Shown one piece after another: positions 1-64,000 of a stretch of DNA of 64,000 nucleotides; position 1 is the first letter of the stretch; each line of letters starts with the position of its first letter. The notes below the pieces were generated by a model, which was not told the DNA's origin, did no database searches, and saw only the letters and a program-made list of their open reading frames with translations. Origin of the DNA: Shigella phage SP21535. Where the stretch lies: the sequence record PQ615101; one strand, written 5' to 3'. The position numbers were made by a program, and so were the translations under genes.

Positions 1-167
1 TTATTGCGTATCTTTTTAATATAATCACCGGAACCTATATACTTGTCATTTTCTAAATCAAAATATCTAGATTCATGTTTACCAATATAAACACGTACTA
101 ATCCTTTCGGATTAGTAACGGTTGTTTTATATATGTATCTAAATTGAACAGTGTTAGATTTTTTCAT
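1..167 (-). CDS. GIY-YIG (seg-like) homing endonuclease, N-terminal part only; gene continues past window start
   Basis: Minus-strand ATG at 165-167 behind GAGGTG; translation MKKSNTVQFRYIYKTTVTNPKGLVRVYIGKHE..YIGSGDY resembles segB N-terminus. Confidence 0.55.
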   Translation of the reverse strand, partial: MKKSNTVQFRYIYKTTVTNPKGLVRVYIGKHESRYFDLENDKYIGSGDYIKKIRN

Positions 168-185
168 AATTCACCTCTGAATTAT

Positions 186-1916
186 TTATAAACCTACGTC
201 TATACGGCTACCATCAATTGTGTATTGACCAGATGAAATAGAACTCATAGATGCCATTTTTTCTGTCCAATCACCACCAACGTCCCAATCAACTGTCCCA
301 GCAACTTTCCAAGAAAGATTTCCATTTACTGTATTAGTCTGGTTTCCTTCAACTAAAGTGGTAGCATCCCCTTTAACTGTAATGTCAGCATTACCTTCAA
401 CTACAATAGTAACATTACCTTTAACTAGGATAGTTCCATTACCTTCAACTGTCTTAGTTTCATCGCCACGTACAAATATTGTATTGCTTCCATCTATTTG
501 GTGGAGACGATTATCCATGTTGTAATAAATTTCTGACCCACCGACGTTAGTCTTTTTATCGCCAGCTACCAAAAAATTACCATCAGCATTTGTTATATCA
601 TACAAATTATCAACAGTTTTTCTTGTTCTTCTTCCTGACGGTGATACTTCCTCATATGTTCCAGTCGGATGAACTAATCTGTATCGTTCTTGTCCCGGGG
701 TATCGTCAAATTCCTGAATATGACCGCTTTCAGTTTCCATTGTGTGAACATACGGATATTCACCTTTATATGAAGAAACAGGTTCTTTAAATAAAATTCT
801 CGAATCATTCGGAATAGGAGGGTCAGCTGGATCAGAAGACTTTGCTACAGCAGCAGCCATTGCTGACAAAGACCTAGCCGGTGTTTTCACTTCAATACCG
901 TATGATTCCAAATTACCGGTAAGAATAATCATGGTAACACGGGATGCACGGCCTTTTGTTTGTTGATACCACAATGAATCACGACCAGCTTTATATGCTT
1001 TTTCCCAATCTCCGGCTAACATAGCAGTTAACATTGTGTTAAATTTAGCTACACCGCCAACACCCATTTGGAATGCCATATTTTCTAATGCCATTTGACG
1101 AGAACGATTAACTGCCTGCCAAACTGGGCCAACTTTAGAATGTGATTTAATGTCACGTTGCATATCAGCTAAATCACGTTCAAATAAAGTTACCGCTTCT
1201 TCCATTGTAATAGAACCTGGATTTCCGGTAATTTCACGACCAACTTGTTTTGATAAAACTTTATTAATTTGGGCCATATCACGAACTGGCTGCTTCATGA
1301 TAAGATGACCAATACCAATTGTCGGATATCCTTCGGTATCCCAATAAACTTTTAGTCTTAATCCTTCATCGCGGCGAAGCATTTCAGCCATTGACATATT
1401 TGGATTATCATCAGTTGGAATCTCTGATAGTGGTCTATCATCAGGATTTATCGCAGTGTCTAAATTACTATCTTGGATAATATTAGAAGACGAATCATAT
1501 CCTACTTCTCCGCCTTGGTTTAATACGTTAGTATCATTTCCTAGACGTCTAGGATACTGTCCAGTCGGGTCAGAAAATCCTTCAAGTCTATTAGGCTTTT
1601 CGCGAACTATTCCACCATACGTGCCAAGGACAATTCCGTTAGTTTTCCATTTGTCTAAAAAATGACCATAAACTCTAGTTCCTTCTACCGGTCCAGTAAC
1701 AGAACCTCCAATTCCAGACATTGCTGCAGAAGTTATAGGTTGAATAACTGACATCCATGGTAATTTATCAGTTGGAATACCCATTACATCGCCTTGCGCT
1801 CTTTGAGGTGGATGCAGACCAACCACACGAACACGAACACGACCTAATTTTAATGGGTCCATTCTATCTTCAACAACACCAACAAACCAGTTGAGGTTAT
1901 TACTTATCATTTCCAT
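186..1916 (-). CDS. 5: baseplate hub / tail-associated lysozyme gp5
   Basis: 576 aa; internal T4-lysozyme-like domain (MAEMLRRDEGLRLKVYWDTEGYPTIGIGHL) and C-terminal VxGxxxxxV beta-helix repeats. Confidence 0.93.
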   Translation of the reverse strand: MEMISNNLNWFVGVVEDRMDPLKLGRVRVRVVGLHPPQRAQGDVMGIPTDKLPWMSVIQPITSAAMSGIGGSVTGPVEGTRVYGHFLDKWKTNGIVLGTYGGIVREKPNRLEGFSDPTGQYPRRLGNDTNVLNQGGEVGYDSSSNIIQDSNLDTAINPDDRPLSEIPTDDNPNMSMAEMLRRDEGLRLKVYWDTEGYPTIGIGHLIMKQPVRDMAQINKVLSKQVGREITGNPGSITMEEAVTLFERDLADMQRDIKSHSKVGPVWQAVNRSRQMALENMAFQMGVGGVAKFNTMLTAMLAGDWEKAYKAGRDSLWYQQTKGRASRVTMIILTGNLESYGIEVKTPARSLSAMAAAVAKSSDPADPPIPNDSRILFKEPVSSYKGEYPYVHTMETESGHIQEFDDTPGQERYRLVHPTGTYEEVSPSGRRTRKTVDNLYDITNADGNFLVAGDKKTNVGGSEIYYNMDNRLHQIDGSNTIFVRGDETKTVEGNGTILVKGNVTIVVEGNADITVKGDATTLVEGNQTNTVNGNLSWKVAGTVDWDVGGDWTEKMASMSSISSGQYTIDGSRIDVGL

Positions 1917-2490
1917 AAGATTTCTCCATTATACGTATAAGGTCGTTCATAAATGAATTAATGTCTGATTTTGCTATTATTTTTATTTGACGAAGTTTTT
2001 CATTTTCAAGAACAGCAGCTTCATACGTATCAACAGCAGCAAGTGCTCCTTCATATTGAGGATATTTTCTAGCTTTATCGCCTTTATCATACCAAACATA
2101 TGGATTATCATCGTATGATATTAAATTATAAAATTTTTCACCATTCTCATTCACGTGATATACTATTTGGTCTCCACCTACGTTTTTGTATTTTTGTATA
2201 GATGCTTGATAAGCAGCTTCTTGCGAAGTAATCCATCCATAATACGGATCATAATTATCATTACACATCAATAAAACCCAATACAACTGTGGATTTCCAT
2301 ATATAGCATTTGCTAATTCTTCCGGGCGTGGTGAACCTTTAATATAATAAGTACGTAAGCGGTATCCCGCAAGAGCGCGTTTGAAATAGTCTTTATAGTT
2401 TCTAAAAATATCTGTCATAGGAATAGTCGGCGCGTTTTTATTCACCGTTTTGGCCGCATATTCAATCGGATCAAAAAATGTAAAGAGCAT
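1900..2490 (-). CDS. 53: baseplate wedge protein gp53
   Basis: 196 aa (T4 gp53 is 196 aa), directly upstream of gene 5 on the same strand, late promoter in front. Confidence 0.8.
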   Translation of the reverse strand: MLFTFFDPIEYAAKTVNKNAPTIPMTDIFRNYKDYFKRALAGYRLRTYYIKGSPRPEELANAIYGNPQLYWVLLMCNDNYDPYYGWITSQEAAYQASIQKYKNVGGDQIVYHVNENGEKFYNLISYDDNPYVWYDKGDKARKYPQYEGALAAVDTYEAAVLENEKLRQIKIIAKSDINSFMNDLIRIMEKSYGNDK

Positions 2491-2503
2491 GGGCCCTCCT
2501 GTT

Positions 2504-2511
2504 TATAAATA
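2504..2511 (+). promoter_or_regulatory. late promoter TATAAATA for gene 4
   Basis: Exact TATAAATA 26 nt upstream of gene 4 ATG. Confidence 0.6.
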
Positions 2512-2518
2512 TATTATC

Positions 2519-2526
2519 TATTTATA
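2519..2526 (-). promoter_or_regulatory. late promoter TATAAATA (minus strand) for genes 53 and 5
   Basis: Reverse complement reads TATAAATA about 29 nt upstream of gene 53 start. Confidence 0.6.
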
Positions 2527-2537
2527 AGGAGAATCCA

Positions 2538-2990
2538 ATGGCATATTCTGGAAAATGGGTTCCTAAAAATATATCAAAATACAGAGGTGACCCTAAAAAA
2601 ATTACGTATAGATCAAATTGGGAAAAATTCTTTTTTGAATGGTTAGATAAAAATCCAGAAATTATTGCATGGGGTAGTGAAACAGCAGTAATTCCTTATT
2701 TTTGTAATGCAGAAGGGAAAAAACGTAGATACTTCATGGATATTTGGATGAAAGATTCTTCTGGACAAGAATTTTTTATTGAAATAAAACCTAAAAAAGA
2801 AACACAACCACCAGTTAAACCAGCACATCTAACAACTGCAGCGAAGAAAAGATTTATGAATGAAATTTATACATATTCCGTTAATACTGACAAATGGAAA
2901 GCAGCACAATCTTTAGCTGAAAAGCGTGGAATAAAATTTAGAATTTTAACAGAAGATGGATTACGAGCTCTTGGCTTTAAGGGGGCATAA
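2538..2990 (+). CDS. 4: head completion protein gp4
   Basis: 150 aa, matches T4 gp4 length and position between 53 and 2. Confidence 0.8.
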
Positions 2991-3814
2991 TGGCTATTTT
3001 TCAAATAATTAATGAAAGCACTCCCCAAGTTCCAAAGGTTAAGCAATCATTAAACGAAAAGAAATGGATTCAGATAGGTCTTGAATACAAAAAGGCCAAA
3101 GCAAAAGGAATGACAGGAAAGCAATTTGCTGAAGAAAGAGGAATCAAATACTCTACGTTTACTTCGGCAATGTCAAAATATGCTTCAGGAATTAAAACAG
3201 CCGAAAAGATTCAAAAACTTGAATCAAAACCAATGAATAAACTCAATAAGCAAGAAAGACAACTGCTTATGATAAATTCATTCAGACAAACATTGCGTGA
3301 TAAAATTCGTAATGAAGGTGCAGCAATTAATAATAAAACCAGAAAGTGGTTTGCTGAAACTATTAAGCAAGTAAAAGGACATAAAGTTGTTCGCCCGCAG
3401 CCGGGACGAATATATGCTTTTGCTTACGATGCTAAACACAAAGAAACTCTTCCTTACTGGGATAAATTTCCTTTGATAATTTACCTCGGTTTAGGTAAAC
3501 ATAATTTAATGTACGGATTGAACTTGCACTATATTCCACCTAAAGCTCGTCAGCAATTTCTAGAAGAGCTTTTAAAGCAATATTCAAATACACCTACTAT
3601 TACTAATAAAACGAAATTAAAAATTGATTGGAGTCAAGTGAAAGGATTTAGGGGTGCAGACCAAATGATTAAGGCATATATACCTGGTAATATTATGGGT
3701 AGCCTTGTTGAAATCGCCCCGAAAGACTGGGCGAACGTTGTGTTAATGCCACTCCAAAGCTTTTACTCCAAAGGAAAACGTTTCTCTGCAAACAAAGTCT
3801 GGTCAAATATCTAA
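2990..3814 (+). CDS. 2: DNA end protector protein gp2
   Basis: 274 aa, matches T4 gp2 length and synteny. Confidence 0.8.
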
Positions 3815-3920
3815 TTCTATTATCTTCCATTCTTTTCTGTTGTTTGTTCTAATTGGAATTGAATGGAAGGGACTTAGACCCATTATACCACCAACATTTA
3901 TAAAGCATTATGAGGAATAT

Positions 3921-4451
3921 ATGTCACAAGCTCTGCAACAAATTTTTAACCAAGCAAATACAACTAACTTTGTAGTATCAATACCACATAGTAATACTAC
4001 ATCTGCTTTTACTTTAAATGCTCAGTCAGTTCCTATTCCGGGAATTAGGATACCTGTTACTGATACCGTGACTGGGCCGTTTGGACTAGGCCGAGCACAG
4101 CGTCCAGGAGTTACATTTGAGTACGATCCACTCATCGTGAGATTTATAGTTGATGAAGAGCTTAAGTCATGGATAGGAATGTATGAATGGATGCTAGGAA
4201 CTAGTAACTATCTTACAGGCGAAAATACTGCCCAAAAAACAGGTCCTGAATACATTACGCTTTACATTTTAGATAATAGTAAAACTGAAATCGTGATGTC
4301 AATAAATTTTTATAAGCCCTGGGTTTCTGACCTGTCTGAAGTAGAATTTAGCTACACAGAAGATTCAGACCCAGCCTTAGTATGCACAGCAACGATTCCT
4401 TATACGTATTTTCAAGTAGAAAAAGATGGAAAAATTATAGCAGAAGTTTAA
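3921..4451 (+). CDS. 3: tail completion / sheath stabiliser gp3
   Basis: Track ORF 3840..4451; ATG at 3921 behind GAGG gives 176 aa as in T4 gp3. Confidence 0.75.
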   Translation: MSQALQQIFNQANTTNFVVSIPHSNTTSAFTLNAQSVPIPGIRIPVTDTVTGPFGLGRAQRPGVTFEYDPLIVRFIVDEELKSWIGMYEWMLGTSNYLTGENTAQKTGPEYITLYILDNSKTEIVMSINFYKPWVSDLSEVEFSYTEDSDPALVCTATIPYTYFQVEKDGKIIAEV

Positions 4452-4500
4452 TGCTTCAGTTTCATGTGTTATAATCTTAACTAAATTTGAGGAGAAACAT

Positions 4501-5213
4501 ATGAAACTAATCTTTTTAAGTGGTGTAAAGCGTAGTGGAAAAGATACTACTGCAGATTTTATTATGAATAATTATTCTGCAGTTAAATATCAACTTGCTG
4601 GTCCTATTAAGGATGCATTGGCTTATGCATGGGGTGTATTTGCAGCAAACACTGGCTATCCTTGTTTAACTCGTAAAGAGTTTGAAGGAATTGACTATGA
4701 TCGTGAAACTAATTTAAATCTGACTAAATTAGAAGTAATTACGATTATGGAACAAGCATTTTGCTATCTTAATAGTAAAAGCCCAATTAAAGATGTGTTT
4801 GTTTTTGATGACGCAGTTAATTTCGTAGCATTTAACAAGATTGCTGACGTTATAAATAATATTGAAGATCAATGGTCAGTCCGTCGTCTGATGCAAGCCC
4901 TAGGTACGGATTTGATTGTTAATAACTTCGACCGCATGTATTGGGTAAAATTATTTGCTTTAGATTATCTTGATAAATTTAACTCAGGTTATGATTATTA
5001 TATCGTTCCTGATACTCGTCAAGATCATGAAATGGATGCGGCTAGGGCGATGGGTGCTACAGTAATTCATGTAGTTCGTCCTGGTCAAAAATCCAATGAT
5101 ACACATATTACAGAAGCTGGATTGCCAATTCGTGATGGCGATTTAGTAATTACAAACGACGGTTCTCTTGAAGAACTTTTTTCTAAAATTAAAAATACAC
5201 TAAAGGTACTATA

Positions 5214-5214
<1 letters not shown>
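4501..5214 (+). CDS. 1: deoxynucleoside monophosphate kinase gp1
   Basis: 237 aa; position before 57A; T4 gp1 is 241 aa. Confidence 0.85.
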
Positions 5215-5911
<697 letters not shown>

Positions 5912-5923
5912 TTTCACAAAGTT

Positions 5924-5954
5924 GTTTACACGTTGATGAGGTAGTGATACTATT
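5924..5954 (+). promoter_or_regulatory. early promoter (GTTTAC -35, TGaTACTAT extended -10) inside inverted repeat
   Basis: GTTTAC then 15 nt then TGATACTAT; flanked by TTGATGAG / CTCATCAA inverted repeat. Confidence 0.6.
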
Positions 5955-5983
5955 ATCTCATCAAAATTAATTAGGAAAATAAA

Positions 5984-6271
5984 ATGAAAACTTTCAAAGA
6001 ATTTACTTCTACAACTACCCCGGTTTCTACTATTACCGAAGCTACTCTTACTTCTGAGGTTATTAAAGCAAATAAAGGACGAGAAGGTAAACCAATGATT
6101 AGTCTGGCTGATGGTGAAGAAATCAAAGGTACTGTTTACCTAGGTGATGGGTGGTCTGCTAAAAAGGATGGTGCTACAATCGTTATCTCTCCTGCTGAAG
6201 AAACTGCGTTGTTTAAAGCTAAACACATTTCTGCGGCACATCTCAAAATTATTGCTAAAAATCTTTTGTAA
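5984..6271 (+). CDS. ipI: internal protein at the ipI locus
   Basis: 95 aa (T4 IPI is 95 aa); N-terminus MKTFKEF.. resembles capsid targeting sequence; body differs from T4 IPI. Confidence 0.6.
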   Translation: MKTFKEFTSTTTPVSTITEATLTSEVIKANKGREGKPMISLADGEEIKGTVYLGDGWSAKKDGATIVISPAEETALFKAKHISAAHLKIIAKNLL

Positions 6272-6290
6272 TAAATAATTTCACAAAGTT

Positions 6291-6321
6291 GTTTACATAG
6301 GGTTTTAGTTGTGATACTATT
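6291..6321 (+). promoter_or_regulatory. early promoter
   Basis: ATTTCACAAAGTTGTTTACA upstream element shared with 5907-5929 and 37305-37329; TGATACTAT -10. Confidence 0.6.
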
Positions 6322-6348
6322 ACCCTATCAACTACTGAGGAGAATAAA

Positions 6349-6534
6349 ATGAAACGTTGTGAATTAATTCGAAATGTTGCTATTGCAATTTCTGCTTCCG
6401 CTTTTAGTTTTTCAATGTTTGTTGGATTTATATGTGGATTATTAACTACAGCAGAAAATGTGTTTTCACTTGTAGTAGCATTTTTAATTGGTTTAATTGC
6501 TATCGTTATGGATAAAATTTCTAAAGGTGAATAG
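6349..6534 (+). CDS. small hydrophobic membrane protein
   Basis: 61 aa, GGAG SD, two predicted TM segments. Confidence 0.55.
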   Translation: MKRCELIRNVAIAISASAFSFSMFVGFICGLLTTAENVFSLVVAFLIGLIAIVMDKISKGE

Positions 6535-6535
6535 A

Positions 6536-6916
6536 ATGTACAAAGTGTATGCGGATTATCAGGCTAATCCATCTGAAAAGCCAGGTTGTCAAATTGGATG
6601 GGCTCATGATACTTTGCTTGAAGCAGTAGATGCTGCTCAAAAATTGGGATATAAATATGTAGAGATTGTTCAACCGTCAGGAAAAGTTATTACTCTTGAA
6701 GAGTTCAATAACATTAAACCAAACTTTTTACTTTTTGCAGGTGATAATTATTATCCTCGTGGTGGATATGCTGATTTAATCGCGAAAGCCGCCACTGAAG
6801 ATGAACTCCGTGATATTATCAAAGAAAATGAAAATAAACCAGATTATGGTTCCAATCGTTTCGATTGGTGGCAAATTGTAAATGCCAATACTCATACTAT
6901 TGTTGATGAAGGCTGA
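6536..6916 (+). CDS. hypothetical protein
   Basis: Track ORF 6497..6916; first ATG at about 6536 (MYKVYADYQ..). Confidence 0.55.
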   Translation: MYKVYADYQANPSEKPGCQIGWAHDTLLEAVDAAQKLGYKYVEIVQPSGKVITLEEFNNIKPNFLLFAGDNYYPRGGYADLIAKAATEDELRDIIKENENKPDYGSNRFDWWQIVNANTHTIVDEG

Positions 6917-6918
6917 TA

Positions 6919-7206
6919 ATGATTCTTTATGCGAAAGTATCATCCATTGAAAATGGATATAAATATGATCAAGAAGCAGCTAAAGCCTTGATTGATGATT
7001 ATGGCGTTTTAACATGTTTTGAAGTTGAAAAGGTTTATGTTGACCGTTCATCTTCTCAAGTTAAATTAGTGAAGGAAGACCGTAAATTTAATACAGTAAA
7101 TTTTGATTTCTTTATTGAAACAGAAAAAGGTCCTCTTGAATATGATATTTTCAAGAATCCTTTGGGTCTTGAATGCATCGTAAGTATGTATCATCATAAA
7201 TGGTAA
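6919..7206 (+). CDS. hypothetical protein
   Basis: 95 aa ORF, ATG overlaps preceding stop region. Confidence 0.55.
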   Translation: MILYAKVSSIENGYKYDQEAAKALIDDYGVLTCFEVEKVYVDRSSSQVKLVKEDRKFNTVNFDFFIETEKGPLEYDIFKNPLGLECIVSMYHHKW

Positions 7207-7303
7207 ATATGCTTTAAGAATTATTTGTTATTATTAACTCATATCGCACTGATTAATACCCTCTATCATCAAGGGTTCTTGTTAGAGAGCCTTTGTTAAT
7301 AAT

Positions 7304-7376
7304 TGGGAATTAGCCAAGTTGGTAAGGCATAGCACTTTGACTGCTAGATGCAAAGGTTCGAGTCCTTTATTCCCAG
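7304..7376 (+). tRNA. tRNA-Gln (anticodon UUG)
   Basis: Cloverleaf folded by hand: acceptor TGGGAAT/ATTCCCA, anticodon loop cTTTGac, T-arm GGTTCGAGTCC. Confidence 0.8.
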
Positions 7377-7377
7377 C

Positions 7378-7464
7378 GCGAGAATGGTCAAATTGGTAAA
7401 GGCACAGCACTTAAAATGCTGCGGAATGATTTCCTTGTGGGTTCGAGTCCCACTTCTCGTACCA
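7378..7464 (+). tRNA. tRNA-Leu (anticodon UAA), long variable arm, CCA encoded
   Basis: Acceptor GCGAGAA/TTCTCGT, anticodon loop TTAA, T-arm GGTTCGAGTCC, ends ACCA. Confidence 0.75.
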
Positions 7465-7470
7465 AAGTTT

Positions 7471-7542
<72 letters not shown>

Positions 7543-7554
7543 AAATTTAATTTA

Positions 7555-7628
7555 CTCCGTGTAGCTCAGTTTGGTAGAGCGTCTGCTTTGGGAGCAGAAT
7601 GTCGCAGGTTCAAATCCTGCCGCGGAGA
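7555..7628 (+). tRNA. tRNA-Pro (anticodon UGG)
   Basis: Acceptor CTCCGTG/CGCGGAG, anticodon loop tTTGGga, T-arm GCAGGTTCAAATCCTGC. Confidence 0.8.
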
Positions 7629-7630
7629 CT

Positions 7631-7717
7631 GGAGGCGTGGCAGAGTGGTTTAATGCACCGGTCTTGAAAACCGGCAGTCGCTCCGGCGACTCATAGGTTC
7701 GAATCCTATCGCCTCCG
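7631..7717 (+). tRNA. tRNA-Ser (anticodon UGA), long variable arm
   Basis: Acceptor GGAGGCG/CGCCTCC, anticodon stem CCGGT/ACCGG loop CTTGAAA. Confidence 0.8.
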
Positions 7718-7724
7718 TAATTTC

Positions 7725-7797
7725 GCTGATTTAGCTCAGTAGGTAGAGCACCTCACTTGTAATGAGGACGTCGGCGGTTCGATTCCGTCAATCAGCA
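7725..7797 (+). tRNA. tRNA-Thr (anticodon UGU)
   Basis: Acceptor GCTGATT/AATCAGC, anticodon stem CCTCA/TGAGG loop CTTGTAA. Confidence 0.8.
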
Positions 7798-7803
7798 TAT
7801 CAA

Positions 7804-7875
7804 GGCCCTGTAGCTGGAAGGTTCAAGCAAGCGACTCATAATCGCCAGATGGTGGTTCAATTCCACCCAGGGCCA
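7804..7875 (+). tRNA. tRNA-Ile (anticodon CAU, presumably modified to read AUA as in T4)
   Basis: Acceptor GGCCCTG/CAGGGCC, anticodon loop cTCATAa, T-arm GGTTCAATTCC. Confidence 0.75.
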
Positions 7876-7916
7876 TATTTTGGGAACATAAATACTCTTA
7901 GAAATAGGAGATATTT

Positions 7917-8582
7917 ATGTTCCATTACACTTATAAAATAACAAATAAAATTAATAATAAAATTTATATTGGTGTGCATTCTACCGAAAATTTAGATGAT
8001 GGATATATGGGTTCTGGTAAATTATTAAAAAGAGCCCAAGACAAGTATGGTATAGAAAATTTCTCTAAAGAAATATTAGAGTATTTTGATGATAAAGAAT
8101 CTATGCTTGAAGCCGAGAAAAATATTGTCACAGAAGAGTTTTTAAATAGACCAGATGTGTATAATTTAAAACTTGGCGGTGAAGGTGGATGGGACCATAT
8201 AAATATTCCTGGGATGCTAAACCAGAAGAAAGATGCTAGCTTAAAAGGAGCTAAATCGTTTAAATCACGTTTTGAAAATGATATTTTACTTCAAGAAAAA
8301 TATCGTAAAATTGGTTCAAATGTATTTAAACGTTTGTGGTCAACTCCTGAATACAAGGAAAAATTTTTAAATAATAGCAGATTTTTAAATAAGCATCATA
8401 CTCCTGAAACTATTAATAAAATGAAAGAAATTCACGCTAAAAATAATCACCAGAAAGGAGAAAAGAATTCCCAATTTGGTATGATGTGGATTCATTCATT
8501 AGATGAAAAAGTTTCTAAACGTATTAAGAAAACTGACCCAATTCCAGAAGGATGGTTTAAAGGTCGAAAAATGAAATTTTAA
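7917..8582 (+). CDS. segB: GIY-YIG homing endonuclease SegB
   Basis: 221 aa inside the tRNA cluster as in T4; YKITNKINNKIYIGVHSTENLDDGYMGSG GIY-YIG motif. Confidence 0.85.
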   Translation: MFHYTYKITNKINNKIYIGVHSTENLDDGYMGSGKLLKRAQDKYGIENFSKEILEYFDDKESMLEAEKNIVTEEFLNRPDVYNLKLGGEGGWDHINIPGMLNQKKDASLKGAKSFKSRFENDILLQEKYRKIGSNVFKRLWSTPEYKEKFLNNSRFLNKHHTPETINKMKEIHAKNNHQKGEKNSQFGMMWIHSLDEKVSKRIKKTDPIPEGWFKGRKMKF

Positions 8583-8585
8583 TTA

Positions 8586-8662
<77 letters not shown>

Positions 8663-8975
8663 GACAAGAAACCGGGTCGCTACCGGTAAGTCGTCGGACT
8701 GATGTTCCCTGGGTAAGGAATTGCGTTAATAAATCTTTATGATTTGTTGATGCCCTCTTACATCACAGCAGAAACGGCGCACCGAATTATCGATTCGAGG
8801 AAATATCTTTGCCGTAAGCCGAGTAGCGTTTTTGACGGAACGTTCGGATATGGTCGAGATATGGCCTTTTAAAAATATTAAGTAGCGTCAACTGCTTAAT
8901 AACCGGGTTCGAATCCCGGCGTTTCGTACAAACACTTGCCTTAGCAGGTGGAACCCCGACAAGGTTGCCGCAAGG
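8663..8975 (+). ncRNA. structured non-coding region, probably the small stable RNAs that follow the T4 tRNA cluster
   Basis: No ORF; tRNA-like T-arm CCGGGTTCGAATCCCGG; ends at strong terminator; T4 encodes two stable RNAs here. Confidence 0.4.
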
Positions 8976-8980
8976 CTTTA

Positions 8981-9008
8981 GCCCCGACCGAAAGGTTGGG
9001 GCTTTTTG
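8981..9008 (+). terminator. rho-independent terminator (GAAA tetraloop hairpin + T-run)
   Basis: GCCCCGACC-GAAA-GGTTGGGGC followed by TTTTTGG. Confidence 0.8.
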
Positions 9009-9009
9009 G

Positions 9010-9017
9010 TATAAATA
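9010..9017 (+). promoter_or_regulatory. late promoter TATAAATA
   Basis: Exact TATAAATA 40 nt upstream of ATG 9057. Confidence 0.6.
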
Positions 9018-9056
9018 TAGTAGTATATTAAATCACGAATTAAAACAGGAAATAAG

Positions 9057-9515
9057 ATGAAATCATATGCTCAATTTTTAAATGAAGCATCCGCTTCAGA
9101 TGTTCGCGCTGTAGCAACTGCTGCTATTAAAGCTGGTAAATATTCTTATAAAGATGCTTCTGACGAATCTCGGTACAAGTTCTACGACGATATGAGAGCT
9201 GAAGGCTTTGTGGGTAACTATGTTACCACCGCCTGGAAAAGCCTGGTTGCTACTGGTGCGGCTTTCGAAAAACCTTCTGGTAAACCTGCTCCTAAGGCTG
9301 ACCCTAAAGCAGCACAAGAAAAAAATATTGCTAAAGGAATTATTTCTAGGTATGAAGCAATTCTTAAAGAACTTTTGGTAATTAAGACCGAAGGCCAGAA
9401 ACTTGCGCGAGCTCATAGTTTCAAAGATAACCCACATGCTCATGACCTAGAGTATGTTGAAGATCTCCAAAAAATCATCAAAGACCGCATTTGGTCTGCT
9501 AAACAAATTAAATAA
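9057..9515 (+). CDS. internal-protein-like protein with N-terminal capsid targeting sequence
   Basis: 152 aa; N-terminus MKSYAQFLNEA fits the MKTYQEFIAEA targeting motif of T4 internal proteins; late promoter upstream. Confidence 0.6.
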   Translation: MKSYAQFLNEASASDVRAVATAAIKAGKYSYKDASDESRYKFYDDMRAEGFVGNYVTTAWKSLVATGAAFEKPSGKPAPKADPKAAQEKNIAKGIISRYEAILKELLVIKTEGQKLARAHSFKDNPHAHDLEYVEDLQKIIKDRIWSAKQIK

Positions 9516-9523
9516 CATTCTTA

Positions 9524-9549
9524 GCCCCAGCCGAAAGGTTGGGGCTTTT
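9524..9549 (+). terminator. rho-independent terminator, near-duplicate of 8981-9008
   Basis: GCCCCAGCC-GAAA-GGTTGGGGC then TTTTGG. Confidence 0.8.
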
Positions 9550-9656
9550 GGTATCTAGGCCTTTCTGGACCTCTCTAGGCATCATTTAGTTTATACCCTT
9601 TATAATATATTATCCTATCCTTTAATTGCCCATCCCTGCCCTAGAATTCCCTAAAA

Positions 9657-9695
9657 CTTCCCCGTTCTTCCATGGTACTATACAACTATCAACTA
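9657..9695 (+). promoter_or_regulatory. early promoter module, repeated sequence family
   Basis: CTTCCCCGTTCTTCCATGGTACTATACAACTATCAACT; 35 nt of it is identical at 51384-51418; core TGGTACTATACAACTATC also at 20574, 24012, 25934. Confidence 0.55.
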
Positions 9696-9725
9696 CTGAT
9701 ACAGAAAAACAACTTGGAGAATGAA

Positions 9726-9989
9726 ATGGATAATTACGGCGAACTGTTCAACTTCTTTATGAAATGCGTTTCAGAAGATTTCGGTCGTACAGTGAATGAT
9801 ATTAAAGTTATCGGTCCTGATCATCCGATGTTTGAAACTTACGCAGTAATGGGTAATGAAGATGGTCAGTGGTATACTGTAAAGGTTGTGATTAACATGT
9901 TCACTGCTGAAAGTTATGTTAAACTGTCTTCTAAAGTTTACCATGATAACGACGAAATCGCAGAAGAATATTTCAATAATATGAAATAA
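9726..9989 (+). CDS. hypothetical protein
   Basis: Track ORF 9672..9989; likely start ATG 9726 behind GGAGAA, 87 aa. Confidence 0.55.
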   Translation: MDNYGELFNFFMKCVSEDFGRTVNDIKVIGPDHPMFETYAVMGNEDGQWYTVKVVINMFTAESYVKLSSKVYHDNDEIAEEYFNNMK

Positions 9990-10019
9990 GTTTACATAGG
10001 CTCATGATTGAGATATTAT
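9990..10019 (+). promoter_or_regulatory. early promoter with -10 inside a 10-bp inverted repeat
   Basis: GTTTAC .. ATAGGCTCAT gattgaga TATTAT GAGCCTAT. Confidence 0.55.
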
Positions 10020-10044
10020 GAGCCTATAATTTGAGGAAACTGTT

Positions 10045-10575
10045 ATGTCTCTTTATACCGAACTGAATGAAACTTCCGAAAAATCTTTTGATGGTATCTT
10101 ATCAATAATGCAAAAGCAGGTATTAGAACAGCTTAGTGAAGCCGCAAGCAACGGACATAAGGCTTGTCGAATCCCAAGCCCACATCGTCGCCTGTATGAA
10201 CGCCCTCTTATTAATTGGCTAGAAAGCGAAGGTCTTACAGTTAAGATTTGTCCTGCCAAATTTGATGTCCCACGTATTCTTAATATTTACTGGGATAAAC
10301 CGATTGAGAAACCGATTGAGAAAAGTGAACCTTGGGTTGTCAATGTAAAAACATATGATAATGGATGCTCACTTGAGGTGTCTGCTGTAATTAAAGGCAC
10401 TCACGGTGAAAAATCGTGGGGTTGGCCTGGTAAAGATAAAGAAATCGTGTTAAGTGTAAAAGCTACTAGTATTAGTACTCCTATAGCTAAAAGCATTATC
10501 GCCGCCGCTGTTGAAGAAGCTGAACGAATTTGTAAAATTAAAAATAGTTTACATCTCTTAAATAGCATGATATAA
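10045..10575 (+). CDS. hypothetical protein
   Basis: 176 aa; GAGG SD; contains an in-frame 12-bp tandem duplication (KPIEKPIE). Confidence 0.6.
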   Translation: MSLYTELNETSEKSFDGILSIMQKQVLEQLSEAASNGHKACRIPSPHRRLYERPLINWLESEGLTVKICPAKFDVPRILNIYWDKPIEKPIEKSEPWVVNVKTYDNGCSLEVSAVIKGTHGEKSWGWPGKDKEIVLSVKATSISTPIAKSIIAAAVEEAERICKIKNSLHLLNSMI

Positions 10576-10618
10576 TTCTTCCACAGATTTTAATTTTTAA
10601 TCAACCTAAGGAAATACT

Positions 10619-11212
10619 ATGAACACACTGAAGAAAATTGTTGAGTTTATTCGCACTAAACTTGGTTCTGCTATGGCTAAAAATCTATCTGTTGAAGAAC
10701 AGTATACTGCTGCAGCAGCAAAACTGCTTGATAAAATTAAAGATCTAAAAACTGCTTCTGTTAAATCTATTAATGAAGAAAAACGTATTCGTGAACTTGT
10801 TATCGAAAAGAATCGACAAGCCGAATCAAAAGAGCGTGAAATTCGCAAACTTCTTTCCGAAGGTCAAGATGTAACAATGCATGCTAAGCTCGGTTTACTA
10901 TATCGTCGAACAGCTGAGCAGTTGACTACTAAAGCTGATGGTTATGCTGAAATGCGAATTGAAATCGCCAAGAAAGTAGTTGAGTTAGATGATGCTCGTC
11001 AAGAACTTGCAGTTAAATTGGAATATATCCGTGAAACTCGTGCAGCAAATGCCCTTGGAATTAGTACTGCCGATGATGTAGTTGAAATCGCAGCGCTAAC
11101 TAAGGTTGATATTGAAGATACTCTTGCTCGAGTTGAAACCTTTAACGGTAATATTTCCGGGGTTGAAACTACCTCTGCCGATGTTCAGGAATACATTAAT
11201 TCTCTGAAATAA
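10619..11212 (+). CDS. PspA/IM30-like coiled-coil protein
   Basis: 197 aa, AAGGA SD; extended heptad-rich helices, segment [19 protein letters not shown] resembles PspA family. Confidence 0.5.
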
Positions 11213-11217
11213 TGATA

Positions 11218-11233
11218 AGGGGCTTCGGCCCCT
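11218..11233 (+). terminator. UUCG-tetraloop hairpin (terminator or RNA stability element)
   Basis: AGGGGC-TTCG-GCCCCT immediately after stop; weak T-run. Confidence 0.5.
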
Positions 11234-11253
11234 ATTACTTGGAGTAAATAGGA

Positions 11254-11862
11254 ATGAAAATGCAAAGTGATTTCAATTCAATGTTTGAAGAGTTCCAAAG
11301 ACAGGTTGATGTTCCAGACCAATTACTAAATGCTCTTAAACGTATGGCAGAAGGACGTAATTACTATTGGGGGTCTTCATATGAAACTGATGAAAGTCTT
11401 TCTGGAAGATTTTCTAGAGGTAAAAAGTCTTTAATACGTCCTGGAATACTCATTAAAAGTATTGAATCAATTCATTCATTGACGTGTGATTTTGATGTTG
11501 AATTTACTGATTTCATTTCTCCTGAATGGACGGTTTGTTATTTAAATGACGATTATGATTATCTTGGCGTTTATAGTTTAAGTGACGCATGGTTTAAACG
11601 TAATTTACAAAAGTCAAATTTGTTCTATATTGATACTACGGTAAAATTTCAGGGAAAGAAATATTTCTTTACTCTTATAGTTGATTCTGAAACAAAGCAT
11701 GAAAATAAACGTATTCTTAGTAAAAAGAATATCTTAACTATTGTTGATGATCTTTTTGATAAATTCGTGGAAAATCCTAATTTTGAAAGCGATTTATTAT
11801 TAGAAAAATTTGTTAAGGAATGTAGAGAATATGTCAAAGCCATCACTATACCTTCCAAGTAA
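11254..11862 (+). CDS. hypothetical protein; C-terminus FVKECREY motif
   Basis: 202 aa; first of four consecutive ORFs ending with F-x-x-(E/D/S)-(C/R)-(R/C)-(K/E). Confidence 0.6.
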   Translation: MKMQSDFNSMFEEFQRQVDVPDQLLNALKRMAEGRNYYWGSSYETDESLSGRFSRGKKSLIRPGILIKSIESIHSLTCDFDVEFTDFISPEWTVCYLNDDYDYLGVYSLSDAWFKRNLQKSNLFYIDTTVKFQGKKYFFTLIVDSETKHENKRILSKKNILTIVDDLFDKFVENPNFESDLLLEKFVKECREYVKAITIPSK

Positions 11863-12223
11863 ACCTGTGAAGTATGAACCAAAGCGTCAGCTAATTTCTA
11901 CTGATGTATTAATAGGTCCTGTTATACTCATATCATTTGTAATTCTATTGATTATTGGAGGTGTTTTAGATGTTATGACTGATATTGATTCTGGCGAAAT
12001 ACTTGTATTAATGCTAATTCTTCCATTAATAGTTCCATTTTTATTAGTACCTGTAAATTGGGTAGGATACTGGTATCAAGGAAGGCATTATCGTAAACGC
12101 GTACGTGATTGGAAAGCACAGTGTAAAAAGATTAAAAAGGAATATCAGCTTAAACTTGCTGCGTATGAATTTGATGAAATTATGAAATTTGTTAAGGAAT
12201 CACGATGCAAAAGCCAAAACTAA
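11831..12223 (+). CDS. membrane protein, paralogue family
   Basis: Track ORF 11810..12223 (TTG); ATG 11831; two TM helices; C-terminus FVKESRCK. Confidence 0.55.
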   Translation: MSKPSLYLPSKPVKYEPKRQLISTDVLIGPVILISFVILLIIGGVLDVMTDIDSGEILVLMLILPLIVPFLLVPVNWVGYWYQGRHYRKRVRDWKAQCKKIKKEYQLKLAAYEFDEIMKFVKESRCKSQN

Positions 12224-12570
12224 ATAAAGTCAAATATTCGCTTCCTGAGTCATTTTTAATTTTTGCTGTGGCGTTGGCTGCAGCTCTTGCGGGTAGTCTT
12301 TTTGGATTGTTAATTGACGACTGTTTTATTTTAAACATCGATGGCACAGTAAATATAATAGAAGTTTGGAGTGAACTTCGCTATACTAAAATTATTTCAT
12401 TATTTTCATTCTTTTGTATCATTCTATATTTTCATTATGATAATTTTAAAATAAATTGGCAAAGAAAAAAGGATTACAAAATACAATTAAAAGAATATAA
12501 TAGCTACATGTCTTATATTGAAAATGAATCAATGAAAGAGTTTGTGAGTGATTGTAGGAAAATCAGATGA
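12205..12570 (+). CDS. membrane protein, paralogue family
   Basis: 121 aa, TM helices, C-terminus FVSDCRKIR. Confidence 0.55.
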   Translation: MQKPKLNKVKYSLPESFLIFAVALAAALAGSLFGLLIDDCFILNIDGTVNIIEVWSELRYTKIISLFSFFCIILYFHYDNFKINWQRKKDYKIQLKEYNSYMSYIENESMKEFVSDCRKIR

Positions 12571-13055
12571 TTTTAAAAACTCGCTGGTATGATTTAGATG
12601 ATGGGGATGATGGCATTCCAGTTGATAGAGTTGACTGGAATGGCTGTTCCGAAGATATGAAAAATTTGCTGATTAGGGAGTTTAGAATGGGATATCAACC
12701 AGTTAAGCCATCTACTGCAACAGATGATAAATTCGTATGTATTCATAATGGTCGCGCTAAATTAACGAACGCTGATTGGTTCACAGATAAAATTATGATT
12801 CTGTGGTATATTATTAGTCTTCCTGTGACATCATTCGTATTTTACTTTTTTATAAAAAATCCAATGGACAGAATAGGAGATTGGATTCTTTTAACCATAC
12901 TTGTTAATATTTTTACAGCAGCAATATTATCTGGGATATGGTACACGTTCATTGAAATGCCATGGCGGCTACGCAGACAACAAAAGATTTTTGATGAAAA
13001 GAAATATACTCAAAATTTAAATAACTTTATCACTGAATGCAGGAAATTAAAATGA
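12567..13055 (+). CDS. membrane protein, paralogue family
   Basis: 162 aa, TM helices, C-terminus FITECRKLK. Confidence 0.55.
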   Translation: MILKTRWYDLDDGDDGIPVDRVDWNGCSEDMKNLLIREFRMGYQPVKPSTATDDKFVCIHNGRAKLTNADWFTDKIMILWYIISLPVTSFVFYFFIKNPMDRIGDWILLTILVNIFTAAILSGIWYTFIEMPWRLRRQQKIFDEKKYTQNLNNFITECRKLK

Positions 13056-13492
13056 AAACACTATCAGCTGGTATTATCTTTATGACAGAAGATAAAGATT
13101 TATTCATGGGACGGGTTACTGGTTCTCGTAAGCCTGGAATGATGGCACATCGCTGGGATATCCCAAAGGGCCGCGTAGAAAATTCTGATTTAAGCGCACT
13201 AGATGCAGCACGAAGAGAATGTTTAGAAGAGACTGGTTTTAGCAATTATAATCCAGACCTTCTAGAAGACCTAGGTGTATTTAAATATTCTAGTAATAAA
13301 GACTTACAGTTATTTTATTATACGATTCCAGTAGAGCATGAGATGTTTAGAAATTGCCATTGCGAGTCTTATTTTGAAAATAAAGATGGCGTTATGATTC
13401 CAGAGATGGACGCTTTTGCTCTTATTCCTCGTACTCAGTGGCAATATGTGATGGGTCCTTCACTTTACCGAATAATGAACAACCTCTTTTAA
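13052..13492 (+). CDS. nudE: Nudix hydrolase NudE
   Basis: Nudix box GRVENSDLSALDAARRECLEETGF; track ORF 13037..13492, ATG 13052 has the better SD. Confidence 0.85.
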   Translation: MKTLSAGIIFMTEDKDLFMGRVTGSRKPGMMAHRWDIPKGRVENSDLSALDAARRECLEETGFSNYNPDLLEDLGVFKYSSNKDLQLFYYTIPVEHEMFRNCHCESYFENKDGVMIPEMDAFALIPRTQWQYVMGPSLYRIMNNLF

Positions 13493-14023
<531 letters not shown>

Positions 14024-14027
14024 AGTT

Positions 14028-14057
14028 GTTTACTTTCTCCTAGAACTGTGATAGTAT
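14028..14057 (+). promoter_or_regulatory. early promoter with -10 inside inverted repeat
   Basis: GTTTAC..AACTGTGA TAGTATAT TCACAGTT. Confidence 0.55.
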
Positions 14058-14100
14058 ATTCACAGTTACTAATTAAAATATTTACATTTAAAGGAAACAT

Positions 14101-14575
14101 ATGAAAACATATCAAGAATTTATTACTGAAGCAGCTATTAATTCTCAAAATTATTGCTGAATCTTTTACTGATCTTTTGAAATTTAAAAAAGGACAGAAA
14201 ATTACTGCTGTATTAGATGATGGTACAGAAGTTGAGATGGATGTACAGGGATATAATTATGCAGTAGATGGAAAACTGTATAATAAATCTCATGCTAAAT
14301 TTGATTCATTTGATGATTTTGTTAATACAGTTGAAGATGAAAAAACTCGTCGATCCATTGCAACTGGTGATGCTAAGGTTCTTATGGCGCATGGACATGA
14401 ACGTATTCGCGCTAAACAGAATAAAATGGGTGAAGATAATTTCGCATTAGTTGGTTATCAATCTGGTAAACAAACTTATGGTTATCAGCGTACTGCTACC
14501 ATGTATAATAAAAATGGTAAAATCGCTTTCGTGAATAGTAAAGGTTCTATTCAGTACGTTAAATCGTTCAAATAA
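14101..14575 (+). pseudogene. internal-protein-like gene (MKTYQEFITEA targeting motif) interrupted by a frameshift
   Basis: ATG frame stops after 19 codons (..AINSQNYC*); downstream 132-aa frame is open from 14105 but has no ATG; shift maps near A4 run 14147-14150. Confidence 0.5.
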
Positions 14576-14716
14576 TATGGGAACAACCTGGACCTCATGA
14601 TTCTGTGAGGGATTCCCGCCAACCTGTAATAAGGTCGAGCCCAAGTGCGGTAATGGGTAAATACAGAAATGGACAATTCATGCGCCATGGAATGGCCCAA
14701 ATTTAGAGAGAATAAA

Positions 14717-15259
14717 ATGAGAACATTTTTAACTGGTCCTTATCTATCCCTGATGAATGCTTTTACACACCATTCTGATGCTAGAGTAGAAGAAATTTGT
14801 AATAGTGGATTTTATGTACCTGATTCGTCGCATTTATTTAAAGAATATTGTACACTTCGACTAGACGGTGGACGTCAATCCGGTAAATCAACTGCAGTAA
14901 CTAATTTTGCCGCTAATTGGTTGTATGATGGTGGAACAGTTATTGTTCTTTCTAATACTTCAGCTTACGCTAAAATTTCTGCGGGCCGCATTAAAAAAGA
15001 ATTTTCTCGTTATTCTAGCGATGATATTCGATTCCGTTTATTTACTGATTCTGTCCGTAGTTTTGTTGGTAATAGAGGTAGCAAGTTCAGAGGTTTATCG
15101 CTTTCTCGAATTTTGTATATAATCGATGAGCCTGTTAAATCTCCTGATATGGATAAAATTTACGATATTCATATTGAAACTGTGCAACACTGCTGCAATA
15201 GTAAATGCTGCATTGGTGGTATTACTCGTCCACAGTTTTTCATAATCGGAATGCAATGA
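14717..15259 (+). CDS. P-loop NTPase-like protein
   Basis: Walker A GGRQSGKST; track ORF 14669..15259, ATG 14717 has GAGAG SD. Confidence 0.55.
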   Translation: MRTFLTGPYLSLMNAFTHHSDARVEEICNSGFYVPDSSHLFKEYCTLRLDGGRQSGKSTAVTNFAANWLYDGGTVIVLSNTSAYAKISAGRIKKEFSRYSSDDIRFRLFTDSVRSFVGNRGSKFRGLSLSRILYIIDEPVKSPDMDKIYDIHIETVQHCCNSKCCIGGITRPQFFIIGMQ

Positions 15260-15585
15260 TGACAGACACGCAACTTTTCGAATATCTTTATTTTTCGCCA
15301 AAAACTATTAAAAATAAATTGGTGAATCATTTTGAAATTTTGGCAAATAACAACGTCTTGAGCGAATTTTATCCTAAGCAATACAAATTACAAAAAGGTG
15401 TATTTAAAGGATGTAGAGTTTTGTGTACTGCTCCTAATGCAAGGTTAATGAATAAAATTCCATATTTTACTATGGAATTTATTGATGGTCCTTTTAAAGG
15501 ACTAATCACCCAAAGTTTAATGGCATATGATTCTGAGCCATTTTTAATTAAAGAACAATCTTGGATAAATTTATTTTCTAATTGA
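15256..15585 (+). CDS. hypothetical protein
   Basis: Track ORF 15205..15585; ATG 15256 overlaps upstream stop. Confidence 0.5.
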   Translation: MMTDTQLFEYLYFSPKTIKNKLVNHFEILANNNVLSEFYPKQYKLQKGVFKGCRVLCTAPNARLMNKIPYFTMEFIDGPFKGLITQSLMAYDSEPFLIKEQSWINLFSN

Positions 15586-15591
15586 GGTTAT

Positions 15592-15954
15592 ATGAAAGCA
15601 TATCAAATTCTTGAAGGCACACATAAAGGTACTATTTATTTTGAAGACGGTATTCAAGCACGAATTATTGTCTCTAAAACTTTTAAAGAGGACTCTTTTG
15701 TAGACCCAGAAATTTTCTATGGTTTGCATGCCCGTGAAATTGAAATTGAAACACAACCTACAGTTAAAATTGAAGGTGGTCAGCACCTGAACGTTAACGT
15801 TCTGCGTCGTGAAACTCTGGAAGATGCAGTTAAGCATCCGGAAAAATATCCGCAGCTGACCATCCGTGTATCCGGATACGCAGTTCGCTTTAACTCTCTG
15901 ACTCCGGAACAGCAACGCGACGTTATTGCTCGTACCTTTACTGAGAGTTTGTAA
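15592..15954 (+). CDS. autonomous glycyl-radical cofactor (GrcA/YfiD-like)
   Basis: C-terminal 60 aa nearly identical to the E. coli YfiD glycyl radical domain: [55 protein letters not shown]. Confidence 0.85.
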
Positions 15955-16175
15955 TGGCAAAGATAATTATTGAAGGTTCTGAAGATGTGCTAAATGCTTT
16001 CGCCGAGTGGTTTAGTAATTCAGGCGAACAGCAATTTAATGAAGCGTGGAACATGGGTGATATTAGTGGAATTTATCCTACGACAGAAATTTCTGTTCAA
16101 GGATATGGAATTCATGAACCTATTCGTTTAGTTGAATATGATTTGGGAACAGGTGAGGAAGTAAAATATGATTGA
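15954..16175 (+). CDS. hypothetical protein
   Basis: 73 aa acidic ORF, translationally coupled to neighbours. Confidence 0.5.
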   Translation: MAKIIIEGSEDVLNAFAEWFSNSGEQQFNEAWNMGDISGIYPTTEISVQGYGIHEPIRLVEYDLGTGEEVKYD

Positions 16176-16434
16176 AGACATTAAAGGTTATAAGCCACAT
16201 ACTGACGATAAAATCAGTAAAGTGAATGCTATCAAAGACGCTGAAGTTCGTTTAGGACTTATCTTTGATGCTTTATACGATGAATTCTGGGAAGCATTAG
16301 ATAATTGTGAAGACTGCGAATTCGCAAAGAATTATGCTGAAAGCCTCGATCAGTTAACTATTGCTAAAACGAAACTCAAAGAAGCCAGTATGTGGGCTTG
16401 TCGTGCTGTGTTCCAACCAGAGGAAAAATACTAA
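16168..16434 (+). CDS. hypothetical protein
   Basis: 88 aa ORF. Confidence 0.5.
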   Translation: MIEDIKGYKPHTDDKISKVNAIKDAEVRLGLIFDALYDEFWEALDNCEDCEFAKNYAESLDQLTIAKTKLKEASMWACRAVFQPEEKY

Positions 16435-16711
16435 TGGCTCAATTAAGCGCAGGGTTTGGTTATGAGTATTATACTGCCCTCGTCGTGTATCTGTTGCTCC
16501 TAAGAAAATTCAAAGTCTTGATGACTTCCAGGAAGTAGTTCGTAACGCTTTCCAGGACTATGCACGTTATCTTAAAGAAGATTCACAGGACTGTCTCGAA
16601 GAAGATGAAATTGCTTACTATGAGCAGCGTCTTGAACAGCTCAAAAATCTACATGAGGTTCGTGCAGAAGTTTCAAAGTCTATGAATAAATTGATTAGAT
16701 TTAAAGAATAA
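16434..16711 (+). pseudogene. small gene upstream of regB with a frameshift (possible pseudogene, recoding site or sequence error)
   Basis: ATG 16434 frame stops after 34 codons; the -1 frame codes a clean 81-codon segment (..[31 protein letters not shown]..) with no start; junction near CCC run 16476-16478. Confidence 0.45.
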
Positions 16712-16713
16712 CT

Positions 16714-16743
16714 GTTTACTTTTCCTCTTGACTGTGGTATAAT
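16714..16743 (+). promoter_or_regulatory. early promoter
   Basis: GTTTAC / TTGACT then TGGTATAAT. Confidence 0.6.
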
Positions 16744-16770
16744 TTTTCTATCAGTTAAGAGGAGAATAAC

Positions 16771-17232
16771 ATGACTATCAATACAGAAGTTTTTATCCGT
16801 CGAAATAAGCTCCGTCGTCACTTTGAGTCGGAGTTTCGTCAAATTAACAATGAGATTCGTGAGGCATCAAAAGCAGCAGGGGTCTCATCGTTTCATCTAA
16901 AATATTCTCAACATCTTCTTGATCGTGCAATTCAACGGGAGATTGATGAGACATACGTTTTTGAATTATTCCATAAAATAAAAGACCATGTTTTAGAAGT
17001 TAATGAATTCCTGAGTATGCCTCCGCGTCCTGACATTGACGAGGATTTTATTGATGGGGTTGAATATCGTCCTGGACGTTTAGAAATCACAGATGGAAAT
17101 CTTTGGCTTGGATTTACAGTTTGTAAACCTAACGCGAAGTTCAAAGACCCGTCACTTCAATGTAGGATGGCAATTATCAACAGTCGTCGTTTACCAGGAA
17201 AGGCTTCTAAAGCAGTAATTAAAACTCAATGA
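16771..17232 (+). CDS. regB: RegB site-specific endoribonuclease
   Basis: 153 aa, matches T4 RegB as I recall it (MTINTEVFIRRNKLRRHFESEFRQ..). Confidence 0.9.
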   Translation: MTINTEVFIRRNKLRRHFESEFRQINNEIREASKAAGVSSFHLKYSQHLLDRAIQREIDETYVFELFHKIKDHVLEVNEFLSMPPRPDIDEDFIDGVEYRPGRLEITDGNLWLGFTVCKPNAKFKDPSLQCRMAIINSRRLPGKASKAVIKTQ

Positions 17233-17239
17233 GGTAAGC

Positions 17240-17785
17240 ATGAGAAAAGCACTACTCGCTGGTCTATTGGCCATTTCAATGATGGCACATAGCTCCGAGC
17301 ATACTTTCAGTAATGTCCAACTCGATAACATGCGTTACGCGTATCAATTCGGGGAACAGTTTTCTAAGGATGGAAAATATAAAACACATAAAAATATCCA
17401 CAAGAGCGGATTAGGTTATATAATGGCTGCTATTTTATGGCAAGAAAGCTCTGGCGGAGTTAATTTAAAATCTAAACCAAAGCATCACGCTTACGGAATG
17501 TTCCAAAATTATTTGCCTACTATGCGAGCGAGAGTTAAGGAACTTGGTTATAATATGACCGATGCTGAAATAAAAAGAATGTTGAATAAACGATCCAATT
17601 CAGCTTCCTGGGCGTACATTGAACTTTCTTATTGGTTAAATATACATAAGGGCGATATAAGAAAAGCAATATCCTCTTATAATTCGGGATGGAATGTTAA
17701 AGCTGGTTCTAAATATGCTTCTGAAGTCCTAGAAAAGGCTAATTACCTTAAAAATAATAAACTTTTGGAAATAGTAAATGACTAA
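17240..17785 (+). CDS. secreted lytic transglycosylase-like protein
   Basis: Signal peptide MRKALLAGLLAISMMAHS; WQESSGG motif typical of SLT domains. Confidence 0.6.
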   Translation: MRKALLAGLLAISMMAHSSEHTFSNVQLDNMRYAYQFGEQFSKDGKYKTHKNIHKSGLGYIMAAILWQESSGGVNLKSKPKHHAYGMFQNYLPTMRARVKELGYNMTDAEIKRMLNKRSNSASWAYIELSYWLNIHKGDIRKAISSYNSGWNVKAGSKYASEVLEKANYLKNNKLLEIVND

Positions 17786-18125
17786 AATTTTGGTTTTATG
17801 TATAGGATTAATTTCATTTTCTGCTTCTGCGTCAGCAGATACATCATATACTGAAATTAGAGAATATGTAAATCGCACTGCGGCAGATTATTGTGGGAAA
17901 AATAAAGCATGCCAAGCTGAATTTGCGCAGAAATTAATATATGCATATAAAGACGGAGAAAGAGATAAATCAAGCAGATACAAAAACGATACATTATTAA
18001 AACGATATGCTAAAAAGTGGAATACCTTAGAATGTTCAGTTGCGGAGGAGAAAGATAAAGCCGCTTGTCATTCAATGGTTGACCGTTTGGTAGATTCTTA
18101 TAATCGAGGATTGAGTACTAGATGA
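17778..18125 (+). CDS. vs: Vs (valyl-tRNA synthetase modifier) homologue
   Basis: 115 aa, same length as T4 Vs, positioned between regB and tk. Confidence 0.6.
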   Translation: MTKILVLCIGLISFSASASADTSYTEIREYVNRTAADYCGKNKACQAEFAQKLIYAYKDGERDKSSRYKNDTLLKRYAKKWNTLECSVAEEKDKAACHSMVDRLVDSYNRGLSTR

Positions 18126-18589
18126 TTGTAAAATATATCAAGGGCGATATTGTCGCCCTTTTCGCTGAAGGTAAAAATATTGCGCATGGATGCAATTGTT
18201 TTCATACTATGGGTTCAGGCGTAGCGGGTCAATTAACCAAAGCTTTCCCTAAAATTTTGGAAGCTGATAAATTACAGACTGAATGGGGTGATGTAACTAA
18301 ACTTGGTTCTTACTCAGTCTATGAAAAATACTTTAGGACTCATAAAGCGTATTGCTTCAACCTTTATACTCAATTTCAACCAGGGCCAAATTTTGAGTAT
18401 TCCGCTTTAATGAATTGTATGTTAGAATTAAATGAGTTTGGTGAAAATAAACTGATTAAACCTACAATCTATATGCCTAGGATTGGTGCAGGCATAGGTA
18501 AAGGGAACTGGGATATTATTGAGGGGATTTTAGATACATATTCCTCTAAATTAGAAATTGTGATTGTTGATTGGGAACCATTATTATGA
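18122..18589 (+). CDS. macro-domain-like protein
   Basis: NIAHGCNCFHTMGSGVAGQL resembles the macro domain glycine-rich motif; later YMPRIGAGIGKGNW resembles the second motif. Confidence 0.5.
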   Translation: MIVKYIKGDIVALFAEGKNIAHGCNCFHTMGSGVAGQLTKAFPKILEADKLQTEWGDVTKLGSYSVYEKYFRTHKAYCFNLYTQFQPGPNFEYSALMNCMLELNEFGENKLIKPTIYMPRIGAGIGKGNWDIIEGILDTYSSKLEIVIVDWEPLL

Positions 18590-18798
18590 ATATACATTAT
18601 CCACATCCATATGACCCAAAGAATAAGGCAGTAATTATTCGTCAATGGGAACGCATTTGCCGTACTAAATGTCCAATTAATAGTCCACACGATGTAGATA
18701 AAGACTACATTGGAACATTCGTTGAATATACCTTTATTGATAGGAAAGGTCGTAAACAACATGTAGAAGAATATTGCTTAAAGGTTACATGGTTATGA
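18586..18798 (+). CDS. hypothetical protein
   Basis: Track ORF 18571..18798 (TTG); ATG 18586 overlaps upstream stop. Confidence 0.5.
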   Translation: MNIHYPHPYDPKNKAVIIRQWERICRTKCPINSPHDVDKDYIGTFVEYTFIDRKGRKQHVEEYCLKVTWL

Positions 18799-18980
18799 GT
18801 CTGAGTAAAGAACAAAAAGATAAATTGTTTGAGCTTATCCATGAACTTCTAGATGAGCATACAGAAGCAAACACCTTTTATGATGAATACGGCCCGCTAT
18901 CTCCCGAACAGCAAGAAGAATTTGCTGACCGGTTTGATAAGAAAGAAAACGAATTAATAGCTTATGTGAATACGCTTTAA
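18789..18980 (+). CDS. hypothetical protein
   Basis: Track ORF 18774..18980 (TTG); ATG 18789 behind AAAGG. Confidence 0.5.
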   Translation: MVMSLSKEQKDKLFELIHELLDEHTEANTFYDEYGPLSPEQQEEFADRFDKKENELIAYVNTL

Positions 18981-18989
18981 GAAGGTGAT

Positions 18990-19571
18990 ATGGCGAGTTT
19001 AATTTTTACTTATGCAGCAATGAATGCTGGAAAATCTGCTTCTCTTTTGACTGCTGCGCATAATTATAAAGAACGCGGAATGGGTGTATTAGTTCTTAAA
19101 CCTGCTATTGATACTCGCGATTCTGTCTGTGAAGTCGTTTCTCGCATTGGAATTAAGCAGGAAGCAAATATTATTACAGATGATATGGATATTTTCGAGT
19201 TCTATAAATGGGCTGAAGCACAAAAAGATATTCATTGCGTATTTGTAGATGAAGCCCAGTTTTTAAAAACTGAACAGGTGCATCAATTGAGCCGAATTGT
19301 TGATACATATAATGTTCCTGTTATGGCCTATGGTCTAAGGACTGATTTCGCCGGAAAATTATTTGAAGGTTCTAAAGAACTTTTGGCGATTGCAGATAAA
19401 CTTATTGAACTAAAGGCAGTTTGTCATTGTGGTAAAAAAGCTATTATGACAGCTCGATTAATGGAAGATGGAACACCCGTTAAAGAAGGTAATCAAATCT
19501 GTATTGGTGATGAAATTTATGTTTCTTTGTGTAGAAAACATTGGAATGAATTAACTAAAAAGCTCGGTTAG
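18990..19571 (+). CDS. tk: thymidine kinase
   Basis: 193 aa (T4 Tk is 193 aa); P-loop NAGKSAS; zinc-ribbon cysteines near C-terminus. Confidence 0.9.
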   Translation: MASLIFTYAAMNAGKSASLLTAAHNYKERGMGVLVLKPAIDTRDSVCEVVSRIGIKQEANIITDDMDIFEFYKWAEAQKDIHCVFVDEAQFLKTEQVHQLSRIVDTYNVPVMAYGLRTDFAGKLFEGSKELLAIADKLIELKAVCHCGKKAIMTARLMEDGTPVKEGNQICIGDEIYVSLCRKHWNELTKKLG

Positions 19572-19613
19572 TGCAAAAGTTATAAATAGGTTTATCTAAC
19601 TAAAGGGGTATAT

Positions 19614-19826
19614 ATGCTACAATTAACTGAAAAGCAACTTCGCAATCTTACTGTTCTTCAATTAGATGAAATTCGTAGGGAAGTTGGAAATATCATTTCA
19701 GCTTTGCGTCGAGAAGTATCACTCAACCAATCTCCGGCAGACTATACTAGATTGCGAAATTTTGAAAAATACCTTGATAAAGTTAAGGCCGTGCATCGGC
19801 ATAAAGTAAATACAGGACAAAAATGA
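19614..19826 (+). CDS. hypothetical protein
   Basis: 70 aa ORF behind GGGG SD. Confidence 0.5.
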
Positions 19827-19838
19827 TAGGAGGCCTTT

Positions 19839-20132
19839 ATGGCCTTAAAAGCAACGGCACTATTTGCCATGCTAGGATTAGCGTTTGCTTTATCTCCACC
19901 GATTGAAGCGAATGTCGATCCTCATTTTGATAAATTTATGGAATCTGGTATTAGACACGTTTATATGCTTTTTGAAAACAAAAGCGTAGAATCATCTGAA
20001 CAGTTCTATAGTTTTATGCGAACGACTTATAAAAATGACCCGTGCTCTTCCGATTTTGAATGTATAGAGCGAGGCGCGGAGATGGCACAATCATACGCTA
20101 GAATTATGAACATTAAATTGGAGACTGAATGA
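19839..20132 (+). CDS. rI: lysis inhibition regulator RI
   Basis: 97 aa with signal-anchor MALKATALFAMLGLAFALS; near-identical to T4 RI as I recall it. Confidence 0.85.
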   Translation: MALKATALFAMLGLAFALSPPIEANVDPHFDKFMESGIRHVYMLFENKSVESSEQFYSFMRTTYKNDPCSSDFECIERGAEMAQSYARIMNIKLETE

Positions 20133-20515
20133 AATTCAGCGACTTTTCACAAAGTGGAAAACCTTCAAAGGCAGATGAATACTTAGGTTTATTAATGGCT
20201 GCACAAGCTTATTTTCATTCTGCACATTTTGAAACTAAAAATTATGCTAGACACAAAGCATACGATTTTATTTTCTCCGAGTTGCCAGATTTGATTGATA
20301 AATTTGGTGAGCAATATTTGGGGTATTCTGGTAGAAAATACACGCCGTCAATTCCGGATGCCAGTAAACTTCCTACCGACACAATTAAAATGATTGATCG
20401 TATACTAGACCAATCTAACAGCATTTATAAAGAAATGCCTCCAGCCATTCAAAGCACGATAGATGATATTACTGGAATGTTTTACCAGAGCAAGTATCTT
20501 CTTTCCCTCGAATAA
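20129..20515 (+). CDS. hypothetical protein
   Basis: 128 aa ORF coupled to rI. Confidence 0.55.
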
Positions 20516-20519
20516 CATT

Positions 20520-20542
20520 AGTCTCCTTCGGGAGACTTTTTT
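20520..20542 (+). terminator. rho-independent terminator
   Basis: AGTCTCC-TTCG-GGAGACT followed by TTTTTT. Confidence 0.8.
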
Positions 20543-20552
20543 CATTTTACCG

Positions 20553-20591
20553 GTTTACTTTCCGTTTGAGCTGTGGTACTATACAACTATC
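20553..20591 (+). promoter_or_regulatory. early promoter module (TGGTACTATACAACTATC family)
   Basis: GTTTAC, 15 nt, TGGTACTAT; downstream identical to other family members. Confidence 0.6.
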
Positions 20592-20610
20592 GGATAAAGA
20601 GGAGAACATC

Positions 20611-20799
20611 ATGAAAATTGAAGCACTTAATCAAGAAGGAAATATCTACGTCATCATTAATGGTGATTTTTTCGTCGACATGGATGAAGTTACCAGTGAA
20701 GAACTTGTAGAACTTCTTAAGAAACGTTATAATATGTGTGATGAAGTTGCAACTCACATGGCGTGTGCAATATTCTCTCTTTCATATGTGGTGGAATAA
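20611..20799 (+). CDS. small hypothetical protein
   Basis: Track ORF 20566..20799; ATG 20611 behind GAGGAG; 62 aa. Confidence 0.5.
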
Positions 20800-20981
20800 T
20801 GATTAGTATCGAACAAGCAGATAAAATCAAGGAATTAGTGGCTTTAATTCGTAAAGCAGATGAGGAACGCATTAACTTTGCCTTATCAGGTATTGAAGAA
20901 TTTGAAGATAAAGTTAACAATGCTGTAGAAGCGTTAGATATGTTTCTTGATGAAATTATCGATCATAATACGAGAGTTTAA
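20799..20981 (+). CDS. small helical protein, paralogue family
   Basis: 60 aa [20 protein letters not shown]..; ATG behind GGTGGA. Confidence 0.5.
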   Translation: MISIEQADKIKELVALIRKADEERINFALSGIEEFEDKVNNAVEALDMFLDEIIDHNTRV

Positions 20982-20983
20982 GT

Positions 20984-21178
20984 ATGCTAACACGCGAACA
21001 GTTTGAAAAAATCATTAAATTAGCACGTGATATTGAAATAGATTCATATCAATTAGCAGTTGAGCATTGTGAAGGATATTCATACGACGGTATAGAAGCA
21101 GCTAAAAGGGATTTGGATAAATCCAAAGCTAAGTTAGTTCAATATCTTGAAATGATTAGGTGGAATAATGAAAACTGA
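20984..21178 (+). CDS. small helical protein, paralogue family
   Basis: 64 aa MLTREQFEKIIKLARDIE.. Confidence 0.5.
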   Translation: MLTREQFEKIIKLARDIEIDSYQLAVEHCEGYSYDGIEAAKRDLDKSKAKLVQYLEMIRWNNEN

Positions 21179-21341
21179 AAAGCAGATGTTTTTAATGAAG
21201 CTAATTGAAGAATATGCTAATGCAGTTTCTGACTATGAGTGTTCTTCTCGGGAAAGAGGTATAGCTTTCGCAAAGGAAGAAATGAAAATCATGGTTGATG
21301 CTCACACAAAGCTTCAGAATTTTATTGAAAACGTCATTTAA
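21168..21341 (+). CDS. small helical protein, paralogue family
   Basis: 57 aa by manual translation MKTEKQMFLMKLIEEYANAV..; below ORF-track size cutoff. Confidence 0.45.
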   Translation: MKTEKQMFLMKLIEEYANAVSDYECSSRERGIAFAKEEMKIMVDAHTKLQNFIENVI

Positions 21342-21343
21342 TG

Positions 21344-21374
21344 GTTTACAAGTTGGCAAGGTTATGGTATAGTA
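21344..21374 (+). promoter_or_regulatory. early promoter
   Basis: GTTTAC, 15 nt, TGGTATAGT; imperfect inverted repeat CAAGGTTA / TAATCTTG around -10. Confidence 0.55.
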
Positions 21375-21505
21375 ATCTTGTCAACTGCCAAGGAGAAGAG
21401 AATGAAAATTTTGTTTGTTGTGTATGTGATGATTCAATATAATTACCCAATGTTTACTTATAATCTAGTGAACAACATTATTGATATTATTCAGAGGAGT
21501 ATGTA

Positions 21506-21691
21506 ATGACAAGTGAGCAGGCTTTTAAATTAAGAGAATTAATTGAGATGTATAGTAAAGCTGTTCATACATCAACAATTATTGATGAATCAGCTTTCTC
21601 CGGACATGCTAACAAGATTAAATACAAAACTCTTATGGAAGAAGCTAAAGTAAATCTTGATTCTTATATTGAAACTTTAATTGGTGAATAA
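21506..21691 (+). CDS. small helical protein, paralogue family
   Basis: 61 aa MTSEQAFKLRELIEMYSKAV.. Confidence 0.5.
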   Translation: MTSEQAFKLRELIEMYSKAVHTSTIIDESAFSGHANKIKYKTLMEEAKVNLDSYIETLIGE

Positions 21692-21692
21692 C

Positions 21693-21959
21693 ATGGGCTT
21701 TCCTAAATTAGAAGTAGGTGATTTAGTTTTAACAAAATTATGGAATGGTGTTCAATCAGTAGAAATCTGCCAATATCGTGGAGCAACAGGTAATTTGATG
21801 TACACGATTTATAATCCAGAAATTTTGTTAGAGTGTCATTTGGAACGCTTTATAAAAGACACCGATAGTATGCCTTATAGTGTATCAATTGTACGTAAAT
21901 CTGATACAAAGGAATATTCTAAAATTTTAGAACAAATTCGTGCCAATAAAAAGGATTAA
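21693..21959 (+). CDS. hypothetical protein
   Basis: Track ORF 21681..21959; ATG 21693; 88 aa. Confidence 0.5.
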   Translation: MGFPKLEVGDLVLTKLWNGVQSVEICQYRGATGNLMYTIYNPEILLECHLERFIKDTDSMPYSVSIVRKSDTKEYSKILEQIRANKKD

Positions 21960-21960
21960 T

Positions 21961-22500
21961 ATGAAACGATTAGTATTAGAAGTTAGTTCACTTTTTGGTG
22001 AATTGGCTATAGAAAAAGTAAATAATATGTATCGTTTGACGCAAGAAGATGATATGCTATATTTTACGCCTAGTGAAATCATTCATTTAACCCAAATTGA
22101 AAATCCTTATACTGATAAAATTGTAAGCATTAATGATGAGCATAAAATTCATTTTTATTCTTCATGCCCAGGATTTAATATTGAAAGCGAGTCAATATGC
22201 TTATCAGTTATCCATTGGGATAGTTTTATAGATAAGATTAAATATTTTTATTATTCTAATGAAAGAAAACATAGTTTAAAATGGCTTAAAAATTGCAATG
22301 CTATTATTACTAACGCTTGTGATCAGTGCGATCAGAATGATGAAACTGATACTTATATGTGTGTTTTAAAAGCTGGTGGTGACCGTCATCCGGATTTTAT
22401 TTCTATTCGTCAAAACAATGGAGAAATTTCATTATCAAAATCAGAAGCTGAAGCTATGATTAAGTATTTAACAACTGTTACACCTTCAATGAAAGGATGA
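21961..22500 (+). CDS. hypothetical protein
   Basis: Track ORF 21940..22500; ATG 21961 behind AAGGA; 179 aa. Confidence 0.5.
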   Translation: MKRLVLEVSSLFGELAIEKVNNMYRLTQEDDMLYFTPSEIIHLTQIENPYTDKIVSINDEHKIHFYSSCPGFNIESESICLSVIHWDSFIDKIKYFYYSNERKHSLKWLKNCNAIITNACDQCDQNDETDTYMCVLKAGGDRHPDFISIRQNNGEISLSKSEAEAMIKYLTTVTPSMKG

Positions 22501-22982
22501 TTATAATTATGATTATTAATGAAAACTCTTGGCACTATAAAATTTACTCGGCATTTAATAGCACATGGAATCGTCCAAAAACGTTATGTGCTTATTTTTG
22601 GAAAACGTTTCTCCCGGTATTAGCTGTTTCAATTGTTGGATTTGCAACTTTAGCAGGTGCCGCAATAATTGGCCAAGAAATTTTAATTAAATTCTTTGTC
22701 TTTAGTAGTCTATGGACATTAGTTCCGGCTTCAATTGGTATAGGCATTTTAGCATTATCGGTTATGGTTCTTATTGCTGTCGGGGCGGTAATTGGTCCTT
22801 CCTGGTTGTTAGACAAATATAACGACCGAAAGCTCAATAAAGAAATTGAGTTCATTGTACAAAACGAAGAACGAATCAAAAATGGACTTGAGCCTATTCA
22901 ACCCAAGAAATCGATTATCGTTGAATTTTTAAAAGCTCGTAAAGCTAAAGTATGTCCTGTTATTGAATATAAGGCTGAATGA
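22497..22982 (+). CDS. membrane protein
   Basis: 161 aa with multiple hydrophobic helices. Confidence 0.55.
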   Translation: MIIIMIINENSWHYKIYSAFNSTWNRPKTLCAYFWKTFLPVLAVSIVGFATLAGAAIIGQEILIKFFVFSSLWTLVPASIGIGILALSVMVLIAVGAVIGPSWLLDKYNDRKLNKEIEFIVQNEERIKNGLEPIQPKKSIIVEFLKARKAKVCPVIEYKAE

Positions 22983-23992
22983 TGAAAACAGTAATGAAAA
23001 GTTATTTTGGTAGTCATCTTTATGGAACTTCTACCCCAGAATCTGATGTAGATTTTAAAGAAATCTTTGTTCCTCCTGCTCGCGATATTCTTATTGGAAA
23101 TGTTAAAGAGCACATGAGTAAAAACACTAACAACACATCATCTAAAAACACTAAAGATGATATTGACCACGAATTGTATAGTCTTAAGTATTTCTTTAAA
23201 TTAGCAGCAGATGGTGAAACTGTAGCATTAGATATGCTTCACACTCCACCTGAGCTAGTGGTTAAATCTGATTTGCCTGATGTGTGGAAGTTTATTCAAG
23301 ACAACCGTTCTCGTTTTTATACGACTAACATGAAATCCTATTTAGGATATGTCCGTAAGCAAGCTTCTAAATACGGTGTCAAGGGTTCTCGTTTGGCCGC
23401 ATTACGTGATGTATTGAAAGTAGTTAATCAAATCCCTGACCAGTGGGTCGACTATCAAGAAGGAATCCCTGATAGACTTCGTCGCACTAAAGTTGAAGAT
23501 ATTAAGCATCGTCTTCCAGAAAACGAGTTCTGTGAATGGGTGTTCCATAATTATGAGAAAACAGGCCCGCAAATGTTCTACACTGTGTTGGGTCGTAAAT
23601 ATCAGACAACGCTTTCTCTTATTGAGCTTAAGCAGTCACTGAACAAATTAGATGCTGAATATGGTGAACGTGCCCGTAAGGCCGAAGCCAACGAAGGTAT
23701 TGACTGGAAAGCTCTGAGCCATGCTTGTCGTGGTGGACTTCAACTATTGGAAATTTACAAAACTGGTGACTTGGTTTATCCACTTCAAGACGCTCCATTT
23801 ATTCTTGACGTGAAGTTGGGTAAACATCCATTTAAAACGGTTCAAGAGTTTTTGGAAGATGTGGTCGATCAAGTAGAAGCAGCATCTACTGAAGCTTCTA
23901 AGAACGGTATGCCTAAAACAGTAGACATGAGTTTCTGGGATGACTTCCTTGAGAAGGTCTATCTTGAAAACCACCGAAGTTATTATAAATGA
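22979..23992 (+). CDS. predicted nucleotidyltransferase (Pol-beta superfamily-like)
   Basis: 337 aa; N-terminal FGSHLYGTSTPESDVDF fits the NTase signature hG[GS]x9-13[DE]h[DE]h. Confidence 0.5.
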   Translation: MMKTVMKSYFGSHLYGTSTPESDVDFKEIFVPPARDILIGNVKEHMSKNTNNTSSKNTKDDIDHELYSLKYFFKLAADGETVALDMLHTPPELVVKSDLPDVWKFIQDNRSRFYTTNMKSYLGYVRKQASKYGVKGSRLAALRDVLKVVNQIPDQWVDYQEGIPDRLRRTKVEDIKHRLPENEFCEWVFHNYEKTGPQMFYTVLGRKYQTTLSLIELKQSLNKLDAEYGERARKAEANEGIDWKALSHACRGGLQLLEIYKTGDLVYPLQDAPFILDVKLGKHPFKTVQEFLEDVVDQVEAASTEASKNGMPKTVDMSFWDDFLEKVYLENHRSYYK

Positions 23993-24057
23993 TAGGGAGC
24001 CTTCGGGCTTATGGTACTATACAACTATCAAAACAAACACTTAAACGGAAAAACAAA

Positions 24058-24207
24058 ATGAAAATTACACCAATTGAAGTAAAAAAGTTGATTGATACAG
24101 AAGAAATTTCAGAGTGTTTTGAAAGTTTCTTAGAAGATGCAACTGAAGATAATGCAGTTTATCTCGCTCAGAAAATTATCGAAACTTATTTGGAGAAGAA
24201 TCAATGA
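24058..24207 (+). CDS. small hypothetical protein
   Basis: Track ORF 23989..24207; first ATG after the promoter at 24058; 49 aa. Confidence 0.4.
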   Translation: MKITPIEVKKLIDTEEISECFESFLEDATEDNAVYLAQKIIETYLEKNQ

Positions 24208-24467
24208 CAGTTTACGTAGATGTTTTAATGAATCATGGATGGAAACTTCGCGGTCATCCAACTAAAAATTGTCATATGTTCACTGATGGAGATATTGAAG
24301 AGCTTCACGAAATGGCAGAAGCAATAGGAATGAAACGTTCTTGGTTTCAAGATAAACGCATTAAACATTATGACTTACACGCTCGGCGACGCCAAAAAGC
24401 TGTAGAACTTGGAGCTGTAGAAGTATCTCGTCGCGAAGCAGTAAAAATTTGGCAAACATTAAAATAA
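24204..24467 (+). CDS. hypothetical protein
   Basis: 87 aa ORF. Confidence 0.5.
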   Translation: MTVYVDVLMNHGWKLRGHPTKNCHMFTDGDIEELHEMAEAIGMKRSWFQDKRIKHYDLHARRRQKAVELGAVEVSRREAVKIWQTLK

Positions 24468-24470
24468 ATT

Positions 24471-24501
24471 GTTTACAGCAGGGTAGTAGTGTGATACTAT
24501 T
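24471..24501 (+). promoter_or_regulatory. early promoter with -10 in inverted repeat
   Basis: GTTTAC..AGGGTAGTAG TGTGATAC TATTACCCT. Confidence 0.55.
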
Positions 24502-24536
24502 ACCCTATCAAAACAAATGTAAAATTGGAGAATAAA

Positions 24537-25505
24537 ATGAAAACTGTAACTATCAATAAGGGTATCTACTTCGGTAAAGAAATCTCTGGAACTTTTGAGC
24601 TCTTAGGCGAATGGTTCCCAGATAATGCTCCGGTAGATGTACAAGGAGATGGTAAAGTTTTTGTTGAAATTGACGGTAAACGTCGCGGTGTTTGGGTTTA
24701 CAAATCAGACATTTCATATGATGGTGTAAAAGTTGAAGAAGTTAAAGAATCGTATGAAGATATGAAAACCCGCATTAATAAAAGATTTAATGTTATGGGA
24801 ATGATGACGAATGGTATTATTAATGGAAACATTCGTTCATTAATTATCTCTGGTGCGGCGGGTATTGGTAAAACGTATTCTTTAGATAAAGCTTTGAATA
24901 AAGCAAATGATAATGGATACATTGAATATAAAAGCATTAACGGTAAAATCTCTGGTATTGGTCTTTATGAGCAGCTTTGGAATAATCGTGAAGAGAATTC
25001 TGTCCTTTTGATTGATGATGTGGATGTTTTCTCTGATATGGACATTCTTAATCTTCTAAAAGCCGCTCTGGACACTGGAGAGACCCGTAAAGTCTGCTGG
25101 AGCACTGCATCTTCTTACTTAGAAGAAAAAGGCATTGAGCGTGAGTTTGAATTTAAAGGAACGATTGTTTTTATCACAAACGTTGACATTGACCGCGAAT
25201 TAGACCGTGGTACTAAACTTGCTCCACATTTACAAGCATTAGTATCCCGCTCAGTTTATTTGGATTTGGGTGTTCACACTAATGAAGAAATTATGGTCAG
25301 GGTTGAAGATGTTATTCTTTCAACCGACATGATGCAAAAGCGCGGTCTTTCTGATGAAGAAACTTATAAAGCATTATCATGGATGAAAGTCAATGTTAAT
25401 CGTTTACGCAATGTTTCACTGCGTACTGCACTTTATCTTGCTGACTTTATTATGACCGACAAAAACGGTTGGCAAGAAATTGCTGAGGTTACTCTTCTGA
25501 AATAA
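24537..25505 (+). CDS. AAA-type P-loop ATPase
   Basis: Walker A GAAGIGKT and Walker B LLIDDVD; track ORF 24525..25505 (TTG), ATG 24537 behind GGAG. Confidence 0.6.
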   Translation: MKTVTINKGIYFGKEISGTFELLGEWFPDNAPVDVQGDGKVFVEIDGKRRGVWVYKSDISYDGVKVEEVKESYEDMKTRINKRFNVMGMMTNGIINGNIRSLIISGAAGIGKTYSLDKALNKANDNGYIEYKSINGKISGIGLYEQLWNNREENSVLLIDDVDVFSDMDILNLLKAALDTGETRKVCWSTASSYLEEKGIEREFEFKGTIVFITNVDIDRELDRGTKLAPHLQALVSRSVYLDLGVHTNEEIMVRVEDVILSTDMMQKRGLSDEETYKALSWMKVNVNRLRNVSLRTALYLADFIMTDKNGWQEIAEVTLLK

Positions 25506-25607
25506 TTCATAAGAGGACTTCTATGACAAAAAAGGCAGTTCAGAAATAGATTATATGGACTGCCATTAAAAAGATGACTAGAATTAAACTGGTAAATGGA
25601 GGTAGTG

Positions 25608-25910
25608 ATGTTATACTCAAAGGCTCGTGAAATTTACGAAACTAAGATTAAAGAAGCTGTATTTCAATTCGCAACGACAATGCGATGGACAAATGACTGG
25701 GAGTATTCAAAAAATCATAAGAAGCCCATGGTGACAAGAAAGGCTCATATGTTAGTGTTAATAGACCGTGAGCAGATTAAAGCCCGAGAAGCCCTCCAGA
25801 ATCATAAAAAGGCTGCCTTTGAATGGTTTATGGATAACACTGCTCCTGAGACTAAGAAAGCAGTGAGCGCATGGTTCAGTGGAAAAAAATGTGAAAGAAG
25901 TTTCTTTTAG
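25608..25910 (+). CDS. hypothetical protein
   Basis: Track ORF 25596..25910; ATG 25608 has GGAGG SD; 100 aa. Confidence 0.5.
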   Translation: MLYSKAREIYETKIKEAVFQFATTMRWTNDWEYSKNHKKPMVTRKAHMLVLIDREQIKAREALQNHKKAAFEWFMDNTAPETKKAVSAWFSGKKCERSFF

Positions 25911-25912
25911 TG

Positions 25913-25951
25913 GTTTACAAGACTGTTCCTCTGTGGTACTATACAACTATC
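25913..25951 (+). promoter_or_regulatory. early promoter module (TGGTACTATACAACTATC family)
   Basis: GTTTAC, 15 nt, TGGTACTATACAACTATC. Confidence 0.6.
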
Positions 25952-25970
25952 AACTACGGAGGAACAGAAA

Positions 25971-26498
25971 ATGAACGCTAAAGATATTTTCAACCTGGTA
26001 AATTACAACGATGGTAAATTTAAATCAGAAGCACAAAGCAAGTTCTTTAATGACATCTCAATCGAAGGTGAAATCACGGTTGACGGAGGACAAATTTATA
26101 AATCCCGTTGGAATTGGATCGTTATTATCGATGAGATTGGTATTGTAGAAATTTACAAGAATACGAATAAAAATCGTACATTACACTGGTCTCGTGATAC
26201 TAACGAACAGTACAAAAAGGATAAAGCATCTAAATTATCTCGTGTAACTCAAGAAGATATTGAGTTCATCAAGAAAGATATTTTGATGTATGATAACTTA
26301 ATTGCTGAAGAGCAAGCTGTTATTGATAAATTTGACGAGATTAAAGCTTCTCATGAAATTCCTGATTTTATGAAAGAATCAGTAAATGAACGATACACTC
26401 TCATTTCAGAGCGTATTGAAACTTACAAAAAGCAAAGAGCTGAACGCCAGAACACTCTTCGGAAATTTGAAGAACGGTTAAAGACGGTACTCGCATAA
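25971..26498 (+). CDS. hypothetical protein
   Basis: 175 aa ORF behind GGAGG SD. Confidence 0.55.
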   Translation: MNAKDIFNLVNYNDGKFKSEAQSKFFNDISIEGEITVDGGQIYKSRWNWIVIIDEIGIVEIYKNTNKNRTLHWSRDTNEQYKKDKASKLSRVTQEDIEFIKKDILMYDNLIAEEQAVIDKFDEIKASHEIPDFMKESVNERYTLISERIETYKKQRAERQNTLRKFEERLKTVLA

Positions 26499-26553
26499 CC
26501 GCTTTATACCAAGGATGGTATAATGGTTCTAAGCCCTTTTAATTGAGATTATT

Positions 26554-26961
26554 ATGAAACAGTTGATAATTAAAAGATTGAATTTATTGATATGTTGTTT
26601 ATGTATAGCAATTGCATACGGTTATTACGCAATTAATGATTATATGCATTATAAAGATTATGATGTTACTGTAGTTAATACCATTACAGGAACACAAGGA
26701 AAAGGGTCTAGTTTATCGTTTATTGCTGTATATGAACTCAAAGACGGTTATAGATTTAGTGAATATATTTCCCCAGAGATGTATTCTTCAATAGAAAAAG
26801 GTGATAATATTACTGTAAGTTTACGTCCTTTCGACGTAAAACAGACACTGTTTGATAATATTGTTTGGTTCTTTGGGATGGTATTAGTTCAATCTGTGTG
26901 CGGTGCTTATGTAGTCTGTTCAATCATATTCTGTGTATTTAGTAAAATTGAAATTGAGTGA
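26554..26961 (+). CDS. membrane protein
   Basis: 135 aa with N- and C-terminal hydrophobic helices. Confidence 0.55.
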   Translation: MKQLIIKRLNLLICCLCIAIAYGYYAINDYMHYKDYDVTVVNTITGTQGKGSSLSFIAVYELKDGYRFSEYISPEMYSSIEKGDNITVSLRPFDVKQTLFDNIVWFFGMVLVQSVCGAYVVCSIIFCVFSKIEIE

Positions 26962-26968
26962 GGAAAAT

Positions 26969-27856
26969 ATGTCAGTAGCAATTAATAATGTCAATGCAGT
27001 AATTAAATCTTTAGTTAATAAAAAATCAAATGAATGGACTGTACTTCGCCGTGGAGAGCCAGATAAATTTTTTCATAGATTTAACCCAACTTTGGATTTG
27101 AATGTTATCGACAAAGATGTTCATGCTGAAATTTTAGATAAATTTAAAGTTGATATTGGATTTGGATTAGAAAAACATTTACAGCGACCAAACGGGTCTG
27201 GAATGCTTTTATCTAAACGCATTATGAAAGCCCTTAATAAAATTGGAGCGTTGTCTCGTATTAATGCGAGCGAAATCCTTCGTAATTATAATAAAGGATA
27301 TGACCTTTACGGTCGACTAATGCCAAAATTATCATTCGATCAAATGATTGCGGATTTGTGGGAAAATCAACGACGATTATTAGCATTAGGCGCTCGATTA
27401 GCTAAAGGTCTAGATAAACAAATGATTTTTAAGACCAATAATACAGAAGACCTTAAATGCTTTAAATTTAGTATTCGCGGAGATGATTATTACATCAGAG
27501 CTCGCTCTACAGATTATGTTAATATGGGGCATCATCTCTGTTTAGCTTTTGAAGTTTTAAAAGAAGCTGGAACATTAGAATATTCATCTGGTGCAAAATG
27601 CCCTATTGGTTCAAGTTGTATTTTAATTTATCGCCCGAATGAATCCAGTTCAACTACATTGCCTACAAAACCTGTACCGGTTCGTAGTAATGAAAAACAT
27701 TCTGAACAAATTGATTATTTTAATAAGCAAATTGAAGAACTGAATATTTCTATTCAACAATATGATGATGAAATTTTCAGACTATCTGGATTGAGTAGTA
27801 AAGCTAAATCTGAGCGTGAAAAGTTAATTAAAATTGTTGATTTACTTAAATCTTAA
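26969..27856 (+). CDS. hypothetical protein with C-terminal coiled coil
   Basis: Track ORF 26933..27856; ATG 26969 behind GAGG; Pro/Lys linker then coiled coil. Confidence 0.55.
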   Translation: MSVAINNVNAVIKSLVNKKSNEWTVLRRGEPDKFFHRFNPTLDLNVIDKDVHAEILDKFKVDIGFGLEKHLQRPNGSGMLLSKRIMKALNKIGALSRINASEILRNYNKGYDLYGRLMPKLSFDQMIADLWENQRRLLALGARLAKGLDKQMIFKTNNTEDLKCFKFSIRGDDYYIRARSTDYVNMGHHLCLAFEVLKEAGTLEYSSGAKCPIGSSCILIYRPNESSSTTLPTKPVPVRSNEKHSEQIDYFNKQIEELNISIQQYDDEIFRLSGLSSKAKSEREKLIKIVDLLKS

Positions 27857-27864
27857 GGAACACC

Positions 27865-28872
27865 ATGAAAACTCGTTCTCAAATTGAAGATATGGTTCGT
27901 AATGCCAGTTATACTCGTGATGTTATGACATTTTTGTGTGAAAATAATTTAGACCCTGATAAAGTTAATCGTGTTATTCATCACTTTAAGTATACGAATA
28001 GCAGTGAATGGGTGCGTAATTTTAGTAAAGCGGGATATATTACACAAATGACTGCTCGTGAGCAGCTCACCGATTTCTGTAAAACTATTGATTATAAAAA
28101 TCCTCTATTTGTTCAAGGCGTTGGTCAAAGTAAGGTCGATTTATCATCTGGATTTTTCAATCCAAATCATTATCGTATTGAATGGAGATTTATTGCTCTG
28201 TTCCGTAGACAATTAAAGCAAATTTTATCAACTGCGAGTCGATTAAAAGGTTCTGATATTAACTTAAAGAATCTGAAATTTGATGGTTATACTCTTCAGA
28301 TGGAAGTAAGACCATTAAAAGAAAATAATAGAACTGCACGAATTAGCTTTAAACCTAATACAAAAAATTCTCTTTCAATTTGCGAATGCCTTAAATCACA
28401 GTTGACAGAAGCATTTAAGTATATGGATGTTGTTGCTGCTGTTCAATCTAAGATTTTACCTCGTTTTGAGCGAAATTGGGAACATACAACAACATATGAA
28501 CTTGATATGATCGTTTCATTTAAATACGATTTTTTGAGAAAGGACGAAGTCCCGCAAGAGAAAAAACCTGAACCCCAAACTAATTACTCATCAAACGATC
28601 CTAAATTTTGGATGTATAGTTCAGGTAATAAAGATGCATGGAAATTCAATAAAGTGAATTTTCTTTCTGTTGAAAATCCGAGTCTTAAACCTGTTGAAAA
28701 ATGGTACGCGGATGCGATTGAGAAGTCCCTTAAGGCAGTAGATGATGAACTCGTTAAAGCGACCAATGAAGTGCTAGAAGCTGAAAAGGCGTTAGAACAA
28801 GCTCAGTCAAGGGTTCAAAATCTGACAAAGCAACGTTCTAAACTGAACAATGCACTAAATGCACTGAACTAG
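27865..28872 (+). CDS. hypothetical protein with C-terminal coiled coil
   Basis: 335 aa; same architecture as 26969 and 28930 ORFs. Confidence 0.55.
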   Translation: MKTRSQIEDMVRNASYTRDVMTFLCENNLDPDKVNRVIHHFKYTNSSEWVRNFSKAGYITQMTAREQLTDFCKTIDYKNPLFVQGVGQSKVDLSSGFFNPNHYRIEWRFIALFRRQLKQILSTASRLKGSDINLKNLKFDGYTLQMEVRPLKENNRTARISFKPNTKNSLSICECLKSQLTEAFKYMDVVAAVQSKILPRFERNWEHTTTYELDMIVSFKYDFLRKDEVPQEKKPEPQTNYSSNDPKFWMYSSGNKDAWKFNKVNFLSVENPSLKPVEKWYADAIEKSLKAVDDELVKATNEVLEAEKALEQAQSRVQNLTKQRSKLNNALNALN

Positions 28873-28929
28873 TTTACTTTGCCACAAGGATGTGGTATAA
28901 TGTTCTTACTTTCTACTGAGGAGATTAAT

Positions 28930-29856
28930 ATGACTCGTAAACACTATATTGATTATTTTGACAGTCTTATTACTAAACATCGTAATTATCAGATCGGGCA
29001 CAGAGCAGTAATCAATAATATTCTTCGTGATTTCCTTCAATATGTTGACCAGGAAAATCATATCTGTAAAGATACTCAAAACGCTTATTCTCATTCGTTA
29101 GGCAATTTGCTTGAATGGTTTAAACGTTCTCGTATGTTATCTTCTACTGTAGCTCGCGATAACATTAAAAACTTTATGAAGCCGAGCTTCATTAAATCTG
29201 AGACATCTATAACCGATTTGGTTGAATTTACTATTGTTAACGATGTTAAAAAGACCCATTTGGCTGATTGGTTATCTACCATTCCTGAAACTAAATTTGC
29301 TGATAAATTTGCTTGTCAATTCAATGACCAAGTGAATATGCTTTTTAAGCATGCTCGTAAACTATTTACCGCGGGCGATGACCGTACAAATACAGTTCAT
29401 GTTAAGGATTGGGTTATTGCTGATGAAGTAACACACAAGCCAGGTGGTTCATCAGTGTTAATTAATATCCAGGTTCCTTATTATTACTCACGTAATCTCG
29501 GCACCATGAACTCTAGAGAAATTAATAAGCACAACAAAACTATTCGTTCATTGTCTTATAAACTCCGCATGATGTTAAAAATCATGGACGTAGTAGAAAT
29601 GTATGATGAAACCGAAGATAATGGTTCAATGTTATACAGTTCACGCATTCTAATTAAACTGAAGAACCCTAATACGTATAAGCCAGTTGTAAAAGAACCT
29701 AAAGTAGAAAAGATTGATAACCTGAGTGAAGAACGCGAATATCTTAATACACGCTTAATTGAAGTTGAAGCCCAAATTGCAGAACACACCAAATTGTTAA
29801 AAGCTCTTAATGCAAAAGCAAATGGTTTACGTAATGCTATTGAGGTATTGAAATGA
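28930..29856 (+). CDS. hypothetical protein with C-terminal coiled coil
   Basis: Track ORF 28879..29856; ATG 28930 behind GAGGAG. Confidence 0.55.
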   Translation: MTRKHYIDYFDSLITKHRNYQIGHRAVINNILRDFLQYVDQENHICKDTQNAYSHSLGNLLEWFKRSRMLSSTVARDNIKNFMKPSFIKSETSITDLVEFTIVNDVKKTHLADWLSTIPETKFADKFACQFNDQVNMLFKHARKLFTAGDDRTNTVHVKDWVIADEVTHKPGGSSVLINIQVPYYYSRNLGTMNSREINKHNKTIRSLSYKLRMMLKIMDVVEMYDETEDNGSMLYSSRILIKLKNPNTYKPVVKEPKVEKIDNLSEEREYLNTRLIEVEAQIAEHTKLLKALNAKANGLRNAIEVLK

Positions 29857-30170
29857 AAAAGCGCTTATTAGAAGATATTGCAGCTTCAAGTAATTCCAGT
29901 CTAATTAAAATTATTATGGCTGGTGAAGAAGACGATTTAGAAATGCGTGGAAAGATTCATGGCTGTGACGATCTAGACTTTAAACCTCCTGCTTGGGATG
30001 CCATTACGGTTATGGTTGAACGCCGCGAAAGGGCTTCTAAGAATGTTCCGAACTGCCCAAAATGTGGTACTGAACAGGTCCAATTGATTAACTGGCGTAA
30101 ACCAGAGCTTGAATATAAATGTCGTCATTGTAAACATCGATTTGACCGAGAAGAAAATGACAAAGCGTAA
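29853..30170 (+). CDS. zinc-ribbon protein
   Basis: 105 aa with CPKCG..CRHCKH cysteine pairs. Confidence 0.55.
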
Positions 30171-30330
30171 AGAATATATGGAGACTGCTGAAAAGGCAGT
30201 CCGTGAATTAGCAATAGCTTATTATAATGAACATGGTAAATTTCCTGATAGATACAGCGTGCTTAAATCAGCTTTAACTCGTTCATATAAAAATATGCTA
30301 TCAGAAGTAAGTGATATTATACAAACATAA
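30157..30330 (+). CDS. small hypothetical protein
   Basis: Track ORF 30109..30330; internal ATG 30157 ([10 protein letters not shown]..). Confidence 0.4.
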
Positions 30331-30398
30331 AGAACAAACGGGCCAAAGTCTTGATTACGACGAGACTTTTAAACAAGTATTAGGAATTAAGGAATAAT

Positions 30399-30662
30399 AT
30401 GTTTAAAGTATATGGTTATGATAGCAACATTCATAAATGCGTGTATTGTGATAATGCAAAACGTCTCTTGACTGTGAAGAAACAGCCGTTTGAATTTATC
30501 AACATTATGCCGGAAAAAGGTGTTTTTGATGATGAGAAAATTGCTGAGCTTCTGACTAAACTAGGTCGTGATACTCAAATCGGATTGACGATGCCTCAGG
30601 TATTTGCTCCTGATGGAAGTCATATTGGTGGATTTGACCAATTGCGGGAATACTTTAAATGA
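30399..30662 (+). CDS. nrdC: thioredoxin/glutaredoxin NrdC
   Basis: 87 aa (T4 NrdC is 87 aa); CVYC redox motif. Confidence 0.85.
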   Translation: MFKVYGYDSNIHKCVYCDNAKRLLTVKKQPFEFINIMPEKGVFDDEKIAELLTKLGRDTQIGLTMPQVFAPDGSHIGGFDQLREYFK

Positions 30663-30874
30663 TGCTTGAAGGAACTGATTATATCCATGACTACCGCGGA
30701 AGCGCGGTATATGTAGGTGATGAGGTTGCAGTTTATTATGGGTATGGAACTTTGATGACAGCAAAGGTTATTCAAATTAAAAATAATCGTGCTAAACTTG
30801 AAGTTTATTATTCTAACGGTGAAAAGTCTATTTCTAAATGGAAATACGGCGATTGTATGGTCAAACTGGGGTAA
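30659..30874 (+). CDS. hypothetical protein
   Basis: 71 aa ORF coupled to nrdC. Confidence 0.5.
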   Translation: MMLEGTDYIHDYRGSAVYVGDEVAVYYGYGTLMTAKVIQIKNNRAKLEVYYSNGEKSISKWKYGDCMVKLG

Positions 30875-30876
30875 AT

Positions 30877-31047
30877 ATGATTTACGATATTAGTGTATCA
30901 AGAACTCCGTCAATGGTTACTATTCCAGCTGAAGAATTAGATCGTCTTCAGAAAATTGAAGAACTTCTTTGGGAAATTGAATATGATTTGCCATCAGGAC
31001 TAGAATCCTGGATTGATTATGAAGAACTTAATAAGCTTCGGGGTTAA
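30877..31047 (+). CDS. small hypothetical protein
   Basis: Track ORF 30838..31047; ATG 30877. Confidence 0.45.
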   Translation: MIYDISVSRTPSMVTIPAEELDRLQKIEELLWEIEYDLPSGLESWIDYEELNKLRG

Positions 31048-31169
31048 ACCTTGGTGGGCGGCTAGATGGGAAACTGTAGAGCCAGAGCCGGAAGAACCGG
31101 TTTACACTGATGAAGAAACAGTATATAATGAACCTACGATAAATGACTTAATTGATACGGAGATGGGAC

Positions 31170-31616
31170 ATGATTACAGTAGATAAGTGGTTTAGAATTA
31201 ATCGTGCTGATACCGGGCTGTGTAATTATTGGCCGGAACTTAGTGCAGGTACTGTCTTTAAAGTTCGTGAACTCGCAAAAGAATGCGAAGATGATATAGA
31301 ACCTGATACTGGAATTATTGAAATTGAACTTTCTGATGGAAAGATTATTAACATCTACGATAAGCCAATTACGTATTGGTGCTTATGGAATACTGAATCA
31401 GTAGAAAATGGCGAAATTGAAGAAGTTGTAGAACGAGCTGATCAAGCTCTTCATAAACCTAAAGCCGCTTTTCAAGGTGAACGCATTTCATACGCATTAG
31501 CTAAATTAGCTGCACAAGAAAATAACGATGGTTATGAAGGAAATTTGATGCAAGCTGCGGCAGAATATATTGAATGGCTTGAAACTCAAATTTCTTTTTC
31601 TGACCGAGCGTTTTAA
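31170..31616 (+). CDS. hypothetical protein (possibly Pin-like)
   Basis: Track ORF 31152..31616 (TTG); ATG 31170; sits where T4 carries pin, next to gene 49. Confidence 0.45.
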   Translation: MITVDKWFRINRADTGLCNYWPELSAGTVFKVRELAKECEDDIEPDTGIIEIELSDGKIINIYDKPITYWCLWNTESVENGEIEEVVERADQALHKPKAAFQGERISYALAKLAAQENNDGYEGNLMQAAAEYIEWLETQISFSDRAF

Positions 31617-31665
31617 TACTTGAAAATAATAAATACCCTTATCTATTTAAGGTAAGGGTTTTATT

Positions 31666-32139
31666 ATGTTATTGACTGGCAAATTATACAAAGAAGAAAA
31701 ACAGAAATTTTATGATGCACAAAACGGTAAATGCTTAATTTGCCAACGAGAACTAAATCCTGATGTTCAAGCTAATCACCTTGACCATGACCATGAATTA
31801 AATGGACCAAAAGCAGGAAAGGTACGTGGATTGCTCTGTAATCTCTGTAATGCAGCAGAAGGTCAAATGAAGCATAAATTCAATCGTTCTGGCTTAAAGG
31901 GACAAGGTGTTGATTATCTTGAATGGTTAGAAAATTTACTTACTTATTTAAAATCCGATTACACCCAAAATAATATTCACCCTAACTTTGTTGGAGATAA
32001 ATCAAAGGAATTTTCTCGTTTAGGAAAAGAGGAAATGATGGCTGAGATGCTTCAAAGAGGATTTGAATATAATGAATCTGACACTAAAACACAATTAATA
32101 GCTTCATTTAAGAAGCAGCTTAGAAAGAGTTTAAAATGA
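31666..32139 (+). CDS. 49: endonuclease VII (Holliday junction resolvase)
   Basis: 157 aa; matches T4 EndoVII as I recall it, including zinc-binding CLICQ..CNLC. Confidence 0.9.
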   Translation: MLLTGKLYKEEKQKFYDAQNGKCLICQRELNPDVQANHLDHDHELNGPKAGKVRGLLCNLCNAAEGQMKHKFNRSGLKGQGVDYLEWLENLLTYLKSDYTQNNIHPNFVGDKSKEFSRLGKEEMMAEMLQRGFEYNESDTKTQLIASFKKQLRKSLK

Positions 32140-32673
32140 CGATTGAAAAAGAAATTGAAGGATTAATTCATAAAACTAATAAAGACCTTTTAAACGAGAA
32201 TGCTAATAAAGATTCTCGTGTTTTTCCAACTCAACGGGACCTTATGGCTGGTATTGTGTCTAAACATATTGCCAAAAATATGGTCCCGTCTTTTATTATG
32301 AAAGCGCATGAAAGCGGAATTATTCACGTGCACGATATTGATTATTCCCCTGCTCTTCCATTTACTAATTGCTGTTTAGTAGATTTAAAAGGAATGCTTG
32401 AGAATGGATTTAAGCTCGGTAATGCACAGATTGAAACTCCTAAATCAATCGGTGTTGCTACTGCAATTATGGCACAAATTACTGCGCAGGTTGCTTCTCA
32501 TCAATATGGCGGAACGACTTTTGCGAATGTAGATAAAGTACTTTCTCCTTATGTTAAACGCACCTACGCAAAACATATTGAGGATGCGGAAAAATGGCAA
32601 ATCGCTGATGCATTGAATTATGCTCAATCTAAAACAGAAAAAGACGTATACGATGCATTCCAGGCGTATGAGT
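32136..32673 (+). CDS. nrdD: anaerobic ribonucleotide reductase NrdD, exon 1
   Basis: ORF 32136..32681; 5-prime splice site placed after U32673 by a 6-bp P1 pairing of exon AUGAGU with GCUCAU in the intron. Confidence 0.75.
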
Positions 32674-33706
32674 TAATTTAATTCAGGCTCATGTAAAACC
32701 GGTCTAAACGGGGAACCTCTCTAGTAGACAATCCCGTGCTAAATGTTCTTTTGAACTAAATGCCTAACGACTAACCGTGATGAATGTAGCGGTGTAGAAT
32801 AGAAGCTAATGCTATTCGAAACGGCCGGCATCGAAAGATGAAGATATAGTCTAATCTGCATGGCGACATGCAGCAGTCATCTTGTATAAATAAGATTATC
32901 TTATGAATACGAGGTGAAACAATGAAATGGATAAAAAGACGTTGTACTAAAATAAAAGATAAAGACGCATTTACATACTTAGTTAAGTTTTCTAATGGCG
33001 ACATTTATATCGGTTATAAAAAATTTAGAACAATTAAAAACAAGCCCACAAACTGGAAAACTTACACAACGTCATCTAAGTATATAAATGAACGCTTAAA
33101 AACTGATACACCTACTAAATGGATAATTTTAAAAACATTTGATAGTTATAAAGATGCATTAAAACATGAAGAAGAGGTCATACGTAAATATTTTTATAGC
33201 AAAAAATGTTTAAATAAATCCATAGGCGGTAAAAAGTTTTATAAGCATCCGGATACTGAAGAACATATTCAAAAATTAAGAGATGCTCATAAGGGTAAAG
33301 TGTTATCCGAATCTCATAAAAACAATATAAAATCTTCTGTAGCTGAATATTATGCTAAAAACGGAAGATCTAAGGAACATGTGCAAAATAATATCAATAG
33401 TCGAAAAAGTAAAAAACAAGTATCGATAAAGCTTAAAAATAAAACTTTTAGAAGTTTTAAAAAAGCAGCGGAATATTTAAATTGCACTGAAAGTGAAGTC
33501 GAAACTCATCCTCTTGTTTTGAGTATTAAGACTACTATTCATAAAGTTCCTGAATATGTGGTTGTTGACGGTATTAAGTATACGTCTTATATAGAAGCAG
33601 CTAAAGCGCTAAATTTTCATCCTAGCACTATAAAAGAACGTTGCATATCTATGGACTATCCAAATTTTGTTGTTTCATATAAACGGGCATGAATTTGCGA
33701 CTCATG
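32674..33706 (+). mobile_element. group I intron in nrdD (T4 nrdD/sunY-type) carrying I-TevII
   Basis: Starts UAAUU like the T4 td intron; core CUAAACGGGGAACCUCUCUAGUAGACAAUCCCGUGCUAAAU; inferred length 1033 nt equals the T4 nrdD intron. Confidence 0.75.
32922..33692 (+). CDS. I-TevII: intron-encoded GIY-YIG homing endonuclease I-TevII
   Basis: 256 aa ORF inside the intron; FTYLVKFSNGDIYIGYKK motif. Confidence 0.8.
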   Translation: MKWIKRRCTKIKDKDAFTYLVKFSNGDIYIGYKKFRTIKNKPTNWKTYTTSSKYINERLKTDTPTKWIILKTFDSYKDALKHEEEVIRKYFYSKKCLNKSIGGKKFYKHPDTEEHIQKLRDAHKGKVLSESHKNNIKSSVAEYYAKNGRSKEHVQNNINSRKSKKQVSIKLKNKTFRSFKKAAEYLNCTESEVETHPLVLSIKTTIHKVPEYVVVDGIKYTSYIEAAKALNFHPSTIKERCISMDYPNFVVSYKRA

Positions 33707-34998
33707 CTGAATATAATGATGAAGTAAATACACTTTTCAGCTCTAATGGACAAACGCCTTTTGTAACAATTACATTTGGTACGGGAACTGACTGGACTGA
33801 ACGAATGATTCAGAAAGCAATTCTGAAAAATCGTATTAAAGGTCTTGGTCGTGATGGGATAACTCCTATTTTCCCTAAGCTTGTTATGTTCGTTGAAGAA
33901 GGTGTTAATCTTTATAAAGACGATCCGAACTATGATATTAAGCAGCTTGCTCTAGAGTGCGCAAGCAAAAGAATGTATCCTGATATTATTTCAGCTAAGA
34001 ACAATAAAGCTATCACTGGTTCATCTGTTCCTGTTTCTCCGATGGGATGCCGTAGTTTCTTGAGCGTATGGAAAGATTCGACTGGCAATGAAATTCTTGA
34101 TGGACGTAATAATCTTGGTGTTGTAACATTGAATCTTCCTCGCATCGCGTTAGATTCTTATATTGGAACACAGTTCAATGAACAGAAATTTGTTGAATTG
34201 TTCAATGAGCGAATGGATTTATGTTTTGAAGCTTTGATGTGTAGAATTAGTTCCTTAAAAGGAGTTAAAGCGACTGTTGCTCCTATTCTTTACCAAGAAG
34301 GTGCATTCGGGGTTCGTCTTAAACCTGATGACGATATAATTGAGTTATTTAAAAACGGCAGAAGTTCAGTGTCTTTGGGATACATTGGTATTCACGAATT
34401 AAATATTCTTGTCGGTCGTGATATTGGACAAGAAATTTTAACTAAAATGAATGCTCATCTTAAACAGTGGACTGAAAGAACCGGATTTGCTTTTAGTTTA
34501 TATTCGACTCCTGCTGAAAACCTTTGTTACCGCTTCTGTAAACTTGATACAGAAAAATATGGAAGTGTAAAAGATGTTACCGATAAAGGCTGGTACACTA
34601 ATAGTTTCCATGTTTCAGTAGAAGAAAATATTACTCCGTTTGAAAAGATTTCTCGTGAAGCGCCATATCATTTCATTGCGACAGGTGGTCACATTTCTTA
34701 TGTTGAACTTCCTGATATGAAAAATAACTTAAAAGGCCTTGAGGCCGTGTGGGATTATGCTGCACAACATTTAGATTATTTTGGTGTTAATATGCCAGTA
34801 GATAAATGTTTTACATGCGGAAGCACCCATGAAATGACTCCTACTGAAAACGGATTTGTTTGTTCTATTTGTGGAGAAACTGATCCTAAAAAGATGAATA
34901 CAATAAGAAGAACATGCGGATATCTTGGAACTCCTAGCGTTGTTCCATGGAATTTAGGTAAAATGAAAGAAATGGTAAAACGAGTAAAACATGCATAG
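33707..34998 (+). CDS. nrdD: anaerobic ribonucleotide reductase NrdD, exon 2
   Basis: 3-prime splice after G33706, exon 2 begins CUGAA (P10 pairing); C-terminal glycyl radical motif RRTCGYLG; combined product about 609 aa. Confidence 0.75.
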
Positions 34999-35821
34999 GT
35001 ATTATATAATTTATAAAATAACAAATATAATTAATTCAAAGGAATATATCGGTGCGCATAGCACCGATAACATAAATGACGGTTATATGGGGTCAGGAAC
35101 ATTGATTCGTGCCGCTTTATTAAAATATGGTAGAAAAAATTTTAATAAAGAAATTTTACATGTTTTTGATAATGAAAAACAAATGTATGATAAAGAAGCT
35201 GAACTTGTAACCGAAGAGTATTGTCTAAAAGAAAATACATATAATATTAAACCTGGTGGAAAAGGTGGAACTGCCTATGAACAGACACTTGAACATCGCC
35301 GCAAAAATAGTTTAGCAAATAAAGGTAAAAAGAGAACAGAAGAAACTAAAATAGCTATTTCACGTGCTTTAAAGAAATATAAACGTACGCCAGAGCATCA
35401 AGCAAATTTAAATAAAGCCGTAAGCATAGCTATGAAGCGAAAAGATGTTAGAAGTAAATTAGCTGGAGAGCGGTCTGAGAAAGATAAATTATCTATATCA
35501 AACGGTGTTAAAAAATATTACAATTCTTTGAGTGAAGAAGAACGCGAACTTCATCGCAAGCGAATTATTGAAGGTAAAAAGAATTCTCCCATGTCATTGG
35601 AATCTAGACAAAAGCTTTCAAAAGCTTTAAAAGGACTTCAAGTTGGTTCAAAAAATCCAATGTATGGAAAAATTTCTCCAACTAGCAAAACCGTTTCAGT
35701 TGACGGTATTAAATATGATTCAATTAAAAAGTGCTCAAATGCCATAAAAGTTTCTAGACATCTTATACTAAAACGCTGTAATTCTACTGATGAAGCTTGG
35801 AAAAATTGGATATTATTATGA
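34991..35821 (+). CDS. free-standing GIY-YIG homing endonuclease, SegB paralogue
   Basis: 276 aa; N-terminus YKITNIINSKEYIGAHSTDNINDGYMGSG closely parallels segB; NUMOD-like repeats; sits between nrdD and nrdG. Confidence 0.75.
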   Translation: MHRYYIIYKITNIINSKEYIGAHSTDNINDGYMGSGTLIRAALLKYGRKNFNKEILHVFDNEKQMYDKEAELVTEEYCLKENTYNIKPGGKGGTAYEQTLEHRRKNSLANKGKKRTEETKIAISRALKKYKRTPEHQANLNKAVSIAMKRKDVRSKLAGERSEKDKLSISNGVKKYYNSLSEEERELHRKRIIEGKKNSPMSLESRQKLSKALKGLQVGSKNPMYGKISPTSKTVSVDGIKYDSIKKCSNAIKVSRHLILKRCNSTDEAWKNWILL

Positions 35822-36288
35822 ATTATGACAGAATATATCCGTGCTGCTTTGTTAATGGTCCTGGATGCAGGACAGTTCTTTTCGTTACAGGTTGTTTGCA
35901 TAAATGCGAAGGGTGTTATAATAAATCAACATGGAATGCTAGAAATGGCGTTCCATTTACTGGTGAAACACTAGAACAATTAATTGAATGTTTGAATAAT
36001 GATTATATAGAAGGATTAACTATAACTGGAGGTGACCCTCTTTATCCTGATAACCGAGATGATGTTCATTGCATTGTTCAAACTGTAAAAAATCTTTATC
36101 CAAATAAAAGCATTTGGTTGTGGACAGGGTACAAGTTTGAAGATATTAAACAACTAGAAATGCTTAAATATGTTGATGTTATTATTGATGGGAAGTATGA
36201 GAAAAATCTTCCAACCAAAAAGCTGTGGCGAGGTTCAGATAATCAGCGACTTTGGTCAAATACCGATGGGGTGTGGAAACATGATTAA
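35818..36288 (+). CDS. nrdG: anaerobic RNR activating enzyme NrdG
   Basis: Radical-SAM cysteine cluster CRTVLFVTGCLHKCEGC; ATG 35818 overlaps upstream stop (ATGA); 156 aa. Confidence 0.85.
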   Translation: MNYDRIYPCCFVNGPGCRTVLFVTGCLHKCEGCYNKSTWNARNGVPFTGETLEQLIECLNNDYIEGLTITGGDPLYPDNRDDVHCIVQTVKNLYPNKSIWLWTGYKFEDIKQLEMLKYVDVIIDGKYEKNLPTKKLWRGSDNQRLWSNTDGVWKHD

Positions 36289-36402
36289 ACTGAATTATAT
36301 TATTGATACTATAAATGATATGATTTTTCATTTTGGTCCAGAATTTTATTCGCAGTATAGTTTAGTACTTATCAATGCTTGGTTAATCAATTAAGGGTAA
36401 AT

Positions 36403-36618
36403 ATGTATAAATTTCGTAAAGGTTTAGCTGATTTTCTTACAACTGTAACGTTCTTTTTGTTTATGGCAGTTGGTGCTATTTTTCTTATTCCTTTTATTGC
36501 TATATTTTTCGTAATTAGCTTAATTTCTCCAGAAAAAGGCTTATCTTCTAGCGAGTTCAATGAGCGTCTGGATAAAATTACTAACAAGCTTAATGCAGTT
36601 CTTGATAAAAAGGCTTAA
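36403..36618 (+). CDS. small membrane protein
   Basis: Track ORF 36379..36618; ATG 36403; hydrophobic core. Confidence 0.5.
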   Translation: MYKFRKGLADFLTTVTFFLFMAVGAIFLIPFIAIFFVISLISPEKGLSSSEFNERLDKITNKLNAVLDKKA

Positions 36619-36620
36619 TT

Positions 36621-36932
36621 ATGATTAGTTTTGAGCAGTATGTGGTAGAGAGTTGGAAGGGGTTTGATATGTTTGGTAATGACTATTATTTCTATGAATG
36701 TAGTCTAAATCCTAGTTTTTGGGCTGGACGTGAACGAGATCTCGAAGAAATTAATGCTCGTGCTGAATTGTTAGGTGAACTGCCTACGGTTTATTTTACC
36801 TTTGATGCATCTGGATTTGTTATCCAGGTTTATTTTCCTGAAGAAAATTCTGGCGATGATTCTGTTAACCCGCCATACTGGGCTTATCAAGGAATTATTT
36901 CTCGTGGAACAAAACTCGAACTTAAAGAATAA
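36621..36932 (+). CDS. hypothetical protein
   Basis: 103 aa ORF. Confidence 0.5.
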   Translation: MISFEQYVVESWKGFDMFGNDYYFYECSLNPSFWAGRERDLEEINARAELLGELPTVYFTFDASGFVIQVYFPEENSGDDSVNPPYWAYQGIISRGTKLELKE

Positions 36933-37227
36933 GATTGAAGTCTATGGAATTCCAGATGAAGTAGGTCGTTGTCCTGGATGTCAATCAGTTACAAAACTTC
37001 TAAAGGAGCTCAATGCTCCTTTTACTTTCTATAAAGTTCTTACAAATAATGGTAAGATTGAGTATGATCGTCCACTGATTGTATCTCTTGCTAAACGAGC
37101 TGGATTCACATCTCTTAACATTCGTTATCCAGTCATTTTCATTAATGATTCTAGACAAAAGAACATTAAACACTTCAAAGAAACTCTCATTTCACTTGGA
37201 TATGATAGAGATATCATAGAAGACTAA
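36856..37227 (+). CDS. glutaredoxin-like protein (NrdH-like); start uncertain
   Basis: Redox motif GRCPGC; first ATG 36856 lies inside upstream ORF, GTG 36904 is an alternative start. Confidence 0.55.
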   Translation: MILLTRHTGLIKELFLVEQNSNLKNKIEVYGIPDEVGRCPGCQSVTKLLKELNAPFTFYKVLTNNGKIEYDRPLIVSLAKRAGFTSLNIRYPVIFINDSRQKNIKHFKETLISLGYDRDIIED

Positions 37228-37230
37228 GAC

Positions 37231-37250
37231 GGGCCCTCTGGGCCTTTCTT
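37231..37250 (+). terminator. hairpin terminator
   Basis: GGCCC-TCT-GGGCC followed by TTTCTTTCTC. Confidence 0.5.
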
Positions 37251-37323
37251 TCTCACATTCTGTATATTACCATTCTAACTATCATTCACTTCTTATCATT
37301 CCCTAAAATAATTTCACAAAGTT

Positions 37324-37353
37324 GTTTACAACAAGTTCAAACTGTGGTATTAT
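37324..37353 (+). promoter_or_regulatory. early promoter
   Basis: ATTTCACAAAGTTGTTTACA element then TGGTATTAT. Confidence 0.6.
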
Positions 37354-37383
37354 TAACATATGAATTGCCTTTGAGGATTTGAT

Positions 37384-37566
37384 ATGGTTGTGGTTGATAA
37401 AGAAATTAAAAAGGGACAATATTATTTTATTAATGGTAATGTTGTTCGTGTTACTTACGTAAACGGTTTTGAAGTTTATTATCTTATACTCAAGTTACAT
37501 AAACAGATGATTTGTGATCGTGCTGTATTTAGTTCAGTTGCTAAGGAAATTAAACTCCATGGGTAA
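37384..37566 (+). CDS. small hypothetical protein
   Basis: 60 aa ORF behind GAGGA SD. Confidence 0.5.
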   Translation: MVVVDKEIKKGQYYFINGNVVRVTYVNGFEVYYLILKLHKQMICDRAVFSSVAKEIKLHG

Positions 37567-37852
37567 AACATATCGTCGTAAAGATTTAAAAGTACGTGAT
37601 TATGACTATTTTGGAAAGCGCAAAGCTCCTGATGGTGTAAGTCATAAAGATATGGTTGAAAACATTTTTCGCTCAGATAAATGGCGTAGAATGAAAGGCA
37701 TTGATTCAGAAGTTAAAGATGAGCTAAATCGTCAATTACGTAGTGAAGTAAGAAAGTTGAAAAAATCAGTTTACATTGACGATGATTTTGATTATAATAC
37801 TTCTCAACGAGTTGCTAAACGTAAATCAAACGAGTGTTATCGTTACAGCTGA
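37559..37852 (+). CDS. basic hypothetical protein
   Basis: Track ORF 37514..37852; ATG 37559 (MGKTYRRKDLK..). Confidence 0.5.
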   Translation: MGKTYRRKDLKVRDYDYFGKRKAPDGVSHKDMVENIFRSDKWRRMKGIDSEVKDELNRQLRSEVRKLKKSVYIDDDFDYNTSQRVAKRKSNECYRYS

Positions 37853-37994
37853 GGAAAATATGAATATCAAACGAATGCTTTTTAAACAAGGATTATACAC
37901 TTTAAATGTTACTCCAAAAGGTGATACAACTAAGTGGTCAGTAAATGACTGGATTAAATTCATTGATGAAAACGGTAACTGGTGGAAAATTTAA

Positions 37995-38195
37995 ATGAAT
38001 CCTGAATCTAAATTATCACAACGAATTGCTGAAGAACGTGCCAAATTTTTCCAGAACATGAAACACAATGGTATTGAAGATGAAGTTTTTCTAAATTGGT
38101 TCTGGAATAATAAGTATGCAGCATGTGAAGGAGCTCTGTCATTGTCAGTTGCAATGATGTACGAAGGCTGGAAGGGTGCCAAAAAGTTTAGCTAA
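37995..38195 (+). CDS. hypothetical protein
   Basis: 66 aa ORF. Confidence 0.5.
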   Translation: MNPESKLSQRIAEERAKFFQNMKHNGIEDEVFLNWFWNNKYAACEGALSLSVAMMYEGWKGAKKFS

Positions 38196-38213
38196 GGGCT
38201 TCGGCCCTTTTTG
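38194..38213 (+). terminator. rho-independent terminator
   Basis: AAGGGC-TTCG-GCCCTT followed by TTTGG. Confidence 0.75.
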
Positions 38214-38247
38214 GATAATAAAATTTTAACGTAATTGAGGATAATGT

Positions 38248-38574
38248 ATGACTATTCAAATTAAAAACGTCATTAATTCTTACGCATATGATAAAGTAGT
38301 TTCTTTGCTAGAAAAAGGCGATATTGTAACTCCTCAAATTTTGGATAAATGGGAAAAAGAGCTTCATCAAATGATGAAACAGAATGATCAGAAGATTGGA
38401 CGCAATACTGTCCGTGAATTGTTGGTTCAATATATCTTGTCAGAATTTGATGTTAAAGCTTTTGGTGTAGAATCTAAAGCTTATCAAAAGCATGAAATTT
38501 CCGATAAAACTATTCGTCGCATGAAAAATCAACGCAAGAAAAAATTTGCAGACCGGAAAATTGCTAAGGTATAA
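38248..38574 (+). CDS. hypothetical protein
   Basis: 108 aa ORF behind GAGGA SD. Confidence 0.55.
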   Translation: MTIQIKNVINSYAYDKVVSLLEKGDIVTPQILDKWEKELHQMMKQNDQKIGRNTVRELLVQYILSEFDVKAFGVESKAYQKHEISDKTIRRMKNQRKKKFADRKIAKV

Positions 38575-38576
38575 TT

Positions 38577-38792
38577 ATGAACGAAGCTCTTATTAACGAT
38601 TTGCGTCTTGCTGGATATGAAGTAAATACAAACGGTATTGGTTTAACTCAAATTGAAGGAAATGGATTCATCCTTGAGTATGAATTTAGCCAATGGTGGT
38701 TATACGCTAATTACGGCGAATTGATTGAATACGTTGACCAATTTGATTCACTAGATGCAGCTCTTGAAGCGGCTAAGTTGATGAATGCATGA
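38577..38792 (+). CDS. hypothetical protein
   Basis: 71 aa ORF. Confidence 0.5.
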   Translation: MNEALINDLRLAGYEVNTNGIGLTQIEGNGFILEYEFSQWWLYANYGELIEYVDQFDSLDAALEAAKLMNA

Positions 38793-39058
38793 AATTAATT
38801 AATATTTCTATTGCTATTGAAAATTTTGGTATTTTCTATGTTGACCAATATATGAAAATTTCATTTTTCCCAAATAAGACTGGTGTTGGATATTGGGAAA
38901 GCCATGTTTCTGAATTAAATGAAAGTAAATATTCTAACACCCATAAAAAGTTTTTAGACTTTTTATATCGTGCTGATATTAATGATCATTATATAGATAT
39001 TCATGAATTTAAAAAGATGATGGAGAAAGTATTCCAAGCATACTGTTTACTTAGATAA
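38789..39058 (+). CDS. hypothetical protein
   Basis: 89 aa ORF. Confidence 0.5.
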   Translation: MKLINISIAIENFGIFYVDQYMKISFFPNKTGVGYWESHVSELNESKYSNTHKKFLDFLYRADINDHYIDIHEFKKMMEKVFQAYCLLR

Positions 39059-39136
39059 CTGATATCCTCTATGCTTTAAGATAGATCTTCAAATATTATG
39101 ATATAATAGATCTATGAATTGAGCTAAGAGGTGAAA

Positions 39137-39694
39137 ATGTCAGAAACTAAGCCTAAATATAATTACGTAAACAATAAAGAGCTTTTACAAGCTATTATTG
39201 ATTGGAAAACAGAATTAGCAAATAATAAAGACCCAAATAAAGTAGTTCGTCAGAATGATACTATCGGATTAGCCATTATGCTTATTGCAGAAGGCTTATC
39301 TAAACGTTTCAACTTTTCAGGATACACCCAGTCTTGGAAACAAGAAATGATTGCAGATGGTATAGAAGCTTCTATTAAGGGGCTTCATAATTTTGATGAA
39401 ACGAAATATAAAAACCCACATGCGTATATAACTCAAGCTTGTTTTAATGCATTCGTCCAGCGTATTAAAAAAGAACGTAAGGAAGTTGCAAAGAAATATA
39501 GTTACTTCGTTCACAATGTCTATGACAGCCGTGACGACGATATGGTTGCGTTAGTAGATGAAACTTTTATTCAAGACATCTACGATAAAATGACGCATTA
39601 CGAAGAATCAACCTATAGAACACCGGGGGCTGAAAAGAAAAGTGTTGTAGACGATTCTCCTAGTTTGGATTTTTTATATGAGGCTAACGATTAA
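39137..39694 (+). CDS. 55: late-transcription sigma factor gp55
   Basis: Track ORF 39131..39694 (GTG); ATG 39137 gives 185 aa as in T4 gp55. Confidence 0.85.
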
Positions 39695-39896
39695 CCTCTC
39701 CGGATTCTTGGAAGAAATACCTGAAGTTGAAGCTATTCCCTATTTACTTAAAATGTATCTCAGGGAAGTTTTAGCTCTTGACATTGATATTGATCCAGAA
39801 AATCCGTATGATACCGCTTTTAAATCTAATGGTGTAGAATTAAACTATCGGTATCATTTAACAGATGATGATTTTTATTTTATATTAGAGAAATAA
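39678..39896 (+). CDS. hypothetical protein
   Basis: 72 aa ORF overlapping the end of gene 55. Confidence 0.45.
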
Positions 39897-39897
39897 T

Positions 39898-40215
39898 ATG
39901 ACTGATAAACCCGAAATTAATGATGAAGTGGAAAAGCTTATTTCTTCTATTGAAGAAAAGAACCGTCTTGAAGCAGAAAGAAAAGCAAATAAGTTATTGT
40001 CTAAAAACAAACGCGAACTGAATCGTCTTTATAAGCATGCTCAGATTGCGGCTGAAAATAATAATTTTGCTCAATACGAATATGCTATCAAGAAAAGTCG
40101 GGATATTCTAAAACAGCCATATAACGATGAACTCATCAGTATTCTTTGGAAGACTACTAGATCGCAAATTGAGGATATGATTGATGCTTACACACGTAAA
40201 ATTCAAGCGTCTTAA
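39898..40215 (+). CDS. hypothetical protein
   Basis: 105 aa ORF. Confidence 0.5.
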   Translation: MTDKPEINDEVEKLISSIEEKNRLEAERKANKLLSKNKRELNRLYKHAQIAAENNNFAQYEYAIKKSRDILKQPYNDELISILWKTTRSQIEDMIDAYTRKIQAS

Positions 40216-40387
40216 AATTAATGCAGGATTTACTGAATCTTTGAATGGTCATCTTTGTGTGAAAATTTCTGAAAAAGAATACCATGATAGTTCAATTAAA
40301 GAAGTTAATCCTCCTATTGTAAGAGCAGACCCTAATATGAAAGTGTGGGTTGATTCTTATCAAGTCAAAAAATGGTGGCAACTGTGA
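40184..40387 (+). CDS. hypothetical protein
   Basis: Track ORF 40181..40387 (TTG); ATG 40184. Confidence 0.45.
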   Translation: MLTHVKFKRLKINAGFTESLNGHLCVKISEKEYHDSSIKEVNPPIVRADPNMKVWVDSYQVKKWWQL

Positions 40388-40390
40388 AAG

Positions 40391-40561
40391 ATGAACACCC
40401 AGACTTCTGAAAATTTCGATAAAATCCGTAAAGGCAAAGCAGAAAGAATGAGACGTTTTAAAGAGTCTTATGATAAAGCTAAAGCCGAAGGAACTATTAC
40501 GTACAAGCCCATTCGATTTAAAAGTTCAAATGAGCCTCTGTATGACGTATTATGTGGATAG
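40391..40561 (+). CDS. small basic protein
   Basis: 56 aa by manual translation (MNTQTSENFDKIRKGKAERMRRF..), ends at hairpin GGAGC-TTCG-GCTCC. Confidence 0.4.
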   Translation: MNTQTSENFDKIRKGKAERMRRFKESYDKAKAEGTITYKPIRFKSSNEPLYDVLCG

Positions 40562-40627
40562 GAGCTTCGGCTCCTATATTGCTTTATAAATTTTTGGTAA
40601 AATAAACCAAAACAAAGAGGATATTAA

Positions 40628-41830
40628 ATGAAAGTATGTATTTTTATGGCTCGAGGTCTTGAAGGTTGTGGTGTAACAAAATTCTCACTCGAGCAACGTG
40701 ATTGGTTTATTAAAAATGGTCATGAAGTGACTTTGGTTTATGCTAAAGATAAATCATTTACTCGTAATTGCGCGCATGATTATAAATCATTTTCAATTCC
40801 AGTTTTATTGGCAAAAGAATACGATAAAACACTTAAGCTGGTAAATGATTGTGATATTCTAATTATCAATTCAGTTCCTGCTACTTCGGTTGAAGAAGAC
40901 ACTATTAATAACTATAAAAAAATTATTGATAACATTAAACCTTCTGTTCGTGTTGTAGTTTATCAACATGACCATTCTTCTCTTTCTTTACGCCGAAATT
41001 TGGGATTAGAAGAAACTGTTCGTCGAGCTGATGTTATTTTTAGTCATTCTGACAATGGTGATTTTAATAAAGTTTTAATGAAAGAATGGTATCCAGAAAC
41101 AGTTTCTCTGTTTGATGATATTGAAGAAGCACCGACAGTATATAACTTTCAGCCTCCTATGGATATTGCGAAGGTTCGATCAACCTACTGGAAAGATGTT
41201 TCTGAAATTAACATGAATATCAACCGTTGGATTGGTCGTACGACTACATGGAAAGGCTTTTATCAGATGTTTGATTTTCATGAAAAACATCTTAAACCTG
41301 CAGGACTAAGTACTATTATGGAAGGTCTGGAACGTTCTCCAGCGTTCATTCCTATTAAAGAAAAAGGAATTCCATACGAGTATTATCGTCTTCATCAAGT
41401 AGACCAAATTAAAATTGCTCCTAATTTGCCAACGCAAATTCTCGACCGTTATGTAAATAGCGAAATGCTTGAACGCATGAGTAAATCCGGATTTGGTTAT
41501 CAGCTGAGTAAATTAGATAAAAAATATCTACAACGTTCTTTAGAATATACTCATCTCGAGCTTGGTGCATGCGGAACAATTCCAGTATTTTGGAAATCTA
41601 CGGGCGAAAATTTGAAATTCCGTGTTGATAACACTCCGTTAATTTCTCATGATAGCGGTATCGTTTGGTTTGATGAAAATGACATGGAATCAACATTTGA
41701 ACGTATTAAAGAACTGTCATCTGACCGAGCTCTTTATGACCGTGAACGCGAAAAAGCTTATGAATTTTTGTATCAGCATCAAGATTCAAGCTTCTGCTTT
41801 AAAGAACAGTTTGACATTATTACAAAATAA
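40628..41830 (+). CDS. agt: DNA alpha-glucosyltransferase
   Basis: 400 aa, same length and position as T4 alpha-gt. Confidence 0.85.
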   Translation: MKVCIFMARGLEGCGVTKFSLEQRDWFIKNGHEVTLVYAKDKSFTRNCAHDYKSFSIPVLLAKEYDKTLKLVNDCDILIINSVPATSVEEDTINNYKKIIDNIKPSVRVVVYQHDHSSLSLRRNLGLEETVRRADVIFSHSDNGDFNKVLMKEWYPETVSLFDDIEEAPTVYNFQPPMDIAKVRSTYWKDVSEINMNINRWIGRTTTWKGFYQMFDFHEKHLKPAGLSTIMEGLERSPAFIPIKEKGIPYEYYRLHQVDQIKIAPNLPTQILDRYVNSEMLERMSKSGFGYQLSKLDKKYLQRSLEYTHLELGACGTIPVFWKSTGENLKFRVDNTPLISHDSGIVWFDENDMESTFERIKELSSDRALYDREREKAYEFLYQHQDSSFCFKEQFDIITK

Positions 41831-41846
41831 AGGGCTTCGGCCCTTT
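41830..41846 (+). terminator. UUCG hairpin terminator
   Basis: AAGGGC-TTCG-GCCCTT directly after the a-gt stop. Confidence 0.7.
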
Positions 41847-41869
41847 AGCTTTATACGGAGTTTGATATA

Positions 41870-42010
41870 ATGATATTTCTTGGATATGTGATACTTTTTC
41901 TTGCATTTTATCTATTCACTAGAGCATGCTGGATTGGGTTCTTTAGCACTTCAGATGGATTTATTTCAATAATTTTATTTTGCATTTCAATGACGGTTCT
42001 TGATATATGA
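41870..42010 (+). CDS. small hydrophobic peptide
   Basis: 46 aa by manual translation (MIFLGYVILFLAFYLF..), stop overlaps gene 47 ATG. Confidence 0.4.
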   Translation: MIFLGYVILFLAFYLFTRACWIGFFSTSDGFISIILFCISMTVLDI

Positions 42011-43026
42011 AAATTTTAAATTTAGGTGATTGGCATTTAGGCGTTAAAGCTGATGATGAATGGATTCGCGGTATTCAAATTGATGGAATTAAACAAGCAA
42101 TAGAATATTCTAAGAAAAATGGAATTACTACCTGGATTCAATACGGTGATATTTTTGATGTACGAAAAGCGATCACGCATAAAACTATGGAGTTTGCTCG
42201 TGAAATAGTTCAAATGCTTGATGACGTTGGAATCACATTACATACTATTGTAGGAAATCACGATCTCCACTATAAAAATGTAATGCATCCAAATGCCTCT
42301 ACTGAGCTTTTGGCTAAATATCCTAATGTTAAAGTATATGATAAGCCTACTACAGTAGATTTTGACGGATGTTTGATTGATTTAATTCCTTGGATGTGCG
42401 AAGAAAATACTGGTGAAATTCTTGAACACATCAAAACTTCATCTGCTTCTTTTTGTGTTGGTCACTGGGAGTTGAATGGATTTTATTTTTATAAAGGAAT
42501 GAAATCTCACGGTCTTGAACCTGATTTCCTTAAGACTTATAAAGAGGTGTGGTCTGGTCACTTCCATACTATCTCTGAGGCTGCTAACGTCAGATATATT
42601 GGGACACCATGGACACTAACTGCAGGTGACGAGAATGACCCTCGCGGGTTCTGGATGTTTGATACAGAAACAGAACGAATGGAATTTATTCCAAACAACA
42701 CTACCTGGCATCGTCGAATTCAATATCCATTTAAGGGAAAAATTGACTATAAAGATTTTACAAATCTGTCAGTACGTGTTATAGTAACTGAGGTAGACAA
42801 AAATCTGACGAAGTTCGAATCTGAACTAGAAAAAGTTGTGCATTCATTACGAGTTGTGTCAAAGATTGATAACTCTGTCGAGTCAGATGATAGTGAAGAA
42901 GTTGAAGTTCAATCTCTTCAGACGTTGATGGAAGAATACATTAATGCAATTCCAGACATCACTGATTCTGATCGCGAAGCACTTATTCAATATGCAAATC
43001 AGTTATATGTAGAGGCAACACAATGA
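42007..43026 (+). CDS. 47: recombination nuclease subunit gp47 (SbcD/Mre11-like)
   Basis: 339 aa as T4 gp47; phosphoesterase motifs GDWH, GNHD. Confidence 0.9.
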   Translation: MKILNLGDWHLGVKADDEWIRGIQIDGIKQAIEYSKKNGITTWIQYGDIFDVRKAITHKTMEFAREIVQMLDDVGITLHTIVGNHDLHYKNVMHPNASTELLAKYPNVKVYDKPTTVDFDGCLIDLIPWMCEENTGEILEHIKTSSASFCVGHWELNGFYFYKGMKSHGLEPDFLKTYKEVWSGHFHTISEAANVRYIGTPWTLTAGDENDPRGFWMFDTETERMEFIPNNTTWHRRIQYPFKGKIDYKDFTNLSVRVIVTEVDKNLTKFESELEKVVHSLRVVSKIDNSVESDDSEEVEVQSLQTLMEEYINAIPDITDSDREALIQYANQLYVEATQ

Positions 43027-43286
43027 CTTTTGATGAATTTAAAAATGTTATGATGAGTCAGCATTTTGAATGTGAAGTAAAAGATGATATTGGGCATAAA
43101 GAAATTATTGAATATTGGTTTGAACCCCTAGAGGTTGAAGATAATTGTATTAAAAAGGTTACGGTATGCACTGACTGGGCTGTATCTTTTAACTTCAACA
43201 TTTTAGATAATGACACGCCTAAATCATTGCGAGATATGGCTGTATCTTGTATTAAGGATGCATACTGTGAAGTTTTCGACATTTGA
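43023..43286 (+). CDS. hypothetical protein
   Basis: 87 aa ORF between 47 and 46. Confidence 0.5.
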   Translation: MTFDEFKNVMMSQHFECEVKDDIGHKEIIEYWFEPLEVEDNCIKKVTVCTDWAVSFNFNILDNDTPKSLRDMAVSCIKDAYCEVFDI

Positions 43287-43473
43287 CATTAACGATGAAT
43301 TCATAGCAAATATTGATTACACCGAAGAAGATTCTAGATATGTTGGAATAATTTATATCACATCAAAAGCAGCGCAAGGTGTTGTTTGCATGGCTGAATT
43401 TGATGAATACTTTTTAGATTATGATGATATGATAGAATGGTCTAAAAGATACATTAAAAGGAATCTTTTGTGA
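43261..43473 (+). CDS. hypothetical protein
   Basis: Track ORF 43210..43473; internal ATG 43261. Confidence 0.45.
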   Translation, partial: HTVKFSTFDINDEFIANIDYTEEDSRYVGIIYITSKAAQGVVCMAEFDEYFLDYDDMIEWSKRYIKRNLL

Positions 43474-45152
43474 AGAATTTTAAACTTAATAGAGTAAAAT
43501 ATAAAAATATAATGTCAGTTGGTCAAAATGGGATTGACATTCAATTAGATAAGGTTCAAAAAACTCTTATTACTGGACGAAATGGCGGTGGTAAGTCTAC
43601 TATGTTAGAAGCCATCACATTCGGGCTTTTTGGCAAGCCATTCCGTGATGTAAAGAAAGGTCAATTAATAAACAGCACAAATAAGAAAGAACTTTTAGTT
43701 GAACTGTGGATGGAATATGATGAGAAAAAGTACTATATCAAAAGAGGACAAAAACCAAACGTTTTCGAAATCACCGTTAACGGTACACGTCTTAATGAAT
43801 CTGCCAGCAGTAAAGATTTCCAAGCAGAATTTGAACAGCTTATCGGAATGTCATATGCCAGTTTCAAGCAGATTGTTGTCCTTGGTACAGCAGGGTATAC
43901 CCCTTTCATGGGCCTGTCGACCCCTGCGCGAAGAAAGCTTGTGGAAGACCTGCTCGAAGTAGGAACATTAGCTGAAATGGATAAGCTTAATAAAGCACTA
44001 ATACGTGAATTAAATTCGCAGAACCAAGTGCTTGATGTTAAAAAAGATAGTATTATCCAACAAATTAAAATATATAATGATAACGTTGAACGCCAGAAAA
44101 AATTAACTGGTGACAACCTTACTCGTCTACAAAATATGTATGATGATTTGGCAAAAGAAGCTAGAACGCTAAAATCGGAAATAGAAGAAGCTAATGAAAG
44201 ATTAGTTAATATTGTTTTAGACGAAGACCCGACTGATGCATTTAATAAAATCGGTCAAGAAGCAGTTTTAATTAAATCAAAAATTGACTCGTATAATAAA
44301 GTCATTAATATGTATCACGAAGGTGGATTATGTCCAACCTGCTTGTCACAATTAAGTTCCGGTGATAAAGTTGTTTCTAAAATTAAAGATAAAGTTTCTG
44401 AATGTACGCATTCGTTTGAACAGCTTTCAACACATCGTGATAATTTAAAAGTTCTTGTTGATGAATACCGAGATAATATTAAAACCCAACAGTCGTTGGC
44501 AAATGATATTCGCAATAAAAAGCAATCTCTAATCACGACGGTAGATAAAGCCAAAAAAGTTAAAGCAGCTATAGAAAAAGCATCTTCTGAGTTTATTGAC
44601 CATGCTGATGAAATAGCACTGCTTCAAGAAGAACTTGATAAAATTGTTAAGACAAAAACTAATTTAGTAATGGAAAAATACCACCGAGGAATTTTGACTG
44701 ATATGCTCAAAGATTCTGGTATTAAAGGTGCTATTATTAAAAAGTACATTCCATTATTTAATAAGCAGATTAACCATTATCTTAAAATAATGGAAGCGGA
44801 TTATGTGTTTACATTAGATGAAGAATTTAATGAGACAATTAAATCCCGTGGTCGTGAAGATTTTAGTTATGCTTCATTTAGTGAAGGTGAAAAAGCACGA
44901 ATTGATATTGCTCTTTTATTTACTTGGCGTGATATTGCTTCTATCGTATCTGGTGTTAGTATTAGTACATTAATTCTTGATGAAGTGTTTGATGGGTCAT
45001 TTGATGCCGAAGGTATTAAAGGCGTAGCTAATATTATAAATTCAATGAAAAATACTAATGTTTTTATAATTTCGCATAAAGACCATGACCCGCAAGAATA
45101 TGGTCAGCATCTTCAAATGAAGAAAGTTGGTCGGTTTACTGTAATGGTTTAA
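43470..45152 (+). CDS. 46: recombination ATPase subunit gp46 (SbcC/Rad50-like)
   Basis: 560 aa as T4 gp46; GTG start overlapping upstream stop; Walker A GRNGGGKST; CxxC zinc hook. Confidence 0.9.
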   Translation: MKNFKLNRVKYKNIMSVGQNGIDIQLDKVQKTLITGRNGGGKSTMLEAITFGLFGKPFRDVKKGQLINSTNKKELLVELWMEYDEKKYYIKRGQKPNVFEITVNGTRLNESASSKDFQAEFEQLIGMSYASFKQIVVLGTAGYTPFMGLSTPARRKLVEDLLEVGTLAEMDKLNKALIRELNSQNQVLDVKKDSIIQQIKIYNDNVERQKKLTGDNLTRLQNMYDDLAKEARTLKSEIEEANERLVNIVLDEDPTDAFNKIGQEAVLIKSKIDSYNKVINMYHEGGLCPTCLSQLSSGDKVVSKIKDKVSECTHSFEQLSTHRDNLKVLVDEYRDNIKTQQSLANDIRNKKQSLITTVDKAKKVKAAIEKASSEFIDHADEIALLQEELDKIVKTKTNLVMEKYHRGILTDMLKDSGIKGAIIKKYIPLFNKQINHYLKIMEADYVFTLDEEFNETIKSRGREDFSYASFSEGEKARIDIALLFTWRDIASIVSGVSISTLILDEVFDGSFDAEGIKGVANIINSMKNTNVFIISHKDHDPQEYGQHLQMKKVGRFTVMV

Positions 45153-45207
45153 TTTATAAGAGATTATGCTTTAATTTATTAGAGTATAATCTCTATGGAG
45201 GAAAAAC

Positions 45208-45396
45208 ATGGAATATTCAACTGGACAGCATCTATTAACTATTCCTGAAATAAAACGATATATTCTGAGAAATAATTTTTCTAATGAAGAGCATATAGTT
45301 ACTGAATCTATGCTTAAGAATGCATTTAAATCAGAATATACGAAAATAATGTCCAACAGAAATGAAGCTTGGACTGTTACTGATTATTATGACTAA
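45208..45396 (+). CDS. hypothetical protein
   Basis: 62 aa ORF behind GGAGG SD. Confidence 0.5.
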   Translation: MEYSTGQHLLTIPEIKRYILRNNFSNEEHIVTESMLKNAFKSEYTKIMSNRNEAWTVTDYYD

Positions 45397-45405
45397 AGGT
45401 GTATT

Positions 45406-45795
45406 ATGACTAAAATTACTGTGAATTATACTGTTGATGTAAAAGATATTCAGCCAAAACACGTGCGTTCTGATTCAAATCCACAAAACCAAAATAAAAT
45501 TCGTCGAGCATGGGTTTTGTCTCTTTCTGATAACGCAATGGAAGTTATTCAGAACAAAATTAAATCTGCACCTGCTCGTCATGTGTATTATGAAGCTATC
45601 GATCGTGAAGTAAGTAATAAATGGATTGAACTAATGCGCAAACATACTACAGAATCCCTAAACGCCGGTGCTAAATTTATTATGACTTCATGTGGTGAAC
45701 GCCTTGAAGATGAATATTGCGGTAATGCAGATGAACGTCTAATTGTTGCTGCTCAACTTGTTGCGGAAACAATTGCGGCTGATTTTAATCGTTAA
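45406..45795 (+). CDS. rpbA: RNA polymerase binding protein RpbA
   Basis: 129 aa, same length and position as T4 RpbA. Confidence 0.75.
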
Positions 45796-45850
45796 TTGCT
45801 TTATTAAATTAGTTATAAAATTAAATCTCATTTGAATTGAAGGAAATTAC

Positions 45851-46537
45851 ATGAAACTGTCTAAAGATACGCTGAATATTTTGAAAAATTTCGCTACTAT
45901 TAACTCCGGTATTATGCTTAAATCTGGTCAATTTATTATGACTCGCGCGGTTAATGGTACCACTTATGCGGAAGCAAATATTTCTGACGTTATTGATTTT
46001 GATGTAGCGATTTACGATTTGAACGGTTTTCTCGGTATTCTGTCTCTAGTTAATGATGATGCAGAAATTTCCCAGTCAGAAGATGGTAATATTAAAATTG
46101 CTGATGCTCGCTCAACAATTTTTTGGCCAGCAGCCGATCCGAGTACAGTAGTTGCTCCTAATAAACCAATTCCATTCCCGGTAGCATCTGTTGTTACTGA
46201 AATTAAAGCTGAAGACCTTCAACAGCTGTTGCGTGTATCTCGTGGTCTGCAGATTGATACAATTGCTATCACAGTAAAAGAAGGTAAAATCGTAATTAAT
46301 GGTTTTAATAAAGTGGAAGATTCTGCTTTGACTCGTGTTAAATATTCTTTGACTCTTGGTGATTATGATGGTGAAAATACATTTAATTTCATTATCAATA
46401 TGGCAAATATGAAAATGCAACCAGGAAATTATAAACTTCTGCTCTGGGCAAAAGGTAAACAAGGTGCTGCTAAATTTGAAGGTGAACACGCGAATTATGT
46501 AGTAGCTCTTGAAGCTGATTCTACCCACGATTTTTAA
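45851..46537 (+). CDS. 45: sliding clamp gp45
   Basis: 228 aa as T4 gp45. Confidence 0.9.
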   Translation: MKLSKDTLNILKNFATINSGIMLKSGQFIMTRAVNGTTYAEANISDVIDFDVAIYDLNGFLGILSLVNDDAEISQSEDGNIKIADARSTIFWPAADPSTVVAPNKPIPFPVASVVTEIKAEDLQQLLRVSRGLQIDTIAITVKEGKIVINGFNKVEDSALTRVKYSLTLGDYDGENTFNFIINMANMKMQPGNYKLLLWAKGKQGAAKFEGEHANYVVALEADSTHDF

Positions 46538-46540
46538 TAG

Positions 46541-46556
46541 AGGGCTTCGGCCCTTT
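46541..46556 (+). terminator. UUCG hairpin
   Basis: AGGGC-TTCG-GCCCT after gene 45 stop. Confidence 0.6.
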
Positions 46557-46588
46557 ATAATTTACACTAAAACTTGAATGAGGAAATT

Positions 46589-47548
46589 ATGATTACTGTA
46601 AATGAAAAAGAACACATTCTTGAACAGAAATATCGTCCATCTACTATCGATGAATGTATTCTTCCCGCCTTTGATAAAGAAACCTTTAAATCTATTACAA
46701 GTAAAGGTAAAATTCCACATATTATTCTTCATTCTCCTTCTCCAGGAACAGGTAAAACAACCGTAGCAAAAGCATTATGTCATGATGTAAATGCTGATAT
46801 GATGTTTGTGAATGGGTCAGATTGTAAAATTGATTTCGTTCGCGGTCCTTTGACTAATTTTGCTAGTGCAGCTTCATTTGATGGTCGTCAAAAAGTAATT
46901 GTTATTGATGAATTTGACCGTTCAGGGTTAGCAGAGTCTCAGCGACATCTTCGTTCCTTTATGGAAGCTTATAGTTCAAACTGTAGTATTATTATTACTG
47001 CTAACAATATTGATGGTATTATTAAACCGCTTCAGTCACGCTGCCGAGTTATTACGTTCGGTCAACCGACCGATGAAGATAAAATTGAAATGATGAAGCA
47101 GATGATTCGTCGATTGACTGAAATCTGTAAGCATGAAGGAATTGCTATAGCTGATATGAAAGTTGTAGCAGCTTTGGTTAAAAAGAATTTTCCTGATTTT
47201 CGTAAAACTATTGGCGAGCTCGATAGTTATTCATCTAAAGGTGTTTTGGATGCTGGTATTTTATCACTGGTTACTAACGATCGTGGTGCTATTGATGATG
47301 TTCTTGAGTCTCTCAAAAATAAAGATGTTAAACAACTCAGAGCTTTAGCACCAAAATATGCGGCTGATTATTCGTGGTTCGTTGGTAAACTTGCCGAAGA
47401 AATTTATACACGCGTAACTCCACAAAGTATTATTCGTATGTATGAAATTGTTGGTGAAAATAACCAGTATCATGGAATTGCGGCTAATACGGAATTACAT
47501 TTAGCATATCTTTTCATTCAATTGGCATGTGAAATGCAGTGGAAGTGA
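46589..47548 (+). CDS. 44: clamp loader large subunit gp44
   Basis: Track ORF 46574..47548; ATG 46589 gives 319 aa as T4 gp44; Walker [11 protein letters not shown]. Confidence 0.9.
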
Positions 47549-47549
47549 T

Positions 47550-48113
47550 ATGAGCTTATTTGAAGATGATATTCAATTAAACGAGCATCAAGTTGCTTGG
47601 TATTCTAAAGATTGGACAGCTGTCCAATCCGCTGCTGATTCTTTTAAAGAAAAAGCTGAAAATGAGTTTTTTGAAATAATTGGAGCTATTAATAATAAAA
47701 CTAAATGCTCTATTGCTCAAAAAGATTATTCAAAATACATGGTTGAGAATGCATTATCACAATTTCCTGAATGCATGCCAGCTGTATATGCTATGAATTT
47801 AATTGGATCAGGTTTAAGCGATGAAGCCCATTTTAATTATCTGATGGCTGCTGTTCCTCGGGGTAAAAGATATGGTAAATGGGCAAAACTGGTCGAAGAT
47901 TCTACCGAAGTATTGATTATTAAGTTACTTGCTAAGCGGTATCAAGTTAATACAAATGATGCAATTAACTATAAATCAATTCTTACTAAAAATGGAAAAC
48001 TTCCTTTAGTATTAAAAGAACTAAAAGGTTTAGTCACGGATGATTTTTTGAAAGAAGTGACTAAGAACGTAAAAGAACAGAAACAACTTAAAAAACTAGC
48101 ATTGGAATGGTAA
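47550..48113 (+). CDS. 62: clamp loader small subunit gp62
   Basis: Track ORF 47529..48113; ATG 47550 gives 187 aa as T4 gp62. Confidence 0.85.
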
Positions 48114-48114
48114 A

Positions 48115-48483
48115 ATGATTGAAATTACTCTTAAAAAACCTGAAGATTTTCTGAAAGTAAAAGAAACTTTGACTCGTATGGGAATTGCTAATAATAAAGA
48201 TAAAGTTCTGTATCAGTCCTGCCACATTCTTCAGAAAAAAGGACTATACTATATCGTTCATTTTAAAGAAATGCTTCGTATGGATGGTCGTCAAGTTGAA
48301 ATGACAGAAGAAGATGAAGTTCGTCGTGATTCGATTGCATGGCTGTTAGAAGATTGGGGACTGATTGAAATCGTTCCTGGTCAAAGAACTTTTATGAAAG
48401 ATTTAACTAATAACTTCCGAGTTATTTCTTTTAAACAAAAACACGAATGGAAACTCGTTCCTAAATATACGATTGGTAATTAA
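48115..48483 (+). CDS. regA: translational repressor RegA
   Basis: 122 aa as T4 RegA, between 62 and 43. Confidence 0.85.
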   Translation: MIEITLKKPEDFLKVKETLTRMGIANNKDKVLYQSCHILQKKGLYYIVHFKEMLRMDGRQVEMTEEDEVRRDSIAWLLEDWGLIEIVPGQRTFMKDLTNNFRVISFKQKHEWKLVPKYTIGN

Positions 48484-48485
48484 GC

Positions 48486-48503
48486 AAGGGGCTTCGGCCC
48501 CTT
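48486..48503 (+). terminator. UUCG hairpin
   Basis: AAGGGGC-TTCG-GCCCCTT after regA. Confidence 0.6.
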
Positions 48504-48561
48504 ATTTGGAGTATAATATATCAAGAGCCTAATAACTCGGGCTATAAACTAAGGAATATCT

Positions 48562-51258
48562 ATGAAAGAATTTTATATCTCTATCGAAACAGTCGGAAAT
48601 AATATTGTTGAGCGTTATATTGATGAAAACGGAAAGGAACGTACTCGTGAAGTAGAATATCTTCCGACTATGTTTAGGCACTGTAAGGAAGAGTCAAAGT
48701 ACAAAGACATTTATGGTAAAAATTGCGCTCCTCAAAAATTTCCATCAATGAAAGATGCACGAGACTGGATGAAGCGAATGGAAGACATCGGTCTCGAAGC
48801 TCTTGGTATGAACGATTTTAAACTCGCTTATATCAGTGATACATATGGTTCAGAAATTGTTTATGACCGAAAATTTGTTCGTATAGCTAACTGTGACATT
48901 GAGGTTACTGGTGATAAATTTCCTGACCCAATGAAAGCAGAATATGAAATTGATGCTATCACTCATTACGATTCAATTGACGATCGTTTTTATGTTTTCG
49001 ACCTTTTGAATTCAATGTACGGTTCAGTATCAAAATGGGATGCAAAGTTAGCTGCTAAGCTTGACTGTGAAGGTGGTGATGAAGTTCCTCAAGAAATTCT
49101 TGACCGAGTAATTTATATGCCATTCGATAATGAGCGTGATATGCTCATGGAATATATTAATCTCTGGGAACAGAAACGACCGGCTATTTTTACCGGTTGG
49201 AACATTGAGGGATTTGACGTTCCGTATATCATGAATCGTGTTAAAATGGTTCTCGGCGAACGTAGTATGAAACGTTTCTCTCCAATCGGTCGGGTAAAAT
49301 CTAAACTAATTCAAAATGTGTACGGTAGCAAAGAAATTTATTCTATTGATGGCGTATCTATTCTTGATTATTTAGATTTGTACAAGAAATTCGCATTTAC
49401 TAATTTGCCGTCATTCTCTTTGGAATCAGTTGCTCAACATGAAACCAAAAAAGGTAAATTACCATACGACGGTCCTATTAATAAACTTCGTGAGACTAAT
49501 CATCAACGATACATTAGTTATAACATCATTGACGTAGAATCAGTTCAAGCAATTGATAAAATTCGCGGGTTTATCGATCTAGTTTTAAGTATGTCTTATT
49601 ACGCTAAAATGCCTTTTTCTGGTGTAATGAGTCCTATTAAAACTTGGGATGCTATTATTTTTAACTCATTGAAAGGTGAACATAAGGTTATTCCTCAACA
49701 GGGTTCGCACGTTAAACAGAGTTTTCCGGGTGCATTTGTGTTTGAACCTAAACCAATTGCTCGTCGATATATTATGAGTTTTGACTTGACGTCTCTGTAT
49801 CCTAGCATTATTCGTCAGGTTAACATTAGTCCTGAGACTATTCGTGGGCAGTTTAAAGTTCATCCAATTCATGAATATATTGCAGGAACAGCTCCTAAGC
49901 CAAGTGATGAATATTCTTGCTCTCCGAATGGATGGATGTATGATAAGCATCAAGAAGGTATCATTCCAAAGGAAATCGCTAAAGTATTTTTCCAGCGTAA
50001 AGATTGGAAAAAGAAAATGTTCGCTGAAGAAATGAATGCCGAAGCTATTAAAAAGATTATTATGAAAGGCGCAGGGTCTTGTTCAACTAAACCAGAAGTT
50101 GAACGATATGTTAAGTTCAGTGATGATTTCTTAAATGAACTATCAAATTACACCGAATCTGTTCTTAATAGTCTGATCGAAGAATGTGAAAAAGCAGCTA
50201 CACTTGCTAACACAAATCAGCTGAACCGTAAAATTCTTATCAACAGTCTTTATGGTGCTCTTGGTAATATTCATTTCCGTTACTATGATTTGCGAAATGC
50301 TACTGCTATCACAATTTTCGGTCAAGTTGGTATTCAGTGGATTGCTCGTAAAATTAATGAATACCTGAATAAGGTGTGTGGAACTGATGGTGAAGATTTC
50401 ATCGCGGCGGGTGATACTGATTCGGTATATGTTTGTGTAGATAAAGTAATTGAAAAAGTAGGTCTTGACCGCTTTAAAGAACAAAATGATTTAGTTGAAT
50501 TCATGAATCAGTTCGGTAAGAAAAAGATGGAACCTATGATTGATGTTGCATATCGTGAGTTATGTGATTATATGAATAACCGCGAGCATCTGATGCATAT
50601 GGACCGTGAAGCTATTTCTTGCCCTCCGCTTGGTTCAAAGGGTGTTGGTGGATTTTGGAAAGCGAAAAAACGTTATGCTCTGAACGTTTATGATATGGAA
50701 GATAAGCGATTTGCTGAACCACATCTAAAAATCATGGGTATGGAAACTCAGCAGAGTTCAACACCAAAAGCAGTACAAGAAGCTCTCGAAGAAAGTATTC
50801 GTCGTATTCTTCAGGAAGGCGAAGAGTCTGTCCAAGAATACTATAAGAACTTTGAGAAAGAATATCGTCAACTTGATTATAAAGTTATTGCTGAAGTAAA
50901 AACCGCGAACGATATAGCGAAATATGATGATAAAGGTTGGCCAGGGTTTAAATGCCCGTTCCATATTCGTGGGGTGCTAACTTATCGTCGAGCTGTTAGT
51001 GGTTTAGGTGTAGCTCCAATTTTGGATGGAAATAAGGTAATGGTTCTTCCATTACGTGAGGGAAATCCATTTGGTGACAAGTGCATTGCTTGGCCATCGG
51101 GTACGGAACTTCCAAAAGAAATTCGTTCTGATGTACTGTCTTGGATTGACTACTCAACTTTGTTCCAAAAATCGTTTGTTAAACCACTTGCGGGCATGTG
51201 TGAATCGGCAGGTATGGACTATGAGGAAAAAGCTTCGTTAGACTTCCTGTTTGGCTGA
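48562..51258 (+). CDS. 43: DNA polymerase gp43
   Basis: 898 aa as T4 gp43; family B motifs DxxSLYPS and YGDTDS. Confidence 0.95.
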   Translation: MKEFYISIETVGNNIVERYIDENGKERTREVEYLPTMFRHCKEESKYKDIYGKNCAPQKFPSMKDARDWMKRMEDIGLEALGMNDFKLAYISDTYGSEIVYDRKFVRIANCDIEVTGDKFPDPMKAEYEIDAITHYDSIDDRFYVFDLLNSMYGSVSKWDAKLAAKLDCEGGDEVPQEILDRVIYMPFDNERDMLMEYINLWEQKRPAIFTGWNIEGFDVPYIMNRVKMVLGERSMKRFSPIGRVKSKLIQNVYGSKEIYSIDGVSILDYLDLYKKFAFTNLPSFSLESVAQHETKKGKLPYDGPINKLRETNHQRYISYNIIDVESVQAIDKIRGFIDLVLSMSYYAKMPFSGVMSPIKTWDAIIFNSLKGEHKVIPQQGSHVKQSFPGAFVFEPKPIARRYIMSFDLTSLYPSIIRQVNISPETIRGQFKVHPIHEYIAGTAPKPSDEYSCSPNGWMYDKHQEGIIPKEIAKVFFQRKDWKKKMFAEEMNAEAIKKIIMKGAGSCSTKPEVERYVKFSDDFLNELSNYTESVLNSLIEECEKAATLANTNQLNRKILINSLYGALGNIHFRYYDLRNATAITIFGQVGIQWIARKINEYLNKVCGTDGEDFIAAGDTDSVYVCVDKVIEKVGLDRFKEQNDLVEFMNQFGKKKMEPMIDVAYRELCDYMNNREHLMHMDREAISCPPLGSKGVGGFWKAKKRYALNVYDMEDKRFAEPHLKIMGMETQQSSTPKAVQEALEESIRRILQEGEESVQEYYKNFEKEYRQLDYKVIAEVKTANDIAKYDDKGWPGFKCPFHIRGVLTYRRAVSGLGVAPILDGNKVMVLPLREGNPFGDKCIAWPSGTELPKEIRSDVLSWIDYSTLFQKSFVKPLAGMCESAGMDYEEKASLDFLFG

Positions 51259-51270
51259 TAGAATAAATCT

Positions 51271-51292
51271 AGGGACCTCCGGGTCCCTTTTT
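51271..51292 (+). terminator. rho-independent terminator
   Basis: AGGGACC-TCCG-GGTCCCT followed by TTTTTC. Confidence 0.8.
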
Positions 51293-51383
51293 CATACAAG
51301 TAATATAAATCTATACTTAGGAAAAATAGATGATTCTGGACCTCTGGAATTCATTAAAAATTTTTTCACAAAACTGTTTACAT

Positions 51384-51418
51384 CCCCGTTCTTCCATGGT
51401 ACTATACAACTATCAACT
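51384..51418 (+). promoter_or_regulatory. early promoter module, 35-nt exact repeat of 9661-9695
   Basis: CCCCGTTCTTCCATGGTACTATACAACTATCAACT identical to the 9661-9695 copy; GTTTAC 15 nt upstream of TGG. Confidence 0.6.
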
Positions 51419-51439
51419 GATACGGATTTGGAGAATAAA

Positions 51440-51820
51440 ATGAAAATCGCTATTTTGGTTATTGCATTGGGTCTTACTGGTTGTGTAGCTCAAGGACCGG
51501 TAGTAAATCAATCTGATGTAGGAAAAATTGTAAACTGTTCAAGCAAATTTTATAATCCTAATGTTAAGTGTTATAAAGAAGCTCCAAAACAGACAGTAGA
51601 ACAAATGCAGGCGAATTTTGACGAAGCTATTCGTCCAGATGAATCTGCCCAAGCATATCGTAATTCAGATGTAATTACACGCGAAGAAAAAATTGAAAGC
51701 TACTGCGCTGAACTTTGGGCAAATTGGGCTAATAATTACCAATGGCGTACTGGTAAAAATGCTCCGATGGAGTATGTAGTGAATTCTTATAATTCATGTG
51801 TAAAAAATTTGACTAAGTGA
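51440..51820 (+). CDS. lipoprotein
   Basis: Track ORF 51251..51820; ATG 51440 behind GGAGAA; signal peptide with lipobox LTGC. Confidence 0.6.
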   Translation: MKIAILVIALGLTGCVAQGPVVNQSDVGKIVNCSSKFYNPNVKCYKEAPKQTVEQMQANFDEAIRPDESAQAYRNSDVITREEKIESYCAELWANWANNYQWRTGKNAPMEYVVNSYNSCVKNLTK

Positions 51821-51827
51821 GGAAAAC

Positions 51828-52079
51828 ATGGAAACTTTAGTAGCAGGTTCAATTTTTATGGTTTTAGTTTCAGGCGTGTTGGCTATTATTATATACATGC
51901 TTCCATGGTTCATCGCCTTGATGCGTGGGTCAAAATCGACAGTAGGAATCTTTTTCACATCTTTACTGTTTAACTGGTCAATCATTGGTTGGTTTATTAC
52001 TTTTATTTGGTCAATTGCTGGTGAAACTAAAAAGTCAACACAGCCAAATCAGGTAATTATCATCAGAGAGAAGGAATGA
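51828..52079 (+). CDS. imm: superinfection immunity protein Imm
   Basis: 83 aa two-TM membrane protein, same size and position as T4 Imm. Confidence 0.8.
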   Translation: METLVAGSIFMVLVSGVLAIIIYMLPWFIALMRGSKSTVGIFFTSLLFNWSIIGWFITFIWSIAGETKKSTQPNQVIIIREKE

Positions 52080-52232
52080 AAAGCAAAATTTTAGCAGTAT
52101 TGCTTTTAATCTTGATGATTATAATAAGTATATACTATAGTGTAACAGTTCCTTGTATGATTCCAACACTTATTATAGGGTGGAGTTTATTACTGTTACA
52201 AGTTAAATATGAATGCATCAATTGAGGTTTAA

Positions 52233-52973
52233 ATGATTAATAACTCTATGACAGTTGAAGAAATCCGTCTTTATTTGGGAATTGCATTAAAGGAAAAAGA
52301 TTTCGTAATTGATAAAACCGGTGTTAAAACTATTGAAATTATTGGTGCATCATTTGTAGCAGATGAACCTTTTATTTTTGGCGCTCTTAATGATGAATAC
52401 ATTCAGCGTGAACTTGAATGGTATAAGTCTCAAAGTTTGTTTGTTAAAGATATTCCAGGTGAAACGCCAAAGATTTGGCAACAGGTAGCATCTTCTAAAG
52501 GCGAAATTAACTCGAATTATGGTTGGGCCATCTGGTCAGAAGATAACTATGCTCAGTATGACATGTGTTTAGCTGAACTTGGTCAAAATCCTGATTCTCG
52601 ACGTGGTATCATGATTTATACTCGTCCATCTATGCAGTTTGACTACAATAAAGATGGTATGTCAGATTTCATGTGTACGAATACAGTACAGTACCTGATT
52701 CGTGATAAGAAAGTCAATGCAGTGGTTAACATGAGAAGTAATGATTGCTGGGCAGGCTATCGTAATGATTATGCATGGCAAAAATATGTACTAGATAAAT
52801 TAGTATCTGATTTGAATGCAGGTGATTCAACTCGTCAGTATAAAGCAGGTTCCATTATATGGAATGTCGGGAGCCTTCATGTGTATTCCCGTCATTTTTA
52901 TTTGGTTGACCATTGGTGGAAAACTGGCGAAACTCATATTGCGAAAAAAGATTATAACGGTGAGTGGAAATGA
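52233..52973 (+). CDS. 42: dCMP hydroxymethylase gp42
   Basis: 246 aa as T4 gp42; thymidylate-synthase-like fold. Confidence 0.85.
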   Translation: MINNSMTVEEIRLYLGIALKEKDFVIDKTGVKTIEIIGASFVADEPFIFGALNDEYIQRELEWYKSQSLFVKDIPGETPKIWQQVASSKGEINSNYGWAIWSEDNYAQYDMCLAELGQNPDSRRGIMIYTRPSMQFDYNKDGMSDFMCTNTVQYLIRDKKVNAVVNMRSNDCWAGYRNDYAWQKYVLDKLVSDLNAGDSTRQYKAGSIIWNVGSLHVYSRHFYLVDHWWKTGETHIAKKDYNGEWK

Positions 52974-53812
52974 TTCAATTCGTAATTCCAAGCTATCAAC
53001 GCGTAGGGGCAGTTTCTGCCCTTGATATGTTTCCGACTGATTATGAACCTCATATTGTAGTACGTGAACATGAAGAAAAAGCTTATTATGACGCTTACGG
53101 GTCTAGAGCTAAAATTATAACTATTCCTGATGATGTTAATGGAATTGCTGGTACTCGTAAAGCAATTACTGATATGTATGCAGGTCAACGAATTTGGATG
53201 ATTGATGATGATACTACTATTCGTATGAGTTCAATACGAAAGAGAGACGATAAACGGCGTGTAGATAAAGTCAATCAATTGACTCGTGAGCAATTCTATG
53301 AATTAATTCAATACGTTGAGGATGCAATGGATTGCGGGTATTATCATGGTCATGCTCGTTTACCAATTTTTAAAATTACTTCATCTTGGGGTAATTATCG
53401 TGAAAATTCATATGGATTCACGAATACATGGTATGATTTAGGAAAACTTACAACAGAACAAATTGGGTATGGAAAAATTGATTTATGTGAAGATATGTAT
53501 GCATTTCTCAATTTAATTAATCAAGGTTATCCGCATTTGGCCTTGTTCAAATATCTAGTTGTATCTGGAAAAGCACAAGCTCCTGGCGGATGTAGTTCAA
53601 TTCGTAGTAATTCAAAACATAATAGAGCTCTTGAGCAAATCAATAGAGAGTTTCCAGAGCAAGCTCGTTGGAAAACATCGAATATTGAAAAACGAAAATC
53701 GTTGGGTGAAGAAGATGAACCGCTAAAGGTTCTTCGCATGTGTGTTTCGCGTAAAGAAAAATCAGAAGCATTTCATAAGTTTAATGCTATTCATCCAATA
53801 GCAGTTGATTAA
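52970..53812 (+). CDS. glycosyltransferase (DxD type), not T4 beta-gt
   Basis: Track ORF 52964..53812; ATG 52970 overlaps gene 42 stop; IWMIDDD motif; unlike the 351-aa T4 beta-gt that occupies this locus. Confidence 0.6.
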   Translation: MIQFVIPSYQRVGAVSALDMFPTDYEPHIVVREHEEKAYYDAYGSRAKIITIPDDVNGIAGTRKAITDMYAGQRIWMIDDDTTIRMSSIRKRDDKRRVDKVNQLTREQFYELIQYVEDAMDCGYYHGHARLPIFKITSSWGNYRENSYGFTNTWYDLGKLTTEQIGYGKIDLCEDMYAFLNLINQGYPHLALFKYLVVSGKAQAPGGCSSIRSNSKHNRALEQINREFPEQARWKTSNIEKRKSLGEEDEPLKVLRMCVSRKEKSEAFHKFNAIHPIAVD

Positions 53813-53889
53813 TGCCTAAATTTATTGTGTTATAATTACCCTATCTTTAACCAGTGAGGAAAATATAATGATGCTTATGGAAAAAATGA

Positions 53890-54819
53890 ATGTCTATTGC
53901 AGATTTAAAATCCCGTTTGATTAAAGCTTCCACTTCTAAAATGACTGCTGAACTGACTACATCTAAATTCTTTAATGAAAAGGATGTAATCCGTACAAAA
54001 ATCCCAATGCTTAATATCGCTATTTCTGGCGCGATTGATGGCGGCATGCAGTCTGGTTTAACTATTTTCGCAGGGCCTTCTAAACACTTTAAATCAAATA
54101 TGTCTTTGACTATGGTTGCGGCATATTTAAACAAATATCATGACGCAGTTTGTCTATTCTATGATAGCGAATTTGGTATTACTCCAGCTTATTTGCGATC
54201 CATGGGAGTTGACCCGGAACGAGTAATTCATACGCCAATTCAGTCAGTTGAACAGCTGAAAATTGATATGGTGAACCAGCTTGAAGCTATTGAGCGTGGT
54301 GAAAAGGTTATTGTATTCATCGACTCAATCGGTAATATGGCTTCTAAGAAAGAAACGGAAGATGCCTTGAATGAAAAATCTGTGGCAGATATGACTCGTG
54401 CTAAATCACTGAAGTCATTATTCCGTATTGTTACTCCTTATTTTAGCATTAAAAATATTCCATGTGTTGCGGTTAACCATACAATTGAAACAATTGAACT
54501 GTTTAGTAAAACCGTGATGACAGGTGGTTGTGTTATTGCTGGTACTAAAATCCAGATGTCCGATGGTTCTACTAAAGCAGTTGAAGATATTCGTCCAGGT
54601 GAGCGTGTTAAAACCATGGTCGGTGATAATGAAGTAACTTATGTTTGGGACCCCGAAACTCTGGCTGAAGGTACTCCTGAATGTTTCGAAATTGAATTCG
54701 AAGACGGTTATAAAGTAACTACTTCAGATACTCACAAGTTCCTGGTAATGGTTAAAGACATTCCAACTTGGGTTGAAGCTAAAGATTTAGTAGCTGGAAT
54801 GGATTGTGTTGTAAGGTAA
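53890..54819 (+). CDS. uvsX: UvsX recombinase N-terminal fragment (residues 1-213) fused in frame to a putative intein N-half
   Basis: First 213 aa match T4 UvsX up to ..FSKTVMTGG (Walker A GPSKHFKS); then 96 aa starting with Cys; ends TAA TAA. Confidence 0.85.
   Translation: MSIADLKSRLIKASTSKMTAELTTSKFFNEKDVIRTKIPMLNIAISGAIDGGMQSGLTIFAGPSKHFKSNMSLTMVAAYLNKYHDAVCLFYDSEFGITPAYLRSMGVDPERVIHTPIQSVEQLKIDMVNQLEAIERGEKVIVFIDSIGNMASKKETEDALNEKSVADMTRAKSLKSLFRIVTPYFSIKNIPCVAVNHTIETIELFSKTVMTGGCVIAGTKIQMSDGSTKAVEDIRPGERVKTMVGDNEVTYVWDPETLAEGTPECFEIEFEDGYKVTTSDTHKFLVMVKDIPTWVEAKDLVAGMDCVVR
54529..54816 (+). other. putative split-intein N-terminal half (Int-N, 96 aa)
   Basis: Begins CVIAGTKIQMSDGS (block A Cys1), contains TTSDTHKF (block B TxxH); absent from T4 uvsX. 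Confidence 0.65.
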
Positions 54820-54822
54820 TAA

Positions 54823-54864
54823 ATATGGGTACCGGACTAATGTATATTTTTGAGGTACCCATAT
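54823..54864 (+). promoter_or_regulatory. hairpin sequestering the endonuclease RBS and start codon
   Basis: Perfect 11-bp inverted repeat ATATGGGTACC (54823-54833) / GGTACCCATAT (54854-54864), 20-nt loop; 3-prime arm covers GAGG SD and A,T of ATG 54863. Confidence 0.6.
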
Positions 54865-55585
54865 GAATTTTGTCTATAAAATTGTGTTCAACGATAGAAT
54901 TAAAAACGGCACTCCGCCATATTACTACATAGGGAGCAAGACAAATGCTTCTTATGTAGATGGTAAGATTATTGACGCCCACGGTCGTGAGTACTATGGC
55001 TCATCGAGATATCCCGGATATCATGATTTTATCAATAATGTTACTGTTGAAATATTGGAGCAATATGATGATATTAAACACACTAAACTGCTAGAGCGCG
55101 AAAATTTCTATCAGAAACAAGTAAATGTTAAAACAAATCCAGATTATTTTAATTTAGATTATGCTTGTGGGCATAATTCATATGCTAATGCTGATTTTGC
55201 ATCATACAAGCATTATATAACAGGTAAATGTATTCGTCTTGAAAGAAACCATCCGCTTGTTAAATCTGGTGTGTATGTTGGCGTCACAAAAGGCGTGAAA
55301 TCTTCTGATGAACACCGCAAGCACATATCAGAAGGTATTACCGGAGAAAACAATGGGTTCTATGGTAAGAAACACACTAAAGAAACAATTAATAAAATAT
55401 CAGAAAAAGCAAAGAAAAGATTAAAGCATTCCCATCCTAGACAAAAAGGTGTTATCATAAACGGTATTGAATACCGGGGCGTCAGACCTGCTGCAAGAGC
55501 GTTGGGAATTAATCCTAACACAATTATCAACAAAATTAAAGCTAATATAAAAGGATGGGCTTATGCAGTAGATGCACGCGGTTAA
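54863..55585 (+). CDS. free-standing GIY-YIG homing endonuclease between the two uvsX fragments
   Basis: 240 aa; VYKIVF..YYIGSK GIY-YIG-type N-terminus, NUMOD-like linker repeats, C-terminal helix-turn-helix-like region. Confidence 0.75.
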   Translation: MNFVYKIVFNDRIKNGTPPYYYIGSKTNASYVDGKIIDAHGREYYGSSRYPGYHDFINNVTVEILEQYDDIKHTKLLERENFYQKQVNVKTNPDYFNLDYACGHNSYANADFASYKHYITGKCIRLERNHPLVKSGVYVGVTKGVKSSDEHRKHISEGITGENNGFYGKKHTKETINKISEKAKKRLKHSHPRQKGVIINGIEYRGVRPAARALGINPNTIINKIKANIKGWAYAVDARG

Positions 55586-55693
55586 GGCATTCGAAGATAT
55601 GGTAAAAGAATTTGGAATGAACATGACAATCAAGATTATGCTTTCATGAAATATGTATATTGAAACTAGCTACTACGAAACACAAGGTAAAGT

Positions 55694-55798
55694 ATGAAAA
55701 TTAAATCTGTTAAATCTGTTGGTAAAAAAGAAGTCTATGATTTGTCTGTTGCTGACGTCGAGCATTATGTTTTAGAAAATGGTATCGTTACACACAAC
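55694..55798 (+). other. putative split-intein C-terminal half (Int-C, 35 aa)
   Basis: Ends His-Asn followed by Thr +1 extein residue; block F/G-like VYDLSVADVEHYVLENGIVTHN. Confidence 0.65.
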
Positions 55799-56341
55799 AC
55801 AGGCGTAATGTATTCGGCTGATACTGTATTCATTATCGGTAAGCGCCAGATTAAAGATGGTTCTGATCTTCAGGGGTATCAATTTGTTCTAAATGTAGAA
55901 AAATCTCGTACCGTTAAAGAAAAAAGTAAATTCTTTATTGATGTTAAATTTGACGGTGGCATCGATCCTTATTCTGGATTGTTAGATATGGCTCTTGAAT
56001 TAGGATTTGTGGTAAAACCTAAAAATGGCTGGTATGCTCGTGAATTTCTTGACGAAGAAACAGGCGAGATGATTCGCGAAGAAAAATCTTGGCGTGCAAA
56101 AGATACCAACTGCACTACATTCTGGGGTCCTTTATTTAAGCATCAGCCATTCCGAGATGCTATTAAACGTGCTTATCAGTTAGGTGCTATTGATAGTAAT
56201 GAAATTGTTGAAGCTGAAGTTGATGAATTAATTAACTCAAAGGTTGAAAAATTTAAATCTCCAGAAAGTAAAAGTAAATCAGCAGCTGATTTAGAAACTG
56301 ACCTAGATCAGTTAAGTGATATGGAAGAATTTAATGAATAA
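55694..56341 (+). CDS. uvsX: putative intein C-half (35 aa) fused in frame to UvsX C-terminal fragment (180 aa)
   Basis: Own AAGG SD and ATG; ..VYDLSVADVEHYVLENGIVTHN then TGVMYSADTVFIIGKRQ.. matching T4 UvsX C-terminal region. Confidence 0.85.
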   Translation: MKIKSVKSVGKKEVYDLSVADVEHYVLENGIVTHNTGVMYSADTVFIIGKRQIKDGSDLQGYQFVLNVEKSRTVKEKSKFFIDVKFDGGIDPYSGLLDMALELGFVVKPKNGWYAREFLDEETGEMIREEKSWRAKDTNCTTFWGPLFKHQPFRDAIKRAYQLGAIDSNEIVEAEVDELINSKVEKFKSPESKSKSAADLETDLDQLSDMEEFNE

Positions 56342-56678
56342 AGATGATTTAGATTTAGATCTAGAAATTATCGATGAATCCCCCTCTTCGGAGGGGGAAG
56401 AAGAAAGAAAAGAGCGTCTTTTTAATGAATCTCTTAAGATAATTAAATCTGCTATGGAAAATGTTATCCAGGAGATTGTCATTAAACTAGAAGATGGTTC
56501 TACACATATAGTGTATGTAACTAAACTGGATTGGGTTGATGGAAAGGTTGTAATGGACTTTGCTGTTCTTGACCAAGAAAGAAAAGCTGAGTTAGCTCCT
56601 CATGTAGAAAAATGTATTACAATGCAACTACAAGATGCATTTAATAAAAGGTCAAAGAAAAAATTTAAATTCTTTTAA
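56334..56678 (+). CDS. 40: gp40-like protein (position of T4 gene 40)
   Basis: Track ORF 56316..56678; ATG 56334 overlaps uvsX stop; 114 aa, between uvsX and 41. Confidence 0.65.
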   Translation: MNKDDLDLDLEIIDESPSSEGEEERKERLFNESLKIIKSAMENVIQEIVIKLEDGSTHIVYVTKLDWVDGKVVMDFAVLDQERKAELAPHVEKCITMQLQDAFNKRSKKKFKFF

Positions 56679-56687
56679 GGAGTAAGT

Positions 56688-58115
56688 GTGGTAGAAATTA
56701 TTCTTTCTCATCTCATATTTGATCAAGCTTATTTTTCAAAAGTTTGGCCATATATGGATTCAGAATATTTTGAAAGTGGTCCAGCTAAAAATACATTCAA
56801 ATTAATTAAATCTCATGTCAATGAGTATCATAGCGTTCCATCTATTAATGCGTTAAATGTTGCATTAGAAAATAGTTCATTTACTGAAACAGAATATTCT
56901 GGTGTAAAAACACTTATTTCAAAACTGGCTGATTCTCCGGAAGACCACAGCTGGTTAGTAAAAGAAACAGAAAAATATGTTCAGCAAAGGGCGATGTTTA
57001 ATGCTACGTCTAAAATAATCGAAATTCAAACTAATGCTGAGCTTTCTCCGGAAAAACGAAATAAGAAAATGCCGGATGTTGGTGCTATTCCTGACATCAT
57101 GCGCCAAGCATTATCAATTTCATTTGATAGCTACGTTGGTCATGATTGGATGGATGACTACGAAGCACGTTGGCTATCTTATATGAATAAAGCTCGTAAG
57201 GTTCCATTTAAACTCAAAATTCTAAATAAAATTACTAAAGGCGGAGCTGAGACTGGAACACTGAACGTTTTAATGGCTGGTGTTAACGTTGGTAAGTCAT
57301 TAGGTCTATGTTCATTGGCAGCAGATTATTTGCAGCTCGGACATAATGTTCTTTACATTTCCATGGAAATGGCTGAAGAAGTTTGTGCTAAACGTATTGA
57401 CGCTAATATGCTTGATGTTTCTCTTGATGACATTGATGATGGGCATATTTCTTACGCTGAATATAAAGGAAAAATGGAAAAATGGCGTGAGAAATCTACT
57501 CTTGGTCGTTTAATCGTTAAACAGTATCCTACTGGTGGAGCAGATGCTAACACATTCAGGTCTCTCTTGAATGAATTGAAGCTCAAGAAGAATTTTGTTC
57601 CAACAATCATTATTGTCGACTATCTAGGTATTTGTAAATCTTGCCGCATTAGAATTTATTCAGAAAATAGTTACACAACTGTTAAAGCTATTGCAGAAGA
57701 ATTGCGTGCTCTGGCTGTTGAAACCGAAACTGTTCTTTGGACTGCAGCACAGGTTGGTAAACAAGCTTGGGATTCTTCTGATGTTAACATGAGTGATATT
57801 GCAGAATCCGCCGGTCTTCCAGCAACAGCCGATTTTATGCTTGCGGTCATTGAAACTGAGGAGTTAGCAGCTGCTGAACAACAACTCATTAAGCAAATCA
57901 AATCACGATATGGTGATAAGAATAAATGGAATAAGTTTTTGATGGGTGTTCAAAAAGGAAATCAAAAATGGGTAGAAATTGAGCAAGATTCTACTCCAAC
58001 TGAAGTGAACGAAGTAACAGGTTCACAACAGATACAAGCTGAGCAGAATCGCTATCAAAGAAATGAATCTACTCGAGCCCAGTTAGATGCTTTAGCAAAT
58101 GAATTAAAATTTTAG
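56688..58115 (+). CDS. 41: replicative DNA helicase gp41
   Basis: 475 aa as T4 gp41; GTG start behind AGGAG; Walker A GVNVGKS. Confidence 0.9.
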   Translation: MVEIILSHLIFDQAYFSKVWPYMDSEYFESGPAKNTFKLIKSHVNEYHSVPSINALNVALENSSFTETEYSGVKTLISKLADSPEDHSWLVKETEKYVQQRAMFNATSKIIEIQTNAELSPEKRNKKMPDVGAIPDIMRQALSISFDSYVGHDWMDDYEARWLSYMNKARKVPFKLKILNKITKGGAETGTLNVLMAGVNVGKSLGLCSLAADYLQLGHNVLYISMEMAEEVCAKRIDANMLDVSLDDIDDGHISYAEYKGKMEKWREKSTLGRLIVKQYPTGGADANTFRSLLNELKLKKNFVPTIIIVDYLGICKSCRIRIYSENSYTTVKAIAEELRALAVETETVLWTAAQVGKQAWDSSDVNMSDIAESAGLPATADFMLAVIETEELAAAEQQLIKQIKSRYGDKNKWNKFLMGVQKGNQKWVEIEQDSTPTEVNEVTGSQQIQAEQNRYQRNESTRAQLDALANELKF

Positions 58116-58144
58116 TTTACAAGCTGACAAGACTATGGTATAGT
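58115..58144 (+). promoter_or_regulatory. early promoter with -10 inside hairpin
   Basis: GTTTAC..CAAGACTA TGGTATAG TAGTCTTG, 8-bp perfect inverted repeat. Confidence 0.55.
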
Positions 58145-58172
58145 AGTCTTGTTGGTTAAATGAGGAGATGTT

Positions 58173-58355
58173 ATGGAATTGGTAAAGGTAGTTTTTATGG
58201 GGTGGTTTAAGAATAAAAGCATGTTTACTAAAGAAATCACAATGATGAAAGATGACGTTCAATGGGCTACTACTCAATATGCTGAAGTTAATAAAGCATT
58301 AGTTAAAGCTTTCATTGATGGCAAGAAAGTATGTGAAGTTGATTGTCGAGGGTAA
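58173..58355 (+). CDS. dmd: Dmd (antitoxin against RnlA/LsoA)
   Basis: 60 aa; near-identical to T4 Dmd as I recall it (MELVKVVFMGWFKNKSMFTKEITMMKDD..). Confidence 0.8.
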   Translation: MELVKVVFMGWFKNKSMFTKEITMMKDDVQWATTQYAEVNKALVKAFIDGKKVCEVDCRG

Positions 58356-58356
58356 T

Positions 58357-58614
58357 ATGCATATTGTTTTATTTAAACCTACTCCGTATAATGTCAGGAA
58401 AAATACTCAATTCAAAGCACTTGTTGCAGATACGTGGGAATTGGTGTTAGATATTCCACCAGAAGAAAGTCCTCCATTTGGTCGAGTGGAATTTATTAAG
58501 TTTGCTGTTCGCCCTACGAAGCGGCAGATTCGTCAGTGTAAAAGGTATTTTCGTAAGATCGTTAAGCTAGAGAAACAGTTTGTAACATGTGATTACGCAA
58601 AAGTTTTAAAATAA
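58357..58614 (+). CDS. hypothetical protein
   Basis: Track ORF 58315..58614 overlaps dmd; ATG 58357 behind GAGGG right after dmd stop. Confidence 0.5.
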   Translation: MHIVLFKPTPYNVRKNTQFKALVADTWELVLDIPPEESPPFGRVEFIKFAVRPTKRQIRQCKRYFRKIVKLEKQFVTCDYAKVLK

Positions 58615-58636
58615 CTGTTTACTTTTATTGGAAATT
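58607..58636 (+). promoter_or_regulatory. early promoter
   Basis: GTTTAC, 15 nt, AGATACTAT. Confidence 0.5.
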
Positions 58637-58675
58637 GAGATACTATATAAACATAAACTACTGAGGAGATTAATC

Positions 58676-58969
58676 ATGAAAAAATTTATCTTTGCTACAA
58701 TTTTTGCTTTAGCTTCTTGTGCTGCTCAGCCTGCTATGGCAGGTTATGATAAAGATTTGTGCGAATGGTCTATGACTGCGGATCAGACTGAGGTTGAAAC
58801 TCAAATTGAAGCGGATATTATGAATATCGTTGAACGTGATCGTCCTGAAATGAAAGCTGAAGTGCAAAAACAGCTTAAGTCTGGTGGTGTAATGCAGTAT
58901 AATTATGTTCTATATTGCGATAAAAACTTTAATAATAAAAATATCATCGCTGAAGTGGTAGGTGAGTAA
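58676..58969 (+). CDS. sp: Spackle-like periplasmic protein
   Basis: Track ORF 58628..58969; ATG 58676 behind GAGGAG; 97 aa with signal peptide, same size as T4 Sp. Confidence 0.65.
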   Translation: MKKFIFATIFALASCAAQPAMAGYDKDLCEWSMTADQTEVETQIEADIMNIVERDRPEMKAEVQKQLKSGGVMQYNYVLYCDKNFNNKNIIAEVVGE

Positions 58970-58981
58970 TTAGAGGTTAAT

Positions 58982-59338
58982 ATGTATAGTTCTGAATTTT
59001 CATATTTAAAAATGGAAAAAATTTCATACGATTTTATAGATGAAAAGGTTTATTACAGTTTCCATGAACCGCGTTTTAATAGTGAGGTTGGGTTTATTGT
59101 AGTAAAAGACAATTTCATTTTAAAAATATATTCAGCATTAAAGGATTTTCATTACGAAAATATTAACCTAAAATTTAATAAAGAAAACGTTCGTAATTGC
59201 GCAGTAACAATTACAGGAAATAAAGGTACATGTGTTATGCTATCTGATGAAATTAATGATTTGCTAAATGATGCAGAAAATATTACTGCACCATCTATTG
59301 ATGACCAAATTTTTAATGCTTTTATGAATAGAGGTTAA
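58982..59338 (+). CDS. hypothetical protein
   Basis: 118 aa ORF. Confidence 0.5.
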   Translation: MYSSEFSYLKMEKISYDFIDEKVYYSFHEPRFNSEVGFIVVKDNFILKIYSALKDFHYENINLKFNKENVRNCAVTITGNKGTCVMLSDEINDLLNDAENITAPSIDDQIFNAFMNRG

Positions 59339-59339
59339 T

Positions 59340-59504
59340 ATGAAAACATATAAAGAATTTATTAAAGAAGATATGGTAGCTGGAGATTCAGGTGGTAATC
59401 CTGAAAATATCTCTACTGGAACAACGTCAGGCGCTGTAGTAAATAAAGGTCCTGAACAGATTCCTAAAAAGAAAAAAGAGGAATCTAAAGAAAAAGAAGA
59501 GTAA
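59340..59504 (+). CDS. small acidic protein with capsid-targeting-like N-terminus
   Basis: 54 aa by manual translation; MKTYKEFIKED.. resembles the MKTYQEFIAEA targeting motif. Confidence 0.4.
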   Translation: MKTYKEFIKEDMVAGDSGGNPENISTGTTSGAVVNKGPEQIPKKKKEESKEKEE

Positions 59505-59507
59505 AAA

Positions 59508-60536
59508 ATGTCATCAATACCTTGGATTGATAATGAGTTTGCATATCGTGCGCTAGCTCATTTACCTAAATTCACACAAGTAAATAATAGTTCAACTTTT
59601 AAATTACGGTTTAGATGCCCTGTTTGTGGAGATTCAAAAACCGATCAAAATAAAGCCCGTGGATGGTATTATGGTGATAACAATGAAGGAAATATTCATT
59701 GTTATAACTGTAACTATCATGCACCAATCGGAATATATCTAAAGGAGTTTGAACCTGATTTATATCGTGAGTATATCTTTGAAATAAGAAAAGAAAAAGG
59801 TAAAAGTCGTCCAGTAGAAAAACCTAAAGAACTTCCTAAACAACCTGAGAAGAAAATAATTAAATCTCTTCCGTCATGTGTTAGATTAGATAAACTGGCG
59901 GAAGACCATCCAATTATAAAATATGTAAAAGCTCGTTGTATTCCAAAGGATAAATGGAAATATCTTTGGTTTACAACCGAATGGCCTAAATTGGTTAATA
60001 GCATAGTACCGGGAACATATAAAAAGGAAATTTCTGAGCCTCGTCTTGTTATTCCAATTTATAATGCTAATGGAAAGGCTGAGTCTTTTCAAGGACGCGC
60101 ATTAAAGAAAGATGCTCCACAAAAGTATATCACCATCAAAGCTTATCCTGAGGCAACAAAAATCTATGGAGTCGAACGAGTTAAAGATGGTGATGTATAT
60201 GTTCTAGAAGGACCTATAGATTCACTTTTTATTGAAAATGGTATAGCCATTACGGGTGGTCAATTAGACCTAGAAGTTGTTCCATTTAAAGATAGACGAG
60301 TGTGGGTCTTAGATAATGAACCTCGTCACCCTGACACTATTAAACGAATGACTAAATTAGTTGATGCAGGAGAAAGGGTTATGTTTTGGGATAAATCTCC
60401 CTGGAAATCAAAAGATGTTAATGATATGATTAGAAAGGAAGGTGCAACCCCTGAACAAATTATGGAATATATGAAAAATAATATTGCCCAGGGGTTAATG
60501 GCTAAAATGCGGTTATCTAAATATGCTAAGATTTAA
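59508..60536 (+). CDS. 61: DNA primase gp61
   Basis: 342 aa as T4 gp61; zinc ribbon CPVCGDS..CYNC; Toprim-like core. Confidence 0.9.
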   Translation: MSSIPWIDNEFAYRALAHLPKFTQVNNSSTFKLRFRCPVCGDSKTDQNKARGWYYGDNNEGNIHCYNCNYHAPIGIYLKEFEPDLYREYIFEIRKEKGKSRPVEKPKELPKQPEKKIIKSLPSCVRLDKLAEDHPIIKYVKARCIPKDKWKYLWFTTEWPKLVNSIVPGTYKKEISEPRLVIPIYNANGKAESFQGRALKKDAPQKYITIKAYPEATKIYGVERVKDGDVYVLEGPIDSLFIENGIAITGGQLDLEVVPFKDRRVWVLDNEPRHPDTIKRMTKLVDAGERVMFWDKSPWKSKDVNDMIRKEGATPEQIMEYMKNNIAQGLMAKMRLSKYAKI

Positions 60537-60733
60537 ATTAACCCAACTAAAGCAAATGCTAAATCTACGAATGTATCAAGAGTAACTACTGGAATACTAA
60601 CGCCATGAGCAATAGCAACTGGCGATAAAACAAAATTCCAAAGTAAAATTCCTATCATAGCAGAAATAGTAAAAGCTATACGTTTCTTATTACCTTTGAT
60701 GGCATTAACAAGTGCCATTAATTTTTGTACCAT
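60533..60733 (-). CDS. small membrane protein on the opposite strand
   Basis: 66 aa, two hydrophobic helices; strong SD AAGGAGG 4 nt before ATG; only intergenic minus-strand ORF in the early region. Confidence 0.5.
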   Translation of the reverse strand: MVQKLMALVNAIKGNKKRIAFTISAMIGILLWNFVLSPVAIAHGVSIPVVTLDTFVDLAFALVGLI

Positions 60734-60768
60734 ATGTCCTCCTTTAAATTAATATTTATCATAAATTT

Positions 60769-60798
60769 GTTTACTTTCTCAGCTTGTTATGGTATTAT
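60769..60798 (+). promoter_or_regulatory. early promoter with flanking inverted repeat
   Basis: GTTTAC..CTCAGC..TGGTATTAT..GCTGAG upstream of ATG 60824. Confidence 0.55.
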
Positions 60799-60823
60799 AA
60801 AATAAATTGCTGAGGATGATATA

Positions 60824-62163
<1,340 letters not shown>

Positions 62164-62223
62164 TTGCTTACATACTCAAATGATATAATTATTTAACTTA
62201 TTAATGAATTGAAAGGAAAACTA

Positions 62224-62742
62224 ATGGCTCACTTTAATGAATGCGCTCATTTGATCGAAGGTGTTGATAAAGCAAATCGTGCATATGCTGAGTATATTAT
62301 GCACAGTATTGACCCATTGCAGGTTATGCTTGACATGCAGCGGCATTTACAGATTCGTTTGGCTAATGATAAACCAGAAACAAATCGTCATCCCGATTCA
62401 CTTGAAACTGCAGGAGAAGTTCTTGCTTGGCTGCGAAACCAAGACGATTATATCGCAGACGAAACTCGCGAGTTATATACTTCTCTTGGTGGTATGAGTA
62501 ATGGTGAAAAAGAAGCTTCTGCTGTATGGAAACCTTGGAAGAAACGTTATTCTGAAATGCAATCCAAGAAAATTCAAGATTTATCTCCTGAAGATCAACT
62601 TGAAATTAAATTTGAACTGATTGATCAATTTCACTTTTTCATGAATAAATTCATTGCTCTTGGAATGTCAGCTGAAGAAATCTTTAAACTTTATTATCTG
62701 AAAAATGCTGAAAATTTCGCTCGTCAAGACCGAGGTTATTAA
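62224..62742 (+). CDS. 56: dCTPase/dUTPase gp56
   Basis: Track ORF 62209..62742; ATG 62224 behind AAAGGAAA gives 172 aa (T4 gp56 171 aa). Confidence 0.75.
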   Translation: MAHFNECAHLIEGVDKANRAYAEYIMHSIDPLQVMLDMQRHLQIRLANDKPETNRHPDSLETAGEVLAWLRNQDDYIADETRELYTSLGGMSNGEKEASAVWKPWKKRYSEMQSKKIQDLSPEDQLEIKFELIDQFHFFMNKFIALGMSAEEIFKLYYLKNAENFARQDRGY

Positions 62743-62942
62743 TGGCTCGTTTAAATAAACGTCAACTTAAGAAAGCCCACAAGAAACGTATTGACCAGCT
62801 ATTTAAAGATTATGACAAGGAGCTCACATATGAGCTCTTATCTAATCAGCTTCGTATGGTTGATTGGGTTGCAGAAGAAAGCCCTGACGAAATTTTTGTA
62901 AGTGAAGAAGCCTTAAAATTAATTATAGAGCATTCAAAATGA
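62742..62942 (+). CDS. hypothetical protein
   Basis: 66 aa ORF coupled to gene 56. Confidence 0.5.
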   Translation: MARLNKRQLKKAHKKRIDQLFKDYDKELTYELLSNQLRMVDWVAEESPDEIFVSEEALKLIIEHSK

Positions 62943-63112
62943 AAATATCCAAAGAAGAATTTATTAGACGTCAAAAAGCTTTAATTAATTTACATGAGTG
63001 GTATGCTTATCAACTTAAAGTAGATAGCTCTAACATAAATGCTGTAATGGCTTTATATAAACAAATTCAAGATGAGCATGAATTCCTGGCACAAGTTTTC
63101 ATTGAAGATTGA
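62939..63112 (+). CDS. small hypothetical protein
   Basis: 57 aa by manual translation (MKISKEEFIRRQKALINLHEW..). Confidence 0.4.
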   Translation: MKISKEEFIRRQKALINLHEWYAYQLKVDSSNINAVMALYKQIQDEHEFLAQVFIED

Positions 63113-63120
63113 TATAAATA
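63113..63120 (+). promoter_or_regulatory. late promoter TATAAATA for soc
   Basis: Exact TATAAATA 32 nt upstream of soc ATG. Confidence 0.6.
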
Positions 63121-63151
63121 CATCTGTAATTAAACAATAAAGGAGTTTATT

Positions 63152-63388
63152 ATGGGTGGTTTCGTTAACATCAAGACCTTTACTCATCCAGCGGGTGAAG
63201 GCAAAGAAGTTAAAGGTATGGAAGTTTCTGTTCCGTTTGAAATTTATTCTAACGAGCATCGTATTGCAGATTCTCATTATCAGACCTTTCCTTCTGAAAA
63301 GGCGGCATATTCTACTGTAGTTTCTGATGCAGCTGACTGGAAAACTAAGAATGCTGCAATGTTTACGCCTACAACAATAGGTGGTTAA
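63152..63388 (+). CDS. soc: small outer capsid protein Soc
   Basis: 78 aa; shares ..HYQTFPSEKAAYSTV.. with T4 Soc; late promoter upstream. Confidence 0.8.
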   Translation: MGGFVNIKTFTHPAGEGKEVKGMEVSVPFEIYSNEHRIADSHYQTFPSEKAAYSTVVSDAADWKTKNAAMFTPTTIGG

Positions 63389-63395
63389 TAATTCA

Positions 63396-63421
63396 AGGAC
63401 TCCTTCGGGAGTCCTTTTTTC
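63396..63421 (+). terminator. rho-independent terminator
   Basis: AGGACTCC-TTCG-GGAGTCCT followed by TTTTTTC. Confidence 0.8.
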
Positions 63422-63429
63422 ATTTTATG

Positions 63430-63459
63430 GTTTACTTTCCAAAATGAGTATGGTATAAT
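63430..63459 (+). promoter_or_regulatory. early promoter
   Basis: GTTTAC, spacer, TGGTATAAT. Confidence 0.6.
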
Positions 63460-63485
63460 AGAATTATCTTATAGAGGAGAGCACT

Positions 63486-63698
63486 ATGTTAAATCGTTGG
63501 ATTAAACCAAATGAAGACCTTCAGAAGGTTCTTGATAAAGCTATCTCTGATAAATGGGGTATGAAAAGCTGGGATTGTGATGTCGTCACGCATTCATTCA
63601 TGATGCATGCAGATGGTTCAGTCGAGTTCAATGCTGAAATGCGATATACTGACTGGGGTGGATTTCAAAGAGTCGAATTTCAAAGAGGCTTTTTGTAA
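63486..63698 (+). CDS. hypothetical protein
   Basis: 70 aa ORF behind GGAGAG SD. Confidence 0.5.
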   Translation: MLNRWIKPNEDLQKVLDKAISDKWGMKSWDCDVVTHSFMMHADGSVEFNAEMRYTDWGGFQRVEFQRGFL

Positions 63699-64000
63699 TG
63701 TTTATCTTTAATTGGTTTAAAAGTTTCTTTACGGATTTTTTCTCTACGACTCCTGGAGAAGGTGTAGTTCCTATTTCAAATGACTACCTTCCTTTAACTG
63801 TAGTTGAGTATGTTTATATGGGAGATGGAACAGTAGAAGCAGTTACTATGACTTATGAAGAAGCCCAAGAATATTATAAAAATCCTTGGCGCTGGTCAAC
63901 ACCTACTACATCATCTAACACACAGTCTAGTTCTGATTCATATGATACAAATGTCCCTGTTCATGTATGGGCAGGTGATTCATGCGGAAGTTCTTGTGAT
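63698..64000 (+). CDS. hypothetical protein, 5-prime part only; runs off window end
   Basis: ATG 63698 overlaps upstream stop (TAATG); open for 101 codons to the window edge. Confidence 0.45.
   Translation, partial: MFIFNWFKSFFTDFFSTTPGEGVVPISNDYLPLTVVEYVYMGDGTVEAVTMTYEEAQEYYKNPWRWSTPTTSSNTQSSSDSYDTNVPVHVWAGDSCGSSCD

What the first reader, a model, noticed from the sequence alone, without database searches (positions are those of the whole stretch)
60533..60733. Opposite-strand small membrane protein gene convergent with primase gene 61
Almost all genes in the 60 kb early region are on the + strand, but the gap between gene 61 and the nuclease-like ORF holds a minus-strand 66-aa ORF with two hydrophobic helices and a near-perfect SD (AAGGAGG, 4-nt spacer). 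Its stop overlaps the gene 61 stop tail to tail. Upstream on the minus strand is GATAAATA, one mismatch from the late promoter box. Together with the adjacent nuclease ORF it may belong to one inserted module.
Basis: seen in the sequence. Interest (0 to 1): 0.5.

Follow-up and report, generated by a model that had tools for sequence, protein, structure and literature searches.

The report
Conserved late small membrane gene beside primase
The minus-strand 66-codon ORF next to primase gene 61 is a real gene conserved across T4-type phages; it is missing from the T4 reference annotation, most likely encodes a late-expressed, holin-related small inner-membrane protein, and is not part of an inserted module with the neighbouring nuclease gene.

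Summary
There is an ATG ORF at 60533-60733(-). AAGGAGG lies 4 nt upstream of the ATG, the stop overlaps the gene 61 stop by 4 nt, and GATAAATA lies 19 nt upstream of the ATG.

The ORF is a genuine gene of family phrog_2024. It sits in the same place, convergent with gene 61, in at least eight genera of T4-like phages. dN/dS is 0.1-0.2 within Tequatrovirus, and synonymous sites are saturated between genera. T4 itself carries it at NC_000866 17738..17938, unannotated.

Every genus examined keeps a NATAAATA late-promoter box 12-33 nt upstream plus a strong Shine-Dalgarno (one has ATTAAATA), so gp55-dependent late expression is the best reading.

Across the family only one transmembrane helix is secure. 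The predicted topology is basic N-terminus in, then a short acidic amphipathic C-terminal helix.

No curated profile matches the protein. A profile-profile comparison links the family to the C-terminal membrane module of GTA-type 3TM holins, and controls are clean.

The "inserted module" idea fails. The adjacent 186-aa restriction-endonuclease-fold gene has its own, independent distribution and is partly deleted in T4.

The gene is already annotated in hundreds of genomes as a hypothetical protein, so interest is modest.

The parts
60533..60733 (-). CDS of a 66-aa small membrane protein (family phrog_2024; subtype A of a Tevenvirinae-wide family). The invariant core is W32-N33, P38, A40, G44, P48 and an acidic residue at position 53.
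   Evidence: ORF. (phrog_2024, E 8e-31, full length). (about 700-900 phage records). (dN/dS 0.1-0.2; dS saturated between genera). (alignments).
60738..60744 (-). Shine-Dalgarno AAGGAGG, 4 nt before the ATG.
   Evidence: A GGAGG-type SD is present at 4-6 nt in all homologous loci.
60753..60760 (-). Late-promoter-like box GATAAATA (T4 consensus TATAAATA at -13..-6). The inferred start is near 60747, giving a 14-nt leader UUAAAGGAGGACAU.
   Evidence: NATAAATA is conserved 12-33 nt upstream of the ATG in Tequatro- (G or A), Mosig- (A), Dhaka- (A), Gapriver- (C), Jiaoda- (C and G), Kanagawa- (T) and Marfavirus (T); Gelderlandvirus SEA1 has ATTAAATA. Position -13 is the variable position of T4-type late promoters.
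60696..60728 (+). Hairpin plus T-run on the + strand: a probable intrinsic terminator for the gene 61 early transcript. It is embedded in codons 2-13 of the minus-strand ORF, so the gene 61 3' UTR is antisense to nearly the whole small gene.
   Evidence: terminator-like site. (dG -12.4 kcal/mol, z -3.66, 0 of 200 shuffles as stable).
59508..60536 (+). Gene 61 (DNA primase), the convergent neighbour. Its stop shares 4 nt with the small gene's stop.
   Evidence: phrog_47, E 1e-106. (T4 synteny).

Best explanation
This is a genuine, conserved T-even phage gene. After DNA replication begins, gp55/gp33/gp45-modified RNA polymerase initiates at the GATAAATA box, about 14 nt upstream of the ATG. It transcribes in the direction opposite to the early genes (inferred). 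The strong SD drives translation of a 66-aa protein. That protein inserts into the inner membrane with its lysine/arginine-rich N-terminus in the cytoplasm and one transmembrane helix (about residues 19-42, with the invariant W-N...P...A...G core). A short acidic amphipathic helix lies at the periplasmic face (inferred from sequence and the AlphaFold model).

The protein is a remote relative of the last membrane module of GTA-type '3TM' holins. It most likely acts in the envelope late in infection as a holin-like or holin-modulating accessory, for example affecting lysis timing or membrane permeabilisation, alongside the canonical T4 holin T (inferred; least certain step).

Early in infection the gene 61 transcript runs antisense across almost the whole gene up to a terminator hairpin inside its 5' end. 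This would keep the gene silent until late (inferred).

My step-wise probabilities: real protein-coding gene 0.97; late, gp55-dependent transcription 0.8; single-pass N-in membrane protein 0.7; homology to the GTA-type holin module 0.5; an actual role in lysis 0.3.
For: Coding:
- Full-length match to phrog_2024.
- Intact 62-74-codon orthologues in the same convergent position next to gene 61 in Tequatro-, Mosig-, Gapriver-, Dhaka-, Kanagawa-, Jiaoda-, Marfa- and Gelderlandvirus.
- dN/dS 0.11-0.15 within Tequatrovirus. Between genera pS is 0.7-0.9 with pN 0.14-0.35.
- Two subtypes occur in tandem in Gaprivervirus VR26.

Late expression:
- NATAAATA boxes are conserved, with perfect TATAAATA in Kanagawa- and Marfavirus.
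- The motif is depleted elsewhere in the window.
- gp53, the other minus-strand gene with a strong SD, has the same layout.
- According to the T4 late-transcription review, early and middle transcripts all run counterclockwise while late ones run either way, and -13 variants are common.
- Jiaodavirus copies end in their own GC hairpin.

Membrane topology:
- Hydropathy and charge analysis of 30 homologues.
- AF2 model with pLDDT 75.6: H16-42, a loop, then H52-63.

Holin link:
- Three distant members hit PF11351 GTA_holin_3TM below threshold, all at the same profile region.
- hhalign of the 33-sequence family profile against Pan1 'GTA-like holin' gives Prob 87%, P 4e-6. Against Rhodobacter phage RC1 RHWG_00029 it gives Prob 72.5%, P 3e-5.
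- Controls are clean: reversed sequences score 13.4 and 7.9; 150 shuffles each reach at most 17.3 and 14.4; 24 other TM-containing ORFs of the window reach at most 15.3; the real scores are 32-33.
- RC1 RHWG_00029 scores 24.2 bits on PF11351 (cut-off 24.8). It lies directly after an endolysin with Phage_lysozyme and PG_binding domains.
- In non-T4 phage contigs, distant members lie in late regions. Some are in one operon with a T4-type lysozyme.
Against: - No transcript, ribosome-footprint or peptide evidence could be consulted. Literature searches found nothing on this ORF.
- The window's box has G at -13. The review I read reports A, not G, as the usual -13 variant in T4.
- No Pfam, NCBIfam or PADLOC model matches the protein or its T-even relatives, even at E of 1-10.
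- The holin link rests on short TM-rich alignments and on templates that are themselves just below the Pfam cut-off.
- The protein lacks the charged C-terminal tail typical of holins.
- It is not next to the endolysin in T4-like genomes, and T4 already has a complete lysis set (own knowledge).
- In several distant contigs the nearest conserved neighbour is endonuclease VII rather than a lysin.
- Foldseek found no structural relative.
Confidence: 0.6

Rival explanations
1. The gene is real and late-expressed, but its function is unrelated to lysis. Examples are superinfection exclusion or blocking of DNA entry, protection against a host membrane-acting abortive-infection system, or a membrane anchor for a late assembly or packaging step.
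For: There is no endolysin adjacency in T-even genomes. In five distant contigs the member is translationally coupled to endonuclease VII, a packaging-associated nuclease, rather than to a lysin. The protein lacks the charged C-terminal tail of holins. No curated holin profile matches.
Against: Profile-profile similarity to GTA-type holin-like proteins has clean controls. One of those proteins sits in a lysis cassette. Several distant members share an operon or a 2-4 kb neighbourhood with a T4-type lysozyme.
Confidence: 0.3
2. The gene is real but is transcribed early or constitutively from a sigma-70-type promoter on the minus strand, not from a late promoter.
For: A weak sigma-70-like match (TGCACA-16-TATCAT, 9 of 12) lies on the minus strand at 60843-60816, about 85-110 nt upstream.
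Against: The number of such matches in the region equals the chance expectation (10 found, 10.4 expected). That stretch is deleted in T4 and absent from other genera, which nevertheless keep the gene and the NATAAATA box. [quoted passage not shown]
Confidence: 0.07
3. One reading: the small ORF and the adjacent nuclease-like ORF are one horizontally inserted module.
For: The two genes are adjacent and divergent, in the interval that T4 annotates as an empty 309-bp gap between 61 and dam.
Against: T4's 'gap' contains the small ORF intact plus a 3' stub of the nuclease ORF, which indicates a deletion in T4. The small gene is in about 700-900 records across at least eight genera, while the nuclease ORF is in 163 records. 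Tequatroviruses lacking both dam and the nuclease ORF still have the small gene.
Confidence: 0.02
4. The ORF is not coding. The interval is only the 3' UTR and terminator of gene 61, and the open frame is fortuitous.
For: A stable + strand hairpin with a U-run lies inside the ORF. T4 and JS98 reference annotations omit the ORF.
Against: There is purifying selection in this frame and an open frame is retained across genera with saturated synonymous sites. Residues and motifs are invariant. The SD is conserved. The hairpin is not conserved outside Tequatrovirus (from reading the sequence). There is no Rfam match.
Confidence: 0.01

Closest known systems
phrog_2024 / 'RB32ORF030w'-type hypothetical proteins of T-even phages (e.g. 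JB75 AXC34210.1 'putative membrane protein', S16 gp16.1)
   Same: This is the same family. The window protein matches the profile end to end (E 8e-31) and is 100% identical to annotated hypothetical proteins in phages ECML-123-2 and vB_EcoM_G8. The position is the same: convergent with the primase gene.
   Different: Nothing differs. The family has no assigned function. It is unannotated in the T4 (NC_000866, AF158101) and JS98 reference records.
Pfam PF11351 GTA_holin_3TM (holin of 3 TMs for gene-transfer-agent release). The RcGTA endolysin-holin locus rcc00555-rcc00556 is required for lysis and release (PMC5026251).
   Same: Both share a W-[NR]-aromatic...P...LP/LDP...[DE] membrane module. 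Three distant members hit profile positions 66-117 of 123. hhalign to two PF11351-like phage proteins gives Prob 72-87% with clean controls. The RC1 relative lies directly after an endolysin.
   Different: The T-even protein corresponds only to the last TM plus tail, giving one secure TM rather than three. No member reaches the Pfam cut-off. It is not adjacent to an endolysin in T-even genomes. I did not verify that rcc00556 itself belongs to PF11351.
T4 lysis proteins: holin T, antiholins RI and RIII (own knowledge of T4 biology)
   Same: They are also late-acting inner-membrane or periplasm-facing small proteins of the same phage. T also has a single TM with an N-in topology.
   Different: There is no detectable sequence similarity. 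T is 218 aa with a large periplasmic domain. The gene is located about 50 kb from the lysozyme gene e and far from t, rI and rIII. No genetic evidence links it to lysis.
Small class II holins and pinholins such as phage 21 S21 (own knowledge)
   Same: The size (about 65-70 aa), hydrophobic character and late expression are similar.
   Different: Those proteins have two true TM domains and a charged C-terminal cytoplasmic tail. Here the charges are N-terminal and the second hydrophobic stretch is short and acidic. There is no profile match.

Membership tests
phrog_2024 (T-even small hypothetical protein) | Significant full-length match to the family profile | tested here: met
   E 8.1e-31, residues 2-66 against profile positions 1-65 of 65. 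The distant member P0097 also hits it, E 5.8e-11.
phrog_2024 (T-even small hypothetical protein) | Syntenic position convergent with primase gene 61 | tested here: met
   The arrangement is the same in T4, JB75, U115, WFL6982, VR26, EAWsc9, Q7622, Entb_45, JS98, JD18, VAC36, SEA1 and S16.
T4-type late (gp55-dependent) gene | TATAAATA box about 6 nt upstream of the start site, close to the gene | tested here: inconclusive
   The window and T4 have GATAAATA, a 7 of 8 match with the mismatch at the variable -13 position. Orthologues have A, C or T at -13, with perfect TATAAATA in three phages. The review lists 32 perfect sites, 9 with A(-13), and other single deviations.
T4-type late (gp55-dependent) gene | Transcript 5' end at the box in vivo, dependent on gp55, gp33 and replication | not testable with these tools
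   No expression data are accessible. Literature searches found none for this ORF.
T4-type late (gp55-dependent) gene | Polarity compatible with late transcription (only late transcripts run clockwise in T4) | tested here: met
   The ORF is on the strand opposite to the early genes. The polarity rule is quoted from PMC2988020.
Pfam PF11351 GTA_holin_3TM | Score at or above the Pfam gathering threshold (24.8 bits) | tested here: not met
   The window protein and 30 T-even relatives give no hit at E of 1 or less. Distant members score 13.6-15.3 bits.
Pfam PF11351 GTA_holin_3TM | Three transmembrane segments | tested here: not met
   There is one secure TM plus a short amphipathic helix. The aligned part covers only the C-terminal third of the profile.
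Pfam PF11351 GTA_holin_3TM | Remote homology of the shared module by profile-profile comparison | tested here: inconclusive
   hhalign gives Prob 87% and 72.5% against two PF11351-like phage proteins, with clean reversed, shuffled and unrelated-TM controls. The templates are single sequences just under the Pfam cut-off. The Pfam HMM itself could not be used in a profile-profile run.
Holins (functional class) | Small membrane protein with at least one TM domain | tested here: met
Holins (functional class) | Hydrophilic, highly charged C-terminal tail | tested here: not met
   The C-terminus is ...LAFALVGLI. The net charge of the C-terminal segment is -2, from two Asp inside the helix. The basic cluster is N-terminal.
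Holins (functional class) | Encoded in a lysis cassette next to an endolysin | tested here: not met
   In T-even genomes the neighbours are gene 61 and dam or 56. Only some distant relatives share an operon with a lysozyme.
Holins (functional class) | Forms lethal membrane lesions that release endolysin at a programmed time | not testable with these tools
   This needs expression and complementation experiments.

The most novel reading that the evidence does not exclude
T4 and the other T4-like phages examined encode a functionally unrecognised late protein, absent from the T4 reference annotation. It is a one-TM derivative of a GTA-type holin and participates in the timing or control of envelope permeabilisation, through lysis, lysis inhibition or a superinfection signal. 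Its mRNA is held in check early by the fully complementary 3' UTR of the primase transcript.
Probability: 0.25. Interest if true: 0.6.

Novelty: already known. Interest (0 to 1): 0.3.

Why it matters
T4 is one of the best-annotated viruses, and its lysis and lysis-inhibition system is a textbook model. A gene conserved in at least eight genera of T4-like phages, probably late-expressed and membrane-inserted, is absent from the T4 and JS98 reference annotations. Omics studies that rely on those annotations would not score it.

If the gene does influence lysis timing or envelope integrity, it would add a component to a system thought to be fully catalogued. If not, it is simply one more conserved hypothetical small membrane protein.

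On the practical side, this work corrects the 'empty' 61-dam interval of T4. The interval holds this gene plus the remnant of a deleted restriction-endonuclease-fold gene.

Tried and rejected
- Curated profile searches of the 66-aa protein and its relatives found nothing: Pfam, NCBIfam and PADLOC. The 'holin' names given by UniRef and PGAP to two members could not be traced to any curated profile hit.
- Foldseek of the AF2 model against PDB gave only noise, E of 3 or more.
- An Rfam scan of 60300-61000 gave no RNA family.
- Literature searches covered T4 ribosome profiling and small proteins, RB32ORF030w, T4 TSS maps, unannotated sORFs and small membrane proteins near primase. None mentions this ORF. 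The Miller 2003 T4 genome review is not held, and one search failed on a too-short term.
- The IMG/VR scan yielded only 8 loci, nearly all duplicates of GenBank phages.
- The two-TM hairpin model was rejected at family level because the C-terminal segment is short, acidic and energetically unfavourable as a span.
- The single inserted module with the nuclease ORF was rejected on distribution and the T4 deletion scar.
- A minus-strand sigma-70 promoter was rejected as a chance-level match lying in DNA that T4 lacks.
- No minus-strand terminator was found downstream of the ORF inside gene 61, so the 3' end of the putative late transcript is unknown in Tequatrovirus.
Full report
**Context.** The window is a Tequatrovirus (T4-like) early region. 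The + strand carries 41, dmd, 61.4, sp, 61.2, 61.1, 61 (59508-60536), a 186-aa ORF (60824-61384) and dam (61384-62163). The region is 98-99% identical to many sequenced Escherichia and Shigella phages.

**Observation check.**
- The minus strand holds an ATG ORF of 66 codons at 60533-60733.
- Its upstream sequence on the minus strand is GATAAATA-ttaattt-AAGGAGG-acat-ATG. AAGGAGG is at 60738-60744 and the box is at 60753-60760.
- Its TAA shares bases with the gene 61 TAA, giving a 4-nt tail-to-tail overlap.
- Mechanical ORF counts are 118 (+) against 26 (-) for ATG ORFs of at least 60 aa.
- Only three minus-strand ORFs of at least 50 aa have an SD-like upstream sequence. One is the bona fide late baseplate gene gp53 (phrog_232), which has a perfect TATAAATA about 20 nt upstream.
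- The ATAAATA core is depleted in the window: 20 copies against 41.7 expected, with all 100 shuffles at 20 or more. Only 5 copies are on the minus strand.
- From base composition, a 66-codon open frame on this strand has p of about 0.011.

**It is a real gene.**
- The protein matches phrog_2024 end to end (E 8e-31).
- tblastn finds it in 697 phage records: about 500 Tequatroviruses at 86-100% identity and 195 records below 60%.
- A second query from a divergent subtype reaches 919 records.
- I inspected the locus in T4, JB75, U115 (Tequatrovirus), WFL6982 (Mosigvirus), VR26 and EAWsc9 (Gaprivervirus), JS98 (Dhakavirus), Q7622 and Entb_45 (Kanagawavirus), JD18 and Metamorpho (Jiaodavirus), VAC36 (Marfavirus), and SEA1 and S16 (Gelderlandvirus). 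In nearly every case a 62-74-codon homologue sits between gene 56 or dam and gene 61, convergent with 61, usually with the same 4-nt stop overlap; in Metamorpho one extra gene lies between it and the primase gene.
- There are two subtypes: A (T4-like...AIKGNKKR...LLWNF...) and B (MGTIFYQIWKL...WNL...). VR26 carries both in tandem, and in EAWsc9 the B copy has decayed.
- Nei-Gojobori estimates give dN/dS of 0.11-0.15 within Tequatrovirus and 0.13 within Jiaodavirus. Between genera, synonymous sites are saturated (pS 0.7-0.93) while pN stays at 0.14-0.35.
- M1, W32, N33 and P38 are invariant and A40, G44 and P48 nearly so.
- No gene on the other strand overlaps the ORF beyond 4 nt, so the constraint is on this reading frame.
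- No Rfam family matches the interval.

**T4 itself.** The T4 reference records (NC_000866.4 and AF158101.6) annotate nothing between dam and 61. The ORF is nevertheless intact there at 17738..17938 on the record's + (clockwise) strand. It is 94% identical to the window protein and has the same GATAAATA and AAGGAGG. JS98's RefSeq record also omits it. Many other records call it 'hypothetical protein', 'putative (trans)membrane protein', or RB32ORF030w in RB51. The gene is therefore known to databases but uncharacterised.

**Promoter.**
- In every genus I examined a late-type box lies 12-33 nt upstream of the ATG:
  - GATAAATA in T4, the window and L012.
  - AATAAATA in Tequatrovirus contigs L009-L011, Mosigvirus and JS98.
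  - CATAAATA in Gaprivervirus, and in Jiaodavirus, which also has an upstream GATAAATA.
  - Perfect TATAAATA in Q7622, Entb_45 and VAC36.
  - ATTAAATA in SEA1.
- Flanking intergenic sequence is otherwise diverged between genera.
- The Geiduschek-Kassavetis review states that 32 of 50 T4 late sites are perfect, 9 have A at -13, and others carry single deviations. It also states that all early and middle transcripts are counterclockwise, whereas late transcripts have either polarity.
- Nolan et al. note that -13 is poorly conserved among T4-like phages.
- A clockwise gene with a conserved NATAAATA box and a short SD-containing leader therefore fits a gp55-dependent late gene. This is an inference, because no expression data were available.
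- In Jiaodavirus the gene is followed by its own GC-rich hairpin.

**Antisense overlay.** On the + strand a hairpin plus U-run at 60696-60728 has dG -12.4 kcal/mol and z -3.66. It looks like the terminator of the gene 61 transcript. The primase 3' UTR would then be complementary to almost the entire small-gene mRNA. That is a plausible way to keep it silent early (inference).

**Protein.**
- Among 30 homologues the first hydrophobic segment has a summed dGapp of -2.4 to +3.7 kcal/mol and a mean Kyte-Doolittle value of 1.5-2.6.
- In 27 of the 30 homologues it is preceded by a net positive N-terminus (up to +7; +5 in the window).
- The segment after the invariant P48 is 15-27 aa and has a dGapp of +4 to +16 (+4.3 in the window). 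An acidic residue at the position of D53 is present in nearly all homologues.
- AlphaFold2 with the 30-sequence alignment gives pLDDT 75.6 and pTM 0.52, with H2-12, H16-42, a loop at 43-51 and H52-63.
- I therefore read it as single-pass and N-in, with a short amphipathic acidic helix on the periplasmic side. This is not the two-span hairpin suggested by the window sequence alone.
- Foldseek against PDB gave nothing meaningful.

**Family reach and function.**
- An exhaustive HMM search of 1.84 billion representative proteins found only 18 clusters. The distant ones (50-99 aa) keep the core h-[WY]-[ND]-aromatic-hhh-P..A...G..LP.....[DE].
- Their contigs are non-T4 phages. In five of them the member is translationally coupled to an endonuclease VII gene, downstream of tail genes and of a 94-aa TM-plus-coiled-coil protein.
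- In three contigs (L025-L027; a fourth, L028, is cut short) it heads an operon: member, 180 aa, 109 aa, T4-type lysozyme. In two others a lysozyme lies within 2-4 kb.
- No Pfam, NCBIfam or PADLOC model matches the T-even proteins.
- Three distant members hit PF11351 (GTA_holin_3TM) below threshold, always at profile positions about 66-117 of 123.
- tblastn with one of them touches Pseudanabaena phage Pan1 'GTA-like holin' and Rhodobacter phage RC1 RHWG_00029. RHWG_00029 scores 24.2 bits on PF11351 against a cut-off of 24.8. It lies immediately after an endolysin with Phage_lysozyme and PG_binding_1 domains.
- hhalign of the 33-sequence family profile (A6) gives Prob 87% (P 4e-6, score 32.6) against Pan1 and 72.5% (P 3e-5, score 31.6) against RC1. 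The W-N/R, P, LP and acidic positions are in register.
- Controls are clean. Reversed templates score 13.4 and 7.9. 150 shuffles of each reach at most 17.3 and 14.4. 24 other ORFs of this window with a hydrophobic 19-mer reach at most 15.3.
- The RcGTA endolysin-holin locus is experimentally required for lysis and release (PMC5026251). I did not verify which Pfam family its holin belongs to.
- I conclude that a remote relationship to the last membrane module of GTA-type holins is credible but unproven. An actual lysis role in T4-like phages is only a reasoned guess (about 0.3). The protein lacks a charged C-terminal tail, is not beside the endolysin, and T4 already has holin T, RI, RIII and spanins (own knowledge).

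**The 'inserted module' idea.**
- The 186-aa neighbour has the PD-(D/E)xK signature (D72...E85-x-K87) in an 8-sequence alignment.
- Its AF2 model has pLDDT 79 and pTM 0.78.
- Hits to Pfam DpnII (sub-threshold) and the PADLOC model REase_II (E 9e-5) agree with this.
- 'Nuclease-like' is therefore right. However, the ORF occurs in only 163 phage records, including T2.
- T4 retains just its last 83 nt or so, with a frameshift. This is the scar of a deletion of about 541 bp, window about 60762-61302.
- Tequatrovirus contigs L009-L011 and all other genera lack both this ORF and dam yet keep the small gene.
- The two genes are therefore independent. The small gene is the stable element and the nuclease-dam pair is the variable one.

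**Verdict.** What this analysis adds:
- Proof of selection on the reading frame.
- The conserved late-promoter architecture.
- A revised one-TM topology.
- A controlled remote link to GTA-type holins.
- The recognition that the T4 reference annotation misses the gene.

Interest is modest (0.3).

Noticed in passing
[not shown]
   Followed up: partly
L001 (T4 NC_000866) 2627-2738, corresponding to window about 60762-61302: T4's 'empty' dam-61 interval contains the 3' stub of that nuclease gene ([17 protein letters not shown]..., with a 1-nt frameshift). This is the scar of a deletion of about 541 bp relative to the window. The deletion also removed the early promoter upstream of the nuclease and dam genes.
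   Followed up: partly
window 60696-60728 (+): A stable hairpin (dG -12.4 kcal/mol, z -3.66) followed by UUUUUGU lies about 160 nt past the gene 61 stop, inside the 5' end of the minus-strand ORF. It is a likely intrinsic terminator of the primase transcript, and it makes that 3' UTR antisense to the small gene. By eye it is not conserved in Mosigvirus.
   Followed up: partly
L007 (VR26) 1995-2401; L004 (EAWsc9) about 2693-2830: Gapriverviruses carry two paralogues of the small gene in tandem: subtype A, then subtype B. In EAWsc9 the B copy is truncated or decayed.
   Followed up: partly
L023, L024, L030, L031, L032 (metagenomic phage contigs): In distant, non-T4 phages the family member overlaps the stop of an endonuclease VII (T4 gp49-like) gene. 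That gene is preceded by a 94-aa protein with an N-terminal TM and a coiled coil. In L025-L027 the member heads an operon: member, 180 aa, 109 aa, T4-type lysozyme. The meaning of the endonuclease VII linkage is unexplained.
   Followed up: partly
window, whole (both strands): The ATAAATA core of the late promoter occurs 20 times against 41.7 expected from dinucleotide-preserving shuffles. All 100 shuffles had at least 20, which suggests selection against stray late-promoter boxes in this region.
   Followed up: no
L029 (metagenomic contig) 129-1383: One distant family member (P0098, 59 aa) lies directly upstream of a 352-aa RelA_SpoT-domain protein on a short contig. The context is not understood.
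   Followed up: no
phage records MZ571829.1 (VAC36), PQ341120.1 (EAWsc9), OQ927978.1-related UniRef entry: Several database names for this small protein or its neighbours are evidently wrong or unsupported: 'DNA packaging ATPase', 'dCTP pyrophosphatase' and 'holin family protein' for the small protein, and 'major capsid protein' for the gene in the 61.1 position.
   Followed up: no
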